Shown here: positions 1 to 64,000 of the stretch, piece by piece
How the letters are laid out: each line of letters opens with the position of its first letter
How positions within the stretch are numbered: the first letter of the stretch is position 1
Source: Planctomycetota bacterium
GTDB taxonomy: Bacteria > Planctomycetota > UBA1135 > UBA2386
Reading direction: 5' to 3'
Length of the DNA stretch: 64,000 nt
Assembly: GCA_965223545.1 (NCBI GenBank)
Contig: OZ245006.1
Location: 5,600,001 to 5,664,000, forward strand
The notes under the pieces: model-generated
The model's input: only the letters and a program-made list of their open reading frames with translations
Database searches by the model: none
What the model was told of the DNA's origin: nothing
Program-made: the position numbers and the translations under genes

Positions 1-1
1 C

Positions 2-241
2 GCGATCCGAAGCGGTGCCCGGGAGCGCCTCGTGCCGATTCTGATGACGGCTCTGACCTCGGCCCTGGCCTTGATCCCGTTGGTGTTGGCCAAGGGTGAG
101 ATCGGCAGCGAGCTGCAGTATCCGATCGCCGTGGTCATTCTGGGTGGGTTGGTCAGCAGCACGTTCCTCAACCTGTTCGTCGTGCCGGTCGCCTTCGAGG
201 CGTTCGCCGGCAAGGCGCGGAGTGGCGGCGCTTCCCGCTGA
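2..241 (+). CDS. CusA/CzcA-family RND efflux transporter, C-terminal fragment (5' end outside window)
   Basis: Open frame from window edge: [23 protein letters not shown]...[25 protein letters not shown], the typical last two TM helices of heavy-metal RND permeases. Confidence 0.88.
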
Positions 242-344
242 ACGCCGGCCTGCGACAAACCGCTGATTCGGATCACACTCCGATCGGCCCACGTGCAAGA
301 ATCTCCAGCCGACAACCGGCCGAGCACCTGCCGCGGTGGATGAC

Positions 345-1409
345 ATGAGCGACACGTCGACGATTCCGTTCTCCCTGCTCCTCTTGTTGGCGGTCGCCTG
401 CGGTGACGCCACGCCGCCGCCGGCGCCCGCCGGCGGCGGTGCGTCCAGTGCGGCGCCCGCGCCGGAGAGCGATCACGGGGCCGAGACCGAGGTGGGCACG
501 GTGCGCGTTGGCGCCCGGGAGTTTCGCGTCGTCCAGCTCGGTGAGTTGGTGCCGGGGAAAGAGGGAGCCTTCGAGGTTCACGGCGCCGGCGCGACACCCG
601 ACGTGCGCGGTCTCCGCGCCTACCTGTGGGTCGAAAGCGATGACGGTGCCCAGGTGAGCGCCCCCGAGAAGGGGCTACCCGGCGGCGACCGGTTGCACTT
701 CCACGTCACGCCGCGCCAGGGCACTGCACCCGTGCGCGTCGTGTTGCGCGTGCGTGGTGACGATGGCGACGAACGCGGCTCGCTGCCCCTGCCGAACCCG
801 CCAAGCGCGGCCGCGCCCGCCGACCGCGCGGAGAGCGCGCCCGCCGGCGAACCGCACGCTGTGTTGGCCGGTGGCTGGACGCAGCAGCTCGACGATGCGA
901 CGGAAGACTCGCCGGCGAGCCGCTTCGTCATCGACGCCGACACCGTCGAAGCCACGCAGGGACCCAACGCCTGCCTCTGGGTGCCCGTCGTGGCCGACGG
1001 GAATTATCGCTTGTCGGCCACCGTGACCCATCTCGACTCCGGGCTGCATCCGCACGGCGCCGGTCTCACCTTCGGCGGCACCGATGTCCACGGCACTGCG
1101 CAGCGCTACACGTACTTCTTGGTGCGCGGGGATCGGCACTTCTTGATCAAGACGCGCGCGGGCGAAGACACCGCCGACGTCGTGCCGTGGACCGAGCACG
1201 AGGCGGTCGCCGCCGAGGACGACGAGGGCTTGATGGAGAACCGGCTCGCGGTCGAAGTGCGCGGCGCCGAAGTGGTGTTCTCGATCAATGGCACCGAGGT
1301 GCACCGGGGCGCGCGCGACGACCTGCCGTCCGACGGCCGCATCGGACTGCGCTTGGTGCACGACCTGCACGTCCGCTTCACGGTTCCGGTCGTCGAGCGC
1401 TTGGACTGA
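345..1409 (+). CDS. Putative lipoprotein with C-terminal DUF1080-like (concanavalin-fold) domain
   Basis: Hydrophobic signal with lipobox-like LAVAC, Pro/Ala linkers, C-terminal NRLAVEVRG..VVFSINGTEV...GRIGL pattern; domain call tentative. Confidence 0.55.
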   Translation: MSDTSTIPFSLLLLLAVACGDATPPPAPAGGGASSAAPAPESDHGAETEVGTVRVGAREFRVVQLGELVPGKEGAFEVHGAGATPDVRGLRAYLWVESDDGAQVSAPEKGLPGGDRLHFHVTPRQGTAPVRVVLRVRGDDGDERGSLPLPNPPSAAAPADRAESAPAGEPHAVLAGGWTQQLDDATEDSPASRFVIDADTVEATQGPNACLWVPVVADGNYRLSATVTHLDSGLHPHGAGLTFGGTDVHGTAQRYTYFLVRGDRHFLIKTRAGEDTADVVPWTEHEAVAAEDDEGLMENRLAVEVRGAEVVFSINGTEVHRGARDDLPSDGRIGLRLVHDLHVRFTVPVVERLD

Positions 1410-1426
1410 GCCGCCGGAGGCCGCGC

Positions 1427-1960
1427 ATGCATCGCCCCGTCCCGACACCGATCGCTGGCGTCACCCTGCGCTTCGCCGAGCCAGCGGACGCTGCCACGAT
1501 CCTGCGCTTCATCCGCGAGCTCGCCGACTACGAGCAGCTGGCGGACCAGGTGGTCGCCGACGAGGCTGCCGTGCGCGCGACCGTGTTCGGTGACGCCGCC
1601 GGGCCCGAGGTCGTGTTGGCCGAAGACGCGGGCGCGCCGATCGGCTTCGCCCTGTTCTTCCACAACTACTCGACGTTCTTGGCGCGCCGTGGGCTGTATC
1701 TGGAGGATCTGTTCGTGACGCCGGCGGCGCGCGGCCGCGGGGTCGGCAAAGCGCTGCTCGCCTATCTGGCGCGGATTGCGGTCGAGCGCGGTTGTGGGCG
1801 GATGGAGTGGGCGGTGCTCGATTGGAACCAGCCGGCGATCTCGTTCTACGAGGGGCTCGGTGCGCGGCCGGTGGATGAGTGGCGCACTTTTCGCGTTACC
1901 GGTGACGGGCTCGCAAACCTGGCCAGACAGTTCGAGGCGGGATCGGGGACGCCGCAGTAG
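1427..1960 (+). CDS. GNAT N-acetyltransferase (SSAT/diamine acetyltransferase-like)
   Basis: IRELADYE, YSTF...GLYLEDLFV, acetyl-CoA motif RGRGVG, VLDWNQPAISFY; GGAGG RBS before ATG 1427. Confidence 0.92.
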   Translation: MHRPVPTPIAGVTLRFAEPADAATILRFIRELADYEQLADQVVADEAAVRATVFGDAAGPEVVLAEDAGAPIGFALFFHNYSTFLARRGLYLEDLFVTPAARGRGVGKALLAYLARIAVERGCGRMEWAVLDWNQPAISFYEGLGARPVDEWRTFRVTGDGLANLARQFEAGSGTPQ

Positions 1961-2090
1961 GCGAAGGCTCCGGGGGCCCTGCGCCCGGGCAGAAACGTGT
2001 CGTGGGGGGCGCCGCGGCGGCGTCTGCAACAATGGGCGGCCCATCTCCTCGGCCGCCAATGGCACGATCTCTTCCCGTCGCACCTTCCCC

Positions 2091-3710
2091 ATGCGCGTCC
2101 TTCTCTCCTCGTTGGCCGGTGTCGTCGCCGGTCCTCTCTCGGCGCAGTTCGTCGAACCCGTCTGCGTCACGCACACTTGGAACGGCAGCCAGCTCGGCGA
2201 ATCGTTCGGCTGGGTCTCGGCGCCGCTGCGCGACATCGACGGCGACGGCGCGATGGAGGTCGCGATCACCGCGCCGGGTCGGTCCGGCAATCGCGGTCGC
2301 GTGTCGATCCGCTCCGGTCGCACGGGCCGGTTGTTGCGGCGGTCGGTGGGCACGGTGGCCGGTGCTCGTTATGGCCACGCCGTGCGCGACGCCGGTGACC
2401 TCGACGGTGACGGCGCCACCGATTACGTCGTCGGCGCTCCCGGCAGCAGCACGGTCGCTGGGACCGCGGAGGTGTTCTCGGTGAGTGCCAGCCTGCTGCT
2501 CACCATGCAGCAAGGCGTGGCCGGGGATCAGTTCGGCTACTCGGTCGCCGGACCCGGCGATCTCGATGGAGATGGCGTGCCCGACTACGCGGTGGGCGCG
2601 CCCGACACCAACAACCCCGGCGCGCTGGCCGGCGCGGTCTACGTGCTCAGTGGTGCCGGCGGCGGTGTCCTGCACGTCTTCCGCGGCGCGCCCGGCGACC
2701 GGCTCGGGACTGCGGTGGGGGCTATTGGCGACGTCACCGGCGACGGGCGCTCGGAGCTGGTGCTGGGGGCGGTGGGGGCGCCGGGCGGTGGACTCGCGTA
2801 CGTCTACGACGTCGGCCAGCCCGCGCAGCCGCTCTACACGCTGACTCCCGATGCCAGCGCCGCCAGTTTCGGCCAGTACTTCGCCGACTCGCCGGGGGAC
2901 GTCAACGGCGACGGTTGGCCGGACGTCTACGTCGGTGACTTCTCCGATTCCGGCGCCGGGCGCGCCGCCGGCCGCGCCTACGTCTTCGACGGCCGCAACG
3001 GCCAACGCATCTGGACCATTGCCGGGACCACGCCGGGCGGCGGCTTCGGCATCGGCCGCGGCGCCGGCGACGTCGATGGCGACGGGCGCGCGGATCTCTT
3101 GTTGTGTGCTTGGCAGGACAGCTCGGGAGCGCCCTTCGCCGGCAAAGCTTGGGTCTACTCCGGCGCCAACCTCCAGGTGCTGCACACCTTCACGTGCAAC
3201 GTCGCCGGCGCCACGGTGGGCTTCGACGCGCACGGCATGGGCGACGTCGATAACGACGGCCGCCAGGACTTCCTGCTGACGGGGGCTCAGCTCAACGGCA
3301 GCACCGGGGTCGCCTACCTGGTCTCCGGCTGCGCGGCGGCCGGTCGCAGCTACGGTGCCGGCCTGGCGGGCGCGGGTGGAACCGTGCCGCAGCTGTCCCT
3401 GCAGGGTTGCGCCGAGCCGGGCGAGGCCGTCGCGCTGGCCGTGCAGGGAGGGTTGGCGTCGGCGCCCGGCGTGCTCCTGGCGTCGGCGACCGCGGCGATG
3501 ACACCGCTCGCCGGCGGCCAGCTGTTGGTCGGCGCGGGAGTGGCGTGGCCGCACCGTCTGGACGCCGCGGGCACGATGTCGTTGCCGCTGACCGTGCCGA
3601 ACACCCCCGCGATGCGCGGCACCTCGACGTACTTGCAGGCGGGCTACGCCGATCAGGCCGCCCCACTGGGGTTGTCGTTGACGGCTGGATTGCGCGTCGA
3701 CGTCAAGTAG
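2091..3710 (+). CDS. Secreted FG-GAP / integrin-alpha beta-propeller protein with extra C-terminal domain
   Basis: Signal peptide ending LSA|Q; seven DxxxDG repeats (DIDGDG, DLDGDG x2, DVTGDG, DVNGDG, DVDGDG, DVDNDG) with FG/YG..GAP motifs. Confidence 0.9.
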   Translation: MRVLLSSLAGVVAGPLSAQFVEPVCVTHTWNGSQLGESFGWVSAPLRDIDGDGAMEVAITAPGRSGNRGRVSIRSGRTGRLLRRSVGTVAGARYGHAVRDAGDLDGDGATDYVVGAPGSSTVAGTAEVFSVSASLLLTMQQGVAGDQFGYSVAGPGDLDGDGVPDYAVGAPDTNNPGALAGAVYVLSGAGGGVLHVFRGAPGDRLGTAVGAIGDVTGDGRSELVLGAVGAPGGGLAYVYDVGQPAQPLYTLTPDASAASFGQYFADSPGDVNGDGWPDVYVGDFSDSGAGRAAGRAYVFDGRNGQRIWTIAGTTPGGGFGIGRGAGDVDGDGRADLLLCAWQDSSGAPFAGKAWVYSGANLQVLHTFTCNVAGATVGFDAHGMGDVDNDGRQDFLLTGAQLNGSTGVAYLVSGCAAAGRSYGAGLAGAGGTVPQLSLQGCAEPGEAVALAVQGGLASAPGVLLASATAAMTPLAGGQLLVGAGVAWPHRLDAAGTMSLPLTVPNTPAMRGTSTYLQAGYADQAAPLGLSLTAGLRVDVK

Positions 3711-3766
3711 CGGGTGCAAGCGGCGGGCGTTGACGCGGCGACCCGTTCCGCCACGATGTTGCGGAC

Positions 3767-4360
3767 ATGAGGCGCGCGGACCTGCCGGACGACCCCTTGG
3801 CGCTGTTTCGCGGCTGGGATGCCGAGGCGCGTGCCGCCGGGGTTCCCGAGCCCGATGCCGCGGCGCTGGCGACCGCCGACTCCGGCGGCCGGCCGTCGTG
3901 CCGCATGGTGCTGGTGCGCGGCGTCGACGCGCGTGGCTTCGCGTTCTACACCAGCTACGAGAGCCGCAAGGGCGAGGAACTGCGCGCCAATCCCGCCGCC
4001 GCCTTGCTCTGGTGGTGGCCGGTGTTGGGCAGGCAAGTGCGGGTCGAAGGCGCGGTCGAGGTGTTGCCGGCGGCGGAGTCGGACGCCTACTTCGCCGGCC
4101 GGCCGCGGGAGAGCCAGATCTCGGCGGCCGCGTCGCCGCAGTCGCGAGCGATCGACGACCGCGCGGCGCTGGTTCGTCTCACCGATGCCCTGGCCGCGCA
4201 AACGGCTGGCGGACCGGTTCGCCGGCCGGCGTGGTGGGGCGGGTTTCGCCTGGCTCCGTCGGCGGTCGAGTTCTGGCAGAACGGCGAGCACCGCCGGCAT
4301 GATCGGTTTCGCTACGAGGTCGGGGCCGGGGGCTGGACCGTCGCGCGGCTCGCGCCTTGA
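3767..4360 (+). CDS. pdxH: Pyridoxamine 5'-phosphate oxidase
   Basis: RMVLVR, FYTSYESRKG, RQVRVEG, YFAGRPRESQI, EFWQ...RRHDRFRY, W...RLAP. Confidence 0.97.
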   Translation: MRRADLPDDPLALFRGWDAEARAAGVPEPDAAALATADSGGRPSCRMVLVRGVDARGFAFYTSYESRKGEELRANPAAALLWWWPVLGRQVRVEGAVEVLPAAESDAYFAGRPRESQISAAASPQSRAIDDRAALVRLTDALAAQTAGGPVRRPAWWGGFRLAPSAVEFWQNGEHRRHDRFRYEVGAGGWTVARLAP

Positions 4361-4387
4361 CGCGCCGGTGCCCGCCGGCGGCGGAGC

Positions 4388-5284
4388 TCACCTCTGGCGG
4401 ATCGGCGTCGCGAAGGCGTCGTGCTCGCGGCGGAGGACGGCCAGGTCCTCGTCGGTGAGCTGCTTCCTGGTGCGGGCGAGCATCTCGAAGAACCACGCCG
4501 CCTCCGGCTCGGTGACCGGACAGCCGACGTTGCCATCGGGACCGACCGAGGTGACCTGCCGAGTGCCGTCCGCCGAGAAGATGGCAAACCACGGCATGCC
4601 ACCCTTCTCGCCGGCGCGCAGCTCGTCGGCGAGCTCGGCACCGCCGGGCATCCGGTCGGTATCGATCTTCACCTCGACGTAGTCGCTGCCGAGGAGGCGG
4701 TGTACTTCGGGGCGCCCGAGGAACTCCTCGAGCTTGAAGCACCAGCCTCACCACGGCGCTGCCAGATGGACCAACAGCTGCTTGCCGCTCTCCTCGGCCT
4801 CGGCGCGGGCGCGTGCGTACACCTCGCGCGCCGCCGGCATCGGCGTGCGCAAGCAGTGCAGGAGCTGGCCGAGCGCGTCGTCGTCGCACTGCTTCAGGAT
4901 CGTGCAGCCGAACTTCGCCAGCAGGCCGCCCTCGGGGTCGTGCACCGTCAGCGTGGGCAGTCGGTGCGGCACCTCCGTGCCCAGCTCGGCGGCAACGGTG
5001 GCGTGCTCGGCGTCTGCCGCCACGACCTCGAACTCGTATCGCAGATACGCGTCGCCGATCTTCAGCTTGGCGAGCCTGGTGGCGCGGTCGGTGACGTCGC
5101 TGTCCGCCGCGGTCCACAACACGGCGAGGCGCTTGGCGCGCGCCGCCGCGATGTCGACCGCGGCGCGCAGCCGGTCCGGCGCCGCGGCCGGCGCCTGGCG
5201 GTCGGGCTGCGCTGTCGCCGGGGCGGGCAGCAACGCGACGGCCAACGCCATCGAGAGGGCGAGCGGGGGAGGGTGAGTGTGCAT
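4388..5284 (-). CDS. Secreted thioredoxin-fold protein, probable selenoprotein (UxxC; Sec at TGA 4748-4750)
   Basis: ORFs 4748..5401 and 4388..4672 are in the same frame; read-through gives LVHLAAPW-U-GWCFKLEEFL...GGMPWFAIF (cis-Pro loop); AGGAG RBS before ATG 5284; signal peptide ending ATA|Q. Confidence 0.85.
4702..4742 (-). promoter_or_regulatory. Putative bacterial SECIS hairpin
   Basis: mRNA after UGA: lower stem GUGCUUC/GAAGUAC, upper stem CUCGAGG-AGUU-CCUCGGG; apical loop begins 22 nt after UGA with G in second position. Confidence 0.65.
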
Positions 5285-5421
5285 CGCTGTGCTCCTGGAT
5301 GCGTGAGCGGTCTGGGGGCGGTCTCGGCGGTCGGCGCCGCGGTCGAAATTCCTGGCCGCTGGGATGGGTCTTCCGCGCGACCTATGCTTTCGATTGAACA
5401 AATCCTAGCGGGAGCTCGACC

Positions 5422-6054
5422 ATGACACTGCGTTTGGGGGACACCGTCCCCGATTTCACCGCCGAGACCACCGAGGGCACGATCTCGTTCCACGACTGGA
5501 TCGGGGATTCCTGGGCGGTGCTGTTCTCGCACCCCAAGGACTTCACTCCGGTCTGCACCACCGAGCTCGGCTACATGGCCGGGTTGAAGAGCGAGTTCGA
5601 CAAGCGCGACACCAAGATCATCGGCCTCAGCGTCGACGATTTGTCGAGCCACGCGGAGTGGTCGGCCGACATTGCCGAGACCCAGGGGCACGCGCCGAAT
5701 TATCCGCTGATCGCCGATCCGGAGCGAAAAGTGGCGGAGCTCTACGGCATGATCCACCCCAACGCGCTCGACTCGCTCACCGTGCGCACCGTGTTCGTCA
5801 TCTCGCCGGCCAAGACGGTGATGATGATGCTCACCTACCCGGCCAGCACCGGCCGCAACTTCGACGAGATCCTGCGGGTGATCGACTCGCTGCAGCTCAC
5901 CGCCAAGCACAAGGTGGCCACCCCGGTGCAGTGGACCCCGGGCGGCGACGTCATCATCGTTCCCGCGCTGTCCGACGAGCAGGCCAAGCCGCTGTTCCCC
6001 AACGGCTGGAAGACCGTCAAGCCCTACCTCCGCGTCGTCCCCCAACCCAACTAA
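5422..6054 (+). CDS. 1-Cys peroxiredoxin (Prx6 subfamily)
   Basis: FSHPKDFTPVCTTE, TYPASTGRNFDEILRVIDSLQLT, VATPVQW. Confidence 0.97.
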   Translation: MTLRLGDTVPDFTAETTEGTISFHDWIGDSWAVLFSHPKDFTPVCTTELGYMAGLKSEFDKRDTKIIGLSVDDLSSHAEWSADIAETQGHAPNYPLIADPERKVAELYGMIHPNALDSLTVRTVFVISPAKTVMMMLTYPASTGRNFDEILRVIDSLQLTAKHKVATPVQWTPGGDVIIVPALSDEQAKPLFPNGWKTVKPYLRVVPQPN

Positions 6055-6116
6055 CGCACGTACGGAGCCAGGCTCCCGTTCATCACTTCCGGCCCGGCCT
6101 TTGGGTGGCCCGCGCC

Positions 6117-7325
6117 TCAGCCACCCGCTCGACTCCGCTCCTCGAGCGCGGTGTGAATGCGCAGGTCGCCCTCCAGCGTTCGGTGGACGGGACAGCGCTC
6201 GGCGATCTCGCGCAGTCGATCGCGCTGATCGTCGTCGAGTGCGCCACGCAGCGTGAGCCGGCGCTCGATGTGGTCGGTGCGCGCCGCGCCCTCGCCCTTC
6301 TCCTCGGTGCGCCAATGGCGCAGCTCCACCCGCACGTGCTCGAGGTCCCACTTCTTGTGGCGTGCGTACATCCCCAACGTCATCGACGTGCAGGTGCCGA
6401 GGGCGGCGAGCAGGAGGTCGTAGGGAGCGGGTCCGGTGTCGCCGCCGCCGATCGCCACCGGCTCGTCGGCGATCCACGCGTGGCGACCCGCGACCACGGT
6501 TTGCTCGAAGCCGCGCGCGGAGCCCTCGACCACCACGCTCCCGTCGGCCGCGTCGGTCGGTGGCGACGCGTCCACGTAGCGCGCCGCCCACGCCGCCAAC
6601 ACCCCGGCCGCGTACTCGGCGTCGGCACGATCCGAGAGCAGGTGATCGGCATCGTCGAGCGAGACGAAGCTCTTGGGGTGTTGCAGCGCGGCGTACAGCC
6701 GTCGGGCATGGTCGACGTCGACGATCTCGTCGGCCGGTGAGTGCAGGATCAAGACCGGCACGCGGAGTTCGCGCAACCGGTCGCCGAGCCGCTGCTCGTC
6801 CAGATCGTCCAAGAACTGCTTCTTGATGGTGAACGCGCGGCCGGCGATGCGCACGCCGGCGACGCCGCGCGCCTCGATCGTCGATAGCTCGTCCTGTAGC
6901 AGGTGGCGGACGTGCTTGGGATCGCTCGGCGCGCCGATCGTCGCCACCGCCCGCACGCCGTCGATGCGCGCGGCGGCGGCGAGCACGGCGGCGCCACCCA
7001 AGCTGTGGCCGACGAGCAGGGCGGGGGCGCGGTGCACGGCGCGCAGATGCGCCGCCGCATCCACCAGATCGTCGACGTTGGAGGAGAAGTTGGTGTTGGC
7101 AAAGTCTCCCTCGCTGCCGCCCAGACCGGTGAAGTCGAAGCGGAGCACGGCATAGCCGGCGTCGCTCAACGCCCGGCTGACGCGGCTCGCGGCGGCGATG
7201 TCCTTGGAGCAGGTGAAGCAGTGTGCGAACAGGGCGAACGCGCGCGGGGGCCGCGCCGGCCATTCCAGCCTTCCCGCGAGGCGTTCGCCGTCGCGGTTGT
7301 CGAACTCGAGTTTCTCGCTGCGCAT
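6117..7325 (-). CDS. Bifunctional alpha/beta hydrolase / OsmC-family protein
   Basis: FAHCFTCSKD, RFDFTGLG, GHSLGG nucleophile, ADHLL; C-terminal ADEP...GPAPYDLLLAALGTCTSMT...CPVHRTL. Confidence 0.95.
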   Translation of the reverse strand: MRSEKLEFDNRDGERLAGRLEWPARPPRAFALFAHCFTCSKDIAAASRVSRALSDAGYAVLRFDFTGLGGSEGDFANTNFSSNVDDLVDAAAHLRAVHRAPALLVGHSLGGAAVLAAAARIDGVRAVATIGAPSDPKHVRHLLQDELSTIEARGVAGVRIAGRAFTIKKQFLDDLDEQRLGDRLRELRVPVLILHSPADEIVDVDHARRLYAALQHPKSFVSLDDADHLLSDRADAEYAAGVLAAWAARYVDASPPTDAADGSVVVEGSARGFEQTVVAGRHAWIADEPVAIGGGDTGPAPYDLLLAALGTCTSMTLGMYARHKKWDLEHVRVELRHWRTEEKGEGAARTDHIERRLTLRGALDDDQRDRLREIAERCPVHRTLEGDLRIHTALEERSRAGG

Positions 7326-7332
7326 CACCACG

Positions 7333-7373
7333 ATCTTAGAGGGCTGCGCTTCGGTGGCGCAGCCTCCTAAGAT
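7333..7373. promoter_or_regulatory. Palindromic divergent promoter region between hydrolase-OsmC and phoX
   Basis: 17-bp arms ATCTTAGAGGGCTGCGC / GCGCAGCCTCCTAAGAT (2 mismatches) around a 7-nt loop; TAAGAT lies 7 nt before the ATG on each strand. Confidence 0.6.
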
Positions 7374-7380
7374 GTCGCCC

Positions 7381-9399
7381 ATGTCCGGACCGGCTGCCGA
7401 GTTCGAGGCCCTGCTGCGGGCGCGCATGAGCCGCCGCGCGTTCGCCGCCGGCCTTGCCGCGGGCGCAGGGCTCGCCCGTGGTCGAGCCTCGCGTGCAGCC
7501 GCCCCTCCGGCACGCCCCCGCGTGAAGTTCCGCGGCCTGGGCGCCGGCATCTCCGCGGACGACCGCGTCGCCGACGGCTACCGCGCCGACGTGTTGATCG
7601 CCTGGGGAGACCCGGTGCTGCCGGGGGCGCCGCCGTTTCGCCCGAGCGCGCTCACCGCCGAGGCGCAGGCCTCGCAGTTCGGCGCCAACGCGGACTACTT
7701 GGCGTTCTTGCCGCTGCCGCGCGGCTCGGTGCGCTCCGATCACGGTCTGCTGTGCGTCAACCACGAGTTCACCAAGGCCGTGGCGATGTTCGACGGCCTC
7801 GGCGACAGCTACCTGAGCGCTCGCGAGCGCTCGACCGCCGCCCAGGCCGCGGTCGAGCTGCAAGCGCACGGCCACAGCGTGTTGGAGATCCGGCGCGACG
7901 CTGCGGGCGCGGTCAGGGTGGTCGACGACAGCGTATTCGCGCGGCGGGTGACCGCGACTACCCCGATCGAGTTGCGGGGCCCGGCGGCGGGCCACGCCCG
8001 ACTGCGGACTGCGGCCGATCCCACTGGTCGGTTGGTGCGCGGCACGTTCGCCGACTGCGCGGGCGGCGTCACTCCGTGGGGCACCGTGCTGATCGCCGAA
8101 GAGAACTTCGACGAGTACTTCTGGGGGGACCCGGAAGCGCTTCCGGGGGCGGACCAACTGCGGCGCTACACCGTCGGCCGCGAGCCGGAGTACGGCTGGG
8201 GGCGGTCGGCTGTCGAGCCCGGTATCGACGCTGTTCTGCGCGACGAGCTGCGGCGGTTCGACCTGCAGCACGAGCCCAACGAGTGCAACCGATTCGGTTG
8301 GGTCGTCGAGCTCGATCCCTACGACCCCGCGTCCCGGCCGGTGAAGCGCACCGCCCTGGGGCGTTTCAAGCACGAGAGTGCGACGGTCGTCGTCAGCGGG
8401 TCGGGCCGCGTGGTCGTGTACTCGGGCGACGATGAGGAGTTCGAGTACCTGTACCGCTACGTCAGTGACGGGACCGTCGACGAGCACGCGGGATTCGACT
8501 CCGACCTCCTCGACCGCGGCGTGCTCAGCGCGGCGCGGTTCGACGCCGACGGAACCCTCACCTGGTTGCCGCTGATCTTCGGTAAGGGTGGTTTGACGCC
8601 CGACAACGGATTCGCCGACCAGGCCGAGGTCTTGCTGTGGGCGCGGCGGGCGGCGGACATCGCCGGCGCGACCCCGCTCGATCGCCCCGAGGATGTCGAG
8701 GTGGACCCGCGGACCGGCGGCGTGCTGGTCGCATTGACCAACAACCTGGCGCGGACGGAAGAGCAGGTCGATGGCGCCAACCCGCGGCCGCGCAACTCCG
8801 CGGGGCACTTGCTCGAGCTGCTGCCGCCGGGCGACACGGACGCGCTCCGCCACGACGCGCCGTCCTTTCGCTGGAACGTCTTCCTACTGGGAGGGGCGGA
8901 CGCCAGGCCAGGCGACGAGGGAGCGGATCGATTGTCGGCTCCGGCCTGGGCGGCCGGGTTGCGCTGTCCCGACAACTTGGCCTTCGATCCGTCCGGCCGA
9001 CTCTGGATCGCGACCGACGGCAGTCCCACCACCTTTGCCGACGACGTACCGCTGGCGCGGCGGATGCCGGATGGTCTGTGGGCGATCGAAGAGGATGCGG
9101 GGGGTGCGCGCCGGCCCCTGCTGTTGTACGCGTGTCCCAACGGTGCCGAGTTGTGTGGGCCGTGCTTCACGCCCGATGGCGAGACGCTGTTCGTCGCCGT
9201 CCAGCACCCAGGCGGCGGCGCGCCGTTCGCGAGGTCGCCGACGCGCTGGCCCGCGGGAAGGCCGGGAGTGCGGCCGCTGCGCGGCGGTCCGCCGCCGCCG
9301 CGCTCCGCGGTGGTCGTGATCGCCAAGCAAAGACCCGATGCGGCCGGCGACAGCGGAGCGGACGACCCCGGCGGGTTCGACCCGCGGATCGGGAGCTGA
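7381..9399 (+). CDS. phoX: PhoX-family alkaline phosphatase (DUF839), Tat-exported
   Basis: Tat motif SRRAF; LLCVNHEF, CAGGVTPWGTVLIAEEN, KRTALGRFKHE, VVYSGDD, DRPEDV, PDNLAF, ATDG, ELCGPCFTPDG..LFVAVQHPG. Confidence 0.95.
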   Translation: MSGPAAEFEALLRARMSRRAFAAGLAAGAGLARGRASRAAAPPARPRVKFRGLGAGISADDRVADGYRADVLIAWGDPVLPGAPPFRPSALTAEAQASQFGANADYLAFLPLPRGSVRSDHGLLCVNHEFTKAVAMFDGLGDSYLSARERSTAAQAAVELQAHGHSVLEIRRDAAGAVRVVDDSVFARRVTATTPIELRGPAAGHARLRTAADPTGRLVRGTFADCAGGVTPWGTVLIAEENFDEYFWGDPEALPGADQLRRYTVGREPEYGWGRSAVEPGIDAVLRDELRRFDLQHEPNECNRFGWVVELDPYDPASRPVKRTALGRFKHESATVVVSGSGRVVVYSGDDEEFEYLYRYVSDGTVDEHAGFDSDLLDRGVLSAARFDADGTLTWLPLIFGKGGLTPDNGFADQAEVLLWARRAADIAGATPLDRPEDVEVDPRTGGVLVALTNNLARTEEQVDGANPRPRNSAGHLLELLPPGDTDALRHDAPSFRWNVFLLGGADARPGDEGADRLSAPAWAAGLRCPDNLAFDPSGRLWIATDGSPTTFADDVPLARRMPDGLWAIEEDAGGARRPLLLYACPNGAELCGPCFTPDGETLFVAVQHPGGGAPFARSPTRWPAGRPGVRPLRGGPPPPRSAVVVIAKQRPDAAGDSGADDPGGFDPRIGS

Positions 9400-9492
9400 G
9401 CCTCCGGCGCCTCGAATCGTCGAGCGGCCATAACATTCTCGAGGCGACGCCGCTGCCATGGCGACAACGCCGCCGCGCTGAGCCTCCGGCGC
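9395..9492 (+). repeat. 16-bp direct repeat GCTGAGCCTCCGGCGC
   Basis: Exact copies at 9395-9410 (overlapping phoX stop) and 9477-9492. Confidence 0.8.
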
Positions 9493-9591
9493 GGCCGTCT
9501 CGGATCCGGATCGGTGCCAGTCCGACCTTGCCAAAGAGCGTCGCCGAACGAAGACTCTTCGCATGTTCGCAGCTGACGGCGGCGCCCACCC

Positions 9592-11526
9592 ATGACGGCG
9601 ATGTCCGATCCCGATGCGCCGGTCCGCGCGCCGGCTTGGGTGATGGTGGCCGGCGCAGTGCTCGCGCTGGCGGCACTCGGGGCTGGCCGGCTCGGCATTC
9701 TGTACGGCGGGTTCGGTCCGACCCAGCTTCTCGTCTTGGCCCTAGCGGCGGGCGTGCTCGCGGGCGGCGTGTGGAGTGCGGCGCCGATCGGGTTGCTGAC
9801 CGGTGCGAGCTTGGGAGCGGTGGGCGGTGCCTGCATTGGCATTACCGAGGCCGTGCACCAGCTGGTCCGCAAGGTCGGCTTCGACGTCATCTTGAAGCTG
9901 CCCGACGGCTTCGTGTGGATGACGCCGGTAGCCAACGCCGTGATCGGTGCCGGGCTCGGGCTCGGGCTCGGCCTGGTCGGCTCGGTGATCCGCGGCGGCG
10001 CCAACCGCGCCTCGTTGGCGTTCGCGCTCGGCATGCTGCTCGCCGCGGCGCACGCCTCGATCTACACCCTCGACAAGATCGCGGGACTGGTGCTCTGCAT
10101 CGGCGTGGGTGTGCAGTGCGCGCGGACGGCAGCGGCGCGTGCCAACCCGCGCGGCGGCCGCGTTCGGATCGCGGCGTCGGCCGCTGCTGTCGTCATCGGC
10201 GCCGGCCTCTTGTGGTCGGCGGTGCCGCGTCGCACCGCCGTCACCGCGGCGCCGAGCGGCTCACCGCCCAACGTGCTGTTGGTCGTGCTCGACACCGTCC
10301 GGGCGGATGCGCTCAGCGTCTACGGCGCGGCGCGGCCGACCTCGCCCGGTCTCGAGCGTCTGGCCAGCCGCGGCGTGCTGTTCGAGAACGCGGTGTCGAC
10401 GTCACCGTGGACGCTGACCGCGCACGCCACGCTGTTCACCGGCCGATACCCGCACGAGTGCAGCGCCGATTGGCACGCGGTGCTGGACGACGAGCACCCC
10501 ACCTTGGCCGAGACCTTCGGCGCTGCCGGCTACGCCACCGGTGGTTTCGTCGGCAACCTGCGCTACTGCCTGGCCGAGTTCGGCATCGACCGCGGGTTCG
10601 AGGTATACGAGGACTTCTACCTGCGGCCGTCGACCGTGTTCGCGAGTGCATCCGTCGGCTACGCCGTGCTCAACCAGATCGTCGGCCAGCCCTTCCACAC
10701 GGTGCTGCGCAACGATGCCACCACGATGACCGACCGCTTGCTCGCCTGGCAGGCACAGCTCGGTGAGCGGCCGTTCTTCGCCTTCGTCAACTACTACGAC
10801 GCACACGCCTACTGCGAGCCACCGCCGGATCTGGAAGGCCGCTTCGGTCCCGGAGGCGGCGACGCGCGCGACTGGAACGCCCGCGATGGCGCCAAGCAGG
10901 CCGACGCGATCGCCGGCTTCCGCAACGACTACGACGCGTGTCTGGTCTACGTCGATCGCGAGATCGAGCGGTTGCTCGACGGCCTCGCCGCGCGTGGCGT
11001 GCTCGACAACACCCTCGTCGTGATCACCGCTGACCACGGCGAACAGTTCGGCGAGCACGGCCTCACCGGGCACGGCAACAGCCTGTATCGACCCAACCTG
11101 CACGTGCCGTTGTTGGTGGTGCTGCCGGGCGCCGTGCCGGCCGGCCGTCGCGTCGCCGAAACCGTCTCGCTGCGCGACGTGCCGCGCACGATCCTCGCGC
11201 TGACGGGGATCGAGGACGCTCGGTTTCCGGGCACTCCGCTCGGTGTCTTGTGGGGACGCGAGCGCGACAGCGCGACCCCTTTGTCGGCCGTCTTGGCCGA
11301 GGTGAGTGCGGTGCCGGGATCACCGCCGCACATCCCGGTCGGGCGTGGCGACATGCTCTCGCTGACCGAGCAGGGCCACCACCTGATCATCAACGGCGAC
11401 GGCGTGTTGGAGTTGTTCGACTGGCAGGCCGACCCGCAGGAGACCCGCGATCTGGTCGAGACCGAGGCCGGGTCGGCGACGGCCGAGGCGCTGCGCGATC
11501 GATTGCTGCGAATCGTTGGCCGCTGA
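9592..11526 (+). CDS. Membrane-anchored sulfatase-like hydrolase/transferase (alkaline phosphatase superfamily)
   Basis: Several N-terminal TM helices; PNVLLVVLDTVRAD, SPWTLTAHATLFTG, YYDAH, ITADHGE, GHG. Confidence 0.9.
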   Translation: MTAMSDPDAPVRAPAWVMVAGAVLALAALGAGRLGILYGGFGPTQLLVLALAAGVLAGGVWSAAPIGLLTGASLGAVGGACIGITEAVHQLVRKVGFDVILKLPDGFVWMTPVANAVIGAGLGLGLGLVGSVIRGGANRASLAFALGMLLAAAHASIYTLDKIAGLVLCIGVGVQCARTAAARANPRGGRVRIAASAAAVVIGAGLLWSAVPRRTAVTAAPSGSPPNVLLVVLDTVRADALSVYGAARPTSPGLERLASRGVLFENAVSTSPWTLTAHATLFTGRYPHECSADWHAVLDDEHPTLAETFGAAGYATGGFVGNLRYCLAEFGIDRGFEVYEDFYLRPSTVFASASVGYAVLNQIVGQPFHTVLRNDATTMTDRLLAWQAQLGERPFFAFVNYYDAHAYCEPPPDLEGRFGPGGGDARDWNARDGAKQADAIAGFRNDYDACLVYVDREIERLLDGLAARGVLDNTLVVITADHGEQFGEHGLTGHGNSLYRPNLHVPLLVVLPGAVPAGRRVAETVSLRDVPRTILALTGIEDARFPGTPLGVLWGRERDSATPLSAVLAEVSAVPGSPPHIPVGRGDMLSLTEQGHHLIINGDGVLELFDWQADPQETRDLVETEAGSATAEALRDRLLRIVGR

Positions 11527-11709
11527 TCCGCGCGCCGGCCGCGCGGCGGAAGGCTGAAAGACGGTGCGCAACCGCGAGTTGTCGTGGACAGGACGCGGCG
11601 GAAGGCCTCGGCCCGAGGTGGATCCGGCGCGCTCCGCGTGACCGGACTCGAGAGGCACGATGCCGCCCAAACAGCCGCCACGGCCCGCCGCGGGGCCTGA
11701 TCGCTCGCC

Positions 11710-12705
11710 ATGAGCGCGTCGCGCGTCGCCCGCGAGGCGCAGATGATCGAGGACCTGTGCCGGCCGCACAACCTGCCGGGCGGCAGCAATCACGTCGAGC
11801 TGGTGACCACGCACGGCAGCGTCGTCTTCCTGACCGAGGACTCGGTCTTCAAGGTCAAGCGCGCGCGCGACTTCGGCTTCATGGACTACAGCACGATCCA
11901 GCGTCGCCAGGCGGCGTGCCAGACCGAGGTGCGGCTCAACCGGCGGACCGCGGCCTCCGTGTATCACGGCGTGCTGCCCGTGTTTCGCGACGCCGCCGGC
12001 TATTCGTTGGTGCGCGGCGGCGCGATCGTCGACTGGGCGGTGCACATGCGTCGCCTGCCCGACGAGCGCTGCGCGCGCACGATGCTTGCCGCCGGCGCCC
12101 TGGCGGCGCCGGAGGTGGCTGCCATCGCCGATGGCGCTGCGGCCTTCTACGCCTCCGTCGACCGCTACCCGCCCGCGCCGGAGGTGTGGATCGCGAGCTG
12201 CGAGGAGAACTTCGCGCAGACCGAACGCTTCGTCGGTGTGCAACTCGAACGCGCGGTGTTCGACCGTGTGGTCCGGCGGCAGCGGGAGTGGATCGAGCGC
12301 AACCGCGCCCGCATCGAGCACCGCGACTGCCGCGACGGGCACGGCGATCTCCGCCTCGAGCACGTCTACTTGCTCGATGGCGGGCCGGTGCTGATCGACT
12401 GCATCGAGTTCGATGCCAAGTACCGCATCGCCGATCCGGCACTCGACGCCGCCTTCTTGGTGATGGACCTCGGTTGGCGTGGCCACACCGAGCTCGCGCA
12501 GCAGTTCGCCCAGCGCTTCGCCGAGAGCAGCTGCGATCCCGAGCTCCTGTCGTTGCTCGAGGGCTATGTCAGCTATCGAGCTCTGGTCCGCGCCAAGGTG
12601 GCGTGCCTGGTCGCCACCGATGCAGCGACCCACGGCGACCGCGCCGTCGCCAAGGCCGGCGAGGCGGCTTCGCTGCTCGCCTACGCGGACTCCGGGTGGA
12701 GCTAG
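11710..12705 (+). CDS. APH-like phosphotransferase domain protein (COG2187/Rv2004c N-terminal type)
   Basis: TH.SVVFL, FKVKR...FGFMDYST, EVRLNRR, DGHGDLRLEHV, IDCIEF, DAAFLVMDL. Confidence 0.85.
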   Translation: MSASRVAREAQMIEDLCRPHNLPGGSNHVELVTTHGSVVFLTEDSVFKVKRARDFGFMDYSTIQRRQAACQTEVRLNRRTAASVYHGVLPVFRDAAGYSLVRGGAIVDWAVHMRRLPDERCARTMLAAGALAAPEVAAIADGAAAFYASVDRYPPAPEVWIASCEENFAQTERFVGVQLERAVFDRVVRRQREWIERNRARIEHRDCRDGHGDLRLEHVYLLDGGPVLIDCIEFDAKYRIADPALDAAFLVMDLGWRGHTELAQQFAQRFAESSCDPELLSLLEGYVSYRALVRAKVACLVATDAATHGDRAVAKAGEAASLLAYADSGWS

Positions 12706-12742
12706 TGACACCGTGCTCGGAGACTCCTAGCATCAGCCGGCT

Positions 12743-14146
<1,404 letters not shown>

Positions 14147-14148
14147 GC

Positions 14149-15219
14149 ATGCGAGCAGCCAAGCGTTCGGCCGGCCGGCACCGGTCTCGGTGGCGCCGGC
14201 TGGCGCGCGGTGTGCTCGCCGCGGGGATCGGCTTGGCCCTGGCGGGTGTCGCCGGCGAGATCCTGGTGCGCGTGGTGGTGGGCGCTCCGCTCGCCGAGCG
14301 CGAGCCGCTGATGGAGATTCGGGCCAACCCGCACCGCGGCTGGGAGATGGTGCCCGGCCTCCACTACACCTACCAGCACCCCGTGCAGGTCAACGCGCTC
14401 GGGCTGCGCGGCCCAGAGCTGGAGACGAAGCGCGAAGGCGAGCTGCGCGTGCTGATGCTGGGCGACAGCCAGCTGTTCGGCCAGGGCGTGGCCAGCGACG
14501 AGACCGCGCCGCACTTCGTGCAGGAGCAGCTGCGTGCCGCGATGGGCGGGGCCCGTTCCGTCACCGTGATCAACGCCGGCCACCGCGCCTATGACACCCG
14601 GCAGGAGCTGGCGTTGTTGCGCGAGCTGGGGCCGCGCATCCAGCCGGACATCGTCATCGTTTGGTTCTACTGGAACGACCTGGACGAGCGCGACATCGAC
14701 GGCACCTACGCGCGGCTGACCGCTTCGGGCCCCATCGTGTTCGACGTCGGCGCCAAGATGGAGGGGTGGACGAGGCTGCGCTGGCATCTGGTGCAGATGG
14801 TGCGCCGCAGCGCTTTCGTGATGTACCTGTACGACCAGGTGCGCGCGCTGCGCGTGCCGGTGCAGCTGGATCCGGTCGGCCTGCAGCCGGCCTACGACCG
14901 TGCCGCCGGCTACGCGGAGAGTTTCGTCGAGCTCTCGCAGAGCATGGGGTTTCGCTTGTACTACGCGTTGTTGCCGGACGCGGCCAGCCTGGTCGGGCCA
15001 CACTTCACCGACGCGATGCTGGACTCCGTCAAGGCCGTGCTCGCGGCCAAGCGGATCGCCACCGTCGACTTGCGGCCACCGCTGCGCGCGCACGTCGAGG
15101 CTGGCTCGTCTCTGCCGGTGGTTCCCTACGACTTCCACTACGACGCGGTCGGTCACCGGGTGGCGGCGCAGGCCATGGTGGATCGGTTGTTGGCCGATGG
15201 GGTCGTGGCCGGCCAATGA
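14149..15219 (+). CDS. Membrane-anchored SGNH/GDSL-family protein (esterase or O-acyltransferase)
   Basis: Basic N-terminus plus one TM helix; GDSQLFG, INAG, YWND, DFH catalytic blocks. Confidence 0.85.
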   Translation: MRAAKRSAGRHRSRWRRLARGVLAAGIGLALAGVAGEILVRVVVGAPLAEREPLMEIRANPHRGWEMVPGLHYTYQHPVQVNALGLRGPELETKREGELRVLMLGDSQLFGQGVASDETAPHFVQEQLRAAMGGARSVTVINAGHRAYDTRQELALLRELGPRIQPDIVIVWFYWNDLDERDIDGTYARLTASGPIVFDVGAKMEGWTRLRWHLVQMVRRSAFVMYLYDQVRALRVPVQLDPVGLQPAYDRAAGYAESFVELSQSMGFRLYYALLPDAASLVGPHFTDAMLDSVKAVLAAKRIATVDLRPPLRAHVEAGSSLPVVPYDFHYDAVGHRVAAQAMVDRLLADGVVAGQ

Positions 15220-16367
15220 AGGTCGCGATCCTGTGCTCGGGGCTGGGGCACGTGCGCCGCGGTCACGAAGTGTTCATCCGCCAGGTCTTCGACCTGCTGC
15301 GCGACGAAGTCGATGTCACGCTGTTCAAGGGTGGCGGCCCGGCAGTGGAGCGCGAGGTCGTGGTGCCGCACGTGCCGCGCTACAGCAAAATGCTGGACGG
15401 CATGCACGTCGTGGCGGCGCCGAAGTGGCGCGCCGCGGTCGAGGAGGACACGCGGCTGGCGATCGAGATGGACACGTTCGCGCGCGGCGCGCTGCTGCCC
15501 CTGCTCGAAGGTGGCTATGACGTGATCCACTGCCTCGAGCGAGAGGTCGCCGATTGGCTGTACGGACAGCGGCTGTTGTTCGCCCAGGTGCCGCGCTTCG
15601 TCTTTTCCAACGGCGGGGCCTTGCCGGCGAAGCGGCTGCCGCGGTGCGACCTCGTGCAGGAGCACACGCGCTTCTCGATGCAGCGCGGTGCGCCGCAAAA
15701 AAGCGTGCTGCTGCCGCACGGGGTCGACCTGCACCGGTTCGATCCCGAGATCGACAGCGGGTTCCGCGCCGAGCTGGGGATCCCCGACGACGTCTTGCTG
15801 GTGCTCAGCGTCGGCACGATTTGCTACTGGCACAAGCGCATGGACCACCTCATCGAGGAGGTGGCGCAGGTCGAGGGTGCCCATCTGGTGGTCGCCGGCC
15901 AGCGATCGGTGGATGCGCCGGCGATCGAGGAGCTCGGCCGGCAGCGGCTGGGCGACCGAGTGCGGTTCGTCTCGCTCGGCCACGACGCCCTGCCGGCGGC
16001 CTACCGCGCCGCCGACGTGTTCGCGCTGGCCTCGCTGTTCGAGACCTTCGGCATCGTCTACATCGAGGCGATGGCGATGCGCTTGCCGGTGATCGCGACC
16101 GACCACGAGAACCAGCGGGCGATCATCGAGCACGGGGTGTTCGTCGACATGCGCCGCCGCGGCGCCCTGGCCGCGGCGCTGCGGGGCTTGGGGCCGCAGG
16201 AGCGTCGTGAGCTCGGCCGGTGCGGAAGGCAGCGCGTCGAGCAGCACTACGACCTTCGCCGGCAGAAGGCCGACTACATCGCGATGTACGAGCGCGCCGC
16301 CGCGATCCCGACCCAGGTGCCGCGGCATACGCTGAAGCGCCGGCTGCGCGGCTTGTTCCGTCGCTGA
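15216..16367 (+). CDS. Glycosyltransferase family 4
   Basis: HGVDLHRF, HKRMD, ETFGIVYIEAMA (EX7E); ATGA overlap with the SGNH gene. Confidence 0.93.
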   Translation: MKVAILCSGLGHVRRGHEVFIRQVFDLLRDEVDVTLFKGGGPAVEREVVVPHVPRYSKMLDGMHVVAAPKWRAAVEEDTRLAIEMDTFARGALLPLLEGGYDVIHCLEREVADWLYGQRLLFAQVPRFVFSNGGALPAKRLPRCDLVQEHTRFSMQRGAPQKSVLLPHGVDLHRFDPEIDSGFRAELGIPDDVLLVLSVGTICYWHKRMDHLIEEVAQVEGAHLVVAGQRSVDAPAIEELGRQRLGDRVRFVSLGHDALPAAYRAADVFALASLFETFGIVYIEAMAMRLPVIATDHENQRAIIEHGVFVDMRRRGALAAALRGLGPQERRELGRCGRQRVEQHYDLRRQKADYIAMYERAAAIPTQVPRHTLKRRLRGLFRR

Positions 16368-16457
16368 GTCGTTTCAAGGCTGGTGCCGGGTCTCGCGCGG
16401 GCCTCGTCCTGAGGTATGCTCCTCGGCCTCCCTCGCCTCTTCCCACCCCGCACTCCC

Positions 16458-16712
16458 ATGGACAAGAACGCGATCGTCCAAACCGTCCGTGACTACATTT
16501 CGCGCGAGTTCTTGCGCGACGAGCCCGATATCGTCTTGCAGGACGACACGCCGCTGATCACCGGTGGAGTGCTCGACTCGATCAGTACGATCAAGCTGGT
16601 GTCGTTTCTCGAGGAGCAGTTCAAGGTCGAGTTCGCCGCGCACGAGGTGTCCGCCGACTACCTCGACAGCTTGAGCACGATCGGCGACAGCGTCGCCGCC
16701 AAGCTGGGATGA
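16458..16712 (+). CDS. Peptidyl/acyl carrier protein (PltL/RedO-like)
   Basis: 84 aa, acidic; GVLDSIST phosphopantetheine site; VSFLEEQF. Confidence 0.92.
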   Translation: MDKNAIVQTVRDYISREFLRDEPDIVLQDDTPLITGGVLDSISTIKLVSFLEEQFKVEFAAHEVSADYLDSLSTIGDSVAAKLG

Positions 16713-18244
16713 CACAGCGGCTCGACGCGCTCTTGGCCGCGTCCGCCGTCGCGCGGCCGGACCATGTCGCGATCGAAGACCCCGCTACCGGCGACGCCGT
16801 CACCTACGCCGAGCTCGACGCCGCGGCGCAGCGCGTCGCCGAGACCCTGCGCCAGCGCGGCGTGGTCGCCGGCGACCGGGTCGGAGTGAGCGGCAAGTCG
16901 GTGCCCGTCGTGGCGGCGATCTTCGGCATTCTGCGCGCCGGAGCAGCCTACGTCCCGGTCGATGCCAACGCCCCCTTGCAGCGCGGCGCGACGATTCTGG
17001 CGGACTGTGGCGTCGCCTGTGCGTTCGTCGCGCCGGCCGCCGCCGCCGGGTTCGCCGAGTCGTTCGGCCACGACGGCGGCGCCGTCGAGTCGGTCGACGC
17101 GCTCGCCGGGCTCGGACCCGAGCTCGCCCTCGTTCCCGGCCCCGGTCAGCGAGTCGAAGACCCGTCGATGGCGGGCGAGTTGGCCTACATCCTGTACACC
17201 TCGGGGTCCACTGGGGTGCCGAAGGGTGTGGTGCACACCCATCGCAGCGCCCTGGCGTTCGTCGATTGGTGTTCGGAGGCGCTCCAACCGAGCCCGGACG
17301 ATCGCTTCTCGTCACACGCGCCGTTCCACTTCGACCTGTCGATCTTCGATCTCTACGTGTCCATCAAGCATGGCGGCACGTTGGTGCTGATCGGCGATGC
17401 CCTGGGCAAGCACCCGACCGGGCTGGCGTCGACGATCGCCGAGCGTCGAATCTCGGTGTGGTATTCGACGCCCTCGATCCTGCGTCTGCTCGTCGAGATG
17501 GGCAAGCTGGAGCGCCACCCGCACGCGCCGCGGTTGGTGTTGTTCGCCGGCGAGGTGTTTCCGATCAAGCACCTCCGCGCTCTGCAGGCGGCATGGTCGA
17601 GCCCGCGCTACTGCAATCTCTACGGGCCGACCGAGACCAACGTGTGCACTTGGTTCGACTTGCCGCCGCAGACTCCGGCCGACCGCGAGCAGCCATTCCC
17701 CATCGGGGTGGAGTGCTCTGGAGACGTCGCTCGGGTCGTCGACGAGGCCGGTGCCGACGTCGCCGACGGTGACGAGGGCGAGCTGTGGATCGCCGGCGCA
17801 TCGGTGATGCTGGGCTACTGGAACCGTGCCGAGCAAACCGCCGCGGTCTTCGTCGACGGTGACGACGGGCACCGCTGGTACCGGACCGGCGATCTGGTGC
17901 GACGCGATGCCAGCGGCGATCTAGTGTTCGTCGGCCGACGCGACCGGATGGTGAAGCGGCGCGGCTACCGCATCGAGCTCGGTGAGATCGAGGCGGCGCT
18001 GTATCGGCACGAGCGCGTGTCCGAGGCCGCTGCTCTGGCGGTCACCGACGCCGATGGCGCGGTCGGGATCCGCGCCTTTCTGTCGTGCGCCGATGGCGGC
18101 AGTGTGCCGGTGCTCGAGCTCAAGCAGTGGTGCGCGAGCCAACTTCCGCTCTACATGGTTCCCGATCGGTTCTTCTGCCGCGAGGTGCTACCGAAGACCT
18201 CGACCGACAAGATCGACTACCAGGCCCTGGCGCGGGAGCAGTGA
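16709..18244 (+). CDS. Stand-alone amino acid adenylation enzyme, predicted L-proline specific (PltF/RedM-like)
   Basis: YTSGSTGVPKG, HFDLSIF, NLYGPTETNVC, YRTGD, RIELGEIE, KID; specificity residues read by eye as DLFYLALVCK. Confidence 0.85.
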   Translation: MTQRLDALLAASAVARPDHVAIEDPATGDAVTYAELDAAAQRVAETLRQRGVVAGDRVGVSGKSVPVVAAIFGILRAGAAYVPVDANAPLQRGATILADCGVACAFVAPAAAAGFAESFGHDGGAVESVDALAGLGPELALVPGPGQRVEDPSMAGELAYILYTSGSTGVPKGVVHTHRSALAFVDWCSEALQPSPDDRFSSHAPFHFDLSIFDLYVSIKHGGTLVLIGDALGKHPTGLASTIAERRISVWYSTPSILRLLVEMGKLERHPHAPRLVLFAGEVFPIKHLRALQAAWSSPRYCNLYGPTETNVCTWFDLPPQTPADREQPFPIGVECSGDVARVVDEAGADVADGDEGELWIAGASVMLGYWNRAEQTAAVFVDGDDGHRWYRTGDLVRRDASGDLVFVGRRDRMVKRRGYRIELGEIEAALYRHERVSEAAALAVTDADGAVGIRAFLSCADGGSVPVLELKQWCASQLPLYMVPDRFFCREVLPKTSTDKIDYQALAREQ

Positions 18245-19398
18245 TGGACTTCAGCCTCGACGCAGACCAGAAGCTGCTGCGCGATGAGATCGTCGAGTTC
18301 TGTCGCAAGGAGCTGAACGCGGGTGTCGAGGAGCGCGACGCGGCGCAGGAGTTCCGGCGCGACTTGTGGCTCAAGTGTGGAGACATGGGGCTGACGGGGT
18401 TGCCCGTGCCGCGCGAGTACGGCGGCGTCGGCCTGGACCCGCTGAGCACGGCGATCGCGCTCGAGGCCTTTGGCTACGGCTGTCGGGACGGCGGGCTGGT
18501 GTTCTCGGTCTGTGCGCACCTCCTGGCTTGCGTGGTGCCGCTTTGGAAACACGGCAGCGAGGAGCTCAAGCAGCGCTACCTGCCGGCCCTGGCCAGTGGG
18601 CGGAGCATCGCGGTCAACGCGATGACCGAGCCCGGCAGTGGTTCGGATGCGTTCGCGATGCGGACAAAGGCCGTGCTCGACGGGGATCACTACCGCGTGC
18701 AGGGCACCAAGACCTTCAGCTCGAACGGTCCGGTTTCCGATCTGGCGGTGCTCTACGCCGTCACCGACCCGGACAAGGGCTACCACGGCGGCACATCGGC
18801 GTTCGTCGTCGAGCGCGGCGACGGCGGCTATCAGCCCGGTCAGAAGTTCGTCAAGATGGGGCTGCGCACGGCGCCGATCGGCGAGCTGGTGTTCGACGAC
18901 GCGCGCGTGCCGGCGGCCAACATGATCGGCGGAGCCGGGGCTGGCGGCGTGATCTTCCAGCAGTCGATGGAGTGGGAGCGGATCTGTCTGGTGGCAGCGC
19001 ACGTCGGCGCGATGCAGCGGTTGCTCGAGTCCGCCGTCGAGTACGCACGCACACGCACCGCCTACGGCCAACCGATCGGCAAGTTCCAAGCGGTGGCGCA
19101 CCGCATCGTCGACATGAAGGTGCGGTTGGAGGCCGCCCGGCTGATGGTCTACAAGGCGGCCGCCCGCCTGGACCAGCGCGGTGCGCGTGACATCGGGATG
19201 GATGCGTCGGTCACCAAGCTGTTCGTCAGCGAGGCGCTGGTCCAATCGGCGCTGGACGCCGTGCGCGTGCTCGGGGGCTACGGCTTCATGGCGGAGTACG
19301 AGGTCGAGCGCGTGTTGCGCGACTCGGTGGGCGGGCTGCTCTACTCGGGCACGTCCGACATCCAGCGCAACATCGTGGCCGGCTGGCTGGGTCTGTAG
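18244..19398 (+). CDS. Acyl-CoA dehydrogenase family, probable L-prolyl-[PCP] dehydrogenase (PltE/RedW-like)
   Basis: AHLLAC, TEPGSGSD, KMGLR, MEWER, FQAVAHRIVDM, GGYG, YSGTSDIQRNI; coupled to carrier and A-domain genes. Confidence 0.85.
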   Translation: MDFSLDADQKLLRDEIVEFCRKELNAGVEERDAAQEFRRDLWLKCGDMGLTGLPVPREYGGVGLDPLSTAIALEAFGYGCRDGGLVFSVCAHLLACVVPLWKHGSEELKQRYLPALASGRSIAVNAMTEPGSGSDAFAMRTKAVLDGDHYRVQGTKTFSSNGPVSDLAVLYAVTDPDKGYHGGTSAFVVERGDGGYQPGQKFVKMGLRTAPIGELVFDDARVPAANMIGGAGAGGVIFQQSMEWERICLVAAHVGAMQRLLESAVEYARTRTAYGQPIGKFQAVAHRIVDMKVRLEAARLMVYKAAARLDQRGARDIGMDASVTKLFVSEALVQSALDAVRVLGGYGFMAEYEVERVLRDSVGGLLYSGTSDIQRNIVAGWLGL

Positions 19399-19463
19399 CG
19401 AGCCTGCCCCGCGATCGGCGAATTTCTTGTCTTCGTCGCGGCGCATTCGTATCACGCCGCATC

Positions 19464-20081
19464 ATGAAGCGAATCCTCACCCCGTTCTTCTTGGCCCCGC
19501 TGCTCTGGTCGGCGGTTGCCGATCAGCGAGTCGAAGCCGTCGAGCACTCGGCTCAGCCAACTCGCCTCGAGCCCGGTAGCTTCAAGGTCGACACCACACA
19601 CTCGGCCTGCATCTTCCGCGTCAAGCATGCCGGCGCGGCGTTCTTCTACGGGCGGTTCAACCACGTCGAGGGTGAGCTGGCGCTCGACGAGGACGACTTG
19701 GCCACCGCCGAGGTCACGATTCGCGTCAAGGCCGATAGTGTCGACACCGCGGTCGAGGGGCGCGACAAGCATGTGCGGAGCCCCGACTTCTTGGACGCGG
19801 CCCAGTTTCCATGGATCACGTTCAAGGGCGAGGAGTTCGAACGCGCCGGCGACAACGCGTTCACGGTGCGCGGCCAGCTGGAGTTGCGCGGCGTGAGCAA
19901 GCCGATCGAGATGCGCGTCGAGCACACCGGCACCGGTGAGTTCCGCGGCTCGACGCGGGTGGGCTACGAGACCACGTTCGCGATCAAGCGCAGCGAGTTC
20001 GGTTCGAACTACGGCATCGAAGCGGGCGCCCTCGGCGACGAGGTGCGGCTGACGTTCGGCTTGGAGATGATCAAGCAGTGA
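19464..20081 (+). CDS. YceI-family lipid/polyisoprenoid-binding protein
   Basis: Signal peptide; VDTTHS..IFRVKH, GRFN, SVDT...RDKHVRSPDFLD...FP.ITF, IKRSEFG. Confidence 0.95.
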   Translation: MKRILTPFFLAPLLWSAVADQRVEAVEHSAQPTRLEPGSFKVDTTHSACIFRVKHAGAAFFYGRFNHVEGELALDEDDLATAEVTIRVKADSVDTAVEGRDKHVRSPDFLDAAQFPWITFKGEEFERAGDNAFTVRGQLELRGVSKPIEMRVEHTGTGEFRGSTRVGYETTFAIKRSEFGSNYGIEAGALGDEVRLTFGLEMIKQ

Positions 20082-20923
20082 TCGCCGACGCATTCCTGCA
20101 ACAGCTGCTGCTCGGCCTGGCGCCGCCGGTCGCAGCCGCGGCGGGAGTGCTTGGGGTCGCGGTGGTCTGGGACCGCGGGCGCCGTGCCTGCGGGGACGGC
20201 GCGGCCGCGCTGGCGCTCGCCACGAGCTTGCTGGCGGGGTTGGTCGCCCTCGACGCTTGGCCTCGGTTGCCGCCGGCGAGTGGCACTCAAGCGGCGGTCG
20301 TGGCGGTCGTGGCGGCGTCGCTCGTCGCGGCCGCCGACGGTTGGCGGCGGTGGCCGCGCGGTGTGTGGGCGGTCGTAGTCGTTCTGCTCGCCGCCCTCGG
20401 CAGCGTGCTCGTCTTGATGCGCGTGCTGTCCCACTGGACCGTGCCGCGGCTCTCGGGGTACGTCGCAGCGGGCGTCGTGCTGACCGGCGCGGCGGCGTTG
20501 GCGTGGCGGGCCGCCGCGCGGCGGGCGCCGGTGTTGGTGGCCACCCACGTCGCGGCAGTCGCCGCCGGCAGCGGTGCGGTGCTGAGCTCGGGCAGCGCGC
20601 TGCTCGGTCAGCTCGCCGGCGCGCTGGCGGCCGGTGCCGCGGTCGTGGCGCTGGCGTCGCTGTGGCTGCCCGCGGCGCGACCGCGCCGCGGCGCGACCGT
20701 GGTGGCGGCGCTGGCCGTGGCGCTGCTAGCGGTGTGTGGCGTCGCGTTTGCCGACGTCGAGATCGCTGCCGTGGCCTGGCTGGGCGTGGCTCCGCTGGCT
20801 GCGCTGGCCGTGCGCCCGCTGCGCGCGCCGGTCGTTCGATGGCTGGTGGTGCTCGGTGTCACGGGTGGTTTTCTGTCGATGGCGGTCGCGACCGCGCCGC
20901 AGAACCCCTATGCGGGATACTGA
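20078..20923 (+). CDS. Hypothetical integral membrane protein
   Basis: About 9-10 hydrophobic segments; GTGA overlap with yceI; ends NPYAGY. Confidence 0.7.
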   Translation: MIADAFLQQLLLGLAPPVAAAAGVLGVAVVWDRGRRACGDGAAALALATSLLAGLVALDAWPRLPPASGTQAAVVAVVAASLVAAADGWRRWPRGVWAVVVVLLAALGSVLVLMRVLSHWTVPRLSGYVAAGVVLTGAAALAWRAAARRAPVLVATHVAAVAAGSGAVLSSGSALLGQLAGALAAGAAVVALASLWLPAARPRRGATVVAALAVALLAVCGVAFADVEIAAVAWLGVAPLAALAVRPLRAPVVRWLVVLGVTGGFLSMAVATAPQNPYAGY

Positions 20924-20928
20924 GCCCG

Positions 20929-23751
20929 ATGCCCGTGCGCTGTGTCTTGGTTCTGCTCGCTGCCGCGGGGGTCCTGCGTGGTCAGACCACCGTCCCCCCC
21001 GACTGGGCGCTGCGCCCGCTTCCCGCCCACGTCTCGGTGCCGCCGGTATCGGACGCGTGGATCACCAACGAGATCGACGCGTTCGTCTTGGCGCGGGCCC
21101 GCGCGGCGGGGCTCGAGCCGTCGCCGGTCGCCGACCGGCGTACCTTGCTGCGTCGCTTGTCCTACGACCTGACGGGGTTGCCGCCGACCACGGCGGAGCT
21201 GGCGGCGTTCGACGCCCACGATGCTGACGATGCTGACCGGGCGTTCGACGCGGCCGTCGAGCGGCTGTTGGCATCGCCTCGCTACGGCGAACGCATGGCG
21301 ACGCCCTGGCTCGATGCCGCGCGCTACGCCGACACGCTGGGCTACCAGGCCGACCGCGAGCAGCGGGTCTGGCCCTGGCGCGACTGGGTGGTGGCGGCGT
21401 TCAACCAGAATCTGCCCTACGATGACTTCCTGACCTGGCAGCTCGCCGGCGACCTGCTGCCGGATGCCACCCGCGCGCAGCGACTCGCGACCACCTTCCA
21501 ACGGCTGCACCGGCAGACCGAGGAGGGCGGCACCGTCGAGGAGGAGTTTCGCGTCGAGTACGGCGCCGATCGAGTCGACACGTTCGGCACGGCCATGCTC
21601 GGCTTGACGGTGGGTTGCGCACGGTGTCACGACCACAAGCACGATCCGATCAGTGCGCGCGACTACTACGGCCTGTGGGCGATGTTCGCCAACATCGACG
21701 AATCGGGACAGACGAGTCACTTCACCGACGCAGTGCCGGTGCCGGCGCTGGCTTTGCCGACCGCGGACGACACGCGGGCCATGGCGGGGTTGGCGCGGCG
21801 CGTGGCCGATGCCGAGATGGGACTGCGCCTGGCGCGCGCGGCTGTGCCGGCGACCGGCGCGCTGGCGCCGCCGCTCGTGGATGCGGTGGCGCACTATCCG
21901 CTGGAATCGGTCGGCGGAGAGGGCGCGTTGGCGAACCGCGTCGCCGGCGGTCGCGGCGGGGTGGCGGTCGACGGCCCGGAGCCGATCGATGGCGTGCGGG
22001 GACGCGGTCTGCGGCTCGACGGCGAGAACGGGCTCGAGTTCGAGGGCGTGGGCAGCGCACACAGCGCGCAGCCGTTCTCGGTGGCGATCTCGCTGTTGCT
22101 ACCGCATGTCTACGACCGTGCGGTCGTGATCCACAAGAGCAGGGCGGCGTTGGACGCCGGCAGCCGCGGCTGGCAGCTCTTGATCGAGGACGGCGCACTG
22201 GTCGCGGTCTTGGCGCACATGTGGCCGCACGACGCGGCGGCGGTGCGCGCGCGGCGACCGTTGCCGCTCGGTCGTTGGGTGTCGGTGGCGATGACCCATG
22301 ACGGCTCGCGGCGCGCCGGTGGTGTCCGCCTGTTCGTCGACGGGCTGCCGGTGGCGACCGATGTCATCCGCGACGGTCTGCGCGGCGATCTCGTGTACGA
22401 GCGCGGCGGCGAGCCTCCGATGGTGGTCGGGCAGCGGTTTCGCGACCGCGGTCTGGCCGGTGGTGGGGTCGACGAGATCTGGTGGTTCGCGCGGCAGCTG
22501 TCGGCGCTCGAGGTGCTCGAGCTGGCGCGGCCGGGCGCATTCGCCGCGGCGGTCGCCGGTGCCCCCGATCTCCGCCATTCGCTCGCCGAGCACCGGCGTC
22601 ACAGCGATGCGGGCGTGCGCCGCCTGCGCCAGGTGGTGTTCGAGGCGCGTGATGCCCACCGCCAGCGGCTGGCGGCCGTGCCGCAGATCATGACCATGGT
22701 GGAGATGCCGCGGCGCCGCCCGGCGTTCGTCCTGCAGCGCGGTGCGTACGACGCGCCGGGCGAAGCGGTCGAGCCGAGCACACCTGCCGTGCTGCCGCCG
22801 TTCGGCGCGCGCCGCCGCGATCGCCTGGGGCTGGCGCAGTGGTTGGTGCAGCCGGATCACCCGCTCACCGCGCGCGTCGCCGTCAATCGTTTCTGGCATG
22901 TCTTGATGGGCCGCGGTTTGGTGGAGACGGTCGAGGACTTCGGCAGCCAAGGCGCGCGGCCGACGCACCCCGCGCTGCTGGACTGGCTGGCGCGTCGCTT
23001 CGTCGACTCGGGGTGGGACGTCAAGGCGCTGGTCCGTGACATCGTGCGGTCATCGACCTACCGGCAGGCCAGTGGTGGCGGCGCGCCGTCCGCCACGCGC
23101 TGGTGGATTGGCGCGGCCGAGCATCGCTGGCCGGCGGAAATGCTGCGCGACGCCGCGCTGGCGGCGGCTGGCCTGCTGGTGGAAAGGGTCGGTGGGCCTC
23201 CGGTCAAGCCGTACCAGCCGGACGGGCTGTGGAGGGAGAAGTCGGGAGCGCGCTATGTGCCCGACGACGGCGAGGGGCTCTACCGGCGCAGCCTCTACAC
23301 GTACTTCAAACGGACTTCTCCGCCGCCGTCGATGATCTTGTTCGACGCTGCCCGGCGGTTGACTTGTCAGGTCCGGCGGCCGGTGACCACGACTCCCCTG
23401 CAGGCGTTGGTGTTGTGGAACGACCCACAGTGGGTCGAAGCGGCCCGCTGCACGGCCGAGGCGGCGTTCGCAGGCGTTCCGGAGAGCGGTCCGGCGGGCG
23501 ATCGAGCGCGGTTGGCGGCCGTTTTCGAGGCTCTCCTGGGGCGCGCCCCCAACCTGGCCGAGCAACCCGTGCTCGCGGCGATGCTGGCGGAACAACGGCA
23601 GGCCTTCGCGGCGGAGCCGGCATCGGCCGAGGCGTGGGTGGCGGTCGGCAGTCGGCCGGTGGCCGCGGTGGCGAGCGCGGTCGAGATCGCGGCGCTCGGG
23701 ATCGTGGTCAGTGGGCTGCACTGCCACGATGGGTTCTTGCGCCGGCGTTGA
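20929..23751 (+). CDS. Planctomycete DUF1549/DUF1553 (PSD1) protein with central LamG-like domain
   Basis: [87 protein letters not shown]. Confidence 0.93.
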
Positions 23752-23779
23752 GCGGCGTGGATACCAGTCGGTCGACCCG

Positions 23780-24937
23780 ATGCTCTCGACCACACAGCCT
23801 TTGCCCGTTCGGACGGCGGTGTCCGCTGGCTGCCTGATCTGGATCTGCAGCGCGGCGTGCGTCGGACCGGCTCCGCACGGACTTCCGATCGTCGACCTCT
23901 GTCGCGACAACGTCTGCGCGATTCCCGTCGACCGCGAGCACGGTCAGTATCTCGGTCACCCATCGACCGTGTTGCTCGAAGATGGCCGCACGCTGTTGGC
24001 GGTCTACCCCAAGGGGCACGGCACCGGGGCTCTGGTCCTGAAGCGGTCGGACGACGGCGGGCTGACGTGGTCGGCGCGGCTGCCCACGCCGCCATCATGG
24101 GAGGGTTCCATCGCGGCGCCTTCGCTGCATCGCATCGTCGCGCCGGATGGTACGCGGCGCCTGTTGCTGTTCACTGGTTCGCATCCCATTCGCAGCTCGG
24201 TCTCGACGGACGATGGTGCGTCGTGGACCGAGTTGGAGCCCATCGGTGACTTCGGCGGAATCATGACCATGGCCTCGGTCGAGCAGCTCGCCGACGGCAC
24301 GGCGATGGCGTTGTTCCACGACGACGGCCGGTTCATCGGACCGGTCGATGCCAGCGATCCCGCGGCGCTCCAGTTCGTGGTCTACAAGACCATCAGCCGC
24401 GATGGCGGCCTGACCTGGAGTCCGCCCGTGGCCATCGTGCACCAGCCGCCGCTCCATCTGTGCGAGCCGGGCCTGGTCCGCTCGCCGGACGGCCGGCGGA
24501 TGGCGCTGCTGTTGCGCGAGAACAGCCGGCGCGCCAACTCGCACATCGTCTTTTCCGACGACGAGGGGGTGACCTGGAGTGCGCCGCGCGCGCTGCCGAC
24601 GGCGTTGACGGGAGATCGGCACCAGGCGGTGTACGCCGCCGACGGCCGCCTGGTGGTCGCGTTCCGCGACATGGCGCGCTACAGCCGCACCTACGGCGAT
24701 TGGTGCGCGTGGGTCGGTACCTGGGACGACCTGGTGCGCGGCGCCGAGGGGCAGTATCGGTTGCGTCTGCTGCGCAACTACAAGGACGTCGACTGCGGCT
24801 ATCCCGGGCTACAACGCCTGGCGGACGGAACCCTGGTCGCGGTGTCGTACGGACATTGGCATCCGGGCGACGCGCCTTCGATCGCCTGCGTGCGGTTCAC
24901 GCTCGCGGTGATCGACGACCGAAGCCAAGCCCGCTAG
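23780..24937 (+). CDS. BNR/Asp-box sialidase-like glycoside hydrolase
   Basis: Asp boxes SDDGGLTWS, STDDGASWT, SRDGGLTWS, SDDEGVTWS; CEP, GDRH, DCGYP; start uncertain. Confidence 0.88.
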   Translation: MLSTTQPLPVRTAVSAGCLIWICSAACVGPAPHGLPIVDLCRDNVCAIPVDREHGQYLGHPSTVLLEDGRTLLAVYPKGHGTGALVLKRSDDGGLTWSARLPTPPSWEGSIAAPSLHRIVAPDGTRRLLLFTGSHPIRSSVSTDDGASWTELEPIGDFGGIMTMASVEQLADGTAMALFHDDGRFIGPVDASDPAALQFVVYKTISRDGGLTWSPPVAIVHQPPLHLCEPGLVRSPDGRRMALLLRENSRRANSHIVFSDDEGVTWSAPRALPTALTGDRHQAVYAADGRLVVAFRDMARYSRTYGDWCAWVGTWDDLVRGAEGQYRLRLLRNYKDVDCGYPGLQRLADGTLVAVSYGHWHPGDAPSIACVRFTLAVIDDRSQAR

Positions 24938-25158
24938 TCCTCGAGCGAGCGCGCCTCGGCCGGCCCGATGCCGCTGCCTACGCAGTGCGGCACCGTCTCA
25001 TCACTCACCTTGGGCCGACCAGCCCCCTCCCGAGCCCCACCCCACTGCCGAAACGGCAGCTCGCCCTGCACCACCCCACGGCGCCGTCCACCGCGCCCCG
25101 ATCGAACTGCCTTGCTCGTTATTTGAATTAGCGGCCTTACTAATGAGGGAGTCCGCAT
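24934..25158 (-). pseudogene. Possible N-terminal remnant of a Y1 (RAYT/IS200-like) transposase
   Basis: QGELPFRQWGGAREGAGRPK...VPH resembles the basic N-terminal leader I associate with such transposases; no HUH catalytic core follows; locally lower GC. Confidence 0.4.
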
Positions 25159-25244
25159 GCAAGAATCCGAAAGGGAATCCGCGAAAGCGGCCGGCGATTC
25201 ACATGTAACCCGGCTCCCACCACCTCCAGCTCCAGAGCTGAAGG

Positions 25245-25330
25245 CTCGCCTCAGCACCATCACCGCCGACAGCGGTCCAAGACGAGGCACGGGGTGCGAC
25301 CGCTGCCGACGGTGACGGAGCTGAGGCGAG
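25245..25330 (-). repeat. 33-bp imperfect inverted repeat (long hairpin)
   Basis: Arms 25245-25277 and 25298-25330, 20-nt loop, 4 mismatches of which 3 become G-U pairs on the minus strand. Confidence 0.85.
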
Positions 25331-25539
25331 TGCGCATCATTCCGCGGCGAACCGCGCGATCTTGAATACGCGACCTTCCATCCAGCGGCGCAGCCACGCA
25401 ACACGACCGACTTGACCGGGTTCCCCTGCGCTCTTTGTGTTCAGGGAGCCCGAGTGCTTCGGGAGGGGCAGCGATGTCGGCGCCAACTTCGGACTCGCCG
25501 CCCGCATCGCCCGCGTCCGGCTGTCGCCCATGGGCGGGA

Positions 25540-27246
25540 CTAGCGGGAAGATCGAGCCGGACTCCGTACTTCCGCGACGGCCCAGTCGGCGGTGCGGAGT
25601 AGCGCGAACGCCTCTTCGCGGATGGCGATGTCGGCCGGTGGCGTCGCGGGGCCGTGGTTGCGGAAGTGGCGTATCAAGCGCCGTGCGGTGCCGCGGGGAT
25701 CCAGCCCGAGCTTTCTGCCGATGGCTTGTAGGCCGGTCGCCAAACGCCCCAGCACCGGGTGGCGCCGCCGGAGCGCGCGGCCGTGCAGCTGGTCCAGGCC
25801 CCAGGCGATGTGGTTGTGCAGGGCGGCGTCGGACATGCCGGAGAGATTGATCACGCGGTCGCTGATGTCGCGGTCGGCGAGCTCCATCAACCAAGCTTCC
25901 TCGTCTTCGATCAGGCCCCGGTCGCGGGCGATGTCGTACAGCTCGGTGCCCGGGTACGGGCAGGGAATCGAGAAGCCCGCGTGCTCGAAGCCGAGCGCAT
26001 CGAGGGCCTCGACGTTGGCGCGCATCGATGCGCGGCCGTCGGTCTCGTAGCCGAACAGGAGCTGCGCCGACGAAATCTCGAATCCGGCCTGCCGCGCCAG
26101 TCGGAGGGCGCGGACGATTTGCTCCGCCTTCTGTCCCTTGCGCATCGCCTTCAGCGTGGGGTCGTAGAAGGATTCGATGCCGATGCCGATGCTGCAGAAG
26201 CCGGCGCGGCGCATGACGTCGAGCAGTGGCTCGTCGATGAGGTTGGCCCGCAGGCCATTGATCGTGCCGAACACGTAGCGCCGGTCCTCGGCGATGACCC
26301 GTTCGCAGAACGCGCGCACCCAGTCCTTGTCGATGTTGAAGATCTCGTCGCCGAATACGAAGTGCGCCGTGGAGTAGCGCTCGGCCAAGAGATCGATGTG
26401 GGCGAGTGTGTGCTCGACCGACGTCGGTACGACCTTGCGGCCGAAGTTGCGGTAGCAGAAGTTGCAGGCAAACGGGCAGCCCCGCTTGGCGAACAGCATC
26501 ACCGGTCGACGGGCTCGCTCGGGGTCGATGCCGGCCTCGGCGACGCGCTCCGCCACTCGTCCCACCAGTGGGTACTTGTGGGCCGCGGTGTTCGCGATGT
26601 AGGGCTCGAGATCGACCAAGTGGTATGCCGGGTACGGCAGGTCCTCGATGTTGGCCATGCGCGGCCGGCCGGCGGTCTCGATGACGGTGGCGGAGTCGTC
26701 CAAGTAGCAGATGCCGGGGATCGCCGACAAGTCGGAGCCTTCGAGCAGGCGCTGGATCAACTCGACGATCACCGGTTCGCCTTCACCCACGCAGGCCACG
26801 TCGATACCAGTGCGCTCCAAGATCGTGCGCGGTGAAGCCGAACACGCGCTGCCGCCGCCGATCACCGGCACGTCCGGGTAAGCGCGCTTGAGCGCCAGCG
26901 ACAGCAGCTTCATGTAGTAGTAGACCGTCGTCATGCCGCCGATGCCGATGACGTCGAAGCGGCGTGTGCCGATCTCGGCCATCACCTCGTCGAAGGGCAG
27001 TCGGAGCAGATTGAGGTCGAGGATCTCGACCGTTGCGCCTGCGTGCTCGAGAACGGCCGCGATCGACATCAGGCCGAACGGCGGATACAGCGGCGGGGAC
27101 GAGACGCGCACCGGTGGGTAGACCAGCAGCACGCGACGGTCCTGCAGGGGTGCGCCGCCGCCGACCTCGAAGTCGGCGGTCTGCAGCTGCATCAGGTGGG
27201 CGGCGCGCGCGTCGGGGCGGGGGGGAGCTTCAGAGCTGCTTGCCAT
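25540..27246 (-). CDS. Cobalamin-binding radical SAM protein (class B methyltransferase-like)
   Basis: PPFGLMSIAAVL, VIGGG, CVGEGE B12-domain motifs; KRGCPFACNFC; GIGIES; PYPGTELY; start uncertain (27192-27285). Confidence 0.93.
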   Translation of the reverse strand: MASSSEAPPRPDARAAHLMQLQTADFEVGGGAPLQDRRVLLVYPPVRVSSPPLYPPFGLMSIAAVLEHAGATVEILDLNLLRLPFDEVMAEIGTRRFDVIGIGGMTTVYYYMKLLSLALKRAYPDVPVIGGGSACSASPRTILERTGIDVACVGEGEPVIVELIQRLLEGSDLSAIPGICYLDDSATVIETAGRPRMANIEDLPYPAYHLVDLEPYIANTAAHKYPLVGRVAERVAEAGIDPERARRPVMLFAKRGCPFACNFCYRNFGRKVVPTSVEHTLAHIDLLAERYSTAHFVFGDEIFNIDKDWVRAFCERVIAEDRRYVFGTINGLRANLIDEPLLDVMRRAGFCSIGIGIESFYDPTLKAMRKGQKAEQIVRALRLARQAGFEISSAQLLFGYETDGRASMRANVEALDALGFEHAGFSIPCPYPGTELYDIARDRGLIEDEEAWLMELADRDISDRVINLSGMSDAALHNHIAWGLDQLHGRALRRRHPVLGRLATGLQAIGRKLGLDPRGTARRLIRHFRNHGPATPPADIAIREEAFALLRTADWAVAEVRSPARSSR

Positions 27247-27377
27247 GAGGCCGGTAGCGTCGGGGAATCGGAGCGGCTGCTGCATCGTTCGACACTTCGG
27301 GCGTCGAACTTGAGCGCATCCGTCGCAGGGCGGCCGGGGTGTTGCCGATAACCCCATGTGGGGTACGGGTCAGAACG

Positions 27378-29249
27378 TTGCGGCTGACGGTCGAGATCGC
27401 GCAGAGCGAGCAGCTCGAGGTCATCGAGCAAGTCGATTCGCTCAACGAGTACGGGCACTCCGTCGGCGGGCTCCCCGTCCACGTACGGACGGCGATGACC
27501 GGCTCCGTCGCGGACAGCGGCGACGACGTTCCCGATCTCGACGACCTCATGCGGGTGGAGGTCGAGGCGCAGCCGCCGCCGATGGGCGGGTGGCGCGCAG
27601 TGGCCCGCCGCGGTCCGGACGGACAGCTGCAGGGCTTTCTCGGCGAGCAGTGTCCGGCCGAGGTCGTCGCGGCGCCGCTGCAGTGCGACCATTGCGGCTA
27701 CGCCGACATCTGGCAGGCGACCTTCGTGCTGCGCAATCGCCTGGGCGTGATCCGACAGATCGGCGACGCTTGTCTGCTGGAGGTCACCGGGTCCGACTGC
27801 CGCGCCGCGCTGGACCATTGGCTGCTGGTGACCCAGTGGCTCGTCGGACTGGTCGGCGCGTCCGATCCGGACGCAGCCCCGCTGGCGCAGGAGTCCGAAC
27901 CGCTGCCCGTGGCGGCGCCGGCCGGCCGGCCGCTGGGTCAGCTCGCACTCGCTGCTGGTGTCCTGATCGCAACCGGGGTCGCGTGGCTCCTGTCGGAACG
28001 GGGTGGGCGCGAAGTTGCCGGCGACGACGCGGCGGCGGCGCCGGCGGCCGCGCGGCCCGTGGCACGCATGCTGAGCCGGTTCGCCTGGGAGCGGACACAC
28101 TTCGGCGGTCGCGCACCGGCGGCCGCGGTCGTGCAGCAGGCCCACGCTGCCTACCGCGAGGGCGCAACGCGCGAGATCCTCTATCGACTGCTGCGGCGGC
28201 TGCAGAACGCGCGAACGGCGCCGGCAATCGACGAGGTGCTGGCTCGCATCGCCGCTGGGCTGGCGGACTTCGAAGCCCCGCTGCTGGCAGTGCTCGAGGA
28301 GCCGGAGCATCAGCTCGTGCACGCGGCGATCGAGGTCGTCGGCCGCCTCGGTGTCGAGGTCGCCGCGCCGGCGCTCACCGCCTTGGTGCGCAGCCCCGAT
28401 GCCGAGGTGCGGGCGGCGGCGCTGGTCGCCAGCGCGCGCTTGGGTCGAGTGTGGAACGCCGCGGCCGAACGCTTCATGGCGACCGACGACCCGCGCCAGA
28501 TCGCGGCCGGCATCGCCGCGGTCGATCCCAGCGCGGAGGACGCCGCCGCGCTGCTGTCGCCGTTCTTGTCCCACCCCGACGCGAACGTGCGGCGCGCCGC
28601 GCAGCGGGGACTGATGCACCCGGCGATTCGCATCGACCGCGAAGCGCTGCTCGAGGTCGCCGCCTCGGGCGGGCTGTCGGCGGCCCGGCTGGCCGCGATC
28701 GAGGTGCTGGCGCTGAAGGCCGCCGAGGAGCCGATCGAGACCGCGCTGCTCGAGCTCCTGGTGGACGCCGATCCGGCCGTTCGGCGGGCGGTGCTGGCGG
28801 TGCTGGCGGGCGCCGCGGCCGGCGACGGCGCGCGCGACTCGCGGGTCGCCGACCGCCTGCTCGACGTGGTGGTCGCGGAGGACGGCACGCGGCGGCAAGC
28901 GCTGATGGCATTCGTCGCCATCGAGCGCCGTGGCGCGGTGCCCGTGCCGCGGATCCGGGCCCTGCTGCCCGACCTGGACCCCATGCTGCGGGCCTTGGCG
29001 GCGCGCTGCCTGGTGGTCGCCGGCGAGTCATCGGGCCTCGACGTCGCGGTGGCGGTGCTGGCCGAGGAGCCGCGATCGGAGGACGACGACGAACTCCAGT
29101 ACGCCCGCCATCAGGCGCACGCGGTGTTGGTCGAAGTATCCGGTGAGGATTACGGCGACGACGTCGCCGCCTGGCGGCACTGGCGCGAGCGGTTCGACCG
29201 CCCGCTGGCGAGCGGTCCGCTGAGCGGCCAGGCGCCGCTGTTCTGGTAG
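27378..29249 (+). CDS. Membrane-anchored HEAT-repeat protein with N-terminal Cys-containing domain
   Basis: CDHCG...QIGDAC, one TM (LALAAGVLIATGVAWLL), HEAT units (SPDAEVRAAAL, HPDANVRRAA, DADPAVRRAVL), terminal SGEDYGDDVAAWRHW; start uncertain. Confidence 0.75.
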   Translation: MRLTVEIAQSEQLEVIEQVDSLNEYGHSVGGLPVHVRTAMTGSVADSGDDVPDLDDLMRVEVEAQPPPMGGWRAVARRGPDGQLQGFLGEQCPAEVVAAPLQCDHCGYADIWQATFVLRNRLGVIRQIGDACLLEVTGSDCRAALDHWLLVTQWLVGLVGASDPDAAPLAQESEPLPVAAPAGRPLGQLALAAGVLIATGVAWLLSERGGREVAGDDAAAAPAAARPVARMLSRFAWERTHFGGRAPAAAVVQQAHAAYREGATREILYRLLRRLQNARTAPAIDEVLARIAAGLADFEAPLLAVLEEPEHQLVHAAIEVVGRLGVEVAAPALTALVRSPDAEVRAAALVASARLGRVWNAAAERFMATDDPRQIAAGIAAVDPSAEDAAALLSPFLSHPDANVRRAAQRGLMHPAIRIDREALLEVAASGGLSAARLAAIEVLALKAAEEPIETALLELLVDADPAVRRAVLAVLAGAAAGDGARDSRVADRLLDVVVAEDGTRRQALMAFVAIERRGAVPVPRIRALLPDLDPMLRALAARCLVVAGESSGLDVAVAVLAEEPRSEDDDELQYARHQAHAVLVEVSGEDYGDDVAAWRHWRERFDRPLASGPLSGQAPLFW

Positions 29250-29251
29250 CC

Positions 29252-29764
29252 ATGCGAACCACCGAACGAATGCCGCGCACCGCTCGCCCGTCGCTGCGCG
29301 TACCGACGGCCTGCGCCGGCATCGGGTTGGTGGAAGTCGCCGCCGTGATGACCGTCCTGGTCATCGGCGTCATGGGTTTCGTCTCGGCGCTGATCAGCGG
29401 ACAGGTGCTGGCGGTCAAGACGCGCGAAGTGGACCGTGCCAACGCGGCGGCGATCCGCGCACTGGAGTCGTTCCGCGCGGCCTGCAGCACCGATTTCACC
29501 GCCGCCGTCACCGCGGTCGCGACCGTTCCCCAGCAATCCGTGCCGGGCCTCGGCAGCCAAGCGATCATGACCCGGACGCTGATCCAGAACGAGACCTTGG
29601 TCGCGCCGCCGATCGACCTCAACGGCGATGGCGACAAGCTCGACACCGCGGTGGCCCTCGGTGATCTCGTGGTTGCCGTCGTCGTGTTCGAGCTCGAGTG
29701 GCGCAGTGCAGCCGGCGCCACCCGCATCGACTACACCACGATCCGTCCGCGGGGGAGCCGGTGA
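29252..29764 (+). CDS. Type IV pilin-like protein (PilV-like)
   Basis: Class III signal AG|IGLVEVAAVMTVLVIGVMG with Glu at +5. Confidence 0.75.
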   Translation: MRTTERMPRTARPSLRVPTACAGIGLVEVAAVMTVLVIGVMGFVSALISGQVLAVKTREVDRANAAAIRALESFRAACSTDFTAAVTAVATVPQQSVPGLGSQAIMTRTLIQNETLVAPPIDLNGDGDKLDTAVALGDLVVAVVVFELEWRSAAGATRIDYTTIRPRGSR

Positions 29765-30321
29765 CGCGGCGGTCGGTCGCCGGCCTCACCCTCTTGGAGG
29801 TCGTAGTCGCGACCGCCATCCTCGGCGCGCTCTTTCTGCTCGTGATCGACCTCAGCTTGTCGGCGCGCTCGAGCTACTTCGACGCCAACGCCAGGCTGGA
29901 CAGCGATGCGAGCATGCGCCGCGCCATGTGGGCGCTTGCCGACGACCTGCGCGCGGCGGCGCCGGCGGGCGAGGACCTCAACGGCAATGGCGCCTTGGAT
30001 GCCGGTGAAGACCTGAATGGCAACGGCGTGCTGGAGGCGGATTGGGCGGTGAGCGCCGCCGGGATCACGCTGAATCGGCGCAATGTCGACGGCACGGTCT
30101 CGTCGCCGGTGTCGTATTCACTGCAGGGAACGTCGCTGCAGCGGATCGCCGACGTCGCGATCGGCGGTGCGATCAAGCGACAAGCGACGACGGTTGGCCG
30201 CAATGTCACGGCTTTCGCGGTCACGGCAGATGCTGCCAGTGTGACCGTGGCCGTGACGATGCAGTCGAGGGCGTCGGAGACGGTGACGGAATCGATCACG
30301 GTGAGTTTGCGAGGGCGATGA
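29761..30321 (+). CDS. Type IV pilin-like protein (PilW/PulJ-like)
   Basis: RRSVAG|LTLLEVVVATAILGALF; GTGA overlap with previous gene. Confidence 0.82.
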   Translation: MTRRSVAGLTLLEVVVATAILGALFLLVIDLSLSARSSYFDANARLDSDASMRRAMWALADDLRAAAPAGEDLNGNGALDAGEDLNGNGVLEADWAVSAAGITLNRRNVDGTVSSPVSYSLQGTSLQRIADVAIGGAIKRQATTVGRNVTAFAVTADAASVTVAVTMQSRASETVTESITVSLRGR

Positions 30322-31913
30322 TGTCGATGCAGCGCGCGGCGCAGCCGCGGGGCACCACTCTGGTGCTCGTATTGGTGGTGATGGTGGTGGTCGCGTCCCT
30401 GGCGGGTGTGCTGATCTCCCGCGGGGCCGAGGGGCAGCGCGACGCGTCGCGGCGCGTGTTCTCGACGCGTGCCCTGACCGTCGCCGAGTCCGGGCTGGAC
30501 TACGCTTGGGTCGAGCTGCGCGAGGACCCGCTCTACGCAGTCCGGGACGAAGTCGGCTACGCCTTCGAGGCCAGCACGCAGAGCTACTGCTCGGCGGCGA
30601 TCCCGTTCGCCACCGCGGTGGGGCAGACGGTGGACGGTTTCTCGCTGCGCGTCGAGTACGTCGACGAGAGCGGAGGGAGCGCGGTGCCGGTCGTCTTCGC
30701 CAGCCGTTCCGCGCCCACCGAGAGCTACACTTCGATCCGCGTCTATGCGGCGGCGACCGTGCAGGGGATCGAGCGCGAGGTGGTCGGCTGGTTCGAAGAA
30801 GCCCCGATCATCAGCGGGGTGATCATCTCGGACATGATGCCGACCGACCCGTGCACCGGCGACGACAAGAGCGCTGCCGAGGACGGTCACATCGTGCTGT
30901 CGAGCTACGGCGTCGGCCCGAACATCGCTGTGCACGGCGACCTGCTGAGCAACGGCGATGTCTGTTTCAAGGAGACGGAGCTGGGTCCGATGATCCAGCT
31001 GACCGAGGTCAACGCGCCGACCTACCTGCTCAACCACTCCGGCGAGGTGCAGCGAGAGCTGGCGGGCACGTCGCTCGAGCTGCCGGACTTCACCGCTCTC
31101 GGGTCTGCCGAGCAGCTGTTCGACTTCGACCGCGTCGAAGCCGTTGCCGTGGCAGGCGGGGGCCGAGTGTACACGGACTTCAACGTCTTCCTCGCCGATC
31201 TCGAGCTGGCCAACGATGGCATCGCGCCGCCGATCGAGGGCGTGATCGTGGTCCACGTCGACACCTCGGTCCCGGAATCGCCGGCGTGGCCGGACGGCGG
31301 GATCAACATCCACGGCACGCTCGTGTTCCGCTTCGATTCAGCCGTCGACCCCATGGCGCAGGTCGAGCTGGGCTGTCCGCTCGCGGTCAACGCGGCCGAT
31401 CTGACGGGTGTCGTGCCGGGGGACGCCACGACGTACACGACGGGCTACCCGCCCGTGTTCTCCACGGGCGTGCCGCGGGCGCACGAAGTCGACATCAGCG
31501 CCGTCACGGTCAACGGCCGGTCGGGATTCGCCAACTTCGCCGCGACCGACGACCTGCCGGCGATCATGTTCGACCGGGCGATCGTCGACATCCACGGACC
31601 GAGCAACGTGTGTGGAGTCGTGTACGGCGCGTCGTTCATCGAGATCGAGTTCAAGCGGGACTCCTATGACCCCGTCGACCAAGACGGCGACGGTGTGGTG
31701 GACCCATGGGCGATGCAGCCGATCGGCGCATCGGATGGCAATCTGTTCTACTTCAATGGAGCTCTGTACGGTGGTGGTGGCGTCCTCGTGCGGGTCGAAG
31801 ATGCCGGCGACCGCATCGTGCTCAACTACGACGCCAACACCGTCGACTCGTTGGCGTACGCGTCGGGCGCGGGGTCGTCGCTGACCCGGACGCGGTTCGC
31901 GATCGCCAGGTAG
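30318..31913 (+). CDS. Large PilX-like minor pilin
   Basis: PRG|TTLVLVLVVMVVV lacking Glu+5, RALTVAESGLDYA PilX-type helix. Confidence 0.75.
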   Translation: MMSMQRAAQPRGTTLVLVLVVMVVVASLAGVLISRGAEGQRDASRRVFSTRALTVAESGLDYAWVELREDPLYAVRDEVGYAFEASTQSYCSAAIPFATAVGQTVDGFSLRVEYVDESGGSAVPVVFASRSAPTESYTSIRVYAAATVQGIEREVVGWFEEAPIISGVIISDMMPTDPCTGDDKSAAEDGHIVLSSYGVGPNIAVHGDLLSNGDVCFKETELGPMIQLTEVNAPTYLLNHSGEVQRELAGTSLELPDFTALGSAEQLFDFDRVEAVAVAGGGRVYTDFNVFLADLELANDGIAPPIEGVIVVHVDTSVPESPAWPDGGINIHGTLVFRFDSAVDPMAQVELGCPLAVNAADLTGVVPGDATTYTTGYPPVFSTGVPRAHEVDISAVTVNGRSGFANFAATDDLPAIMFDRAIVDIHGPSNVCGVVYGASFIEIEFKRDSYDPVDQDGDGVVDPWAMQPIGASDGNLFYFNGALYGGGGVLVRVEDAGDRIVLNYDANTVDSLAYASGAGSSLTRTRFAIAR

Positions 31914-31949
31914 TTCCCGGCCGCTTGACGGCCTGCTAGGCTGCGTCCC

Positions 31950-33368
31950 GTGGTGGAACCTCTGGAACCGCGCCATGGGCGACGGGCGTTCCTCGCCCGG
32001 TGCGCCGCTGGCGCCGGCCTCCCGCTCCTGCCGGAACGAGCGGCCGTGGCGCGGCGGGCTTCTCCCGCGCGCGGCCCGCACTTCGCGCCGCGGGCGAAGC
32101 GGCTGATCTACCTGTTTCAGAGCGGCGGCCCGTCACAGCAGGAGCTGTTCGACTACAAGCCGCTGCTGGCGGCGCGGCACGGTGAGGAGCTGCCGCCCAG
32201 CGTGCGCGGTGACCAGCGGTTGACGACGATGTCGTCCAACCAAGCCGGGTTTCCGCTGGCGCGATCGGTCTACGAGTTCGCGCGAGCCGGCAGCAGCGGG
32301 GCCTGGGTCAGCGAGCTCCTACCGCACACGGCGGCGATCGCCGACAAGCTGTGTTTCGTGCGCTCGCTACAGACGGAGGCGATCAACCACGACCCGGCGA
32401 TCACGTTCTGCCAGACCGGCGCGCAGCAGGCCGGGCGGCCGAGTCTGGGCAGCTGGTTGGACTACGGGTTGGGCGCGGAGACCGCCGACCTGCCGGGGTT
32501 CGTCGTCCTGATCTCCAAGAACAAGGGTGGCCAGCCGTTGTACGCACGCCTGTGGGGCAGCGGTTTCCTGCCGACGCAGCATCAGGGCGTGCAGCTGCGC
32601 GCCGCGGCCGACCCGGTGCTGTACCTCAACGACCCGGCCGGGATGTCGCGCCGCCAGCGCCGGGCGATGCTGCGGCGGCTGACGCAGCTGATGCGGGAGG
32701 ATGCGGCCCGGCGCGGCGACCCGACCGTCGAGAGCCGCCTGCGCAGCTTCGACCTGGCCTACCGCATGCAGGTTGCGGTGCCGGCTGCCACCGACCTGAG
32801 TGCGGAGCCGGAGTCGACGTTCCGGCTGTACGGCGACGGGGCGCGCGACCCCGGTTCGTACGCCGCCAACTGCCTGTTGGCACGCCGGCTGATCGAACGA
32901 GGCGTGCGCTGCGTGCAGCTCTACCACCAAGGCTGGGACCAGCACGGCTCACTGCCGGCGGCGCTGCCGCGACAATGCCGCGAGACCGACCGCGCGTCGG
33001 CCGCGTTGGTGCTCGATCTCGAGCGGCGTGGTCTGCTCGAGGACACGATCGTGCTGTGGGGTGGTGAGTTCGGGCGCACGAGCTATTGCCAGGGCAAGCT
33101 GGGACCGACCACGTACGGTCGCGACCACCATCCGCGCTGCTTCACCGTCTGGTTGGCCGGCGGCGGCTTTCGCGCGGGCGTCACCTGGGGGGAGACCTGC
33201 GAGTTCGGCTACAACGTCGTTGCCGATCCCGTGCACGTGCACGATCTGCACGCGACCCTGCTCTATCAGCTCGGCTTTCACCACAAGCACTTGACGTACG
33301 CGCACCAGGGGCGCGAGTACCGTCTGACCGACGTGCACGGCCGGGTCGTGCGCGGATTGCTGGCTTAG
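31950..33368 (+). CDS. DUF1501 domain protein (Tat signal)
   Basis: GRRAFL; AKRLIYLFQSGGPSQQELFDYKP, INHDPA, CLLARRLIERGVR, GWDQH, WGGEFGRT, GRDHHP, HVHDLHAT, RLTDVHG. Confidence 0.96.
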   Translation: MVEPLEPRHGRRAFLARCAAGAGLPLLPERAAVARRASPARGPHFAPRAKRLIYLFQSGGPSQQELFDYKPLLAARHGEELPPSVRGDQRLTTMSSNQAGFPLARSVYEFARAGSSGAWVSELLPHTAAIADKLCFVRSLQTEAINHDPAITFCQTGAQQAGRPSLGSWLDYGLGAETADLPGFVVLISKNKGGQPLYARLWGSGFLPTQHQGVQLRAAADPVLYLNDPAGMSRRQRRAMLRRLTQLMREDAARRGDPTVESRLRSFDLAYRMQVAVPAATDLSAEPESTFRLYGDGARDPGSYAANCLLARRLIERGVRCVQLYHQGWDQHGSLPAALPRQCRETDRASAALVLDLERRGLLEDTIVLWGGEFGRTSYCQGKLGPTTYGRDHHPRCFTVWLAGGGFRAGVTWGETCEFGYNVVADPVHVHDLHATLLYQLGFHHKHLTYAHQGREYRLTDVHGRVVRGLLA

Positions 33369-34657
33369 AACTGCAGCCAGGCCTGGTTCGCCAAGTAGAG
33401 GCGGCTGGCGGTCGCGTCGAGACCGATGCCCTGCAACACCAGCGACAAGCCGGGAGGCGCGCCGATGGTCGCGCTGAACGTGCTCGGCAGGACGGCGACC
33501 GGCGTCGGCAGGGGCGACAAGCTCGCCGGGTCGACCAGCAGCCCGCCGAAGGGCAGGCGCAGGACGCTCTCGCCGAAGGCGAGCAGGGCGGCCCCGAAGA
33601 ATCCCGTCGGGCCAGTCACCGTGGTGGTCACCAGGCCCGTGACCGGGTCGCGGGTGACCTGGAGGCGGACCACCGCCAGCTCGTAGGCGCCGATGTCCGG
33701 CGCCCGCACGCCGTCCTGGTCGGAGTCGATCGAGCCCGGGTTGCCATCGGGATCCATGCGATACGGAACACTGGGTACGCCGAGGTCGATGGCCGGGCTG
33801 CTGGGCTGCAGGCGCAGATCGCCGCCCTGGCGGTTGACGAACTGCGGTGCAAACGAGTGGTTGCCGGGTGGTGCCCCGCTGAACGAGCCCGCCCACGGGA
33901 CCGCGCAGTTGAACACGTTGTTGGCGGTGAAGTTGAGGTTGCTGCTGGCGCCGCCGCGCGCGATGCCGTCGCGCATGGCGACGATCAGGTTGTTCTCGAT
34001 GCGCGAGCTCTGCGCGTCGCTCAAGATGCCCACGAAGTTCGTGCCACCGATCACGCCGGCGATGGTGTTGTTGAAGATCCGGTTCGGGCCGGTGTCCTCG
34101 AACTCGTTGATGGCGTCGTTGGCGAGATTCTGGAACGTGTTGTTGTGGATCGAGAAGCCGCTGACGTCCGGTGCCGAATCCCAAAGCACGATGCCGCGGT
34201 TGACGCCGTCGAACCGGCACCGGTCGATCTCGAAGTTGGTCGGGCTGCCGTTGGTCTCGATGACCCGCGTCCACCAGCCGGCCGTGTCGCTGTTGCGGAA
34301 CTCGAGGTTGGTCACACGGCCGCCGCTCGCCAGCGTTCCGATTTCGAATGCCGAGTTCGTGCTTCCGGCGAGGTCGACGACTACGGAGTCGATGCCGCGT
34401 ACGGTGATCCCGGTGTGGGCCACCGTCGTGCCGAGACCGATGGGCAGAGACTCGTTGGTGGCGCTGGGCCCGTAGGTCCCCGGCAGGATCACCACCGTGG
34501 CGCCGACGCTGGCGAGCGCGATGCCTGCCGTGATCGAGCGGACCGGCGCGGTCGGGGTGCCGGGGTTGCTGTCGTTGCCGTTGGTGGCGTCGACGAAGAT
34601 GTTCTGCGCGGGCGCGCAAGTCAGCGTGCACGCGACGGCGAGGAGCAGGAGACGCAT
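33365..34657 (-). CDS. Secreted DUF1565 / right-handed beta-helix protein with C-terminal domain
   Basis: Signal ending APA|Q; FVDATNGNDSNPGT..AP.RSIT, PGTY, Asn-ladder repeats, DLRLQPSSPAIDLG...PDIGAYE. Confidence 0.85.
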   Translation of the reverse strand: MRLLLLAVACTLTCAPAQNIFVDATNGNDSNPGTPTAPVRSITAGIALASVGATVVILPGTYGPSATNESLPIGLGTTVAHTGITVRGIDSVVVDLAGSTNSAFEIGTLASGGRVTNLEFRNSDTAGWWTRVIETNGSPTNFEIDRCRFDGVNRGIVLWDSAPDVSGFSIHNNTFQNLANDAINEFEDTGPNRIFNNTIAGVIGGTNFVGILSDAQSSRIENNLIVAMRDGIARGGASSNLNFTANNVFNCAVPWAGSFSGAPPGNHSFAPQFVNRQGGDLRLQPSSPAIDLGVPSVPYRMDPDGNPGSIDSDQDGVRAPDIGAYELAVVRLQVTRDPVTGLVTTTVTGPTGFFGAALLAFGESVLRLPFGGLLVDPASLSPLPTPVAVLPSTFSATIGAPPGLSLVLQGIGLDATASRLYLANQAWLQF

Positions 34658-34843
34658 GGTGACCTCCGGTCAGACGTCTCATCATGGCGTCCTGGACCGG
34701 GGTTGGGAACGCCCTCGAGTCCCCCGCGGGCGGGGAGAGCGCCGCGGCGCGACGGTAGATTTGCGCAAGGCGCGCCAATCCATCAAGATCCCGAGCAACC
34801 GAGCTCGGCTCGATGACCAGAGGCCAGCAACGAGGAGCAGCAG

Positions 34844-35182
34844 ATGGGTGGACGCATGTCGAGCCGCGACCGGATCGCGCGCTTGCGCGAGGAGGCGGAG
34901 ATTGCCCAGCGGGAGCGCGACGAGGCCAAGCAGCGGCGTGAGGCCGAGCGGGCGACGGCTGCGCCGACCCGGCGCCGCCCGCCGGCGGCCAGCCAGTCCA
35001 GCGGCCGGACCAAGGTGGTGTGGACCCTCTGCGATTCCGCCGGCCGCAGTCTGCACCGCTACGCCTACCGAGATGAGGCCGTGGCCCGCGCCGAGGCGGA
35101 GCGGCTCAGCGACGAGACCGGCAAGACCCATTTCGTCAAGAAGGAAGACATTCCGTTCGACGTCGAGCCCGGCCCCGTGTGA
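34844..35182 (+). CDS. Small hypothetical protein (charged coiled-coil N-terminus)
   Basis: GAGGAG RBS 6 nt before ATG; protein-like composition; fills the gap before the helicase. Confidence 0.65.
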   Translation: MGGRMSSRDRIARLREEAEIAQRERDEAKQRREAERATAAPTRRRPPAASQSSGRTKVVWTLCDSAGRSLHRYAYRDEAVARAEAERLSDETGKTHFVKKEDIPFDVEPGPV

Positions 35183-35298
35183 CGCCGGCGGCGCGCCCCA
35201 CGTCCTGCGTCGCGGCGCTGGAACTCGACCGCCGGTCCGGATACGACGGGAGCGTGGCGGTCGAGGCCGTCGCTTGGCCTTGCCCTCCCGGCCCTTCG

Positions 35299-36447
35299 AT
35301 GCCCGATACCTTTGCCGCGCTCGGTTTGTCCGAGCCGATCGTCCGCGCCGTCTCGGCGCGTGATTACCGGACGCCGACGCCGATTCAAAAGAAGGCGATC
35401 CCGCACTTGCTGGAAGGGCGCGACCTGCTCGGCATCGCGCAAACCGGCACCGGCAAGACGGCGGCCTTCACGCTGCCACTGCTGCAGCGTTTGGTGGAGG
35501 CGCAGCAGCGTGCCTACGCGCGGCGGCCGCGATCGTTGGTGTTGACGCCGACCCGTGAGCTCGCGCTGCAGGTCGGCGAGAGCGTGCGCGCCTATGGTGC
35601 GGGCGTGCGGGTGAGGGCCGCGGTGATCTACGGCGGAGTCGGGCAGCGGCCGCAGGTCGAGCAGCTGCGGCGCGGGGTGGCGGTCTTGGTGGCCACTCCA
35701 GGGCGACTGCTCGATTTGCTGCAGCAGGGCCACGTCGCGCTCAGCAAGGTCGAGATCCTGGTCTTGGACGAGGCCGACCGGATGCTGGACATGGGCTTCG
35801 TGCACGACGTGCGGCGCATCATCAAGGAGCTGCCGCGCGAGCGGCAGTCACTGTTGTTCTCGGCCACCATGCCGCCCGACGTCGTCGCGCTGACGCGCGC
35901 CATCCTGCGCGATCCGGTGCGCGTGGAGGTCGCGCCACCGGCGACCACCGTCGAGCGCGTCGAGCAGAGTGTCTACTTGGTCGAGAAGCCCGACAAGCGG
36001 CCCTTGCTCACACACGTGCTCGGCGATCCGCGGATGCTGCGCACGCTGGTGTTCACCAGGACCAAGCACGGCGCCGACCGCGTCGCCCGTCATCTGCAGC
36101 GGCATGGCATCGGCGCGGTGGCGTTGCACGGCGACAAGTCCCAGGGCGCGCGCGTGCGGGCGCTCGAGGCGTTCCGCTCCGGTGAGATGCGGGTCTTGGT
36201 GGCCACCGACATCGCCGCCCGGGGTATCGACGTCAAGGACGTCACCCACGTGGTCAACTTCGACCTGCCGCACGTCGCCGAGACCTACGTGCATCGCATC
36301 GGCCGCACGGCGCGCGCCAGTCGGTCGGGGGTCGCGCTGTCGTTCTGCGACACCGCGGAGCGGCCGCTGCTGCGTGCCATCGAGAAGGTGACGCGGCAGC
36401 GGCTTGCGGTGGTCGCGGACCACCCGCACAAGTCGGGCCAGTCGTAG
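35299..36447 (+). CDS. DEAD-box RNA helicase (RhlE-like)
   Basis: PTPIQ, AQTGTGKT, PTRELA, TPGRL, DEAD, SAT, LHGDKSQ, ARGID, HRIGRTAR. Confidence 0.97.
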   Translation: MPDTFAALGLSEPIVRAVSARDYRTPTPIQKKAIPHLLEGRDLLGIAQTGTGKTAAFTLPLLQRLVEAQQRAYARRPRSLVLTPTRELALQVGESVRAYGAGVRVRAAVIYGGVGQRPQVEQLRRGVAVLVATPGRLLDLLQQGHVALSKVEILVLDEADRMLDMGFVHDVRRIIKELPRERQSLLFSATMPPDVVALTRAILRDPVRVEVAPPATTVERVEQSVYLVEKPDKRPLLTHVLGDPRMLRTLVFTRTKHGADRVARHLQRHGIGAVALHGDKSQGARVRALEAFRSGEMRVLVATDIAARGIDVKDVTHVVNFDLPHVAETYVHRIGRTARASRSGVALSFCDTAERPLLRAIEKVTRQRLAVVADHPHKSGQS

Positions 36448-36449
36448 CG

Positions 36450-39400
36450 CTACTGCGCGACCACGTGCATGACGCCGTTCATGATGCGCCAGTGACCCGG
36501 GAACGTGCAGATGTAGGGGTAGTCGCCCGGCTGCGGGGCGATGAAGTCGAGCACCGCGGTTTGGCCGAAGTTGACCAGCTTGGTGGTCCACAGCACTAGA
36601 TCGGTCTCCGGCACGAAGTGCTTGGCAAAGCCGTTGGGGTCGGCGGCCATCTCGTCGGCTTTGGCACCGATCGTCTCCAGGCTGCCGGGCTTGGCGACGA
36701 GCAGGTTGTGCGGCATCGCGTCCTTGTTCTCGAAGATGATCTTCACCGGTTTGCCGGCGACGACCGTGAACTCCTCGATGTCCCAGCGCATCACCGCCGG
36801 GACCGCGCCCATGCGGATGACCTGGAGGTCGAGGTTCTCCAGCGAGTCGAGCATTGCTGCGGCCTCTGCCGCGTCGAGCGCGCCGGCCAGAGCGCGGCCG
36901 AGCTGCACGGTGCGTGCAAAGGCCTCACCGTCGCGTTGGGCAAACGGCGTCTCCGCCGCGAGCGTCGGCAGCGCGCGCGCCAGCTCCTGTGCCGCAGGCG
37001 TCGGCCAGTCCTCGGCCGGGATCCTCAGCATCGCTTCGATCGCGACGTCGCGGTGGTCGCCATCGCGGATCAGCGCGGCAAATGTGGTGAAGCGCTCCTT
37101 CGGGTGCGCGCGCAGTTGGCCCAGCGCCGCGACCGCCAACTGCTGCAGGTCGGCACCGCGCGGCAAGAACAGCGCGTCGGCGGGGATCTCCTCCTTGCCG
37201 AAGCCCGGACCTTGCCAGGACACGCGGAGCGTGTCGCTGCCACCGTTCTCGAAATAGGTGACCAGCAAGTCGTGCGCGCCGGCGCCCAGCTCGATGCTGC
37301 CTGCCTTCTCCAAGGCGCCGTGTAGACCATCGTTGTCGACGACCAACGCGCCATCGATGTAGACGCGCGAACCGTCGTCGGAGTGACTGAAGAACGTGTA
37401 GCGGCCTGCGCCGGGGACCTGCAGGCTGGCGTGGAGCTTGACCGCGAACCGGTCCACATCACCTGGTCCGACGCGGTGGGTCAGAGTGTCGACCTCGCCG
37501 GTGGCCACCGGGGTCATCGCCGCCAGGGTCGGCAGGGCGACGTCCGGAAAGCGGTCGGCCTCGTAGTAGGAGAACGCGACACCGGGCTGGACCGACTGCT
37601 CGTCATCGGCCAACGCGGCGGGAACTTCGTGAACCAGCGCGCGCAGCGCGGGATACAAGGCGTCGCGCAGCGCGGCCTCGGGCACCAGCTCGACGCCGCG
37701 CAGCAGGGCCTCCATGCCGATGCGCGACCGTTGCGCGTTCTGCAGCGCCGCAGCCACGCTGCCGCGTGCGCGGATGCCCGCCGCGCAGGCGGCGGCGCGC
37801 ACGCCGGAAGCCGTGGCCGTGGCGGTCAGTCCGTCGATGGCCGGCAACGCCCCGCCGAGCTCGCCGGTCTCCCACTCGGCGAGCAGGCGAGCCAGGTCGG
37901 CAGTGCTCGAAGTGCCGGGCGGGGCGCTGTCGAGCAGCTCGATCAGCTCTTGCAGTGGCGAGTGGCCGCGGGCCTCGGCCAGACCTTCGAGCCCCTGGTG
38001 GCGAACGGCCACCGGGAGGCCGTCGCGCTCGAGCAGCGCGCGGTGGACCGCTTCCGTTCTCGGCATCGCCAACAGTGCGTCGTTGTCGAGCTTGTCGAGG
38101 ACGTAGCGCACCCCGGCGGGGTTGTCGCGGCAGAAGCCATCACCAGCGGCGATCGCCGCTTGCCAATGGGGCTCGAGGCCGCGCACGGTCTCGGACAGCG
38201 CGTAGCGCAAGAAGCGATCGAGGGGATGCTTGGCCGCCAACAGCGCGATCTCCGCGGCTCGGCCGGACGGCACGAAGCTGCACGTGCGCACCGCTTCGAG
38301 GCGGACGCGGGGGTGCGGGTCCTCGGCGAGCACCGCCAGTCGATCGAGGAGGTCGGGGACCGCCGCGCGCCACGCGCAGAGTACCCGAACGGCCGCGGCC
38401 CGCGCGCGGGGGTCGGGGCTCGACAGGCATCGGTCCAGCCGCGCCGTATCGACGACGTTGTGCTGCTGGTGCAGCCACAGCGCCTCCAAGTGGTGGTGCT
38501 CGTAGTCCGTCGCGTCGGCGCTCGAGCCGTCCGCCCATGCGCGCACCGCGGCGATGACGCGGTCGGTGGGGCGGGCGCTCAGCTCGATCCGCGCGCGATA
38601 GCGGACGCGGTCCTCGCGCGAGGCCAATAGCCGGACGAGGTCCTCGACCCGTGCACCGGCAATCGGTTGCACTGGCGACAGCGGCCTGTCGTTGCAGGTC
38701 ACCCGGTAGACGCGGCCGTGGCTCGCGTCGCGGCTCGGATCGCGCAGGTTGTGCTGCATGTGGCCGATGATCGGGTTCTGCCAATCGAGCACGTAGAGCG
38801 CGCCATCCGCGCCGACCTCCAGGTCGACCGGCCGGAACCGCGGATCCGCCGAGTAGAGGATCGGATCCAATTCGGTGGCGGTGAAGCCGCTGCCCTCGTC
38901 CTGGAAGCGGTATTGGAGAATGCCGCGGAAGCCGATCACGTTGCCGACCAGCCAGTTGCCTTGCAGCTCTGGCGGAAAGTGCGCGCTCGACAGGATCTCG
39001 GTCGCCGGGCACGGTCGCGTGCGCTGCTCGTAGACGCGCGGCGCGCCGCGGTGCTTCAGCGGGAACTCGAGATACGTGGAGAACGAGGCGCCGAAGTACG
39101 GTTGCGCACCCGTGCCGTCGGTGACGAAGTCCTGCCCCCACCGGTCCCAGACGTGGCCGTGCGGGTTGGCGAAACCGTAGGAGGTGTAGATCTCGAAGCG
39201 GTGGGTGCGCGGCTCGTAGCGAAACACCGCGCCGTTGGCGACGCGTTCGACTCCGGTCCATGGCGTCTCGACTTGGGTGTGGTGGAACGTGCCCTCTTGA
39301 AAGTAGAGCGCGCCACCGGGGTCCAAGCAGAAGCTGTTGGCAGTGTGGTGGGTGTCCGCCGAATCGAGGCCGTGCAGAACGCGGGTGCGGACGTCGGCGA

Positions 39401-40754
39401 CGTCGTCGCCGTCGGTGTCGGCCAAGAACCACAGGTCGGGCGCCTGCGCCACGAAGACACCGCCGTATCCGAACTCGAAGCCGGTGGGGTTGTGCAGACC
39501 GTCGGCGAACACGATGCACCGGTCGGCGACGCCGTCGCGGTCCTCGTCGGGCAGGATCAGCAGCTTGTCGTTCATCGGCGCTTTGGGCTGCCAGTGGGGA
39601 TACGTCGGCCAGGCGGCGACCCAGAGCCGGCCGGCGGGATCGACCGCGCACTGCACGGGATTCACCAACTCGGGAAACCGCTCTTCCGAGGCGAACAGCC
39701 CGACGCTCATCCCCTCGTGCACGGTCATCTGCTCGATGGCCTCTTCGCCGCCGAGGTAGGCGTGCCGCCCGTCTTCCAGCTCGCCCGGGATGTTGGTGAC
39801 CACCGGCAAGAACGGCGGCGTGGAGCTGTCGTCGACGGTGTGGTCTCCGCCGCGGGCGCGAGCCCAGATCACTCGGTCGCGCAGCGCCGTCATCGCGTCG
39901 AGCACTTCGAGCTCGCGCAGCAGGACGTCGGCGTTGGTCTGCCCATCGACGAATTCGAGCTTGCCGCGGCCGCCGAAGATCGAGTAGCCGTCCGTCGTCC
40001 GGTAGCGGTGGAACCAGTGCCAGCTCTTGTCGAGCACTGCTGCCCGCAGCGCGTCGATGTCGGCGGCGCTCTCGCCGGCCGCCGTGCCGAACAGAGCCTG
40101 CTCGATGATCTCGGCGAGCCGGTGGTTGCCGGCGCTGTTGAGATGGATGCCGTTGATCGTCATCGGCTCCGCCTGCGCCTCGTAGAGGGCGAGAGTCGGC
40201 GCGAACAAGTCGACGAAGCGCGTGTCGGCCTCGGCGGCGACCGTCCGCATCGCCTCGGTGTAGTCGCGGAGCCGGTCGTTGTTGGCCCGTCCGTCCGGCA
40301 GATTGGGATCGCCCAGGTCTTCGTGCGCGATGGGCGAGAAGAGCACGACGCGCGGCGCGGCCACTCCGTCGTAGCGCTGTTTCGCGACGTGCGCCAGCCA
40401 GTCGGCCAGCGCCTGGCGAAAGGCCGGCAGGCCGGCCGTGCCGGCAAAGGACTCGCCGAAACCGAAGAACGCGAAGACGACGCTGGCGCGTTGCCGGGTC
40501 AGGTGCTCGTCGGGCGTGCCGAAGCCGCTCGAGCGCAGGCGCGTCGTCACTTCGTCGCCGGAGAAGCCCAAGTTGCGGATGACCAGCTGGTGGTTGGGGT
40601 GGCGGGCGTGCAGGCGCGTCTCCAGCCAACCGTCGTGCTGAAAGCGTTCCGCGGTGGTGTTGCCGACCAGGCAGATGCGATCGTCGGGCTGGAGCTGCAG
40701 AGGCCCTTGCGGGACGGTCGCCTGGAGAAGCAGAGTCAGGGCGAGAGTGTGCAT
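36450..40754 (-). CDS. PVC-type multidomain dehydrogenase-like protein: SGNH-like + beta-propeller + HEAT + PA14 + azurin-like cupredoxin
   Basis: NLGFSGD/NGIHLN; LFASEERFPELVNP, FRPVDLEVGADGALYVLDW, HGRVYRV; HEAT (EDPHPRVRLEAV); PA14 SDDGSRVYIDG..VVDNDGLH; MPHNL...CTFPGHWRIM. Confidence 0.88.
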   Translation of the reverse strand: MHTLALTLLLQATVPQGPLQLQPDDRICLVGNTTAERFQHDGWLETRLHARHPNHQLVIRNLGFSGDEVTTRLRSSGFGTPDEHLTRQRASVVFAFFGFGESFAGTAGLPAFRQALADWLAHVAKQRYDGVAAPRVVLFSPIAHEDLGDPNLPDGRANNDRLRDYTEAMRTVAAEADTRFVDLFAPTLALYEAQAEPMTINGIHLNSAGNHRLAEIIEQALFGTAAGESAADIDALRAAVLDKSWHWFHRYRTTDGYSIFGGRGKLEFVDGQTNADVLLRELEVLDAMTALRDRVIWARARGGDHTVDDSSTPPFLPVVTNIPGELEDGRHAYLGGEEAIEQMTVHEGMSVGLFASEERFPELVNPVQCAVDPAGRLWVAAWPTYPHWQPKAPMNDKLLILPDEDRDGVADRCIVFADGLHNPTGFEFGYGGVFVAQAPDLWFLADTDGDDVADVRTRVLHGLDSADTHHTANSFCLDPGGALYFQEGTFHHTQVETPWTGVERVANGAVFRYEPRTHRFEIYTSYGFANPHGHVWDRWGQDFVTDGTGAQPYFGASFSTYLEFPLKHRGAPRVYEQRTRPCPATEILSSAHFPPELQGNWLVGNVIGFRGILQYRFQDEGSGFTATELDPILYSADPRFRPVDLEVGADGALYVLDWQNPIIGHMQHNLRDPSRDASHGRVYRVTCNDRPLSPVQPIAGARVEDLVRLLASREDRVRYRARIELSARPTDRVIAAVRAWADGSSADATDYEHHHLEALWLHQQHNVVDTARLDRCLSSPDPRARAAAVRVLCAWRAAVPDLLDRLAVLAEDPHPRVRLEAVRTCSFVPSGRAAEIALLAAKHPLDRFLRYALSETVRGLEPHWQAAIAAGDGFCRDNPAGVRYVLDKLDNDALLAMPRTEAVHRALLERDGLPVAVRHQGLEGLAEARGHSPLQELIELLDSAPPGTSSTADLARLLAEWETGELGGALPAIDGLTATATASGVRAAACAAGIRARGSVAAALQNAQRSRIGMEALLRGVELVPEAALRDALYPALRALVHEVPAALADDEQSVQPGVAFSYYEADRFPDVALPTLAAMTPVATGEVDTLTHRVGPGDVDRFAVKLHASLQVPGAGRYTFFSHSDDGSRVYIDGALVVDNDGLHGALEKAGSIELGAGAHDLLVTYFENGGSDTLRVSWQGPGFGKEEIPADALFLPRGADLQQLAVAALGQLRAHPKERFTTFAALIRDGDHRDVAIEAMLRIPAEDWPTPAAQELARALPTLAAETPFAQRDGEAFARTVQLGRALAGALDAAEAAAMLDSLENLDLQVIRMGAVPAVMRWDIEEFTVVAGKPVKIIFENKDAMPHNLLVAKPGSLETIGAKADEMAADPNGFAKHFVPETDLVLWTTKLVNFGQTAVLDFIAPQPGDYPYICTFPGHWRIMNGVMHVVAQ

Positions 40755-40882
40755 GGGAGGCTTCGATCCGGGGCTGCGAGGACAGGGTCGCCGGCGAGGG
40801 CCGGGGACCGAGGGGCGGCGTCGAGGAACTTATCTGCGCCGGGCCCTTGCCTGCACCGCCGACGCGCTGAAAAACTGCGGGC

Positions 40883-42313
40883 TTGCGCGAGTTGGATGCG
40901 GAGTGGTTTCGCCGGCACGCACACGCGGCCGTCGACTGGATCGCCGATTACTTCGAGGGCATCGAGGAGCTGCCCGTGCGGGCGGCCGTACGCCCGGGTG
41001 AGGTCGCCGGCCAACTGCCCGATCGGCCGCCCGGGCAGGGCGAAGACATGGCGGCGATCTTTGCCGACTTCGAGCGGATCGTGTTGCCGGGGATGACCCA
41101 CTGGCAGCACCCGTCGTTCTTCGCCTACTTCCCCGCCAACGCGAGTCCACCGTCGGTGCTCGCCGAGCTGCTCACCGCTGCGCTGGGCGCGCAGTGCATG
41201 CTCTGGCAGACGTCGCCGGCCGCCAGCGAGCTGGAGGATCGCGTGCTGGAGTGGCTCCGGCAGATGCTCGATCTGCCCGGTGGAATGCGCGGCGTGATCC
41301 AGGACTCGGCCAGCAGCGCGACTCTCGTGGCGTTGCTGAGTGCGCGCGAACGCGCCACTGGCGGTCGCGGCAACCGGGACGGCCTCGCGGTGCTCGGTGG
41401 CGAGGGTGCCCGCCTGGCAGTCTACTGTTCTGCCGAGGCGCACTCGTCGGTGGAGAAGGCGGCGCGTGTTGCGGGTTTTGGCAGCGGCGCGCTGCGGCGG
41501 GTCGACACCGATGACGGGTTCGCCATGCGCGCCGACCGGCTTGCCGCCGAGATCGCCGCCGACCGCGCGGCCGGGGTGACCCCGGTGTGCGTGGTGGCGA
41601 CCCTGGGTGCGACCAGCACCGGCGCGCACGACCCGCTGGCCGCGATCGCCGAGGTTTGTCAGGTGCATGGGGTCTGGCTGCACGTCGACGCGGCGTGGGC
41701 GGGGAGCGCGCTGTTGTTGCCGGAGGAGCGCGGAATCGCCGCCGGTGTCGCCGGCGTCGATTCGTTCGTCTTCAACCCGCACAAGTGGCTGCTGACCAAC
41801 TTCGATTGCTCGGCGTACTTCGTGCGCGATCCCGCCGCGTTGGAGCGGGCGCTCGCCCTCGTGCCGGCCTATCTGGAGACGCCCGGTGCAAAGGTCACCG
41901 ACTACCAGAACTGGAGCGTGCCGCTCGGCCGTCGGTTTCGGGCGTTGAAGCTCTGGTTCGTGATCCGCAGCTACGGCGTCGACGGCTTGCGCGCGATCCT
42001 GCGGCGACACATCGAGTGGGCGCGCGAGCTCGAGCGCGACATCGCCGCGCATCCCGACTTCGAGCTGGTGGCGCCGCGCTCGCTCGCACTCCTGGTGTTC
42101 CGCTACGTATCTCCGGGCAAGTCGGTGCCCGCGATCGACGCGCAGAACGCCGCGCTGGTCGAGCGCATCAACGATGGCGGTGCCGCGTACCTGACCGCGA
42201 CGCGCGTGCGCGGCCGGATCGCGATTCGCCTTGCCATTGGTCAATTGCGCACGACGCGCGCGCACGTGCGCGCTGCATGGCATGCGCTCTGCGCCGCTGC
42301 GGAATCCGGGTAG
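40883..42313 (+). CDS. PLP-dependent aromatic-L-amino-acid decarboxylase (group II)
   Basis: PGMTHWQHPSFFAYFP, SPAASELE, AHSSVEKA, WLHVDAAWAG, FNPHKW (PLP Lys), LGRRFRALKLWFV; TTG start uncertain. Confidence 0.95.
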   Translation: MRELDAEWFRRHAHAAVDWIADYFEGIEELPVRAAVRPGEVAGQLPDRPPGQGEDMAAIFADFERIVLPGMTHWQHPSFFAYFPANASPPSVLAELLTAALGAQCMLWQTSPAASELEDRVLEWLRQMLDLPGGMRGVIQDSASSATLVALLSARERATGGRGNRDGLAVLGGEGARLAVYCSAEAHSSVEKAARVAGFGSGALRRVDTDDGFAMRADRLAAEIAADRAAGVTPVCVVATLGATSTGAHDPLAAIAEVCQVHGVWLHVDAAWAGSALLLPEERGIAAGVAGVDSFVFNPHKWLLTNFDCSAYFVRDPAALERALALVPAYLETPGAKVTDYQNWSVPLGRRFRALKLWFVIRSYGVDGLRAILRRHIEWARELERDIAAHPDFELVAPRSLALLVFRYVSPGKSVPAIDAQNAALVERINDGGAAYLTATRVRGRIAIRLAIGQLRTTRAHVRAAWHALCAAAESG

Positions 42314-42441
42314 TTCCGTAAGCGTGTGCGTGCCTCGGACGGGGCGTGTCTCGAACACCGACAGGCCGGGGGACGACAGCGGTAAGGTACGGCGCTTGTT
42401 CTGGCTGCGGGTTCCCGGCTTCACCAGAACTTCACCTCACC

Positions 42442-44754
42442 TTGTCTCACCTCCCCCTCGTGCTCCGCAGCCCATCGGGACGCTCCCGGTCGGCGGTCGC
42501 CGGTTTGGCGATTGCCGCGGTGCTGGCGTGCGCCGGCTGCTCGCGGCCGCGTTGGGACGTCGCCGGCGTGCTGCCGCCGACCCCCCTGCCGCCGCCGCCG
42601 GCTGCGGTCGAGCAGCCGGGGTTGATCGCGCTCGGTGCAGGAGACGGCGAGCTGGTGGCGCATTGGACGGGGGCGAGCTCGGGACTCGATCTCGCGCTGT
42701 TCGCGGCGGACGACCTCGCGGCGGTCTATGCCGGCGCTCCGGCGGCGACCAACCTCGTGGGGGATCGCCAGCGGCTGACGGGCTTCACCAACGGCGCCGA
42801 CGTGTACTGCGGACTCGCGGTCCGCGCGCCGGGCGGCGGCTACGTGCCGGTGGGCGTCGTGTTGACCGCGCGGCCCGGCGCCCCGGTCTACGTCGATGCC
42901 GCGGCGTCGGCTGCCGTGGCCGATGGCCTGTCGCCGGCGACTGCGTTCCCCGACTTGATCGCCGCCGTTGCGGTCGCGCTCGGTCGCGGCGGTGCGAACG
43001 TCTGGGTGCGCGACGGTCAGTACCCGGTGCAGACCCAACTGCTGACCAGTGGTGTCCACGTGTACGGTGGCTTCGGTGCCGGTTTCGATCTCGGTGCGCG
43101 GCGTCCCGGCGCTGGCGACACAATCGCCACCGGGCAGGTCGGTCCGGCGATGTTCTTCGTCGCGGGGGGCACGGCAGCGGCGAGCCCGGCGGTGCTGGAC
43201 GGCTTTGCCGTCGACGGCTTGGGCGCCGTCAACGTCGGCGTCGACACCGACGGCACGCCGCTCGAGCTGCGCAGCGTGACGTTGAGCCGATGCCTCGACC
43301 GCGGCGTGCGCGTGCGTGCCGGCGACGACGTCGCGGCGCATCTGATCGTGGCCGGCTGTGTGGTCACTGGCAACGGTGCCGATGGCATGTCCGGCAGCGG
43401 CGCCTTGGCGCTGCGCGTGTTCGCCAGTGATTTCAGCGCCAACGTCCAGGAGGGTCTCGATCTCGATGACTTGGTGGCGCCCGCGACGGGCCTCGCCGTG
43501 CTCGAGGTCATTGCCAGCCGGTTCGCCCGCAACGGGGCCGAGGGCTTGGATGCCGATCTCTCCGCGCCGCCGGTGCCGGTGCCGGCGGGGGGTGGCTTCG
43601 CCGTCGCCGTGCGCGGCGCGCGCTTCGAGGACAACGCCGGCGACGGCTGTCTCATCGATCTCGAGTTCGAGGGCGTGCCCGGGCTGCGGGCCGACGTCCA
43701 CGTCGAGGGGACCGTGCACCGCGCCAACGGCGGCGATGGCCTGGCGCTCGACGTCGATGCTGCCGGTTCGTTCTTCGTCCACCGCGTCTTGGCCACGGCG
43801 AATCGCGGCGACGGGGTGCGCCTGAGCTCGGAGATCGAGCCCGGCCTGTTGTTGATCTCCTCGTCGGTCCTCGCCGGCAATCTGGGGGCGGGCGTACGCG
43901 CCACCGTCGGCAACGTCGCCTTCGCCGCCAGTCACTGTCTCGTCGCCGGCAACGGCGACGGGGGTTTGCGCAGCGACACTGTGGTTTCTTCGGCGGCCTC
44001 GACCTTGTTCTGGTTGCAGCCCGACGCGTCGGTTGGCGTCGAATCGCGTGCGGCTTTTGCCGGCGACGACCCCAACGAGACCGTGTTGGCGCACGCGCCG
44101 CTCGCCTACGGGGTCGTGGGCGCCGTCAACGGGGCGGTTTTGACGGCGGCGACCTCGTTCGGTGCGGCTGCCGGTGACGTGCTCGAGCTCTCCGACGACG
44201 GAGTTGCGCGCGCCGTGCTCGCGGCCTCCGGGTCGACGGTGACGTTGTCGAGCGGCCCGGGTGGGATCGCGGTGCCAGTCGCCGTTGCGCGGTTCGACGC
44301 CGGCCAAGGTGTCGAAGAAGACTATCGTCTGGCGGTGGGGTCTCCGGCTGCAGGCGCCGGCATGGCGGTACCTGGAGCGACGCCCGTCGATCCGGGGCCG
44401 TTCGGTGGCGCGGCCGGCGGGCTCGCGGGCTCCGTCGATCCGCTGCGCCCGGAGTTGCTTCGGCTCCGAACCATCGACCCACCGTTGTCGCTCGGCACGC
44501 CGCGCGGGCAGCCGCTGAACTTGACGTTCTCGGCTGCGCTGGCCTCGCCGCCAGTCGGCTCGGTGCGTGCCGTGGATGCCGCCGGCGTCGAGCTGCCGTT
44601 GGACCTCGACGTCGACGGCGCCGAGTTGCGCGCCACGCCGCGCGGTGGCGATTGGGGCGACCGGCCGCTGACACTCGAAATGCATTCCTCTCTGTCGGCG
44701 GCAGCCGGTCCCTCGTTGACCGTGCCCGTCGCTCTCTCTGTTCAACCCCGCTGA
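42442..44754 (+). CDS. Putative lipoprotein with parallel beta-helix repeats and C-terminal Ig-like domain
   Basis: Lipobox LACAGC; VYVDA...DGLSPATAF, VYGGF, repeated N..DG/EG units, DYRL..GSPA; start uncertain. Confidence 0.7.
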   Translation: MSHLPLVLRSPSGRSRSAVAGLAIAAVLACAGCSRPRWDVAGVLPPTPLPPPPAAVEQPGLIALGAGDGELVAHWTGASSGLDLALFAADDLAAVYAGAPAATNLVGDRQRLTGFTNGADVYCGLAVRAPGGGYVPVGVVLTARPGAPVYVDAAASAAVADGLSPATAFPDLIAAVAVALGRGGANVWVRDGQYPVQTQLLTSGVHVYGGFGAGFDLGARRPGAGDTIATGQVGPAMFFVAGGTAAASPAVLDGFAVDGLGAVNVGVDTDGTPLELRSVTLSRCLDRGVRVRAGDDVAAHLIVAGCVVTGNGADGMSGSGALALRVFASDFSANVQEGLDLDDLVAPATGLAVLEVIASRFARNGAEGLDADLSAPPVPVPAGGGFAVAVRGARFEDNAGDGCLIDLEFEGVPGLRADVHVEGTVHRANGGDGLALDVDAAGSFFVHRVLATANRGDGVRLSSEIEPGLLLISSSVLAGNLGAGVRATVGNVAFAASHCLVAGNGDGGLRSDTVVSSAASTLFWLQPDASVGVESRAAFAGDDPNETVLAHAPLAYGVVGAVNGAVLTAATSFGAAAGDVLELSDDGVARAVLAASGSTVTLSSGPGGIAVPVAVARFDAGQGVEEDYRLAVGSPAAGAGMAVPGATPVDPGPFGGAAGGLAGSVDPLRPELLRLRTIDPPLSLGTPRGQPLNLTFSAALASPPVGSVRAVDAAGVELPLDLDVDGAELRATPRGGDWGDRPLTLEMHSSLSAAAGPSLTVPVALSVQPR

Positions 44755-44779
44755 AACATCTGTCGGAGCTTTGCTGAAG

Positions 44780-46498
44780 ATGCACTCATTCATTCGTCAT
44801 GCTGCTGGCACCGCGCTCGCGATCGCGGCGTGCGCCGCGATCGCGCGGGCCGGAGTGGTTTCCGGCCAGGTCGTCGACAACAACGGTGCCGGCGTGGTCG
44901 GCGCCACTGTCGATTTCGAGGGTGACTCCGTGGTCACCGGCACGGGCGGCTTCTTCGTCATCTCGATCAACGACGGCACCTACGACATGACAGTCGAGCC
45001 GCCGACCACCGCGCTGGCCCCGTTGCGGCAGCGCAACCTCCGCCTGGTCGGCACCGTCAACCTCGGCGTGATCCGGTTGGTGCGCGGTTTCGTGGTCTCG
45101 GGCCAGGTGCGCAATCAGGGCGGGCTGCCGGTCGTCGGTGGCAACATCGACATGATCGATCAGGCGACCGGCGAAGAGCTGTTCACGCCGAAGGATGGCG
45201 TGACCGCCACCGGCACGTTCTCGGTCGTTGTCCCGCGCGGCTTGTTTCGCGTCGAGGCCAAGCCGCCGGCGACCGCGGTGCTGGTCGCGCAGGCGATCGA
45301 CAACGTCGTGGTCAACAGTGCGGTTGGCGTCGGCACCATCGTGCTGCCGCCCGGCGTGCGCATGACCGGCACTGTCGTCGATGGTGGCACCAACGTCCCG
45401 ATCGCCAACGTCGATCTGGACGTCATCGACGCGGTGTTCGGGCGCGAGCTGGTGACCCCGCGCGACAACACCAACGCGCTGGGCCAGTTCTCGGTCGTCG
45501 TGCCGGTGAGTGGACTCTTGCACGTCCGCTTCGATCCGCCAGCGGGTGGCGCGGTGCAGGGGCTCGAGCGCTTCAACGTTGCCGTCAGCGGGCCGTTGTC
45601 GTTGGGCACCGTCCGTCTACCGCGCGGCTTTGCGCTCACCGGGCGCGTGCTGGACACCAGTGGTCAGCCGGTCGCGGGGGCAGACATCGACGTCGACACC
45701 GCCGCGGCGGGCATCCGCGTGTTCACGCCTCACGACAACACCGACGCCACCGGCAGGTTCCGCGTGCTGGTTCCGGCGGGCAACTACACCGTGAGCGTCG
45801 AGCCGCCGGTCAGCAGCGGCTTGGTCGGGGCGCGCAGTGCAGCGCTCAGCGTCAGCGCGGCCACCGCGGTGCCGTTGTTCAGCTTGCCCGCCGGCTCGCT
45901 CGTGCAGGGCACGATCACCGGACCGAGCGGTGGCCCCGAGGCCAACGTCGACATCGACGTGTTCGATCCAGCGACCGGCGTCGAGCTGGTCACCTCGGGC
46001 GACAGCACCGACTTCTTCGGCCGCTACGCGATGGTCTTGCCGAACGGCACTTGGGACGTCGGCGTGCAGACCGCGAAGGCGCGCCTGACGCGCTCAGCCG
46101 TCCTGCCAGCGGTCGCGGTCGCCGGACCGCGGACGCTGGACGTGTCGCTGGGTCGAGTGCCGGTCGGCGTGTTCCTCGGCACCAACGGCAAGCCGACGGT
46201 GGGCTCGGGCAACCCCGTGCCGATCACTCTGGCCTTGGCCTCCACTTCGGCGCAGACCGTGTCGACCGTGCTCAGCCTCTCGATGCATCAGCCGAACGGC
46301 AACTCGGTGGCCTTGATTCCGCCGTCGCCGTTCCCGGTGGCCGCCGGCACCGTGCTGGTCGCCGTCAACGTGCCGCTCGGGTTGCCGCCGGTGTTGCCGA
46401 GTCTGCTCGGCATGGAGTTCTCGCTCGAGCTGCGTCTCGACGAGCCCATCACCGGTGCCGAGATCGATCGCGACGAGTTCTCGTTCTTCATCCAGTAG
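44780..46498 (+). CDS. Secreted protein with about five carboxypeptidase-regulatory-like Ig repeats
   Basis: Repeated G.V....G.P+.G.+ID+.D...G.E+.TP.D.T...G.F.V.VP.G units. Confidence 0.82.
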   Translation: MHSFIRHAAGTALAIAACAAIARAGVVSGQVVDNNGAGVVGATVDFEGDSVVTGTGGFFVISINDGTYDMTVEPPTTALAPLRQRNLRLVGTVNLGVIRLVRGFVVSGQVRNQGGLPVVGGNIDMIDQATGEELFTPKDGVTATGTFSVVVPRGLFRVEAKPPATAVLVAQAIDNVVVNSAVGVGTIVLPPGVRMTGTVVDGGTNVPIANVDLDVIDAVFGRELVTPRDNTNALGQFSVVVPVSGLLHVRFDPPAGGAVQGLERFNVAVSGPLSLGTVRLPRGFALTGRVLDTSGQPVAGADIDVDTAAAGIRVFTPHDNTDATGRFRVLVPAGNYTVSVEPPVSSGLVGARSAALSVSAATAVPLFSLPAGSLVQGTITGPSGGPEANVDIDVFDPATGVELVTSGDSTDFFGRYAMVLPNGTWDVGVQTAKARLTRSAVLPAVAVAGPRTLDVSLGRVPVGVFLGTNGKPTVGSGNPVPITLALASTSAQTVSTVLSLSMHQPNGNSVALIPPSPFPVAAGTVLVAVNVPLGLPPVLPSLLGMEFSLELRLDEPITGAEIDRDEFSFFIQ

Positions 46499-46553
46499 CG
46501 CGTCGCATCGCCTGGCTTCGCCCGCACCAGACCCGTTCTACACCGGTTCCGAC

Positions 46554-47762
46554 ATGTCCCTCCGCCGAGAAACCCGCGCCCTGTTCTACAGCCACGACTC
46601 GTTCGGTCTGGGACACTTGCGCCGCACGCTGTCGATCGCCGCGGCGCTGGTCGAACGCAACCACAACGCCAGTGTCACCATCGTCACCGGCTCGCCGGCG
46701 CCCGACCTGTTCGACCTGCCGCCGCGTTGTGAGGTCGTGGTCATCCCGTGCATCACCAAGGACGAGGCGGGCGGCTATCGCCCGCGCCGGCTGCCGTTGT
46801 CGTTGGCGGAAGTCGTCGAGCTGCGTTCGGCGTTGATCACCGCCGCGGTGCGGGCGTTCCGGCCGCACATCATGGTGGTCGATCACACGCCGACCGGCCC
46901 CGGCGGCGAGCTGCTGCCGACCCTGCGGCGGCTGCGGCACGAGCAACTGCGCACCCGCGTCGTGCTCGGCATGCGCGACGTCATCGACGCTCCCCATCGC
47001 GTGCGGGCGCAGCTGGCGCGCGAGGGCGCGTTCGACGTCATGCGCACTCTGTTCGACGACATCTTGGTCTACGGTTCGCCCAGCGTGCTGGACGTCGCGG
47101 CCGCGTACGGCATGCCGCGCGATCTGCGCGATCGTGTGCGCTACACCGGCATCGTCTGTCCGCCGGGTCGGCGGCGGCGCTCGGCGCCCGCCGGGTCGCC
47201 CCGCCGTCTGCTGGCCTCGGCTGGCGGCGGCGAGGACGGCTTCGACCTGTTGCGCGGCGTCGTCGCCGCGGTCCGCGGACCAATGCGCGAGGTGGACCTC
47301 GAGCTGACGGTCGTCGCCGGGCCCCTGATGCACCCCGAGGAGCGCGCCGCGCTGGAGTCGGCGCGCCAGGGGGACGTGCGGATTCGCATTCTGCCCCGGG
47401 TCAAGTCGATGGCACCGCTGATCGATGGTGCTGACTTGGTGATCGGCATGGGTGGCTACAACTCGGTCTACGAGACGCTGCGCGCCGGCGTACCACAGCT
47501 GGTGATGCCCCGCACGCACCCGCGGCAGGAGCAGCTCGAGCGGGCCCGGCGACTGGAGCAGCTCGGCTTGCTGTCGTCGGTGTCACGGGTCGACGTCGGC
47601 GATCCGGCGGTGCTCGCCGAGGCCATGCGTGCTGCGATGGTCTGCCCACCGGGGCCGCCGTCGGCGGCCGGGCTGTCGCTGGATGGGGCGCAGCGCGCGG
47701 TCGAGATCATGCTGCAGCGGCAGCACAGCCGCCCCGAACCGATGGCGCGCTACGCGCACTGA
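46554..47762 (+). CDS. Predicted glycosyltransferase (COG4671 / GT28 C-terminal type)
   Basis: YSHDSFGLGHLRR, VVDHTP, LGMRDVID, GGGEDG, MGGYNSVYE, PR...RQEQ. Confidence 0.9.
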   Translation: MSLRRETRALFYSHDSFGLGHLRRTLSIAAALVERNHNASVTIVTGSPAPDLFDLPPRCEVVVIPCITKDEAGGYRPRRLPLSLAEVVELRSALITAAVRAFRPHIMVVDHTPTGPGGELLPTLRRLRHEQLRTRVVLGMRDVIDAPHRVRAQLAREGAFDVMRTLFDDILVYGSPSVLDVAAAYGMPRDLRDRVRYTGIVCPPGRRRRSAPAGSPRRLLASAGGGEDGFDLLRGVVAAVRGPMREVDLELTVVAGPLMHPEERAALESARQGDVRIRILPRVKSMAPLIDGADLVIGMGGYNSVYETLRAGVPQLVMPRTHPRQEQLERARRLEQLGLLSSVSRVDVGDPAVLAEAMRAAMVCPPGPPSAAGLSLDGAQRAVEIMLQRQHSRPEPMARYAH

Positions 47763-47773
47763 CGGAGCTCGCC

Positions 47774-49006
47774 ATGCACGTCGGCTATGTCCTGAAGAAG
47801 TTCCCGAGGATCTCGGAGACGTTCATCCTCAACGAGATCCTCCAGCTGCAGCGGCAGAGCGTGCGCGTCACTGTGTTCTCGCTGTTGCCACCCAACGACG
47901 GGTTGTTCCACGCCGGTTTGAGCGAGCTGGTCGAGCCGGTGATCTATCTACCGCCGCGCAAGCCGACGCAGCTGCTCGAGCGCTGGCGCGACCTGGTGCC
48001 GTCGGTCCGTCCGCATGTCGCCGGCTTGTGGCGTGAGTTCGAGTCGATGCTGCTCGCCGGGCGCACCGACGTGTGGTCGGTGATGGCGTGGGGCATCGAG
48101 ATCGCGGCGCAGGCGCGGCAGCGCGGCATCGAGCATCTGCACGCGCACTTCGCCACGGTGGCGGCGCACACCGCCCGAGTGGCGCGGGCGGCGGGTGGTC
48201 CGCGTTTCAGCTTCACTTGCCACGCCAAGGACGTCTACCGAGAGGGCGTCGATGCGGCGCAGTTTGCCGCCTTGGTCGAGGCCGCGTCGACTGTGGTCAC
48301 GGTCTGCCAAGCCAACGCCGCACACATCGAGCAGAGCCTCGCGCCGGCGTCGTCGACTCCGATCCGCACCCTGTACAACGGAGTCGATCTCGAGCTCTTC
48401 CACCCGCGGCAGCGTCGGGTCGCCGCGCCACCGTTGGTGTTGGGGGTCGGCCGACTCGTGGAGAAGAAGGGGTTTCGCTTTCTGGTCGATGCGATGGCGG
48501 AGCTCCGCCGGGCCGGCCACGCCAGCCGCTGCGTCGTGGTCGGCGAGGGCGAGGAGCGCGCTGCCCTCGAAGCGCGCATTCGCGACACCGGTGCGCCGGT
48601 CGAGCTACGGGGTCTCGCCGCGCAGGACGAGGTCCGTGCCCTGATGAGTCGGGCCACCGCGCTGGCGCTGCCTTGCGTGATCGGCGCCGACGGCAATCGC
48701 GACGCGTTGCCGACGGTCTTGTTGGAGGCGTTGGCGATGGGCCTGCCGGCGGTCAGCACGCCCGTCGCCGGCGTCGAGGAGATCTTCGACGGGGGTGAAT
48801 GCGGTGTGCTGGTGCCCTGTGGCGACAGCGGCGCCTTGGCCAGTGCTCTACGCGAACTCGTCGACAACCCCGATCGGCAGGCTCAGCTCGCCGCGGCCGG
48901 CCGGCGCCGCGCCGAGGTTGAGTTCGACCTCGGCCACAACGTCGAGACGCTGCGTTCGTTGTTCGCGACGGCGGGCGTCGAGCGGTGTGGCACGGAGACC
49001 GCGTGA
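47774..49006 (+). CDS. Glycosyltransferase family 4 (WcaL-like)
   Basis: YVLKKFPRISETFILNEI, HLHAHF, TCHAKD, GRLVEKKG, RDALPTVLLEALA. Confidence 0.93.
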   Translation: MHVGYVLKKFPRISETFILNEILQLQRQSVRVTVFSLLPPNDGLFHAGLSELVEPVIYLPPRKPTQLLERWRDLVPSVRPHVAGLWREFESMLLAGRTDVWSVMAWGIEIAAQARQRGIEHLHAHFATVAAHTARVARAAGGPRFSFTCHAKDVYREGVDAAQFAALVEAASTVVTVCQANAAHIEQSLAPASSTPIRTLYNGVDLELFHPRQRRVAAPPLVLGVGRLVEKKGFRFLVDAMAELRRAGHASRCVVVGEGEERAALEARIRDTGAPVELRGLAAQDEVRALMSRATALALPCVIGADGNRDALPTVLLEALAMGLPAVSTPVAGVEEIFDGGECGVLVPCGDSGALASALRELVDNPDRQAQLAAAGRRRAEVEFDLGHNVETLRSLFATAGVERCGTETA

Positions 49007-50178
49007 TGAGCGCGACGTCGCCGAGCATCGCCTACGTGTGTCAGGATCGGGGCATTCCGATCGACGGCAGCAAAGGCGCGGCCGTGCACTTTCGCCAGAT
49101 GGCGGCGGCGCTGCGCCGGCAGGGGGCGGTGCTCGACGTCTACGCCGCGCGTGCCGACGGGCGCGCGCGCGATGCGGTGCACGTGCTCGACGTCGAGCGG
49201 TGCGCCGGGATTCCGGGCGAGCTCGCTCAGCTCGCGGCCAACGCCGAGATGTCCGCCGCACTGGAACGCGGCGGCCGTCACGACGTGGTCTACGAGCGCT
49301 TCTCGCTGTTTGCCGCGGCCGGGTTGGCGCACGCCAAGCGCAGTGGGATTCCGCTGTTCCTCGAGGTCAACGCACCGCTCTGGGAAGAGGCTGCGCAGTT
49401 CCGCTCGCTGCACTTGGCGGACACCGCGCGGGGCTTGGCGCTGGACGTGTTGCGCGCCGCCGACCGTGTGCTCGTGGTCTCGGCGGCGTTGGCCGAGCGG
49501 CTGCAGGCGGCCGGCGTCGAAGCCGGCGCGCTGCGCGTGCTCGGCAACGGTGTCGACGCCGCCGCGTTCGGTGCGGCCCGGCCGGCGCCGCGGCCGGCGC
49601 AGCTCGAGGGTTTGCCGGTTGCCGTGTTCGTCGGCTCGCTGAAGCCGTGGCACGGCGTCGAGTTTCTGCTGCGCGCGCATGCCCGCGCGCAGGAGCAGGT
49701 GCCCTTCGGGTTGTGGATCGTCGGCGACGGACCGATGCGCGGGGCAGTGCGGGCGGCGGCCGCCGTCGATGGCGGCCGGGTGGCGTTCGCCGGCGCGGTC
49801 GCGCACGAGCGCATCGCCGAGATCCTGGCGGCTGCCGACGTGTCGATTGCGCCCTATCCAGCCGCCGCGCCCGATTACTTCTCGCCGCTGAAGGTGGTGG
49901 AGGCGATGGCGGCACGATGCCCGCTGGTCGCGAGCCGGACGCGCTGTGTGGTCGATTCACTGCGCCCGGATGCGGTGCACGAGCTGTTCGAGCCCGACGA
50001 TGAGGCATCGTTCGTCGCCGCGATGCAGCGTGCGTTGTCGCGCTTGCCGGCCGCTCGGGTGCAGGGTGTGCCCGACGGGATGGCGTGGGACGACAACGCC
50101 CGCTCGGTGCTGGCGATGATCGGCGAAGTCGCGGCGCCGTGTGACGGCGGGCACCTGCCTTCGGAGGCGGGCGCATGA
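49006..50178 (+). CDS. Glycosyltransferase family 4
   Basis: D.GIPIDGSKGAAVH, YERFSL, EVNAPL, GSLKPWHG, YFSPLKVVEAMA. Confidence 0.92.
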   Translation: MSATSPSIAYVCQDRGIPIDGSKGAAVHFRQMAAALRRQGAVLDVYAARADGRARDAVHVLDVERCAGIPGELAQLAANAEMSAALERGGRHDVVYERFSLFAAAGLAHAKRSGIPLFLEVNAPLWEEAAQFRSLHLADTARGLALDVLRAADRVLVVSAALAERLQAAGVEAGALRVLGNGVDAAAFGAARPAPRPAQLEGLPVAVFVGSLKPWHGVEFLLRAHARAQEQVPFGLWIVGDGPMRGAVRAAAAVDGGRVAFAGAVAHERIAEILAAADVSIAPYPAAAPDYFSPLKVVEAMAARCPLVASRTRCVVDSLRPDAVHELFEPDDEASFVAAMQRALSRLPAARVQGVPDGMAWDDNARSVLAMIGEVAAPCDGGHLPSEAGA

Positions 50179-51464
50179 CCACCGTGTGCCCGCTGCCCTG
50201 TGGTGCCGAGGCAAGCTTTGCCGTGGCGGTCGACCCGGAGCGGGTGCGCGGCTGGATCGCCGAGCACCTGCTGGCCGACCGTCACTTGTTGGCGTGCGAA
50301 CCCCTGAGCCTGCGCTACAAGGGGGGCGACGGGGCCACGGTGTGTTGGTCGGTGCGCTTCGACGGGGACGGCGGCGTGTGCGACACGTTTGTGACGGTGC
50401 GGTGGGCCGACCCGCTGCGCTTGGCCCGGGAAGCGCAGCGCCTTGGGCGCCGCGCGTCCGACGTGACGCCGGGAGTGCGCGGCTGGGCCCTTCTCGACGA
50501 GGTTCTCCTCGTCGCGTTTCCCATCGATCGGATCCTGCGCGACTTGCGGCGGGTCTGTCGTCCGTCGAGCGCGCGTACCATGATCGCCAAGCACTTTCCG
50601 GATGTGGTCGCGCCGGGCTATCGGATCTCGAAGCGGCGCAGCCGCATGGTCGTGGCTCGCTACGAGCCCGAACGGCGCGCGCTGCTGCGCTGGCGGCTGG
50701 TCACCGTCGATGCTGCGTTGCAGCGCGGACCGGGTGCCGAGGTCGCGGTGCGCCTGCAGGGCGCGCCGATCGCGCGCCAGGCCGCGGCCGCTGGCGACGC
50801 AGCGCGGGCCACCGGAATCGACACGCCGCGGGTCGTGGTCGTGCACGACCGGCTTGCGCTCGAGTCGGTGCTGGCCGGCCACCCGGTCGCCGATGCCCCG
50901 GCCTGGGCGGAGCGCGCTGGCCATCAGCTGGCCCGCCTGCATGCCGCCGCTCCGCCGATGGCCCTGCGTCGGCACGGGGCCTTGGCCGAGCTCGACCGGG
51001 TGCTGCGGGTGGTCGGGGATTTTCGGCGCTTGGACTCGGGGCTGGCCGGCCGCGCGGCGACGATCGCCGACCGGTTGTCCCGCTGGGTGCCGACCACCGG
51101 CGACGATGCGGTGCTGTCGCACGGTTGTTTCGACGTCGACCACTGGCTCGACGTGGCGGGCAATCTGGCGATCGAGGGCTTCGATCGCGCCGCGTTGGCG
51201 CATCCGGCCTGGGACTTGGCGATGGCGTGGGCCGGGAGTCGTGCGCGGGATCCGTCGGTGGCCGAGGCCGTCGCCGACGCGTTGTCTGAAGGCTACCGCG
51301 GGGCGTCGACGGCAGCGATGCCGGCGGCGCGCGTGTTGGGTTGGTATCGGGCGTGCGCGGCGATGCGGCTGGCGCTGCGCCCGTTTCAGGAGCTGCGGCC
51401 GGACTGGCCGGAACGCGCGGCGTCGATGCTCGATTCGGCGGCCGCGCAGCTGGAGGTGAGCTGA
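50175..51464 (+). CDS. APH-family phosphotransferase-like protein with degenerate catalytic motifs
   Basis: LRYKG, FPIDRIL, RYEPERRA; HGCFDVDHW and IEGFD in place of HGDxxxxQ/N and IDFD; HPAWDLA. Confidence 0.75.
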   Translation: MTTVCPLPCGAEASFAVAVDPERVRGWIAEHLLADRHLLACEPLSLRYKGGDGATVCWSVRFDGDGGVCDTFVTVRWADPLRLAREAQRLGRRASDVTPGVRGWALLDEVLLVAFPIDRILRDLRRVCRPSSARTMIAKHFPDVVAPGYRISKRRSRMVVARYEPERRALLRWRLVTVDAALQRGPGAEVAVRLQGAPIARQAAAAGDAARATGIDTPRVVVVHDRLALESVLAGHPVADAPAWAERAGHQLARLHAAAPPMALRRHGALAELDRVLRVVGDFRRLDSGLAGRAATIADRLSRWVPTTGDDAVLSHGCFDVDHWLDVAGNLAIEGFDRAALAHPAWDLAMAWAGSRARDPSVAEAVADALSEGYRGASTAAMPAARVLGWYRACAAMRLALRPFQELRPDWPERAASMLDSAAAQLEVS

Positions 51465-52591
51465 TGGCAACAGGTGATGTGCAGCTGGAGAGCGACACCG
51501 ACCGGCGGGCCGGTGCGCGCGGCGCCGCGGATGTGAAGCGTCTCATGCAGGCACTCGAAGCCGAGCGCGGTGGTCATCCCACGCTGCTGCGGCGTGCCCG
51601 CGACGGCCGGTTGTTGGCGACCGTACGGCCGCCCGGTGAGTCGCCCCGTGCCTATACGATCGCCGAGAGCGGGCGCCGCGTCCGCGTCGAGCGGCTCGAG
51701 CCGGAGCGGGACACCGCGCTCGCGGGTGCCGCTCTGCTGGCGGACCCCGAGCGGCTCGCGCTCCTACTGGGCGGCCACGCCACGGTGCGTGCCGTGCAGC
51801 TGGTCGCCTACCGGCCCGCCAAGCGCGCCGTGGCGCGGGTCGAGTTCGAGCACCGTCCTGCCTGCTACCTCAAGCTGCTGTCGGCGCGTGGCTATCGGAG
51901 CGCGGTGGAGACCTTCGCGAGCTTGCCGGCGCAGGCGGGCGAGGCGCGCCTGTCGCGGCCGTGGAAGCTGCTCGACGACCAGTGCGCTTTGGTCGCCGAC
52001 GCCGTTGGGGGTGTTTCGGTCAACCAGCTACTTTTCGAAGGCGCACAGATCGACGCGCTCGCGCTGCTCTGCGCGATCGACGACTTCACGCGGGCCGTGC
52101 CCAGCGATCCTCTGGCGAGCCGCACCGTCGAGGACGAGCGCGCCTCGGCGTTGACCATGTTGAGCCGCGGGGCGGCGTGGCACGGCGAGCTCCGCGGGTT
52201 AGCGGACGTGGTCGCGGCCGTCGCCCTGCCAGTGCTCGATCGCCGCGGGCTGTTGCACACCGATCTGCACGACAAGCAGGTGTTCGTGCACGGCGAGGGG
52301 ATCTCGCTGATCGATCTCGAGGGCTGTGCCATCGGTGACCCGCGCATCGACCAGGTCAACTTCGTCGAGCACTGTGCGCTGCGCGCGCAGCAGGGTGCGG
52401 CGGCTGCCGGCGAGCTGGCGCGACGGCTGGCGCGCGCATGGCGCATCGACGACGGCCTGCGCATGGCCGCGCTGCGCGGACTGGTGCGGGCGCGACTGGC
52501 GGGCGTCTACGCCCAGCGACCGGGCCACGAGCGGCTGGTCGCCGAGCTGGCGCGCGGTGCCGCCGAGCTGCTGAGCGGAGCACGGTCATGA
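51464..52591 (+). CDS. APH-family phosphotransferase
   Basis: AYRPAKRAV, YLKL, LHTDLHDKQV, LIDLE, GDPRID. Confidence 0.85.
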   Translation: MATGDVQLESDTDRRAGARGAADVKRLMQALEAERGGHPTLLRRARDGRLLATVRPPGESPRAYTIAESGRRVRVERLEPERDTALAGAALLADPERLALLLGGHATVRAVQLVAYRPAKRAVARVEFEHRPACYLKLLSARGYRSAVETFASLPAQAGEARLSRPWKLLDDQCALVADAVGGVSVNQLLFEGAQIDALALLCAIDDFTRAVPSDPLASRTVEDERASALTMLSRGAAWHGELRGLADVVAAVALPVLDRRGLLHTDLHDKQVFVHGEGISLIDLEGCAIGDPRIDQVNFVEHCALRAQQGAAAAGELARRLARAWRIDDGLRMAALRGLVRARLAGVYAQRPGHERLVAELARGAAELLSGARS

Positions 52592-53610
52592 CCTGTCCCG
52601 AGAGCTCCGATCGCAGTCCGATTCTCTTTGCGGTCGGCTGTCCGCGATCGGGGACCACCTTGCTGCAGCGCATGTTGGATGCGCACCCTGCGTTGACCGT
52701 CGCCAACGACACGCACTTCATCACGCGCGTGCTCGAGCGTGGCGCCCCCGAGCGGGTGCAGGCGGCGATCGCCGGCGTGCCCGTGCCGTTGACCCCGACT
52801 CTGGTTCGCGCGGTGAGCGCCTACCACCGGTTTCCGCGTCTCGGCTTGTCGGCGGCCGACGTCGCCGACGTCGCCCGTGGTTGTGCCGACTACGCGGCGT
52901 TGGTCCGCGGGCTGTATCGGCTCGTGGCGAAGCGCGCCGGCGTGCGATGGGCGGGCGAGAAGACTCCGGACTACGTGCGTCGGCTGCCGCTGCTGCACGG
53001 TCTGTTTCCGCAGGCGCGCAGCGTGCACATCGTGCGCGACGGGCGGGACACCGCGCTTTCGCTGCTCAACTGGTCCAACTCCGGCAAGGGTCCGGGTCGG
53101 CTGCGCTATTGGAACGTCGATCCGGTCGCCGTTGCGGCGATGTGGTGGCAGTGGCAGGTCGAGAGCGGGCGCCGCGACGGCGGTGCCCTCGGCGCCGGCC
53201 GGCATCTGCTGTTGCGCTACGAGGACCTGGTCGCCGACCCGGAGACCGGAGCCGCGCGCCTGTGCGACTTTCTACAGTTGCCCCCTGCCGCCGAGATGAC
53301 GGAGTACCACCGCGGCAAGCAGCGGCGGGTGGAGGGGCTCTCCGCCAAGAGCCAGTGGTTGCCGCCGACCGCGGGGTTGCGGGACTGGCGTGTGCAAATG
53401 GAGCGCGACGACGCGCGGCTGTTCGACGCACTGTGCGGCGATACGCTGGATGCGCTCGGCTACGAGCGCGCCGACCCAGGCGGGGTCTCGCCAGCGGTCG
53501 CCGCGCGCGCGGCGCGGGCGCGCCGCTGGTGGCGCGCTTGGCGCGTGCGTCGCCGGCGCAAGGAGCGCTGGCGGGCGCCGGCGATCGACGGTTCCCGCTC
53601 CGCATCCTGA
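52588..53610 (+). CDS. PAPS-dependent sulfotransferase
   Basis: GCPRSGTTLLQRML, GEKTP, IVRDGRDTALS, RYEDLV. Confidence 0.94.
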   Translation: MTCPESSDRSPILFAVGCPRSGTTLLQRMLDAHPALTVANDTHFITRVLERGAPERVQAAIAGVPVPLTPTLVRAVSAYHRFPRLGLSAADVADVARGCADYAALVRGLYRLVAKRAGVRWAGEKTPDYVRRLPLLHGLFPQARSVHIVRDGRDTALSLLNWSNSGKGPGRLRYWNVDPVAVAAMWWQWQVESGRRDGGALGAGRHLLLRYEDLVADPETGAARLCDFLQLPPAAEMTEYHRGKQRRVEGLSAKSQWLPPTAGLRDWRVQMERDDARLFDALCGDTLDALGYERADPGGVSPAVAARAARARRWWRAWRVRRRRKERWRAPAIDGSRSAS

Positions 53611-53686
53611 TCGAATGGCGGTGGATCGCCGGGCCTGTCGGCGGTCTCGGGGCTGCAGTCGAGGATGGTCGTCGTCGGTATCGTCG

Positions 53687-55291
53687 TCAGCGCGATGTCG
53701 CGCGCAGCCCGTTGCTCGCGGCGAGGCCGAAGGGCGCGGTCGGGTCGGCAAACCAGTGCTGGAACCAGACGCGCGCACCGACGGGGAGCCTCGGCCAGCG
53801 CAGCCGGAGGTCCAGGTCCCCCTTGCCGTTGATCGGCAGACCGCCGACGACCGCCTGCGGAAAGGGAACCAAGGCACCGCCCAGCACCGGCAGCTGCCAT
53901 GGTGCCGCGCCGATGATCAACATGCTGCGCGCGCCGGGCGCCGCGCTGCGTAGCTGCAGAGTCACGAGATTGCCAGAGGTCGCGGTGCCGCGCCCCGACA
54001 GCGCCGCGGCGCGCGTCGCGTTGACGCGGCCGCCGACGTCGGCCCACGGCGACGGGCTGCGCAAGGCGAGCAGAGTGTTGCCGGTGCCGGCGGCGATCAG
54101 GGTGCCGTCGCGCGCCAGCGCGGGTCCGCCGATGTTGATGTTCGGCACCGGCAGCGACCAGCGCAGGCTCAGGTCCCGATTGAAGGACCACAGCCTGCCG
54201 CCGGCGAAGCCGCCGTTGGAGACGAACAGCCTGCCATCGGCGTCGACGACGAAGCGGGGCTTCTCGGCGCCGAGCGGGGCCGTCGTCGTCGCCCGCACAG
54301 CCCCGGTGCGCGGGTCGAGCGCGGCGAGATGGCCGTTCGGCTGCTGCATGTAGACCGAGCCATCGCGGCCGACCGCGAACTCGGCTGCAGTGCTCCACTG
54401 CGCGGGCACGCGCCAGCGCTGCACGAAGGCGCTCCCGGTGTCGGCGAATGCGTAGAAGTAATCCACGGGCGCACTGTTCTGCGTGCGGTTGAGGTAGACG
54501 GTGCCGTCGGGCCCGACCATCGGCGCGTTCTGGATGGTGTAGCCGGGCATCACCGGGCTCTGGTAGAGGAACGCGCCAGTCGCCAGGTCGAACCGCTTGA
54601 GCACGTTGCCGCCGGTGGTGGCGTCGGCGACGTAGACCGCGCCCCCGCTGGTGCCGGCGCGCAGCGCGGCTCCGCAGTTGCCGCTGACCGAGCCGTTGCG
54701 CGGTGCCGACCATACCGTGCTGCCGTCGCGCGCGCGGATGCGCCAAATGGTGCGAAACGAGGCGACCACCAGATCGCCGTTCGGCGCGAACACGACGCCG
54801 TCGTAGGCGCCGGCGTCGATGGTCGCGCGCGAGACCCACACCAGCGCGCCGGTGTGTTGATCGAGCGCGTGGATGCGTGCGCGCACCGACGCGCCGTTGC
54901 CCGAGCGGGAGGCGTAGACCCGACCATTGCTGGTGCCGAGCAGCCAGGTCGTCCATTCGCCGTTCGCGTAGGGAACGTGGTGCACCCAGAGTTCGGCACC
55001 CGAGCGCACCTCGTGGCAGACGACGGGGGAGCCGTTGGGCTCGCCTGCCGGGGCGAGTCCCGACTGACGCACGACGAACACGCGGCCGTTGTCGATGACC
55101 GGCTGCCAGGCGATCACCGAGGGTCGCGATCCGGACCAGACGGCGCGGGCCGATAGCGGGCCGAACGCGTTGTTCTGGCCGTTGCGACCGGCGTTGCCGC
55201 CGGAGTTGGGCCAGCCCTGTGCCAGGGCCGGAATCGTGAGCGCGCACCACACCAGTGGTGTGCGCCATCGCGTGGGGCAAGCGGTGAGCAC
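53687..55291 (-). CDS. Secreted PQQ-like beta-propeller protein with C-terminal domain
   Basis: Signal ending ALA|Q; WPNSGGNAGRNG, repeated TG..+W units, PMVGPDGTVY, PALARDGTL; GTG start supported by TATCAT 8 nt upstream. Confidence 0.8.
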   Translation of the reverse strand: MLTACPTRWRTPLVWCALTIPALAQGWPNSGGNAGRNGQNNAFGPLSARAVWSGSRPSVIAWQPVIDNGRVFVVRQSGLAPAGEPNGSPVVCHEVRSGAELWVHHVPYANGEWTTWLLGTSNGRVYASRSGNGASVRARIHALDQHTGALVWVSRATIDAGAYDGVVFAPNGDLVVASFRTIWRIRARDGSTVWSAPRNGSVSGNCGAALRAGTSGGAVYVADATTGGNVLKRFDLATGAFLYQSPVMPGYTIQNAPMVGPDGTVYLNRTQNSAPVDYFYAFADTGSAFVQRWRVPAQWSTAAEFAVGRDGSVYMQQPNGHLAALDPRTGAVRATTTAPLGAEKPRFVVDADGRLFVSNGGFAGGRLWSFNRDLSLRWSLPVPNINIGGPALARDGTLIAAGTGNTLLALRSPSPWADVGGRVNATRAAALSGRGTATSGNLVTLQLRSAAPGARSMLIIGAAPWQLPVLGGALVPFPQAVVGGLPINGKGDLDLRLRWPRLPVGARVWFQHWFADPTAPFGLAASNGLRATSR

Positions 55292-55344
55292 GGGGCGGGA
55301 TGATAGTCGTCCGCGCCGCGGCCTCAACGTTGCGGGTGCGGCAT

Positions 55345-56019
55345 TCAGCGCGGCCGGTTACCGCCGGGCGGCCGGTGGCGGATGATCTCGCCGTCGACCA
55401 AGAACAGGACGTCCTCGGCGATGTTGGTGGCCTGATCGGCGATGCGCTCGAGGTTGCGGGTGGCCGACAGCAAGTGGGTGGCGCGCTCGATGTGGGAGGG
55501 GTCGGCCTCCATGGTGACGCGGAGCTCGTCGAACATCTGCCGGTGGAGCGAATCGACCGCGTCGTCGGCGGCGAGCACCTCCCGCGCTCGGGACGTGTCG
55601 CGCTCTACCAGCGCCGTCAAGCTGGTGCTGACCATGGCCCGCACGCGGCGGACCATCTCGGGTACGTCGCGGGGGCCCGGCAGGGGGGGGTGATCGGATA
55701 GGTAGAGAGCGCGGCCGGCGATGTTGGCGGCGAGGTCGCCCATGCGCTCGAGGTCGTTGTTGACCTTGAGCATTGTAACGATGAACCGTAAGTCGGCGGC
55801 CACGGGCTGGTGCAGGGCGAGCGTCTTCAGGCACTCCTCCTCGAGCGCGACCTCGCGCCGGTCGATCTCGTCGTCGCCGTCGATCACGGCGCGGGCGGCC
55901 GCCGCGCGCCGTTCCAGCAGGGCACCGGTGGCGTCGTGGATGGCGTTCTCGACCAGGGAGCCGATCTCCAGGATGTCCCGCTTGAGGCGGTCGAGATCGC
56001 GCAGGAGGTGTTTGGTCAT
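55345..56019 (-). CDS. phoU: Phosphate signalling protein PhoU
   Basis: LALHQPVAADLRFI, DLERMGD, DDAVD, RNLERIADQATNIAEDV. Confidence 0.97.
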   Translation of the reverse strand: MTKHLLRDLDRLKRDILEIGSLVENAIHDATGALLERRAAAARAVIDGDDEIDRREVALEEECLKTLALHQPVAADLRFIVTMLKVNNDLERMGDLAANIAGRALYLSDHPPLPGPRDVPEMVRRVRAMVSTSLTALVERDTSRAREVLAADDAVDSLHRQMFDELRVTMEADPSHIERATHLLSATRNLERIADQATNIAEDVLFLVDGEIIRHRPPGGNRPR

Positions 56020-56191
56020 CTTGGCGGGGGGTGATGGTCGCGTCGCGTGGTGGTGGTCGGGCGGGAATGTAGGGGCGAAATTTAAAGGGACCCCAGCGGG
56101 AGGTGTGAAGACTCTCGCGCCCCGCGTCTCGCTGGACTCACCGATCACAGCGTGAGTTAGGTCGTGGGGGAAGATTGAGCACAACCTGTGG

Positions 56192-56231
56192 AATTCACGA
56201 ATTCTTTATCTAAAATTCATACATTCTTCCC
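56192..56231 (+). promoter_or_regulatory. Pho-box-like tandem repeats upstream of the porin gene
   Basis: TTCAC 56194, TTTAT 56205, TTCAT 56216, TTCCC 56227: exact 11-bp period in an AT-rich island. Confidence 0.72.
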
Positions 56232-56329
56232 TATTGCCGCCGTGCGCATCCTCCTAGCCTCCTCGCCAGTCGTCCGGTCGTTGTGACGCGACCCCAACGG
56301 CGACCAACCTCGACAGGAAGGGATTTCCC

Positions 56330-57595
56330 ATGACGAAGACTCTCGGATCCGTGGCAGCAGTGTTGGCGACGGCATCGGTCGCGTGGGCCGGAGGCGAAGG
56401 CAATGGCAAGGGCGGCAAGCCGGCTCCCAAGGCCGACAGCCCCTCTCCGCTGACAGCCCCGCAGGACCCCGCCACCACCATCAAAGCGGCGTCTGGCAAG
56501 GGGTTCACCATCTCGAGCGGTGACGACTTCTCCATCAACATCGCCAATCGCCTGCAGCTGCTCTGGCGCTACACCGACAGCGACGGCGGTCAGGACGTCA
56601 ACAGCTTCCGCATCCGCCGCGCGCGGACCGCGATGAAGGGGCACGTGTTCGACCCGCGCGTCCAGTACAAGCTGCAGCTCGACTGGGCTTCCAGCACGCG
56701 CATCAAGGATGCGTGGGTGCGCTACGTCGCGTGGGGCGAAGAGGACGCCGGCCGCGTCGGCTTCCGCCTCGGCCAGCAGAAGACGCGCCACGGCAAGGAG
56801 GCCGAGGGCACTTCGGGTGCGCTGGACCACACCACTCGCTCGCTGGCGTCGCGCACCTTCGCCGGTGTGCGCGCCACGGGCCTCTGGATCGAGGGCGCCC
56901 ACGCCGACGACAAGCTGCACTGGGAAGCCGGTGTGGCCAACTCCGACACCGCGGGTGCTTCGACGGCGGTCGAAGGTGGCGCCGACGGCGCGCGCAACCG
57001 CGACAACGAGCTGAACTACTTCTTCGGCATCTCGTTCGATCCGTTCGGCGACATGGGCGGCGAAGACCTGGGCTCGAAGAGCTACAAGCAGGGCGATCTC
57101 GGCCACACCGAGAACGCGCTCTGGACCTTCGGCTCGAGCATCATGGTCGGCAACCATCAGACCGCCGCCGGTGCGGCCGATGTCGAGACCGTGTCCTGGA
57201 ACTTCAACACCGCGGTCAAGGTCGCCGGCCTGCACGCTCTCGGTGAGGTCTTCCTGCGCACCGACGATCAGACCGCTGGCCCCGAGGCGGACGCCACCGG
57301 TTTTGCGGTCGGCGCTTCCTACACGATGCCGAAGCCCGAGGACTACGCCGCGCAGTGGTCGTTCGCCGCGCGCTACTCGCTGGTCGACTACGACGACGCG
57401 CCGGTGCTGTTGCTGGATCCCTCGCTGGGTGGCGCCGCGGGCGACGTCAGCGAGATCAACGGCACGGTGACCGCGTACTACCGCGAGCATCGCATGAAGA
57501 CGCAGATCGGCTACACCTTCCAGACGGCCGAGCCCGCGGGTGGCGCCGATGTCGATACCCACCAGATCGACGTCATGTTCCAGCTGATGTTCTGA
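56330..57595 (+). CDS. Phosphate-selective porin (OprO/OprP family)
   Basis: Signal peptide; FRIRRAR, YKLQLD, IKDAWV, LGQQK; C-terminal Phe; located in Pho locus. Confidence 0.85.
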   Translation: MTKTLGSVAAVLATASVAWAGGEGNGKGGKPAPKADSPSPLTAPQDPATTIKAASGKGFTISSGDDFSINIANRLQLLWRYTDSDGGQDVNSFRIRRARTAMKGHVFDPRVQYKLQLDWASSTRIKDAWVRYVAWGEEDAGRVGFRLGQQKTRHGKEAEGTSGALDHTTRSLASRTFAGVRATGLWIEGAHADDKLHWEAGVANSDTAGASTAVEGGADGARNRDNELNYFFGISFDPFGDMGGEDLGSKSYKQGDLGHTENALWTFGSSIMVGNHQTAAGAADVETVSWNFNTAVKVAGLHALGEVFLRTDDQTAGPEADATGFAVGASYTMPKPEDYAAQWSFAARYSLVDYDDAPVLLLDPSLGGAAGDVSEINGTVTAYYREHRMKTQIGYTFQTAEPAGGADVDTHQIDVMFQLMF

Positions 57596-57605
57596 GGCGG
57601 CCGCT

Positions 57606-57664
57606 CGCGCGGCACCCGGTGTCGCGCGGTGCCTGGCGAACCGCCGCACTGCCGGTGGTTCGCC
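57606..57664. terminator. Tandem GC-rich hairpins between convergent porin and phoR genes
   Basis: CGCGCGGCAC-ccg-GTGTCGCGCG (57606-57628) and GGCGAACCGCCG-cactgc-CGGTGGTTCGCC (57635-57664); no U tract. Confidence 0.55.
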
Positions 57665-57675
57665 GCCGGGATCGC

Positions 57676-59454
57676 CTACGGGCGTTCCGGTGAGAGCGGC
57701 AGCCACACGCGAAACGAGCTGCCCACGCCCAGCGTGCTGTCGACGGAAACGCGTCCCGAGTGCGCAAGCACGGCGTGCTTGACGATCGAGAGACCGAGTC
57801 CGGTGCCGCCGAGCTCGCGCGATCGGGCGCGGTCGACCCGGTAGAAGCGCTCGAAGATGCGCTCTTGCTGCTCCGGTGCCAGTCCGACGCCAGTGTCGTC
57901 GACGCGCAGCAGGGCCTCGCCGCCGTCGACCGTCAGGGTCACGTGGACCGAGCCGCCGGCCGGGGTGTACTTGAGGGCGTTGCCGAGCAAGTTGTCGACC
58001 AGTTGGCGCAGCATCTCGGCATCGCCGAACACCGGCACGGGATCCGGCGGAAGATCGGTGGCCAGCGTCAGGTCGTTGTCGTCGGCGCGCGTCGCGAGCA
58101 GCTCCACCGAGGCCCGCACCGGCGTGCGCAGGTCGAGTGGTCCACGACGCGGCCCGAGTCCCTGCGACTCGATCCGCGAGAGCGTCAACAAGTCGGCGAC
58201 CAGAGCGGATAGACGGTGGGAATGATCTTTGATCTTGAGCAGGAAGCGCTCGCGAACCTCGGGAGGTGCGTCGCGGTCATCGAGCAGAGTCTCGACGAAG
58301 CCACGGATCGAGGTCAGCGGCGTCTTCAGCTCGTGCGAGACGTTGGTGACGAAGTCCCGCCGGACCTGCTCGAGCCGCCGTTGTCCGGTGATGTCGTGCA
58401 GCACGACCACCGCGCCGGCGATGTGCCCCACGGCTTCGCTGCGAAGAGGGGTGGCGTGCAAGGACAGGCTGCGCGCGCCGTCCCGTCCCGAAAGGGTGAT
58501 CTCGTCGCGGGCTTCGCGGGTTCCGCGGATCACCCGTTCCAGCAGCTGCCAAACCGGCTGCACTCGGGTGATGTCCCACAGCGTCCGACCGGTGACTTGC
58601 CCCGCTTCGATGCCGAGCGCGCGGCGCGCCTCGTTGTTGATCTGCACCACCCGCATCTCGCGGTCGACTGCGACGACGCCCTCGACCATGCTGCCGAGAA
58701 TTGCGAGCGCCTCGCGCCGCTCCCGGTGCAGGGTCTCGCCCCGGCTACTGAGCTGGTCGGCGATGCCGTTGAGGGTGCTGCCCAAGCCGCCCAGCTCACG
58801 CGTGGCGTCCGCGGGGACGCGGGCTTCGTGGTCGCCGGCCGCCAGGCGGTCCGCGACATGGCCGATCAGTCGCAGTCGTCGCTGTCGGCGCCTGATCACC
58901 ACGGCCACGATTGCCATGGCCCCGGCCGTGCACGCCAAGACGCGCCAGGCTAGCGCGGCTTGGCGGCGACGGGCCGCCGCTTCGATCGAGGCGATGGCGC
59001 GTCCGGCGCGAACCGTTCGATTCTCCGTGCCGTCCGGGTCGGTGACCGACTGCGCGACGAACAGCCCTTCGCCGCCGAGCTGTGGGCTGAACCGGCGGTA
59101 GACGGAGGACGAGCCGGGCGACCGGCGCCGCTCGCTGGCCGTCGCCGGTGCCGGCAAACCGGGACCGGGGGATTGCGCCGTGACCACTCCGTCGGCGTTG
59201 AACACACACAGCGCGACGTCCAGCTGTCTGGAGGCGTCGGCCAGCGCCGCCGACAGGTCGTCGCCCGCGGGGGTTCGCGCGGCCAGCGCCGCCAGCCAGT
59301 GCGCGCTGGCGCGCAGCTCGGCGGTCGCCGCGTCGCGCTGATCGTCGGCGATCGCCGCCGCCTGCCAGGCGAGCACGAACCCACCGCAGCCGGCGATCAC
59401 ACCGAGCATGATGGCGGAGAACTGGCTCACGGCGGGGGAGGCGCTGCCGCGCAC
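57676..59454 (-). CDS. phoR: Phosphate regulon sensor histidine kinase (HAMP-PAS-HisKA-HATPase)
   Basis: Two TM helices; SMVEGVVAVD PAS; DFVTNVSHELKTPLTSIRG H-box; NLLGNALKY, DTGVG, FERFYRVD, GGTGLGLSIVKH. Confidence 0.92.
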   Translation of the reverse strand: MRGSASPAVSQFSAIMLGVIAGCGGFVLAWQAAAIADDQRDAATAELRASAHWLAALAARTPAGDDLSAALADASRQLDVALCVFNADGVVTAQSPGPGLPAPATASERRRSPGSSSVYRRFSPQLGGEGLFVAQSVTDPDGTENRTVRAGRAIASIEAAARRRQAALAWRVLACTAGAMAIVAVVIRRRQRRLRLIGHVADRLAAGDHEARVPADATRELGGLGSTLNGIADQLSSRGETLHRERREALAILGSMVEGVVAVDREMRVVQINNEARRALGIEAGQVTGRTLWDITRVQPVWQLLERVIRGTREARDEITLSGRDGARSLSLHATPLRSEAVGHIAGAVVVLHDITGQRRLEQVRRDFVTNVSHELKTPLTSIRGFVETLLDDRDAPPEVRERFLLKIKDHSHRLSALVADLLTLSRIESQGLGPRRGPLDLRTPVRASVELLATRADDNDLTLATDLPPDPVPVFGDAEMLRQLVDNLLGNALKYTPAGGSVHVTLTVDGGEALLRVDDTGVGLAPEQQERIFERFYRVDRARSRELGGTGLGLSIVKHAVLAHSGRVSVDSTLGVGSSFRVWLPLSPERP

Positions 59455-59455
59455 C

Positions 59456-60145
59456 TCAGTCCTTGAAGCGATAGCCCATGCTGCGCACGGTCTGGATCAG
59501 GTCCCGGCGGTTGCCGAGCTTCTGCCGAATCGCGCGGACGTGGACGTCGATGTTGCGGTCCAGCACCACGGCGGTCTCGCCGATCACCCGACTCAAGAGC
59601 TCGCCGCGGCTGAAAACACGGCCGGGGTGTGCGGCGAGAAAGTGCAGCAGGCGAAACTCGGTGGGCGTGAGCTCGAGCGGTTCGCCGCCGAGCACGACTT
59701 CGTGCCGCACCGAGTCGATGACGAGCTCGTCGCGAATGATGCGTTCAGCCGCACTCCGCTCGTCGCGCAGCGGCCCGCGGCGCAACACGGCCTCGACGCG
59801 GGCCAGCAGGGCGCGTGGGCTGAACGGTTTGGCGACGTAGTCGTCGGCGCCGACGCCGAGACCGAGCACGATGTCGCTCTCCTCGGCCTTCGCGGTCACC
59901 ATCACGACTGCGATGCCGCGAGTGACTGGATCGCGCTTGAGGCGGCGGCACAGCTCGATGCCGTCGACGCCGGGAAGCATCAGGTCGAGGATCACCAAGT
60001 CCGGCGCCTCGCGCCGGGCCTGAAGCAGGCCCCGCTCACCGTTGGGCGTGCTCTTCACTCGATACCCCTCGCGCTTGAGGTTGTACTCGATGAGCTCCCG
60101 AATGTCGTCGTCGTCTTCGATGACGAGGATCGTCTCGCGTTTCAC
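59456..60145 (-). CDS. phoB: OmpR/PhoB-family response regulator
   Basis: VIEDD, ILDLMLPG, TAK, GADDYVAKPF, LTPTEFRLL, RNIDVHVRAIRQKL, TVRSMGY; GTG start. Confidence 0.9.
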   Translation of the reverse strand: MKRETILVIEDDDDIRELIEYNLKREGYRVKSTPNGERGLLQARREAPDLVILDLMLPGVDGIELCRRLKRDPVTRGIAVVMVTAKAEESDIVLGLGVGADDYVAKPFSPRALLARVEAVLRRGPLRDERSAAERIIRDELVIDSVRHEVVLGGEPLELTPTEFRLLHFLAAHPGRVFSRGELLSRVIGETAVVLDRNIDVHVRAIRQKLGNRRDLIQTVRSMGYRFKD

Positions 60146-60235
60146 TGGTCTGTCGTTGGGCTTGCTCGGTGCGACGGCTCTTGCAAGGACGGCTCGGTCG
60201 CCACCCAAGGCCTTGGAGAGGTTAGATCGCGCTCG

Positions 60236-60262
60236 ATGAAGATACCGTGAAGGCCGCGTGAA
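60236..60262 (-). promoter_or_regulatory. Pho-box-like triple repeat upstream of phoB
   Basis: Minus strand TTCACgcggcc-TTCACggtatc-TTCAT, 11-bp period. Confidence 0.75.
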
Positions 60263-60416
60263 ACGCTGGCACCGGATGGCTTTACGCCGTCTTCGCGACT
60301 TGCTTCGCCGATCACATGCCTTCTTAACGGCAGTGCTCATCGGATCTTCATGAACCGGGCCTACGGTCCCGCCAGCTCGGCCGCCCACTGCGGCCCTCCT
60401 AGCGAGAAAGTGACCC

Positions 60417-61439
60417 ATGATTCGTTATCCAAGTGCACTGTTGGTTTCCTGCGCGGCGACGTTGACCGCGACGTCTGCCGAGGCACAGGTCAAGGTCGAC
60501 CCGCGCTTGCCCGCCTACGAGCGCTCGGATGCCGGCATCTCCGGCAGCATCAAGAGCATCGGCTCGGACACGATGAACAACCTGATGACCCTCTGGGCCG
60601 AGGGCTTCCAGGCGATCTATCCCAACGTGGAAGTCGAGATCGAGGGCAAGGGGTCCTCGACTGCGCCGCCGGCGCTGATCGAGGGCACGTCCACCTTCGG
60701 ACCGATGAGCCGACCGATGAAGTCCGAAGAGAAGGACAAGTTCGAGGAGGCGTTCGGCTACAAGCCGGTCGAGCTCGGCACCTCGATCGACATGCTCGCG
60801 GTCTACGTCCACAAGGACAATCCGATCGCGCAGCTCGGTCTCTCCCTGCAGCAGGTCGACGCGATCTTCTCCAAGACCCGCAAGGGAGGGGCTGGCGCCG
60901 ATATCACCACCTGGGGCCAGCTCGGGTTGACCGGCGAGTGGGCCGACAAGCCGATCAGCCTCTATGGCCGCAACTCGGCGTCGGGCACCTACGGCTACTT
61001 TCGTGACAAGGCGCTGTTCAAGGGCGACTACAAGGACGAGGTCAAGGAGCAGCCCGGCAGCTCCTCGGTGGTGCAGGGTGTCGCCAGCGACCGCTACGGC
61101 ATCGGCTACAGCGGCATCGGCTACATGACCGCCGATGTGCGGGCACTGCCGCTGAGCAAGTCTGAGAGCGGCCGCAAGGTGGCGGCGACGCCCGAGAACG
61201 CCAACAGCTACCCGCTCAGCCGGTTCCTGCTCTTGGCGACCAACTACAAGCCCGGCAGTCGGCTCGACCCTCTGCGCCGCGAGTTCATCCGGTTCATCTA
61301 CAGCCGCCAGGGCCAGCAGGTGGTCGTCAAGGATGGCTACCTGCCGCTGTCGCTGCCGCTGTGCCAGAGGGCTCTCGCCGAAGTCGGCCTGACCCTGTCC
61401 GCCGATGTTGGCGCGGTCGAGGCCGCGTCCGGACGGTAG
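60417..61439 (+). CDS. pstS: Phosphate ABC transporter substrate-binding protein
   Basis: GSDTMNNL, GKGSSTAPPAL, GPMSR, GRNSASGTYGYF, GIGYSGIGY, YPLSR. Confidence 0.96.
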   Translation: MIRYPSALLVSCAATLTATSAEAQVKVDPRLPAYERSDAGISGSIKSIGSDTMNNLMTLWAEGFQAIYPNVEVEIEGKGSSTAPPALIEGTSTFGPMSRPMKSEEKDKFEEAFGYKPVELGTSIDMLAVYVHKDNPIAQLGLSLQQVDAIFSKTRKGGAGADITTWGQLGLTGEWADKPISLYGRNSASGTYGYFRDKALFKGDYKDEVKEQPGSSSVVQGVASDRYGIGYSGIGYMTADVRALPLSKSESGRKVAATPENANSYPLSRFLLLATNYKPGSRLDPLRREFIRFIYSRQGQQVVVKDGYLPLSLPLCQRALAEVGLTLSADVGAVEAASGR

Positions 61440-61445
61440 CCGCGC

Positions 61446-64000
61446 ATGGGCGAGGGGTTCGTCCGCTACCGGCGTGCCAAGCACGGGCGTGCCTCGGTAC
61501 GGGTTGCCGAGGTCGTCTCCCGCGCGTTCATCACGCTCGGCGGGATGGGCACCATCGTCGCTGTCAGTGGCGTCCTCCTCTTCTTGCTGTGGGTCGTCAA
61601 AGACCTGTTCTCGGCGGCGGAGTTCGGCGACGTGCGGGCGATTGCCGACGTCGGCCGCAGCCGGATCATCGGTTGTGACGAGTATCGCGTTGTCGCCTGG
61701 CAGTTGGACCAAGGTGGCCGGCTGCGGGTCGTCGCGATGCACGACGGCGAGGTTCTTGCCGAGCATTCGCTTGGCGAGGGCGCCGCGCTGACGGCGGTCG
61801 CTCCCGTGCCGGCCGCCGCGCGACCGAACTCGCGGCAGGCGCGCACCGATCTGTCGCTCGGCTTCGACGATGGCACCGTGCACGTCGTCGAGCTGGTCTT
61901 CACGACGGAGTACTTCGAGGCGGATGAGGTGCCCGCCGCGGTCCGCTCGCTCGGCGAAACCGACGCCGTGGCGTGGGCTGGCGGTGTGGTGCAACGCACG
62001 CCGAGCCGCCAGTTCCGCCGACAGACGCTGGCTGTCGCTGCCCGACCAGCGCTGCAGGTTTCCGGGCCCGTGCGTGCGCTGCACCGCGGGCAGGGCCCCG
62101 ACGGCCCGTTGTTGGCGGTGCTGTGGCAGCGCGGGCAAGAGGCGGTCGCGGGCGTGGCGGTCGGCGAGATGCAGATCGACTTCGGTACCGGAGAGGAGCA
62201 GCTGGCTTGGACCGAACCGGCCGAGTTCGCCTTGCCCGACGACCTCGCTCCCAGCACCGTGCTGGTCACCGACGCCGGCGGCAACGCCCTCGTCCTCGGC
62301 GGCGATGGCGACAGCGTGCGCTTCTCGATTCGAGATCCGGCAGCGCCCGCGGTGGCGGAGCGCGTCGACCTGCTGCCGGACGATGGCGTCGTCGTGTCGG
62401 CGACCGGCTTGCTGCTCGGCGACAGCACGCTTCTGGTGGGTGGTGACGACGGCAGTGTGCGCGGCTGGTTCTTGCGCAACGACGCCGCCAACGAGGTCGA
62501 TGGCACCGCTCTGATCGAAGGCCACCGGATGCAGCTCGAGGGCGGCGCCGTGCGTTGCTTTGCCACCTCCGAGCGCGAACGCATCTTCTTGGCCGGCGTC
62601 GACGATGGCGCCGTGCACGCGCTGTTCATGACCTCGGAGCGGTGGATGGCCGCCGCGCGCGTGCCCGGCGGCACCCGCCCGGACGCGGTCGCCATGGCGC
62701 CGAAGAACGACGGCATCCTCGCCGCGCACGACAATGCCGTCTCGTACTGGCACTTCGATCCCAAGCACCCCGAGATCACCGCGCAGACCCTGCTGGGCCG
62801 GGTGCACTACGAGCGCTATCCGGAGCCCGACTACGTTTGGCAGTCGTCCAGCGGCAACGACGACTTCGAGAAGAAGTTCTCCCTCGTGCCCCTGATCTTC
62901 GGCACCGCCAAGGCCACCGTGTACTCGATGGCGTTCGGCGCGCCGTTGGCCTTGCTGGCGGCGATCTACACGTGCGAGTTCCTCAGCCGGCGGGCGCGCG
63001 CCCGGATCAAGCCGATCATCGAGATGATGGCGAGCCTGCCGTCCGTCGTGTTGGGCTTCCTCGCCGCTCTCGTCATCGCGCCATTCGTCGAGCAGGTCGT
63101 GCCGTCGGTGCTGTGCTCGTTCTTCACCGTGCCGTTTGCCTTGCTGCTCGGTGCCAATCTCTGGCGGTTGCTGTCGCGCGATTCGGCGTTGCGGCTGGAT
63201 GCCTGGCGATTGCCGCTGATGGGGCTGACCTTGCTCGGCGGCCTGCTGGTGGCGGCGCTGCTCGGTCCAGCGATCGAGCGACTGTTGTTTGCCGGTGACG
63301 TGCGGGCGTGGTTGGGCGGCAACGCCGGCTCCGGGCGCAGTGGCTGGTTCGTCACGCTGCTGCCGGGCGCGGCGCTGGTCGTGACCTTCTGGGTCGTGCG
63401 TTGGGTGCATCCCCGGCTGCATTCATGGAGCGGCTCGACCGGCGAGGGGGCGCGGCATCTGCTCGCATTCGTCCTCGCGAGCGGCGTGACGCTGGGGTTG
63501 GCGTGGCTGTTGGCCGTGCTGATCTACGATGGGCCGTCGTTCATCGGCTGGGGCCGCCCCGACCTGCGGCACGGGTTGAGCATCGGCGGTTTCGACCTGT
63601 CACCGATCGCGACCTACGACCAGCGCAACGCGATGATCGTCGGTTTCGTGATGGGGTTCGCCGTGATCCCGATCATCTACACGATCGCGGAGGACGCGCT
63701 GGCGAGCGTCCCCGAGCACCTGCGCGCCGCGTCGCTCGGCGCCGGTGCGACCCAGTGGCAGACCGCGACCCGCATCGTGATCCCGACGGCGATGAGTGGC
63801 TTGTTCTCCGCCGTCATGATCGGTCTCGGCCGCGCCGTCGGCGAGACCATGATCGTGCTGATGGCGGCTGGCAACACACCCGTGCTGTCGATGAACGCCT
63901 TCAGCGGCTTCCGCACCTTGTCCGCCAACATCGCCACCGAGTTGCCCGAGGCGGCACGCGACTCGACGCACTACCGCACGCTGTTCCTCGCTGCTCTGGT
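61446..64000 (+). CDS. pstC: Phosphate ABC transporter permease PstC with large WD40-like extracytoplasmic domain (3' end outside window)
   Basis: Not in the ORF track (no stop in window); MGEGFVRY...AFITLGGMGTI; later YVWQSSSG.DDFE.KFSLVPLIFGT.KA, IKPIIEMMASLPSVVLGF, AEDALASVP, GRAVGETMIVLMAAGN. Confidence 0.93.
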   Translation, partial: MGEGFVRYRRAKHGRASVRVAEVVSRAFITLGGMGTIVAVSGVLLFLLWVVKDLFSAAEFGDVRAIADVGRSRIIGCDEYRVVAWQLDQGGRLRVVAMHDGEVLAEHSLGEGAALTAVAPVPAAARPNSRQARTDLSLGFDDGTVHVVELVFTTEYFEADEVPAAVRSLGETDAVAWAGGVVQRTPSRQFRRQTLAVAARPALQVSGPVRALHRGQGPDGPLLAVLWQRGQEAVAGVAVGEMQIDFGTGEEQLAWTEPAEFALPDDLAPSTVLVTDAGGNALVLGGDGDSVRFSIRDPAAPAVAERVDLLPDDGVVVSATGLLLGDSTLLVGGDDGSVRGWFLRNDAANEVDGTALIEGHRMQLEGGAVRCFATSERERIFLAGVDDGAVHALFMTSERWMAAARVPGGTRPDAVAMAPKNDGILAAHDNAVSYWHFDPKHPEITAQTLLGRVHYERYPEPDYVWQSSSGNDDFEKKFSLVPLIFGTAKATVYSMAFGAPLALLAAIYTCEFLSRRARARIKPIIEMMASLPSVVLGFLAALVIAPFVEQVVPSVLCSFFTVPFALLLGANLWRLLSRDSALRLDAWRLPLMGLTLLGGLLVAALLGPAIERLLFAGDVRAWLGGNAGSGRSGWFVTLLPGAALVVTFWVVRWVHPRLHSWSGSTGEGARHLLAFVLASGVTLGLAWLLAVLIYDGPSFIGWGRPDLRHGLSIGGFDLSPIATYDQRNAMIVGFVMGFAVIPIIYTIAEDALASVPEHLRAASLGAGATQWQTATRIVIPTAMSGLFSAVMIGLGRAVGETMIVLMAAGNTPVLSMNAFSGFRTLSANIATELPEAARDSTHYRTLFLAAL

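Follow-up and report, generated by a model that had tools for sequence, protein, structure and literature searches.

Two minus-strand pieces that gene callers separate at a TGA codon in a Planctomycetota genome are with near certainty parts of a single gene whose product is a secreted redox enzyme containing selenocysteine (Sec). On the comparative sequence evidence assembled here, there is very little doubt that SelB and tRNA-Sec would decode UGA179 as selenocysteine, directed by a hairpin with an AGUU loop, to give a product of 298 aa. It probably has its place in a repair chain of the cell envelope, the other members of which rely on selenium as well.

Gene Structure and Reading Frame

The gene lies within the window, by which we mean the whole stretch of 64,000 nucleotides that was analysed; its features are collected in Table 1. 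Read on the minus strand from 5284 to 4388, the frame of 298 codons contains a single internal TGA, codon 179 (4750-4748), in the context LAAPW-TGA-GWCFK. A preliminary description of this DNA had joined two minus-strand ORFs into one frame across TGA 4748-4750 and had placed that TGA at the first Cys of a thioredoxin motif. Both points are borne out: the codon falls in the W-x-G-W-C site of a Thioredoxin_7 domain, where many homologues carry Cys. The halves on either side of the TGA are both coding-like, with GC3 values of 0.94 and 0.92. The expectation that gene callers would split the gene was likewise correct, ordinary ORF calling ending one piece at 4748 and starting another, of 94 aa, at 4672, while a public protein collection holds a 178-aa piece (P0002) cut off at the TGA. 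Annotation cuts the gene at its active site, and searches therefore see only Cys forms; all seven other matches in a protein search have Cys.

The predicted N terminus reaches a hydropathy of 2.5 over 11 residues, and its first residues lack Lys and Arg. By a rough hydropathy test, 92 of 105 homologues from the same class likewise have a hydrophobic stretch ahead of the first domain. A promoter scan of the gene found no sigma-70 site, and three Rfam miRNA matches, weak and far below the cut-off, were set aside as chance. No recurring cluster was seen in relatives for the peroxiredoxin neighbourhood of the gene. Elsewhere, the window holds an alpha/beta hydrolase-OsmC fusion (6117-about 7325, minus strand), a PhoX phosphatase (7198-9399, plus strand) and a tRNA-Ala (21795-21872, plus strand), all ordinary. 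A public contig (run X1) covers the full stretch with zero differences and is possibly the source of this very DNA; a second contig (run X4) is identical over 4300-4753 and stops three letters beyond the TGA, but comes from the same study and hence counts neither as independent nor as a bridge across the site.

Table 1. Features of the gene, its flanks and its two-Sec relatives (positions in the window, or locus identifiers)
Feature	Position	Strand	Remarks
Whole gene	4388..5284	-	298 aa, Sec at residue 179; stop is the second TGA (4390-4388); homologues share the layout
In-frame TGA, Sec179 (predicted)	4748..4750	-	Nucleophilic position of U-G-W-C
Cys182, resolving Cys	4739..4741	-	Invariant in alignments A1 and A5
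Shine-Dalgarno-like AGGAG	5292..5296	-	7 nt upstream of ATG 5284
Signal-peptide-like N terminus, residues 1-25	5210..5284	-	Hydrophobic core, A-T-A then Q26; from hydropathy only
Domain 1, residues ~34-148	4841..5185	-	Thioredoxin fold, duplicate of domain 2; CxxC replaced by S-D-V-T
Domain 2, residues ~150-298	4391..4837	-	Catalytic Thioredoxin_7 domain with two extra C-terminal helices
Pro231 of G-M-P-W	4592..4594	-	Invariant
Cys255 in G-N-V-G-C-P	4520..4522	-	Directly ahead of the next helix; from alignment and model
Full two-tier hairpin	4702..4742	-	Lower tier not conserved in relatives
SECIS core	4714..4733	-	8-bp stem, AGUU loop at 4725-4722, inside the K-L-E-E-F-L-G-R codons
Divergent neighbour, 1-Cys peroxiredoxin	5422..6054	+	Plain Cys, no signal-like start
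Convergent neighbour, pyridoxamine 5'-phosphate oxidase	3767..4360	+	Unrelated
TlpA/redoxin fusions, two predicted Sec per chain	L011, L025, L029, L031, L190, L193, L195-L197, L199-L201, L203, L206-L208		

Selenium Machinery and Conservation of the TGA

The preliminary description had proposed looking for selA, selB, selC and selD, and all four are present. In the genome (G000, 91% complete), selA, selB and selD all exceed their curated cut-offs, and a tRNA-Sec (selC) with a UCA anticodon is present; selD itself contains an in-frame TGA followed by a hairpin. Among 40 relatives, selA was found in all 40 and tRNA-Sec in 37, so the Cys forms described below also occur in Sec-capable genomes.

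The codon 179 position alternates between TGA and Cys. The best 30 loci from 41 genomes comprise 16 with TGA and 14 with Cys, and a profile search of an even sample of 201 genomes from the class gave 106 matches in 103 genomes, all of which were fetched: 64 have TGA, 40 Cys, one Ser, and one lacks the motif. The expectation of a conserved UGA aligned with Cys in homologues thus held, TGA being kept across many genera and families. A match was found in 49 of 401 genomes sampled across the phylum. The exact pattern of UGA plus hairpin occurs in at least 120 metagenome stretches, and the titles returned by a GTDB scan were nearly all Planctomycetota or unspecified bacteria. Mariniblastus contributed Sec forms and Phycisphaerae contributed Cys forms. 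The metagenome pattern and the GTDB scan were both built from Sec forms, and hence show spread rather than proportions. One TGA form in a record titled Verrucomicrobiales (L287) has Tyr for the resolving Cys (W-U-G-W-Y) and could be a misbinned contig or a variant.

A Conserved Hairpin Follows the TGA

The RNA spanning 4702-4742 folds at −21.3 kcal/mol (z −4.39), and none of 200 shuffled sequences folded as well. In this genome of 70% GC, 390 of 19,401 sampled TGA triplets (2.0%) precede an equally strong stem with a G-led loop, so the hairpin alone is not decisive. The two-tier structure proposed in the preliminary description does fold as drawn, yet only its 8-bp upper tier, in which 4733-4726 pair with 4721-4714, is conserved. 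Similarly, the 22 nt given there between the UGA and a G in the apical loop is in fact the spacer to the AGUU loop, of which the G is the second base (4724).

These dimensions can be compared with the bacterial SECIS (bSECIS) model, in which a loop of 3-9 nt with G within its first two positions caps an upper stem of 4-16 bp (PMC13188914, Figure 2 legend), lying 16-37 nt from the UGA with an energy of −7.5 kcal/mol or lower. The element here agrees with all four constraints of the model (PMC13188914, section 5), with a 4-nt loop (AGUU), an 8-bp stem, a 22-nt spacer and energies of −13.1 kcal/mol for the upper stem and −21.3 kcal/mol for both tiers.

Comparison across relatives ties the hairpin to the TGA. 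Within the class sample, the AGUU hairpin follows 56 of 64 TGA forms and none of 40 Cys forms, the other eight TGA forms lacking it, and the same hairpin was present in 12 of 12 TGA forms fetched from outside the order. Synonymous positions in the stem are fixed: the second Leu is encoded by CTC in 56 of 60 cases, as against 37% of Leu codons elsewhere in these genes. Compensatory double changes (G-C to A-U, C-G to U-A and G-C to C-G) were found at three of the eight stem pairs in 16 rows, a result equalled by none of 500 shuffles. The RNA also constrains the protein, since the stretch encoded by the hairpin reads L-E-E-F-L in Sec forms and mostly L-E-D-W-M in Cys forms.

These results bear on the possibility that a nonsense mutation or assembly error has broken a Cys gene, or that the two pieces are separate genes. 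TGC becomes TGA by one base change, and public gene calls do end at the TGA (P0002). Against this, TGA stands at the identical codon in 64 of the 106 class matches and across the phylum, an intact conserved domain always follows it, and the hairpin behind it is missing from Cys forms. The preliminary description had itself named Cys-only relatives without a conserved hairpin as the case that would point to a pseudogene; instead, the hairpin tracks the TGA and carries compensatory changes. As a general account, breakage or error is excluded by the recurring TGA, the intact downstream domain and the TGA-linked hairpin, and for this gene we regard it as extremely improbable.

Two Predicted Thioredoxin Folds, One Inactive

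The read-through protein matches Pfam Thioredoxin_7 (PF13899) over residues 156-237 with 40.8 bits, against a cut-off of 27. Its predicted model (pLDDT 91.5) contains two thioredoxin folds, with Z scores of 11-12.5 for both halves. We take Pro231 to occupy the position of the thioredoxin cis-Pro.

Domain 1 is a non-catalytic duplicate of domain 2. It matches a profile of CxxC-bearing N domains (E 2.7e-6) and thioredoxins with Z about 12 over model residues 9-123; a direct BLAST comparison of the query's two domains gave no alignment, and the duplication comes from the profiles and from relatives. The preliminary description had called this region a Cys-less thioredoxin-like unit. It is indeed a second thioredoxin fold, whose CxxC has been lost (S62-D-V-T65), but it does contain Cys residues, C127, C133 and C144, none of which is a conserved column in alignment A5.

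Two features differ between TGA and Cys forms in the class. At the position of Cys255, Cys is found in 44 of the 64 TGA forms, a further 16 of which have G, A or F, and in 10 of the 40 Cys forms, while the N-domain W-C-x-W-C is kept in 31 of 40 Cys forms as against 5 of 56 AGUU forms. Once kinship is taken into account, neither loss of the N-domain CxxC nor C255 is significantly linked to Sec (two independent well-supported pairs, p 0.5-1), and beyond the class the N-domain CxxC is retained by many TGA forms.

Architecture and Evolution of the Family

Many members are single-domain proteins. Conversely, a TlpA/redoxin domain stands at the N terminus of 14 of the 56 AGUU forms and brings a further in-frame TGA, in W-U-x-P-C, and two relatives (L247 and L219) have a TGA in the N domain. 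Two members (L014 and L019) are fused to a Dioxygenase_C domain, and three (L036, L037 and L253) to an N-terminal domain that, by its motif, we take to be glutathione peroxidase-like. When the neighbours of 166 non-redundant loci were clustered with antisense frames omitted, only TlpA-type partners and lineage-local neighbours recurred.

A quick tree was built from 128 rows and 144 columns, with the hairpin-coded residues masked and L255 and L256 left out; 49 of its 124 forks are open. All 68 AGUU-type rows fall inside one group of 80 rows (support 86, open) together with 10 Cys rows. L244, which has Cys, has a two-Sec row as its sister with support 98, a placement that suggests a return to Cys. 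TGA forms with hairpins other than AGUU (L035, L198 and L230, which share a UGGAU loop, L215 and L219, and the N domain of L247) lie on the tree among Cys forms; of the eight TGA forms in the class that lack the AGUU hairpin, six do so, folding other hairpins, three of them with the UGGAU loop, which suggests separate gains of Sec. The Sec/Cys label changes 12 times on this unrooted tree, and well-supported branches force two or three of the changes. Taken together, the sequences suggest repeated conversion of Cys to Sec, a separate hairpin being written on each occasion into the helix after the active site, and at least one return to Cys; on this unrooted tree the direction of change is suggestive only.

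The Envelope Redox Setting

A single DsbD, with alpha, membrane and gamma domains, is encoded in G000 (C1:4306330-4308645, minus strand; L390), 1.3 Mb from the family gene. The CxxC of its gamma domain reads T-TGA-V-N-C, and TGA stands at that position in 27 of 30 motif-bearing loci among the 31 collected; in a search of the class, about 129 of the 150 matches listed, counted by eye, contain a TGA. A separate entry for Sec-DsbD was not found in the available part of the PMC13188914 catalogue.

Of 27 genomes that have both genes, five place the family gene and dsbD no more than 12 kb apart, four of these five cases belonging to one Cys-form branch. Cys forms lie 0.2-7 kb from dsbD at G002:C200, G006:C94, G010:C1 and G016:C418; in three of these loci the family gene is followed by a gene for an HtrA-type protease. 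Three genomes that carry the family gene (G029, G031 and G038) gave no match to the DsbD query. DsbB and VKOR were detected in none of 41 genomes (G000 and 40 relatives) in which controls were detected; these genomes are 69-95% complete, so non-detection is not absence.

A rough scan of G000 gave 261 coding-like TGA sites, 94 of them with some hairpin and mostly noise, from which 22 were picked by motif and folded, 19 scanned against NCBIfam, and six, together with DsbD, against Pfam. Signal-like starts occur among them in TlpA/ResA-like and thioredoxin UxxC proteins, a BCP-type peroxiredoxin and an MsrA. Loci L338-L356 supply about 20 in-frame TGA candidates, all with a motif and most with a hairpin: deiodinase-like proteins (two), TlpA/ResA and thioredoxin UxxC proteins (at least six), MsrA, BCP, AhpD-like, DUF3179 and HMA proteins, another Thioredoxin_7 protein, and a VPGUxxT-MsrA double-TGA protein that scores above the cut-off of NF041383. 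Two of these loci may encode uncatalogued selenoproteins: an FG-GAP protein with N-N-W-U-C and a hairpin (L342; G000:C1:492917, plus strand) and a protein that matches nothing in Pfam or NCBIfam and has G-F-L-U-S-A-G and a hairpin (L351; G000:C1:6247186, minus strand).

An OxyR Gene with an In-Frame TGA

The oxyR gene of G000 (C1:3908200-3909099, plus strand; L337:2201-3100) contains a TGA at C1:3908806, in the context E-G-H-TGA-L-R, at what we take to be the peroxide-sensing Cys, labelled C199. Its product scores 271 bits on NF008361, whose cut-off is 329. The position is Cys in 26 of 29 fetched relatives and was not called in the other three. A perfect 7-bp hairpin with a GGUCU loop lies 20 nt after the TGA, and a full match to it was found in none of the 26 Cys relatives. 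Among 92 matches in 201 class genomes this is the only case with TGA, and because it stands alone a recent gain of Sec cannot be separated from a nonsense change or error; the gene possibly encodes a selenocysteine transcription factor, or is broken. The pattern was also run against the 401 phylum genomes, where its two further matches were not OxyR and were discarded. Divergent from oxyR is a peroxiredoxin gene (G000:C1:3907484, minus strand; L337) with a P-T-U catalytic site and, by eye, a glutaredoxin-like tail.

Proposed Function and Its Alternatives

Recoding of UGA179 combined with a role as a DsbD-fed thiol-disulfide reductase of the envelope is the best explanation as a whole, and one that we consider fairly probable. 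After export, the U179 selenolate would attack a substrate disulfide or oxidised Cys, C182 would resolve the mixed bond, and DsbD, the electron carrier in the membrane, would then reduce the resulting Se-S bond again. Domain 1, the dead duplicate, probably binds substrate or partner; oxidised proteins of the envelope are likely clients, as are peroxiredoxin and MsrA enzymes that are exported. We infer export, the direction of the reaction, DsbD as donor, the substrates and the roles of domain 1 and C255. That the protein is an exported, soluble envelope reductase seems moderately likely, and is the leading assignment because of analogy with the ScsB-TlpA-PprX and DsbD-DsbG pathways (PMC3322552); there, ScsB/DsbD passes electrons through TlpA to a periplasmic peroxiredoxin, and DsbH is treated as a reducing periplasmic thioredoxin-like protein in PMC5193440. 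The single DsbD with TGA in its gamma domain, the non-detection of DsbB and VKOR in the 41 genomes and the dsbD-linked loci favour a DsbD-fed reductase. Several observations weigh against it: TlpA-type partners are the only conserved neighbours, four of the five dsbD-linked cases fall in one branch, dsbD is distant in G000, three genomes with the family gene gave no DsbD match, and at least six other thioredoxin-fold UxxC candidates in G000 could be DsbD clients instead.

The main alternative is a selenoprotein acting mainly as a disulfide isomerase or foldase, in which the dead domain 1 would bind unfolded clients as the non-catalytic domains of protein disulfide isomerases (PDIs) do, and the Cys forms with two CxxC domains would act like two-site isomerases. 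The tandem thioredoxin folds, one of them inactive, fit this picture, PDIs are the best Foldseek rows, and the solved single domain closest in both sequence and fold, 3FK8 (E 9e-15; Z 12.5, rmsd 2.8, 121 aligned), is titled a disulphide isomerase; the HtrA-type protease genes beside three Cys-form loci point the same way. Yet the PDI matches have a TM of about 0.3 and an rmsd of 13-15, so the domain arrangement differs, the title of 3FK8 is its depositor's label, single-domain members are many, and an envelope in which neither DsbB nor VKOR was found may have few wrong disulfides to shuffle. We hold an isomerase to be unlikely. Direct reduction of peroxides or small oxidants, in which C255 would serve as an additional resolving Cys close to U179, is improbable: enrichment of C255 in TGA forms favours it, as do the fusions of relatives to TlpA/AhpC-TSA domains and the placing of C255 in a loop that presumably precedes the helix flanking the active site in thioredoxin, but C182 is kept in essentially all forms, as expected of ordinary dithiol chemistry, and C255 gives way to G, A or F in a quarter of TGA forms and has no significant link to Sec on the tree. 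Very improbable is a DsbA-like oxidase that inserts disulfides into exported proteins; the predicted export and the CxxC-type site of a thioredoxin fold would suit it, whereas DsbB and VKOR were not found in the 41 genomes and no DsbA-type Pfam or NCBIfam model matches.

The reductase reading can be extended to a bolder one, to which we give somewhat less than even credence: an envelope reducing chain of these Planctomycetota wired through Sec at each step, with the product of this gene as one carrier. Electrons would pass from the gamma domain of Sec-DsbD to Sec-Thioredoxin_7 and Sec-TlpA carriers and from these to Sec-peroxiredoxin and Sec-MsrA that are exported, all in an envelope where neither DsbB nor VKOR can be detected; in G000, the sensor OxyR may also have taken up Sec.

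Significance and Relation to Known Systems

The gene adds a large uncatalogued selenoprotein family, present in about half of the class genomes and in the metagenome stretches counted above, and directs attention to a redox system in the Planctomycetota envelope that is rich in selenium. The family is also a natural test set for the origin of a SECIS within a coding helix, a clean one because L-E-E-F-L (Sec) and L-E-D-W-M (Cys) occur in genomes that all have SelA.

The literature searched, mostly abstracts together with parts of PMC13188914, PMC12013277, PMC5193440 and PMC3322552, contains no description of the family, of Planctomycetota selenoproteins or of Sec-OxyR, and a prior listing is possible. 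Planctomycetota go unmentioned in the available part of a 2026 review on the selenoproteomes of prokaryotes, the text of PMC13188914 does not name PF13899, and all representative sequences in deep-Sep supplement 3 lack U-G-W-C. The query stays below the cut-off of every NCBIfam model; in the ESM Atlas, the Cys form has a Planctomycetota cluster that bears a generic name. Since no NCBIfam model or checked catalogue entry covers it, this is a new, uncatalogued family of a well-known kind.

Thioredoxin-fold UxxC selenoproteins are the commonest predicted kind in bacteria. The family resembles them in having Sec at the CxxC nucleophile, a SECIS 3' of the UGA within the coding sequence, and Cys homologues; unlike the catalogued kinds, it is predicted to be exported and has two Thioredoxin_7-type domains, one inactive, and a U-G-W-C site. 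Catalogued examples include thioredoxin (PF00085), thiol:disulfide interchange protein (PF13098) and redoxin (PF08534) (PMC13188914, Table 1). Against PF13098 our protein scores 19 bits with a cut-off of 27, and the representative selenoprotein of that kind, WP_011366075.1, compared by eye, has U-I-G-C, no signal-like start and a different C-terminal part. The Trx7/PDZ (seleno)protein NF041199, the only Trx7 entry in the available part of the 2026 catalogue, shares with the predicted protein a signal peptide and a Thioredoxin_7 domain with Sec, but has CxxU and a fused PDZ domain, whereas this gene has UxxC, no PDZ match and 12 bits against a cut-off of 300, and so is not a member. The DsbH model NF043050 was not among the query's matches at E 0.1 and matched other members weakly (best E 1.4e-7), and the N-terminal Pfam domain of DsbC found no match in the query.

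Structurally, the Xylella fastidiosa protein 3FK8, Chlamydia DsbH (2JU5) and DsbD gamma belong to the same thioredoxin branch, with an N-terminal helix before the first strand, but are single Cys domains of 20-25% identity with neither the duplicated domain nor the G-N-x-G-C-P loop. Eukaryotic PDIs likewise combine active and inactive thioredoxin domains in one exported chain, a resemblance of design rather than membership, our protein having two domains only and a different packing (TM about 0.3). At the level of pathways, the ScsB-TlpA-PprX system of Caulobacter and the DsbD-DsbC/DsbG system of E. coli (PMC3322552) have counterparts in G000 in a membrane carrier, thioredoxin-like carriers and an exported peroxiredoxin; unlike in those systems, the carrier, several of the thioredoxin-like proteins, a peroxiredoxin and an MsrA of G000, with putative links between them, have in-frame TGA at the catalytic Cys.

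Follow-up and report, generated by a model that had tools for sequence, protein, structure and literature searches.

A probable proline-to-pyrrole carrier trio in a planctomycete and a distant MBOAT-SGNH fusion point to a possible Dlt-like acylation pathway

Genes and features of the locus

The window analysed here is a stretch of 64,000 nucleotides from a Planctomycetota genome (contig OZ245006.1, positions 5,600,001 to 5,664,000). Gene calls place five genes, all on the same strand, where an earlier note made from the sequence alone had put them, and the TATGCT site that the note had proposed as a −10-like element is present 43 nt before the carrier ATG. Positions below are those of the window.

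14149..15219, + strand: membrane-anchored SGNH protein (Pfam); a neighbour, probably no dedicated part of the pathway
15216..16367, + strand: GT4 glycosyltransferase (Pfam); a neighbour, probably no dedicated part of the pathway
16415..16420, + strand: TATGCT, likely −10 element of the trio promoter (position, genome-wide upstream enrichment)
16458..16712, + strand: peptidyl carrier protein, PltL/PigG-like, 84 aa, Ser41 (PP-binding; PDB matches PltL and PigG)
16709..18244, + strand: stand-alone A domain, predicted L-proline:carrier ligase, 511 aa (best PDB match 6o6e; code DLFYLALVCK)
18244..19398, + strand: prolyl-carrier dehydrogenase of the PigA/RedW/AnaB/Bmp3 group, 384 aa, conserved Glu245 (PDB, NCBIfam)

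The SGNH and GT4 genes join by an ATGA overlap and are followed by a gap of 90 bp before the carrier gene. The last three genes, hereafter the trio, are translationally coupled as had been described: the carrier and A-domain genes share an ATGA overlap, and the A-domain and dehydrogenase genes a TGATG overlap.

Ser41 of the carrier, the Ppant serine, is invariant in 29/29 sequences, and a PPTase gene was found in the genome. The binding region of the A domain has the L-proline ligase 6o6e as its best PDB match (E 3e-54), with the nine code residues of 6o6e shown as DLLYLALVC. The earlier reading of the code, DLFYLALVCK, was upheld by alignment and by the codes of related loci. Nine of its ten residues are those of PltF and eight those of PigI, and the specificity prediction that had been suggested as a check returns a proline-type pocket. 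DltA models scored 264–271 bits on the A domain against cut-offs of 476–560, which places it outside D-alanine-specific DltA. In the dehydrogenase, the MEWER and YSGTSDIQR motifs begin at residues 242 and 367, and in alignments with 4irn, 5zw0 and 6cxt Glu245 falls on their conserved Glu; these three structures and 6af6 are the top four PDB matches of the dehydrogenase. Its best NCBIfam matches are PigA (445 bits, cut-off 500) and RedW (418 bits, cut-off 650), both below cut-off. The assignment of the trio as proline-activating and PltL/PltF/PltE-like is borne out by the agreement between the code and the dehydrogenase's best structures, which are prolyl-carrier oxidases. Judged by these similarities, the trio likely makes carrier-bound pyrrole-2-carboxyl from L-proline.

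The TATGCT hexamer is the second most strand-biased one upstream of genes across the genome (46 sense, 12 antisense occurrences) and has a single occurrence in 500 kb of coding DNA. A generic sigma-70 scan made no call at the 16415 site. The trio probably has its own promoter, separate from that of the SGNH and GT4 genes.

The neighbouring SGNH and GT4 genes

The SGNH protein has a single N-terminal transmembrane helix (residues 22–40), Ser107 and a D-x-H motif from residue 328. The earlier note had treated it and the GT4 as functional partners of the trio. Read literally, this means that the GT4 builds the acceptor and the SGNH protein transfers the acyl group, either alone or after a relay through the MBOAT-SGNH fusion described below. 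The arrangement of the genes favours such a model, as do the intact triad and membrane anchor of the SGNH protein, its 31% similarity to the SGNH domain of the fusion, and the genuine GT4-carrier junction, which is covered by contigs of two samples (one possibly the source) with zero differences. Alginate acetylation, with its AlgJ/AlgX relay, provides a precedent for a second SGNH step. Conservation argues the other way. No orthologues of either gene were found in the 90 other genomes of the family, including two with the trio, or in 53 related trio loci, where the best scores were 46 and 50 bits. The genome holds at least 14 SGNH paralogues, the one in the window among them. The 119 best homologues of the GT4 gave one match to the A-domain homologue list, on a short contig of 2,625 bases, and none to the fusion list. 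The claim of conserved partnership was dropped on the strength of the lacking orthologues and unshared homologue lists. The likely separate promoter of the trio also counts against a role for the pair and, to our knowledge, a periplasmic SGNH protein without an MBOAT cannot access a cytoplasmic carrier, as is established for Dlt. The adjacent SGNH and GT4 are likely neighbours and not dedicated parts; that they carry out the transfer as first proposed is improbable.

Linkage of the trio to MBOAT-SGNH proteins in related genomes

The comparison set comprised 53 non-redundant related trio loci, 34 of them at least 10 kb long. An MBOAT-SGNH acyltransferase, mostly a single fused chain of about 850 aa, is encoded in 30 of the 53 (24 of the 34 longer loci), and KS or NRPS genes in none. 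The proposed synteny of the trio with SGNH, GT and MBOAT genes was therefore recovered for MBOAT/SGNH in 30/53 loci and for the window's own SGNH and GT4 in no locus, and the suggestion of a Dlt-like envelope route rather than a PKS/NRPS product agrees with these counts. The earlier note had also flagged that the window contains no MBOAT gene. This holds, and the gene was found elsewhere in the genome:

C1:1,861,664-1,864,198: MBOAT-SGNH fusion acyltransferase, in trans, 3.75 Mb from the trio (predicted fold, conserved residues)

In the closest relative (L106), genes for TauE, the fusion, carrier, A domain and dehydrogenase form, in this order, a single unit. Its A domain, dehydrogenase and carrier are 71%, 77% and 63% identical to those of the window, and its TauE and fusion 59% and 62–64% identical to the in-trans genes. 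The fusion thus has its place beside the trio in relatives, and the unit is split in this genome, where the link between trio and fusion is in trans only. In another relative (G009) the A domain with the dehydrogenase, the carrier (81%) and the fusion (79%) lie on three separate contigs. Within the family (91 genomes) the dehydrogenase occurs in three genomes, all with the fusion, which occurs in four. A sample of 400 genomes of the phylum contains the fusion in 11 and the dehydrogenase in 11, both being present in eight and adjacent in seven of these. The lists of best A-domain and fusion homologues have seven large contigs in common, at similar ranks, and over 26 loci the A-domain and MBOAT identities to this genome's copies rise together (Spearman 0.69, with kin not independent).

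The association is not strict. No fusion was found in 23/53 trio loci within the available DNA, many of these loci being short, and a search elsewhere in eight named genomes with close trios (completeness unstated) gave no match in six. The fusion occurs without the dehydrogenase in four genomes (G055, G263, G464 and G474) and sometimes adjoins a different A domain, such as that of L179 with code DYYPSTMRCK; the fusion family would therefore accept other donors.

The trio could instead feed a pyrrolyl starter in trans to a PKS/NRPS line of the genome, as in pyoluteorin and prodigiosin synthesis. The earlier statement that there is no PKS or halogenase applies to the window alone: modular PKS/NRPS genes of the genome contain nine KS domains, a number of which belong to KS-first proteins, a halogenase-like gene lies beside the fusion, and 14 condensation-domain matches were also found. 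The KS domains are at most 42% identical to those of trio-linked PKS loci, and in-trans hand-off was rejected for want of KS similarity. A quick tree of dehydrogenases was built, leaving out duplicates (L105, L113), fragments shorter than 290 aa and sequences below 37% identity, apart from three such paralogues kept as outgroup. It places the window dehydrogenase in a clade of 29 rows (support 96) with no KS-linked member, KS-linked trios lying outside. Trios further removed that come with alpha/beta-hydrolases or KAS III (L033, L039, L122, L130, L132) are outside it too, KAS III standing beside the trio in L122 only. With no KS or NRPS in any close trio locus, we consider a PKS/NRPS destination very improbable.

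The MBOAT-SGNH fusion and its halogenase-like neighbour

The fusion gene is preceded by a TauE gene and, directly, by a flavin halogenase-like gene. The predicted model of the fusion (pLDDT 90) has DltB (6bug/8jem) as top fold matches, followed by other MBOATs and SGNH enzymes. The MBOAT half gave no match in Pfam or NCBIfam MBOAT models or by phmmer/hmmsearch against the PDB. Its identity came from the fold search only, in agreement with the name 'DltB (MBOAT superfamily)' that JGI gives to many of its homologues. The chain runs on into the C-terminal SGNH domain, with the triad Ser618/Asp813/His815, through a low-confidence linker that holds the motif GYYE (530–533). H339, GYYE, S618, D813 and H815 are invariant in 117/117 sequences. 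By its predicted fold the fusion is a DltB-like MBOAT plus an SGNH domain with conserved catalytic residues. The GYYE motif departs from the FXYXXF shuttle motif given in the available part of PMC12148441, and is also non-C-terminal.

GxGxxG and WxWxIP motifs are present in the halogenase-like protein, which matches 3e1t, CmlS and PltA. One of its lysines lines up with a residue of 3e1t and 3i3l, also Lys, that we take to be catalytic in flavin halogenases. The protein is 60% identical to the halogenase-like protein encoded directly 3′ of the dehydrogenase in L014. The non-halogenating flavoprotein relatives QhpG and LodB also score on it, and no close orthologue was found in 400 genomes of the phylum or in G009, G055, G060 and G031. 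Halogenase-family genes are present in 8/30 fusion-linked loci. The pyrrolyl-S-carrier is possibly halogenated by this in-trans protein.

These halogenase-family genes bear on how far the dehydrogenase oxidises its substrate. AnaC/AnaD/AnaB, which make the anatoxin-a starter, likewise load and oxidise proline on a carrier; AnaB stops at pyrroline and feeds a PKS, whereas no PKS is linked to the trio here. The top PDB match of the dehydrogenase is AnaB (4irn, 350 bits), and PigA and Bmp3 score lower (5zw0 316 bits, 6cxt 314). Were the oxidation two-electron only, the exported group would therefore be a non-aromatic pyrroline-carboxyl (dehydroprolyl) and not pyrrole, a reading with which the sub-threshold PigA and RedW scores also fit. 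The halogenase-family genes speak against it, as halogenation on the carrier comes after pyrrole formation in the pathways described in the available part of PMC10849742, where RedW, PltE and Bmp3 are four-electron oxidases. A cyclic imine ester also seems a poor surface decoration. We regard a two-electron product as unlikely.

A B12 radical SAM gene in the window (25540-27192) was considered as a CloN6-like pyrrole methylase and left out of the pathway because it is only 23–27% identical to the radical SAM proteins beside relatives' trios and is one of eight paralogues in the genome.

Proposed pathway and comparison with known systems

We think it fairly probable that the trio hands a pyrrole-2-carboxyl-S-carrier to the in-trans MBOAT-SGNH fusion, which would acylate an extracytoplasmic glycan across the inner membrane. 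Ser41 of the carrier would be primed by the PPTase of the genome, L-proline loaded by the A domain, and the prolyl-S-carrier oxidised to pyrrolyl-S-carrier by the flavin dehydrogenase. The halogenase-like protein may then halogenate the pyrrole, a step that we hold somewhat less probable than its absence. The MBOAT domain (His339) would take the acyl group off the carrier and pass it to one Tyr of the linker GYYE, a motif that would serve internally in place of DltX; the SGNH domain would accept it on its Ser618/Asp813/His815 triad and esterify a surface polysaccharide or glycolipid.

The nearest parallel is D-alanylation of teichoic acids by DltA, DltC, DltB, DltX and DltD, which also joins a stand-alone A enzyme, a carrier, an MBOAT and an SGNH protein. 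The conserved MBOAT His is present here (His339, in trans), and the SGNH Ser/His/Asp are supplied by the fused C-terminal domain. Unlike Dlt, the system here has a proline-type code in place of one for D-Ala, an added dehydrogenase and an optional halogenase, its MBOAT and SGNH parts are mostly one chain with the internal GYYE instead of a C-terminal FXYXXF, and its hosts are diderm. With the PltL/F/E, PigG/I/A, RedO/M/W and Bmp1/4/3 trios it shares the carrier, the Pro-type A domain and the prolyl-carrier dehydrogenase, and its halogenase-like gene is related to PltA and Bmp2. The close clade differs from these thiotemplated trios in having no PKS, NRPS or KAS III; the partner is a membrane acyltransferase, and the pyrrole would therefore exit the cytoplasm as an acyl group. 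In clorobiocin synthesis (CloN4/5/3 and CloN1/2/7) a pyrrolyl-carrier also acylates a sugar hydroxyl, but the transfer is cytoplasmic, via KAS III-like and alpha/beta-hydrolase-type transferases, onto a small antibiotic, in contrast to the membrane-crossing relay predicted here. In the systems covered by the available part of PMC12148441, PatA/PatB, AlgI/AlgJ/AlgX and OatA relay an acyl group across the membrane via Tyr and an SGNH Ser, OatA being an AT3-SGNH fusion with an internal Tyr, and among MBOAT/SGNH systems Dlt is the one to employ a carrier, the others doing without. The donor of the O-acetylation systems is acetyl-CoA and not a carrier-bound heteroaryl thioester, and the membrane domain of OatA is AT3 where that of the fusion is MBOAT.

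The same enzymes might serve a non-glycan acceptor: the SGNH domain would acylate a lipid or protein, or hydrolyse the acyl group and thereby set (halo)pyrrole-2-carboxylic acid free outside the cytoplasm. Glycan genes are lacking in 20/30 fusion-linked loci, and in this genome the unconserved GT4 is the only one near the trio or the fusion; the unit of L106 is flanked by TauE and ABC transporter genes, and the fold matches of the SGNH domain are mainly hydrolases such as TesA. The remaining 10/30 loci lie among glycan-synthesis genes (Wzx/Wzy/GT/deacetylase), and the bacterial MBOAT/SGNH pairs in the available part of PMC12148441 acylate envelope polymers. In Hyphomonas johnsonii MHS-2 (L022) a GT/Wzx cluster surrounds the cassette. 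A non-glycan acceptor is unlikely, if the least so of the alternatives.

If transfer to a glycan is correct, carrier-dependent envelope acylation by MBOAT/SGNH proteins would have a second representative besides Dlt, one whose cargo is a building block of natural products, heteroaromatic and possibly halogenated, in place of D-alanine or acetate. More tentatively, Planctomycetota, Pseudomonadota, Rhodothermota, Calditrichota and others may share a pathway of this kind, widespread in diderm bacteria, that puts pyrrole-2-carboxylate on surface glycans. It might rely on a single-chain MBOAT-SGNH enzyme whose tyrosine shuttle is internal and, in some lineages, on halogenases or methyltransferases for tailoring. 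Here, two loci 3.75 Mb apart could conceivably furnish a halopyrrole envelope, its product being a polymer-bound organohalogen from antibiotic-type chemistry and a possible source of such compounds. A literature search found no description of pyrrole-acid decoration of a cell-surface polymer, a surface chemistry that would then extend across many diderm phyla. On this reading, many orphan pyrrole trios labelled antibiotic clusters by genome mining would be envelope-modification genes, and the single-chain enzyme would suit probing of the tyrosine-shuttle model. The cassette is carried by a cultured organism, Hyphomonas johnsonii MHS-2 (L022), and the idea is therefore open to direct test.

Organization of the trio locus

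The five genes placed in this region by the earlier note were all found at these coordinates of the window:

14149-15219, SGNH gene
15216-16367, GT4 gene
16458-16712, carrier gene
16709-18244, A-domain gene
18244-19398, dehydrogenase gene

Stop and start codons overlap across the last three genes, hereafter referred to as the trio. The GT4-carrier junction is covered without differences by contigs from two samples (the first possibly the source sample) and, therefore, the arrangement is no assembly error. A TATGCT hexamer, the second most strand-biased upstream hexamer of the genome (46 sense and 12 antisense upstream occurrences, 1 in 500 kb of coding sequence), lies 43 nt before the carrier ATG. 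Its bias and position make a separate trio promoter, raised earlier as a caveat, likely, though a generic promoter scan missed the site. A YceI gene and an overlapping gene for a 281-aa membrane protein without a Pfam match (19464-20923, plus strand) begin 65 bp after the dehydrogenase gene; the pair was found beside none of the related trios. A B12-dependent radical SAM gene lies 6 kb downstream (25540-27192, minus strand); it is one of 8 paralogues, and nothing found connects it with the trio.

Predicted activity of the trio

The best solved structures for the A-domain binding region were the L-proline:carrier ligases 6o6e (E 3e-54) and 7thn (E 1e-32), which we take to be PltF and PigI. The code DLFYLALVCK, as read in the earlier note, is proline-type, one position off PltF and two off PigI (their terminal Lys lies outside the compared stretch). 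It or a near variant is present in 29 of 30 A domains of MBOAT-containing loci, the sole exception being a distant A domain (33% identity). The top four PDB matches of the dehydrogenase are all prolyl-carrier oxidases (4irn, 350 bits; 5zw0, 316; 6cxt, 314; 6af6, 313), Glu245 is conserved, and the NCBIfam models PigA (445 bits) and RedW (418 bits) matched, each below cut-off. The carrier is similar to PltL and PigG, and a PPTase is encoded in the genome. With these matches, proline loading and oxidation by the trio are well supported. AnaB oxidation reportedly ends at pyrroline, and the trio sequences are compatible with either end point; we consider a pyrroline rather than a pyrrole product decidedly unlikely. 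RedW, PltE and Bmp3 oxidize through to pyrrole, according to PMC10849742.

An MBOAT-SGNH fusion as the probable partner

When genes were called and clustered across related loci, a membrane protein of ~850 aa, an MBOAT-SGNH fusion, repeatedly turned up beside the carrier gene. We compared 53 non-redundant close trio loci (A domain at least 48% or dehydrogenase at least 57% identical), after setting aside six duplicates and another three regions that lack a close trio. The fusion was present in 30 of them (24 of 46 from trio queries alone, 6 of 7 from the phylum search) and in 24 of the 34 trio loci of at least 10 kb. It is split into two genes in L010, L045, L125, L127, L157, L176 and L177. 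KS or NRPS genes were found in none of the 53, so the synteny check proposed earlier pointed to MBOAT/SGNH and not to PKS/NRPS.

The genome under study encodes exactly one orthologue of the fusion, 3.75 Mb from the trio (contig positions 1,861,664-1,864,198). Upstream of it, in the same orientation, lie a TauE-family gene and a flavin halogenase-like gene. The earlier statement that MBOAT and halogenase are lacking is thus true of the window and not of the genome. The closest relative found, locus L106 (A domain 71%, dehydrogenase 77%, carrier 63% identical), carries TauE, fusion, carrier, A-domain and dehydrogenase genes one after another in this order; identity to the in-trans genes is 59% for TauE and 62-64% for the fusion. 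Directly downstream of this intact unit (L106:14777-16888), after ABC substrate-binding and permease genes, halogenase-family and ABC ATPase domains share one called ORF, possibly through fusion or frameshift.

In a quick tree the window dehydrogenase forms a group with L106 and genome G009 at support 99, within a larger clade of 29 rows (support 96) that has no KS-linked member. The fusion is in the locus for 14 rows and elsewhere in the genome for 3 (the present genome, G009 and G060); L017 is a fourth row of the latter kind. The dehydrogenase was found in 3 of 91 family genomes, all with the fusion, which itself occurs in 4. Of 400 genomes sampled from the phylum, the fusion occurs in 11 and the dehydrogenase likewise in 11. 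Both occur in 8, side by side in 7 of these; the 8 come from four families and so are not independent. The A-domain and fusion best-homologue lists (119 entries each) share seven large-contig matches at similar ranks and one short one; the GT4 list of the same length shares one short-contig match with the A-domain list and none with the fusion list. In G009 the unit is broken up further, over three contigs: the A-domain and dehydrogenase genes together, the carrier gene (81%) and the fusion gene (79%) have all been kept. What the present locus contributes is a split arrangement in which two related planctomycetes keep every component in trans.

Of 8 named close-trio genomes (of unstated completeness) that lack the fusion in the locus, 6 yielded no hit to it in the rest of the genome, and in four genomes the fusion occurs but the dehydrogenase does not; therefore, the pairing is common, not obligatory. 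In L103, L179, L180, L181 and L182 dehydrogenase-less fusion-family genes lie beside other AMP ligases or carriers, in L179 (A code DYYPSTMRCK) among Wzy/Wzx/GT2 genes and a PLP decarboxylase, which suggests a wider set of carrier-fed envelope acylations. Distant trios without MBOAT (L029, L033, L034, L035, L039, L115, L130, L132) adjoin alpha/beta-hydrolases, halogenases, sulfotransferases and glycosyltransferases; these may represent a CloN7-like route by which glycans are acylated with pyrrole in the cytoplasm.

That the trio feeds a PKS/NRPS is highly improbable: hybrid assembly lines are numerous in the genome, but identity between its KS domains and those of PKS loci linked to a trio does not exceed 42%. 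Many of its NRPS-PKS hybrid genes and KS-first PKS genes stand alone among unrelated genes instead of forming clusters (e.g. 292,405-306,628; 1,096,168-1,111,643; 3,046,551-3,083,231; 3,467,683-3,477,462; 4,785,193-4,789,806), and the lineage may routinely run pathways in trans.

The earlier note had instead proposed acylation through the adjoining SGNH protein and GT4. Neither GT4 (E at most 1e-40) nor SGNH (E at most 1e-55) had a match in the 90 other family genomes, trio-bearing G009 and G060 included. Best scores in the 53 close trio loci were 50 and 46 bits, respectively, a generic level of similarity. For the SGNH gene at least 13 paralogues were found in the same genome, an expansion of this subfamily to at least 14 copies. 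That proposal is, despite the adjacency, very unlikely in its literal form, and judging by these comparisons the two neighbours are probably not partners of the trio, which corrects the earlier assignment. A close SGNH paralogue (46-48%) lies in an unrelated context (L096:9530-10545; contig 587,535-588,545).

Structural features of the fusion

Pfam, NCBIfam and PDB sequence searches detect at most the SGNH half, and the fusion may therefore be overlooked. For an AlphaFold model built from 117 sequences (pLDDT 90, pTM 0.83) the top fold match was DltB (6bug chain C, 8jem), with HHAT, PORCN and LPCAT3 behind it; its C-terminal part matched SGNH enzymes. All 117 aligned rows share D290, W292, N296, H339, G530-Y531-Y532-E533, S618, D813 and H815. 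Toward the SGNH side, the GYYE motif comes after the last long helices. It sits in the one segment (527-548) that is modelled with low confidence, and might act as a mobile acyl shuttle. According to PMC12148441, Dlt relies on a carrier together with a Tyr within the FXYXXF motif of DltX, other MBOAT/SGNH systems use an acyl-CoA donor and an FXYXXF motif at the MBOAT C-terminus, and OatA, an AT3-SGNH fusion, uses an internal Tyr; the present fusion fits none of those described there exactly.

Acceptor, tailoring and other carrier loci

Glycan-synthesis genes (Wzx, Wzy, GT2/GT4, deacetylase, amidotransferase, sugar epimerase) occur in 10 of 30 fusion-linked loci, eight by BLAST label plus L121 and L127 by Pfam. 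They point to some surface polysaccharide as the candidate acceptor; in the present genome no glycan-synthesis cluster flanks either half. Release of the free acid, or acylation of a lipid, appears unlikely.

GxGxxG and WxWxIP motifs are present in the halogenase-like protein encoded in trans, which matches 3e1t, CmlS and PltA. Proteins encoded after the trio in L014 and L126 share 60% and 48% identity with it, respectively. Halogenase-family genes are present in 8 of 30 fusion-linked loci, mostly of other lineages, and are paired with a methyltransferase in two. No close orthologue of the in-trans halogenase-like gene was found in the 400 phylum genomes or in G009, G055, G060 and G031, and this gene is therefore an optional add-on.

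From its predicted components, the system may be classed as Dlt-type logic that employs a fused transferase and the pyrrole chemistry of natural products. In line with the earlier remark that such a role was not known to be described, our literature search, with subscription journals mostly outside coverage, found no paper that links an MBOAT with a prolyl/pyrrolyl carrier trio or places pyrrole-2-carboxyl on an envelope glycan.

Two further carrier loci were observed outside the window. At contig positions 2,832,497-2,838,310 two Pfam-detectable MBOAT genes and a small ACP gene lie within 6 kb, possibly a second carrier-dependent envelope acylation locus. L097:7240-10641 (contig 2,942,239 onward) encodes a second carrier (32% to the window carrier), an AMP ligase, a hexapeptide acyltransferase and a GT2.
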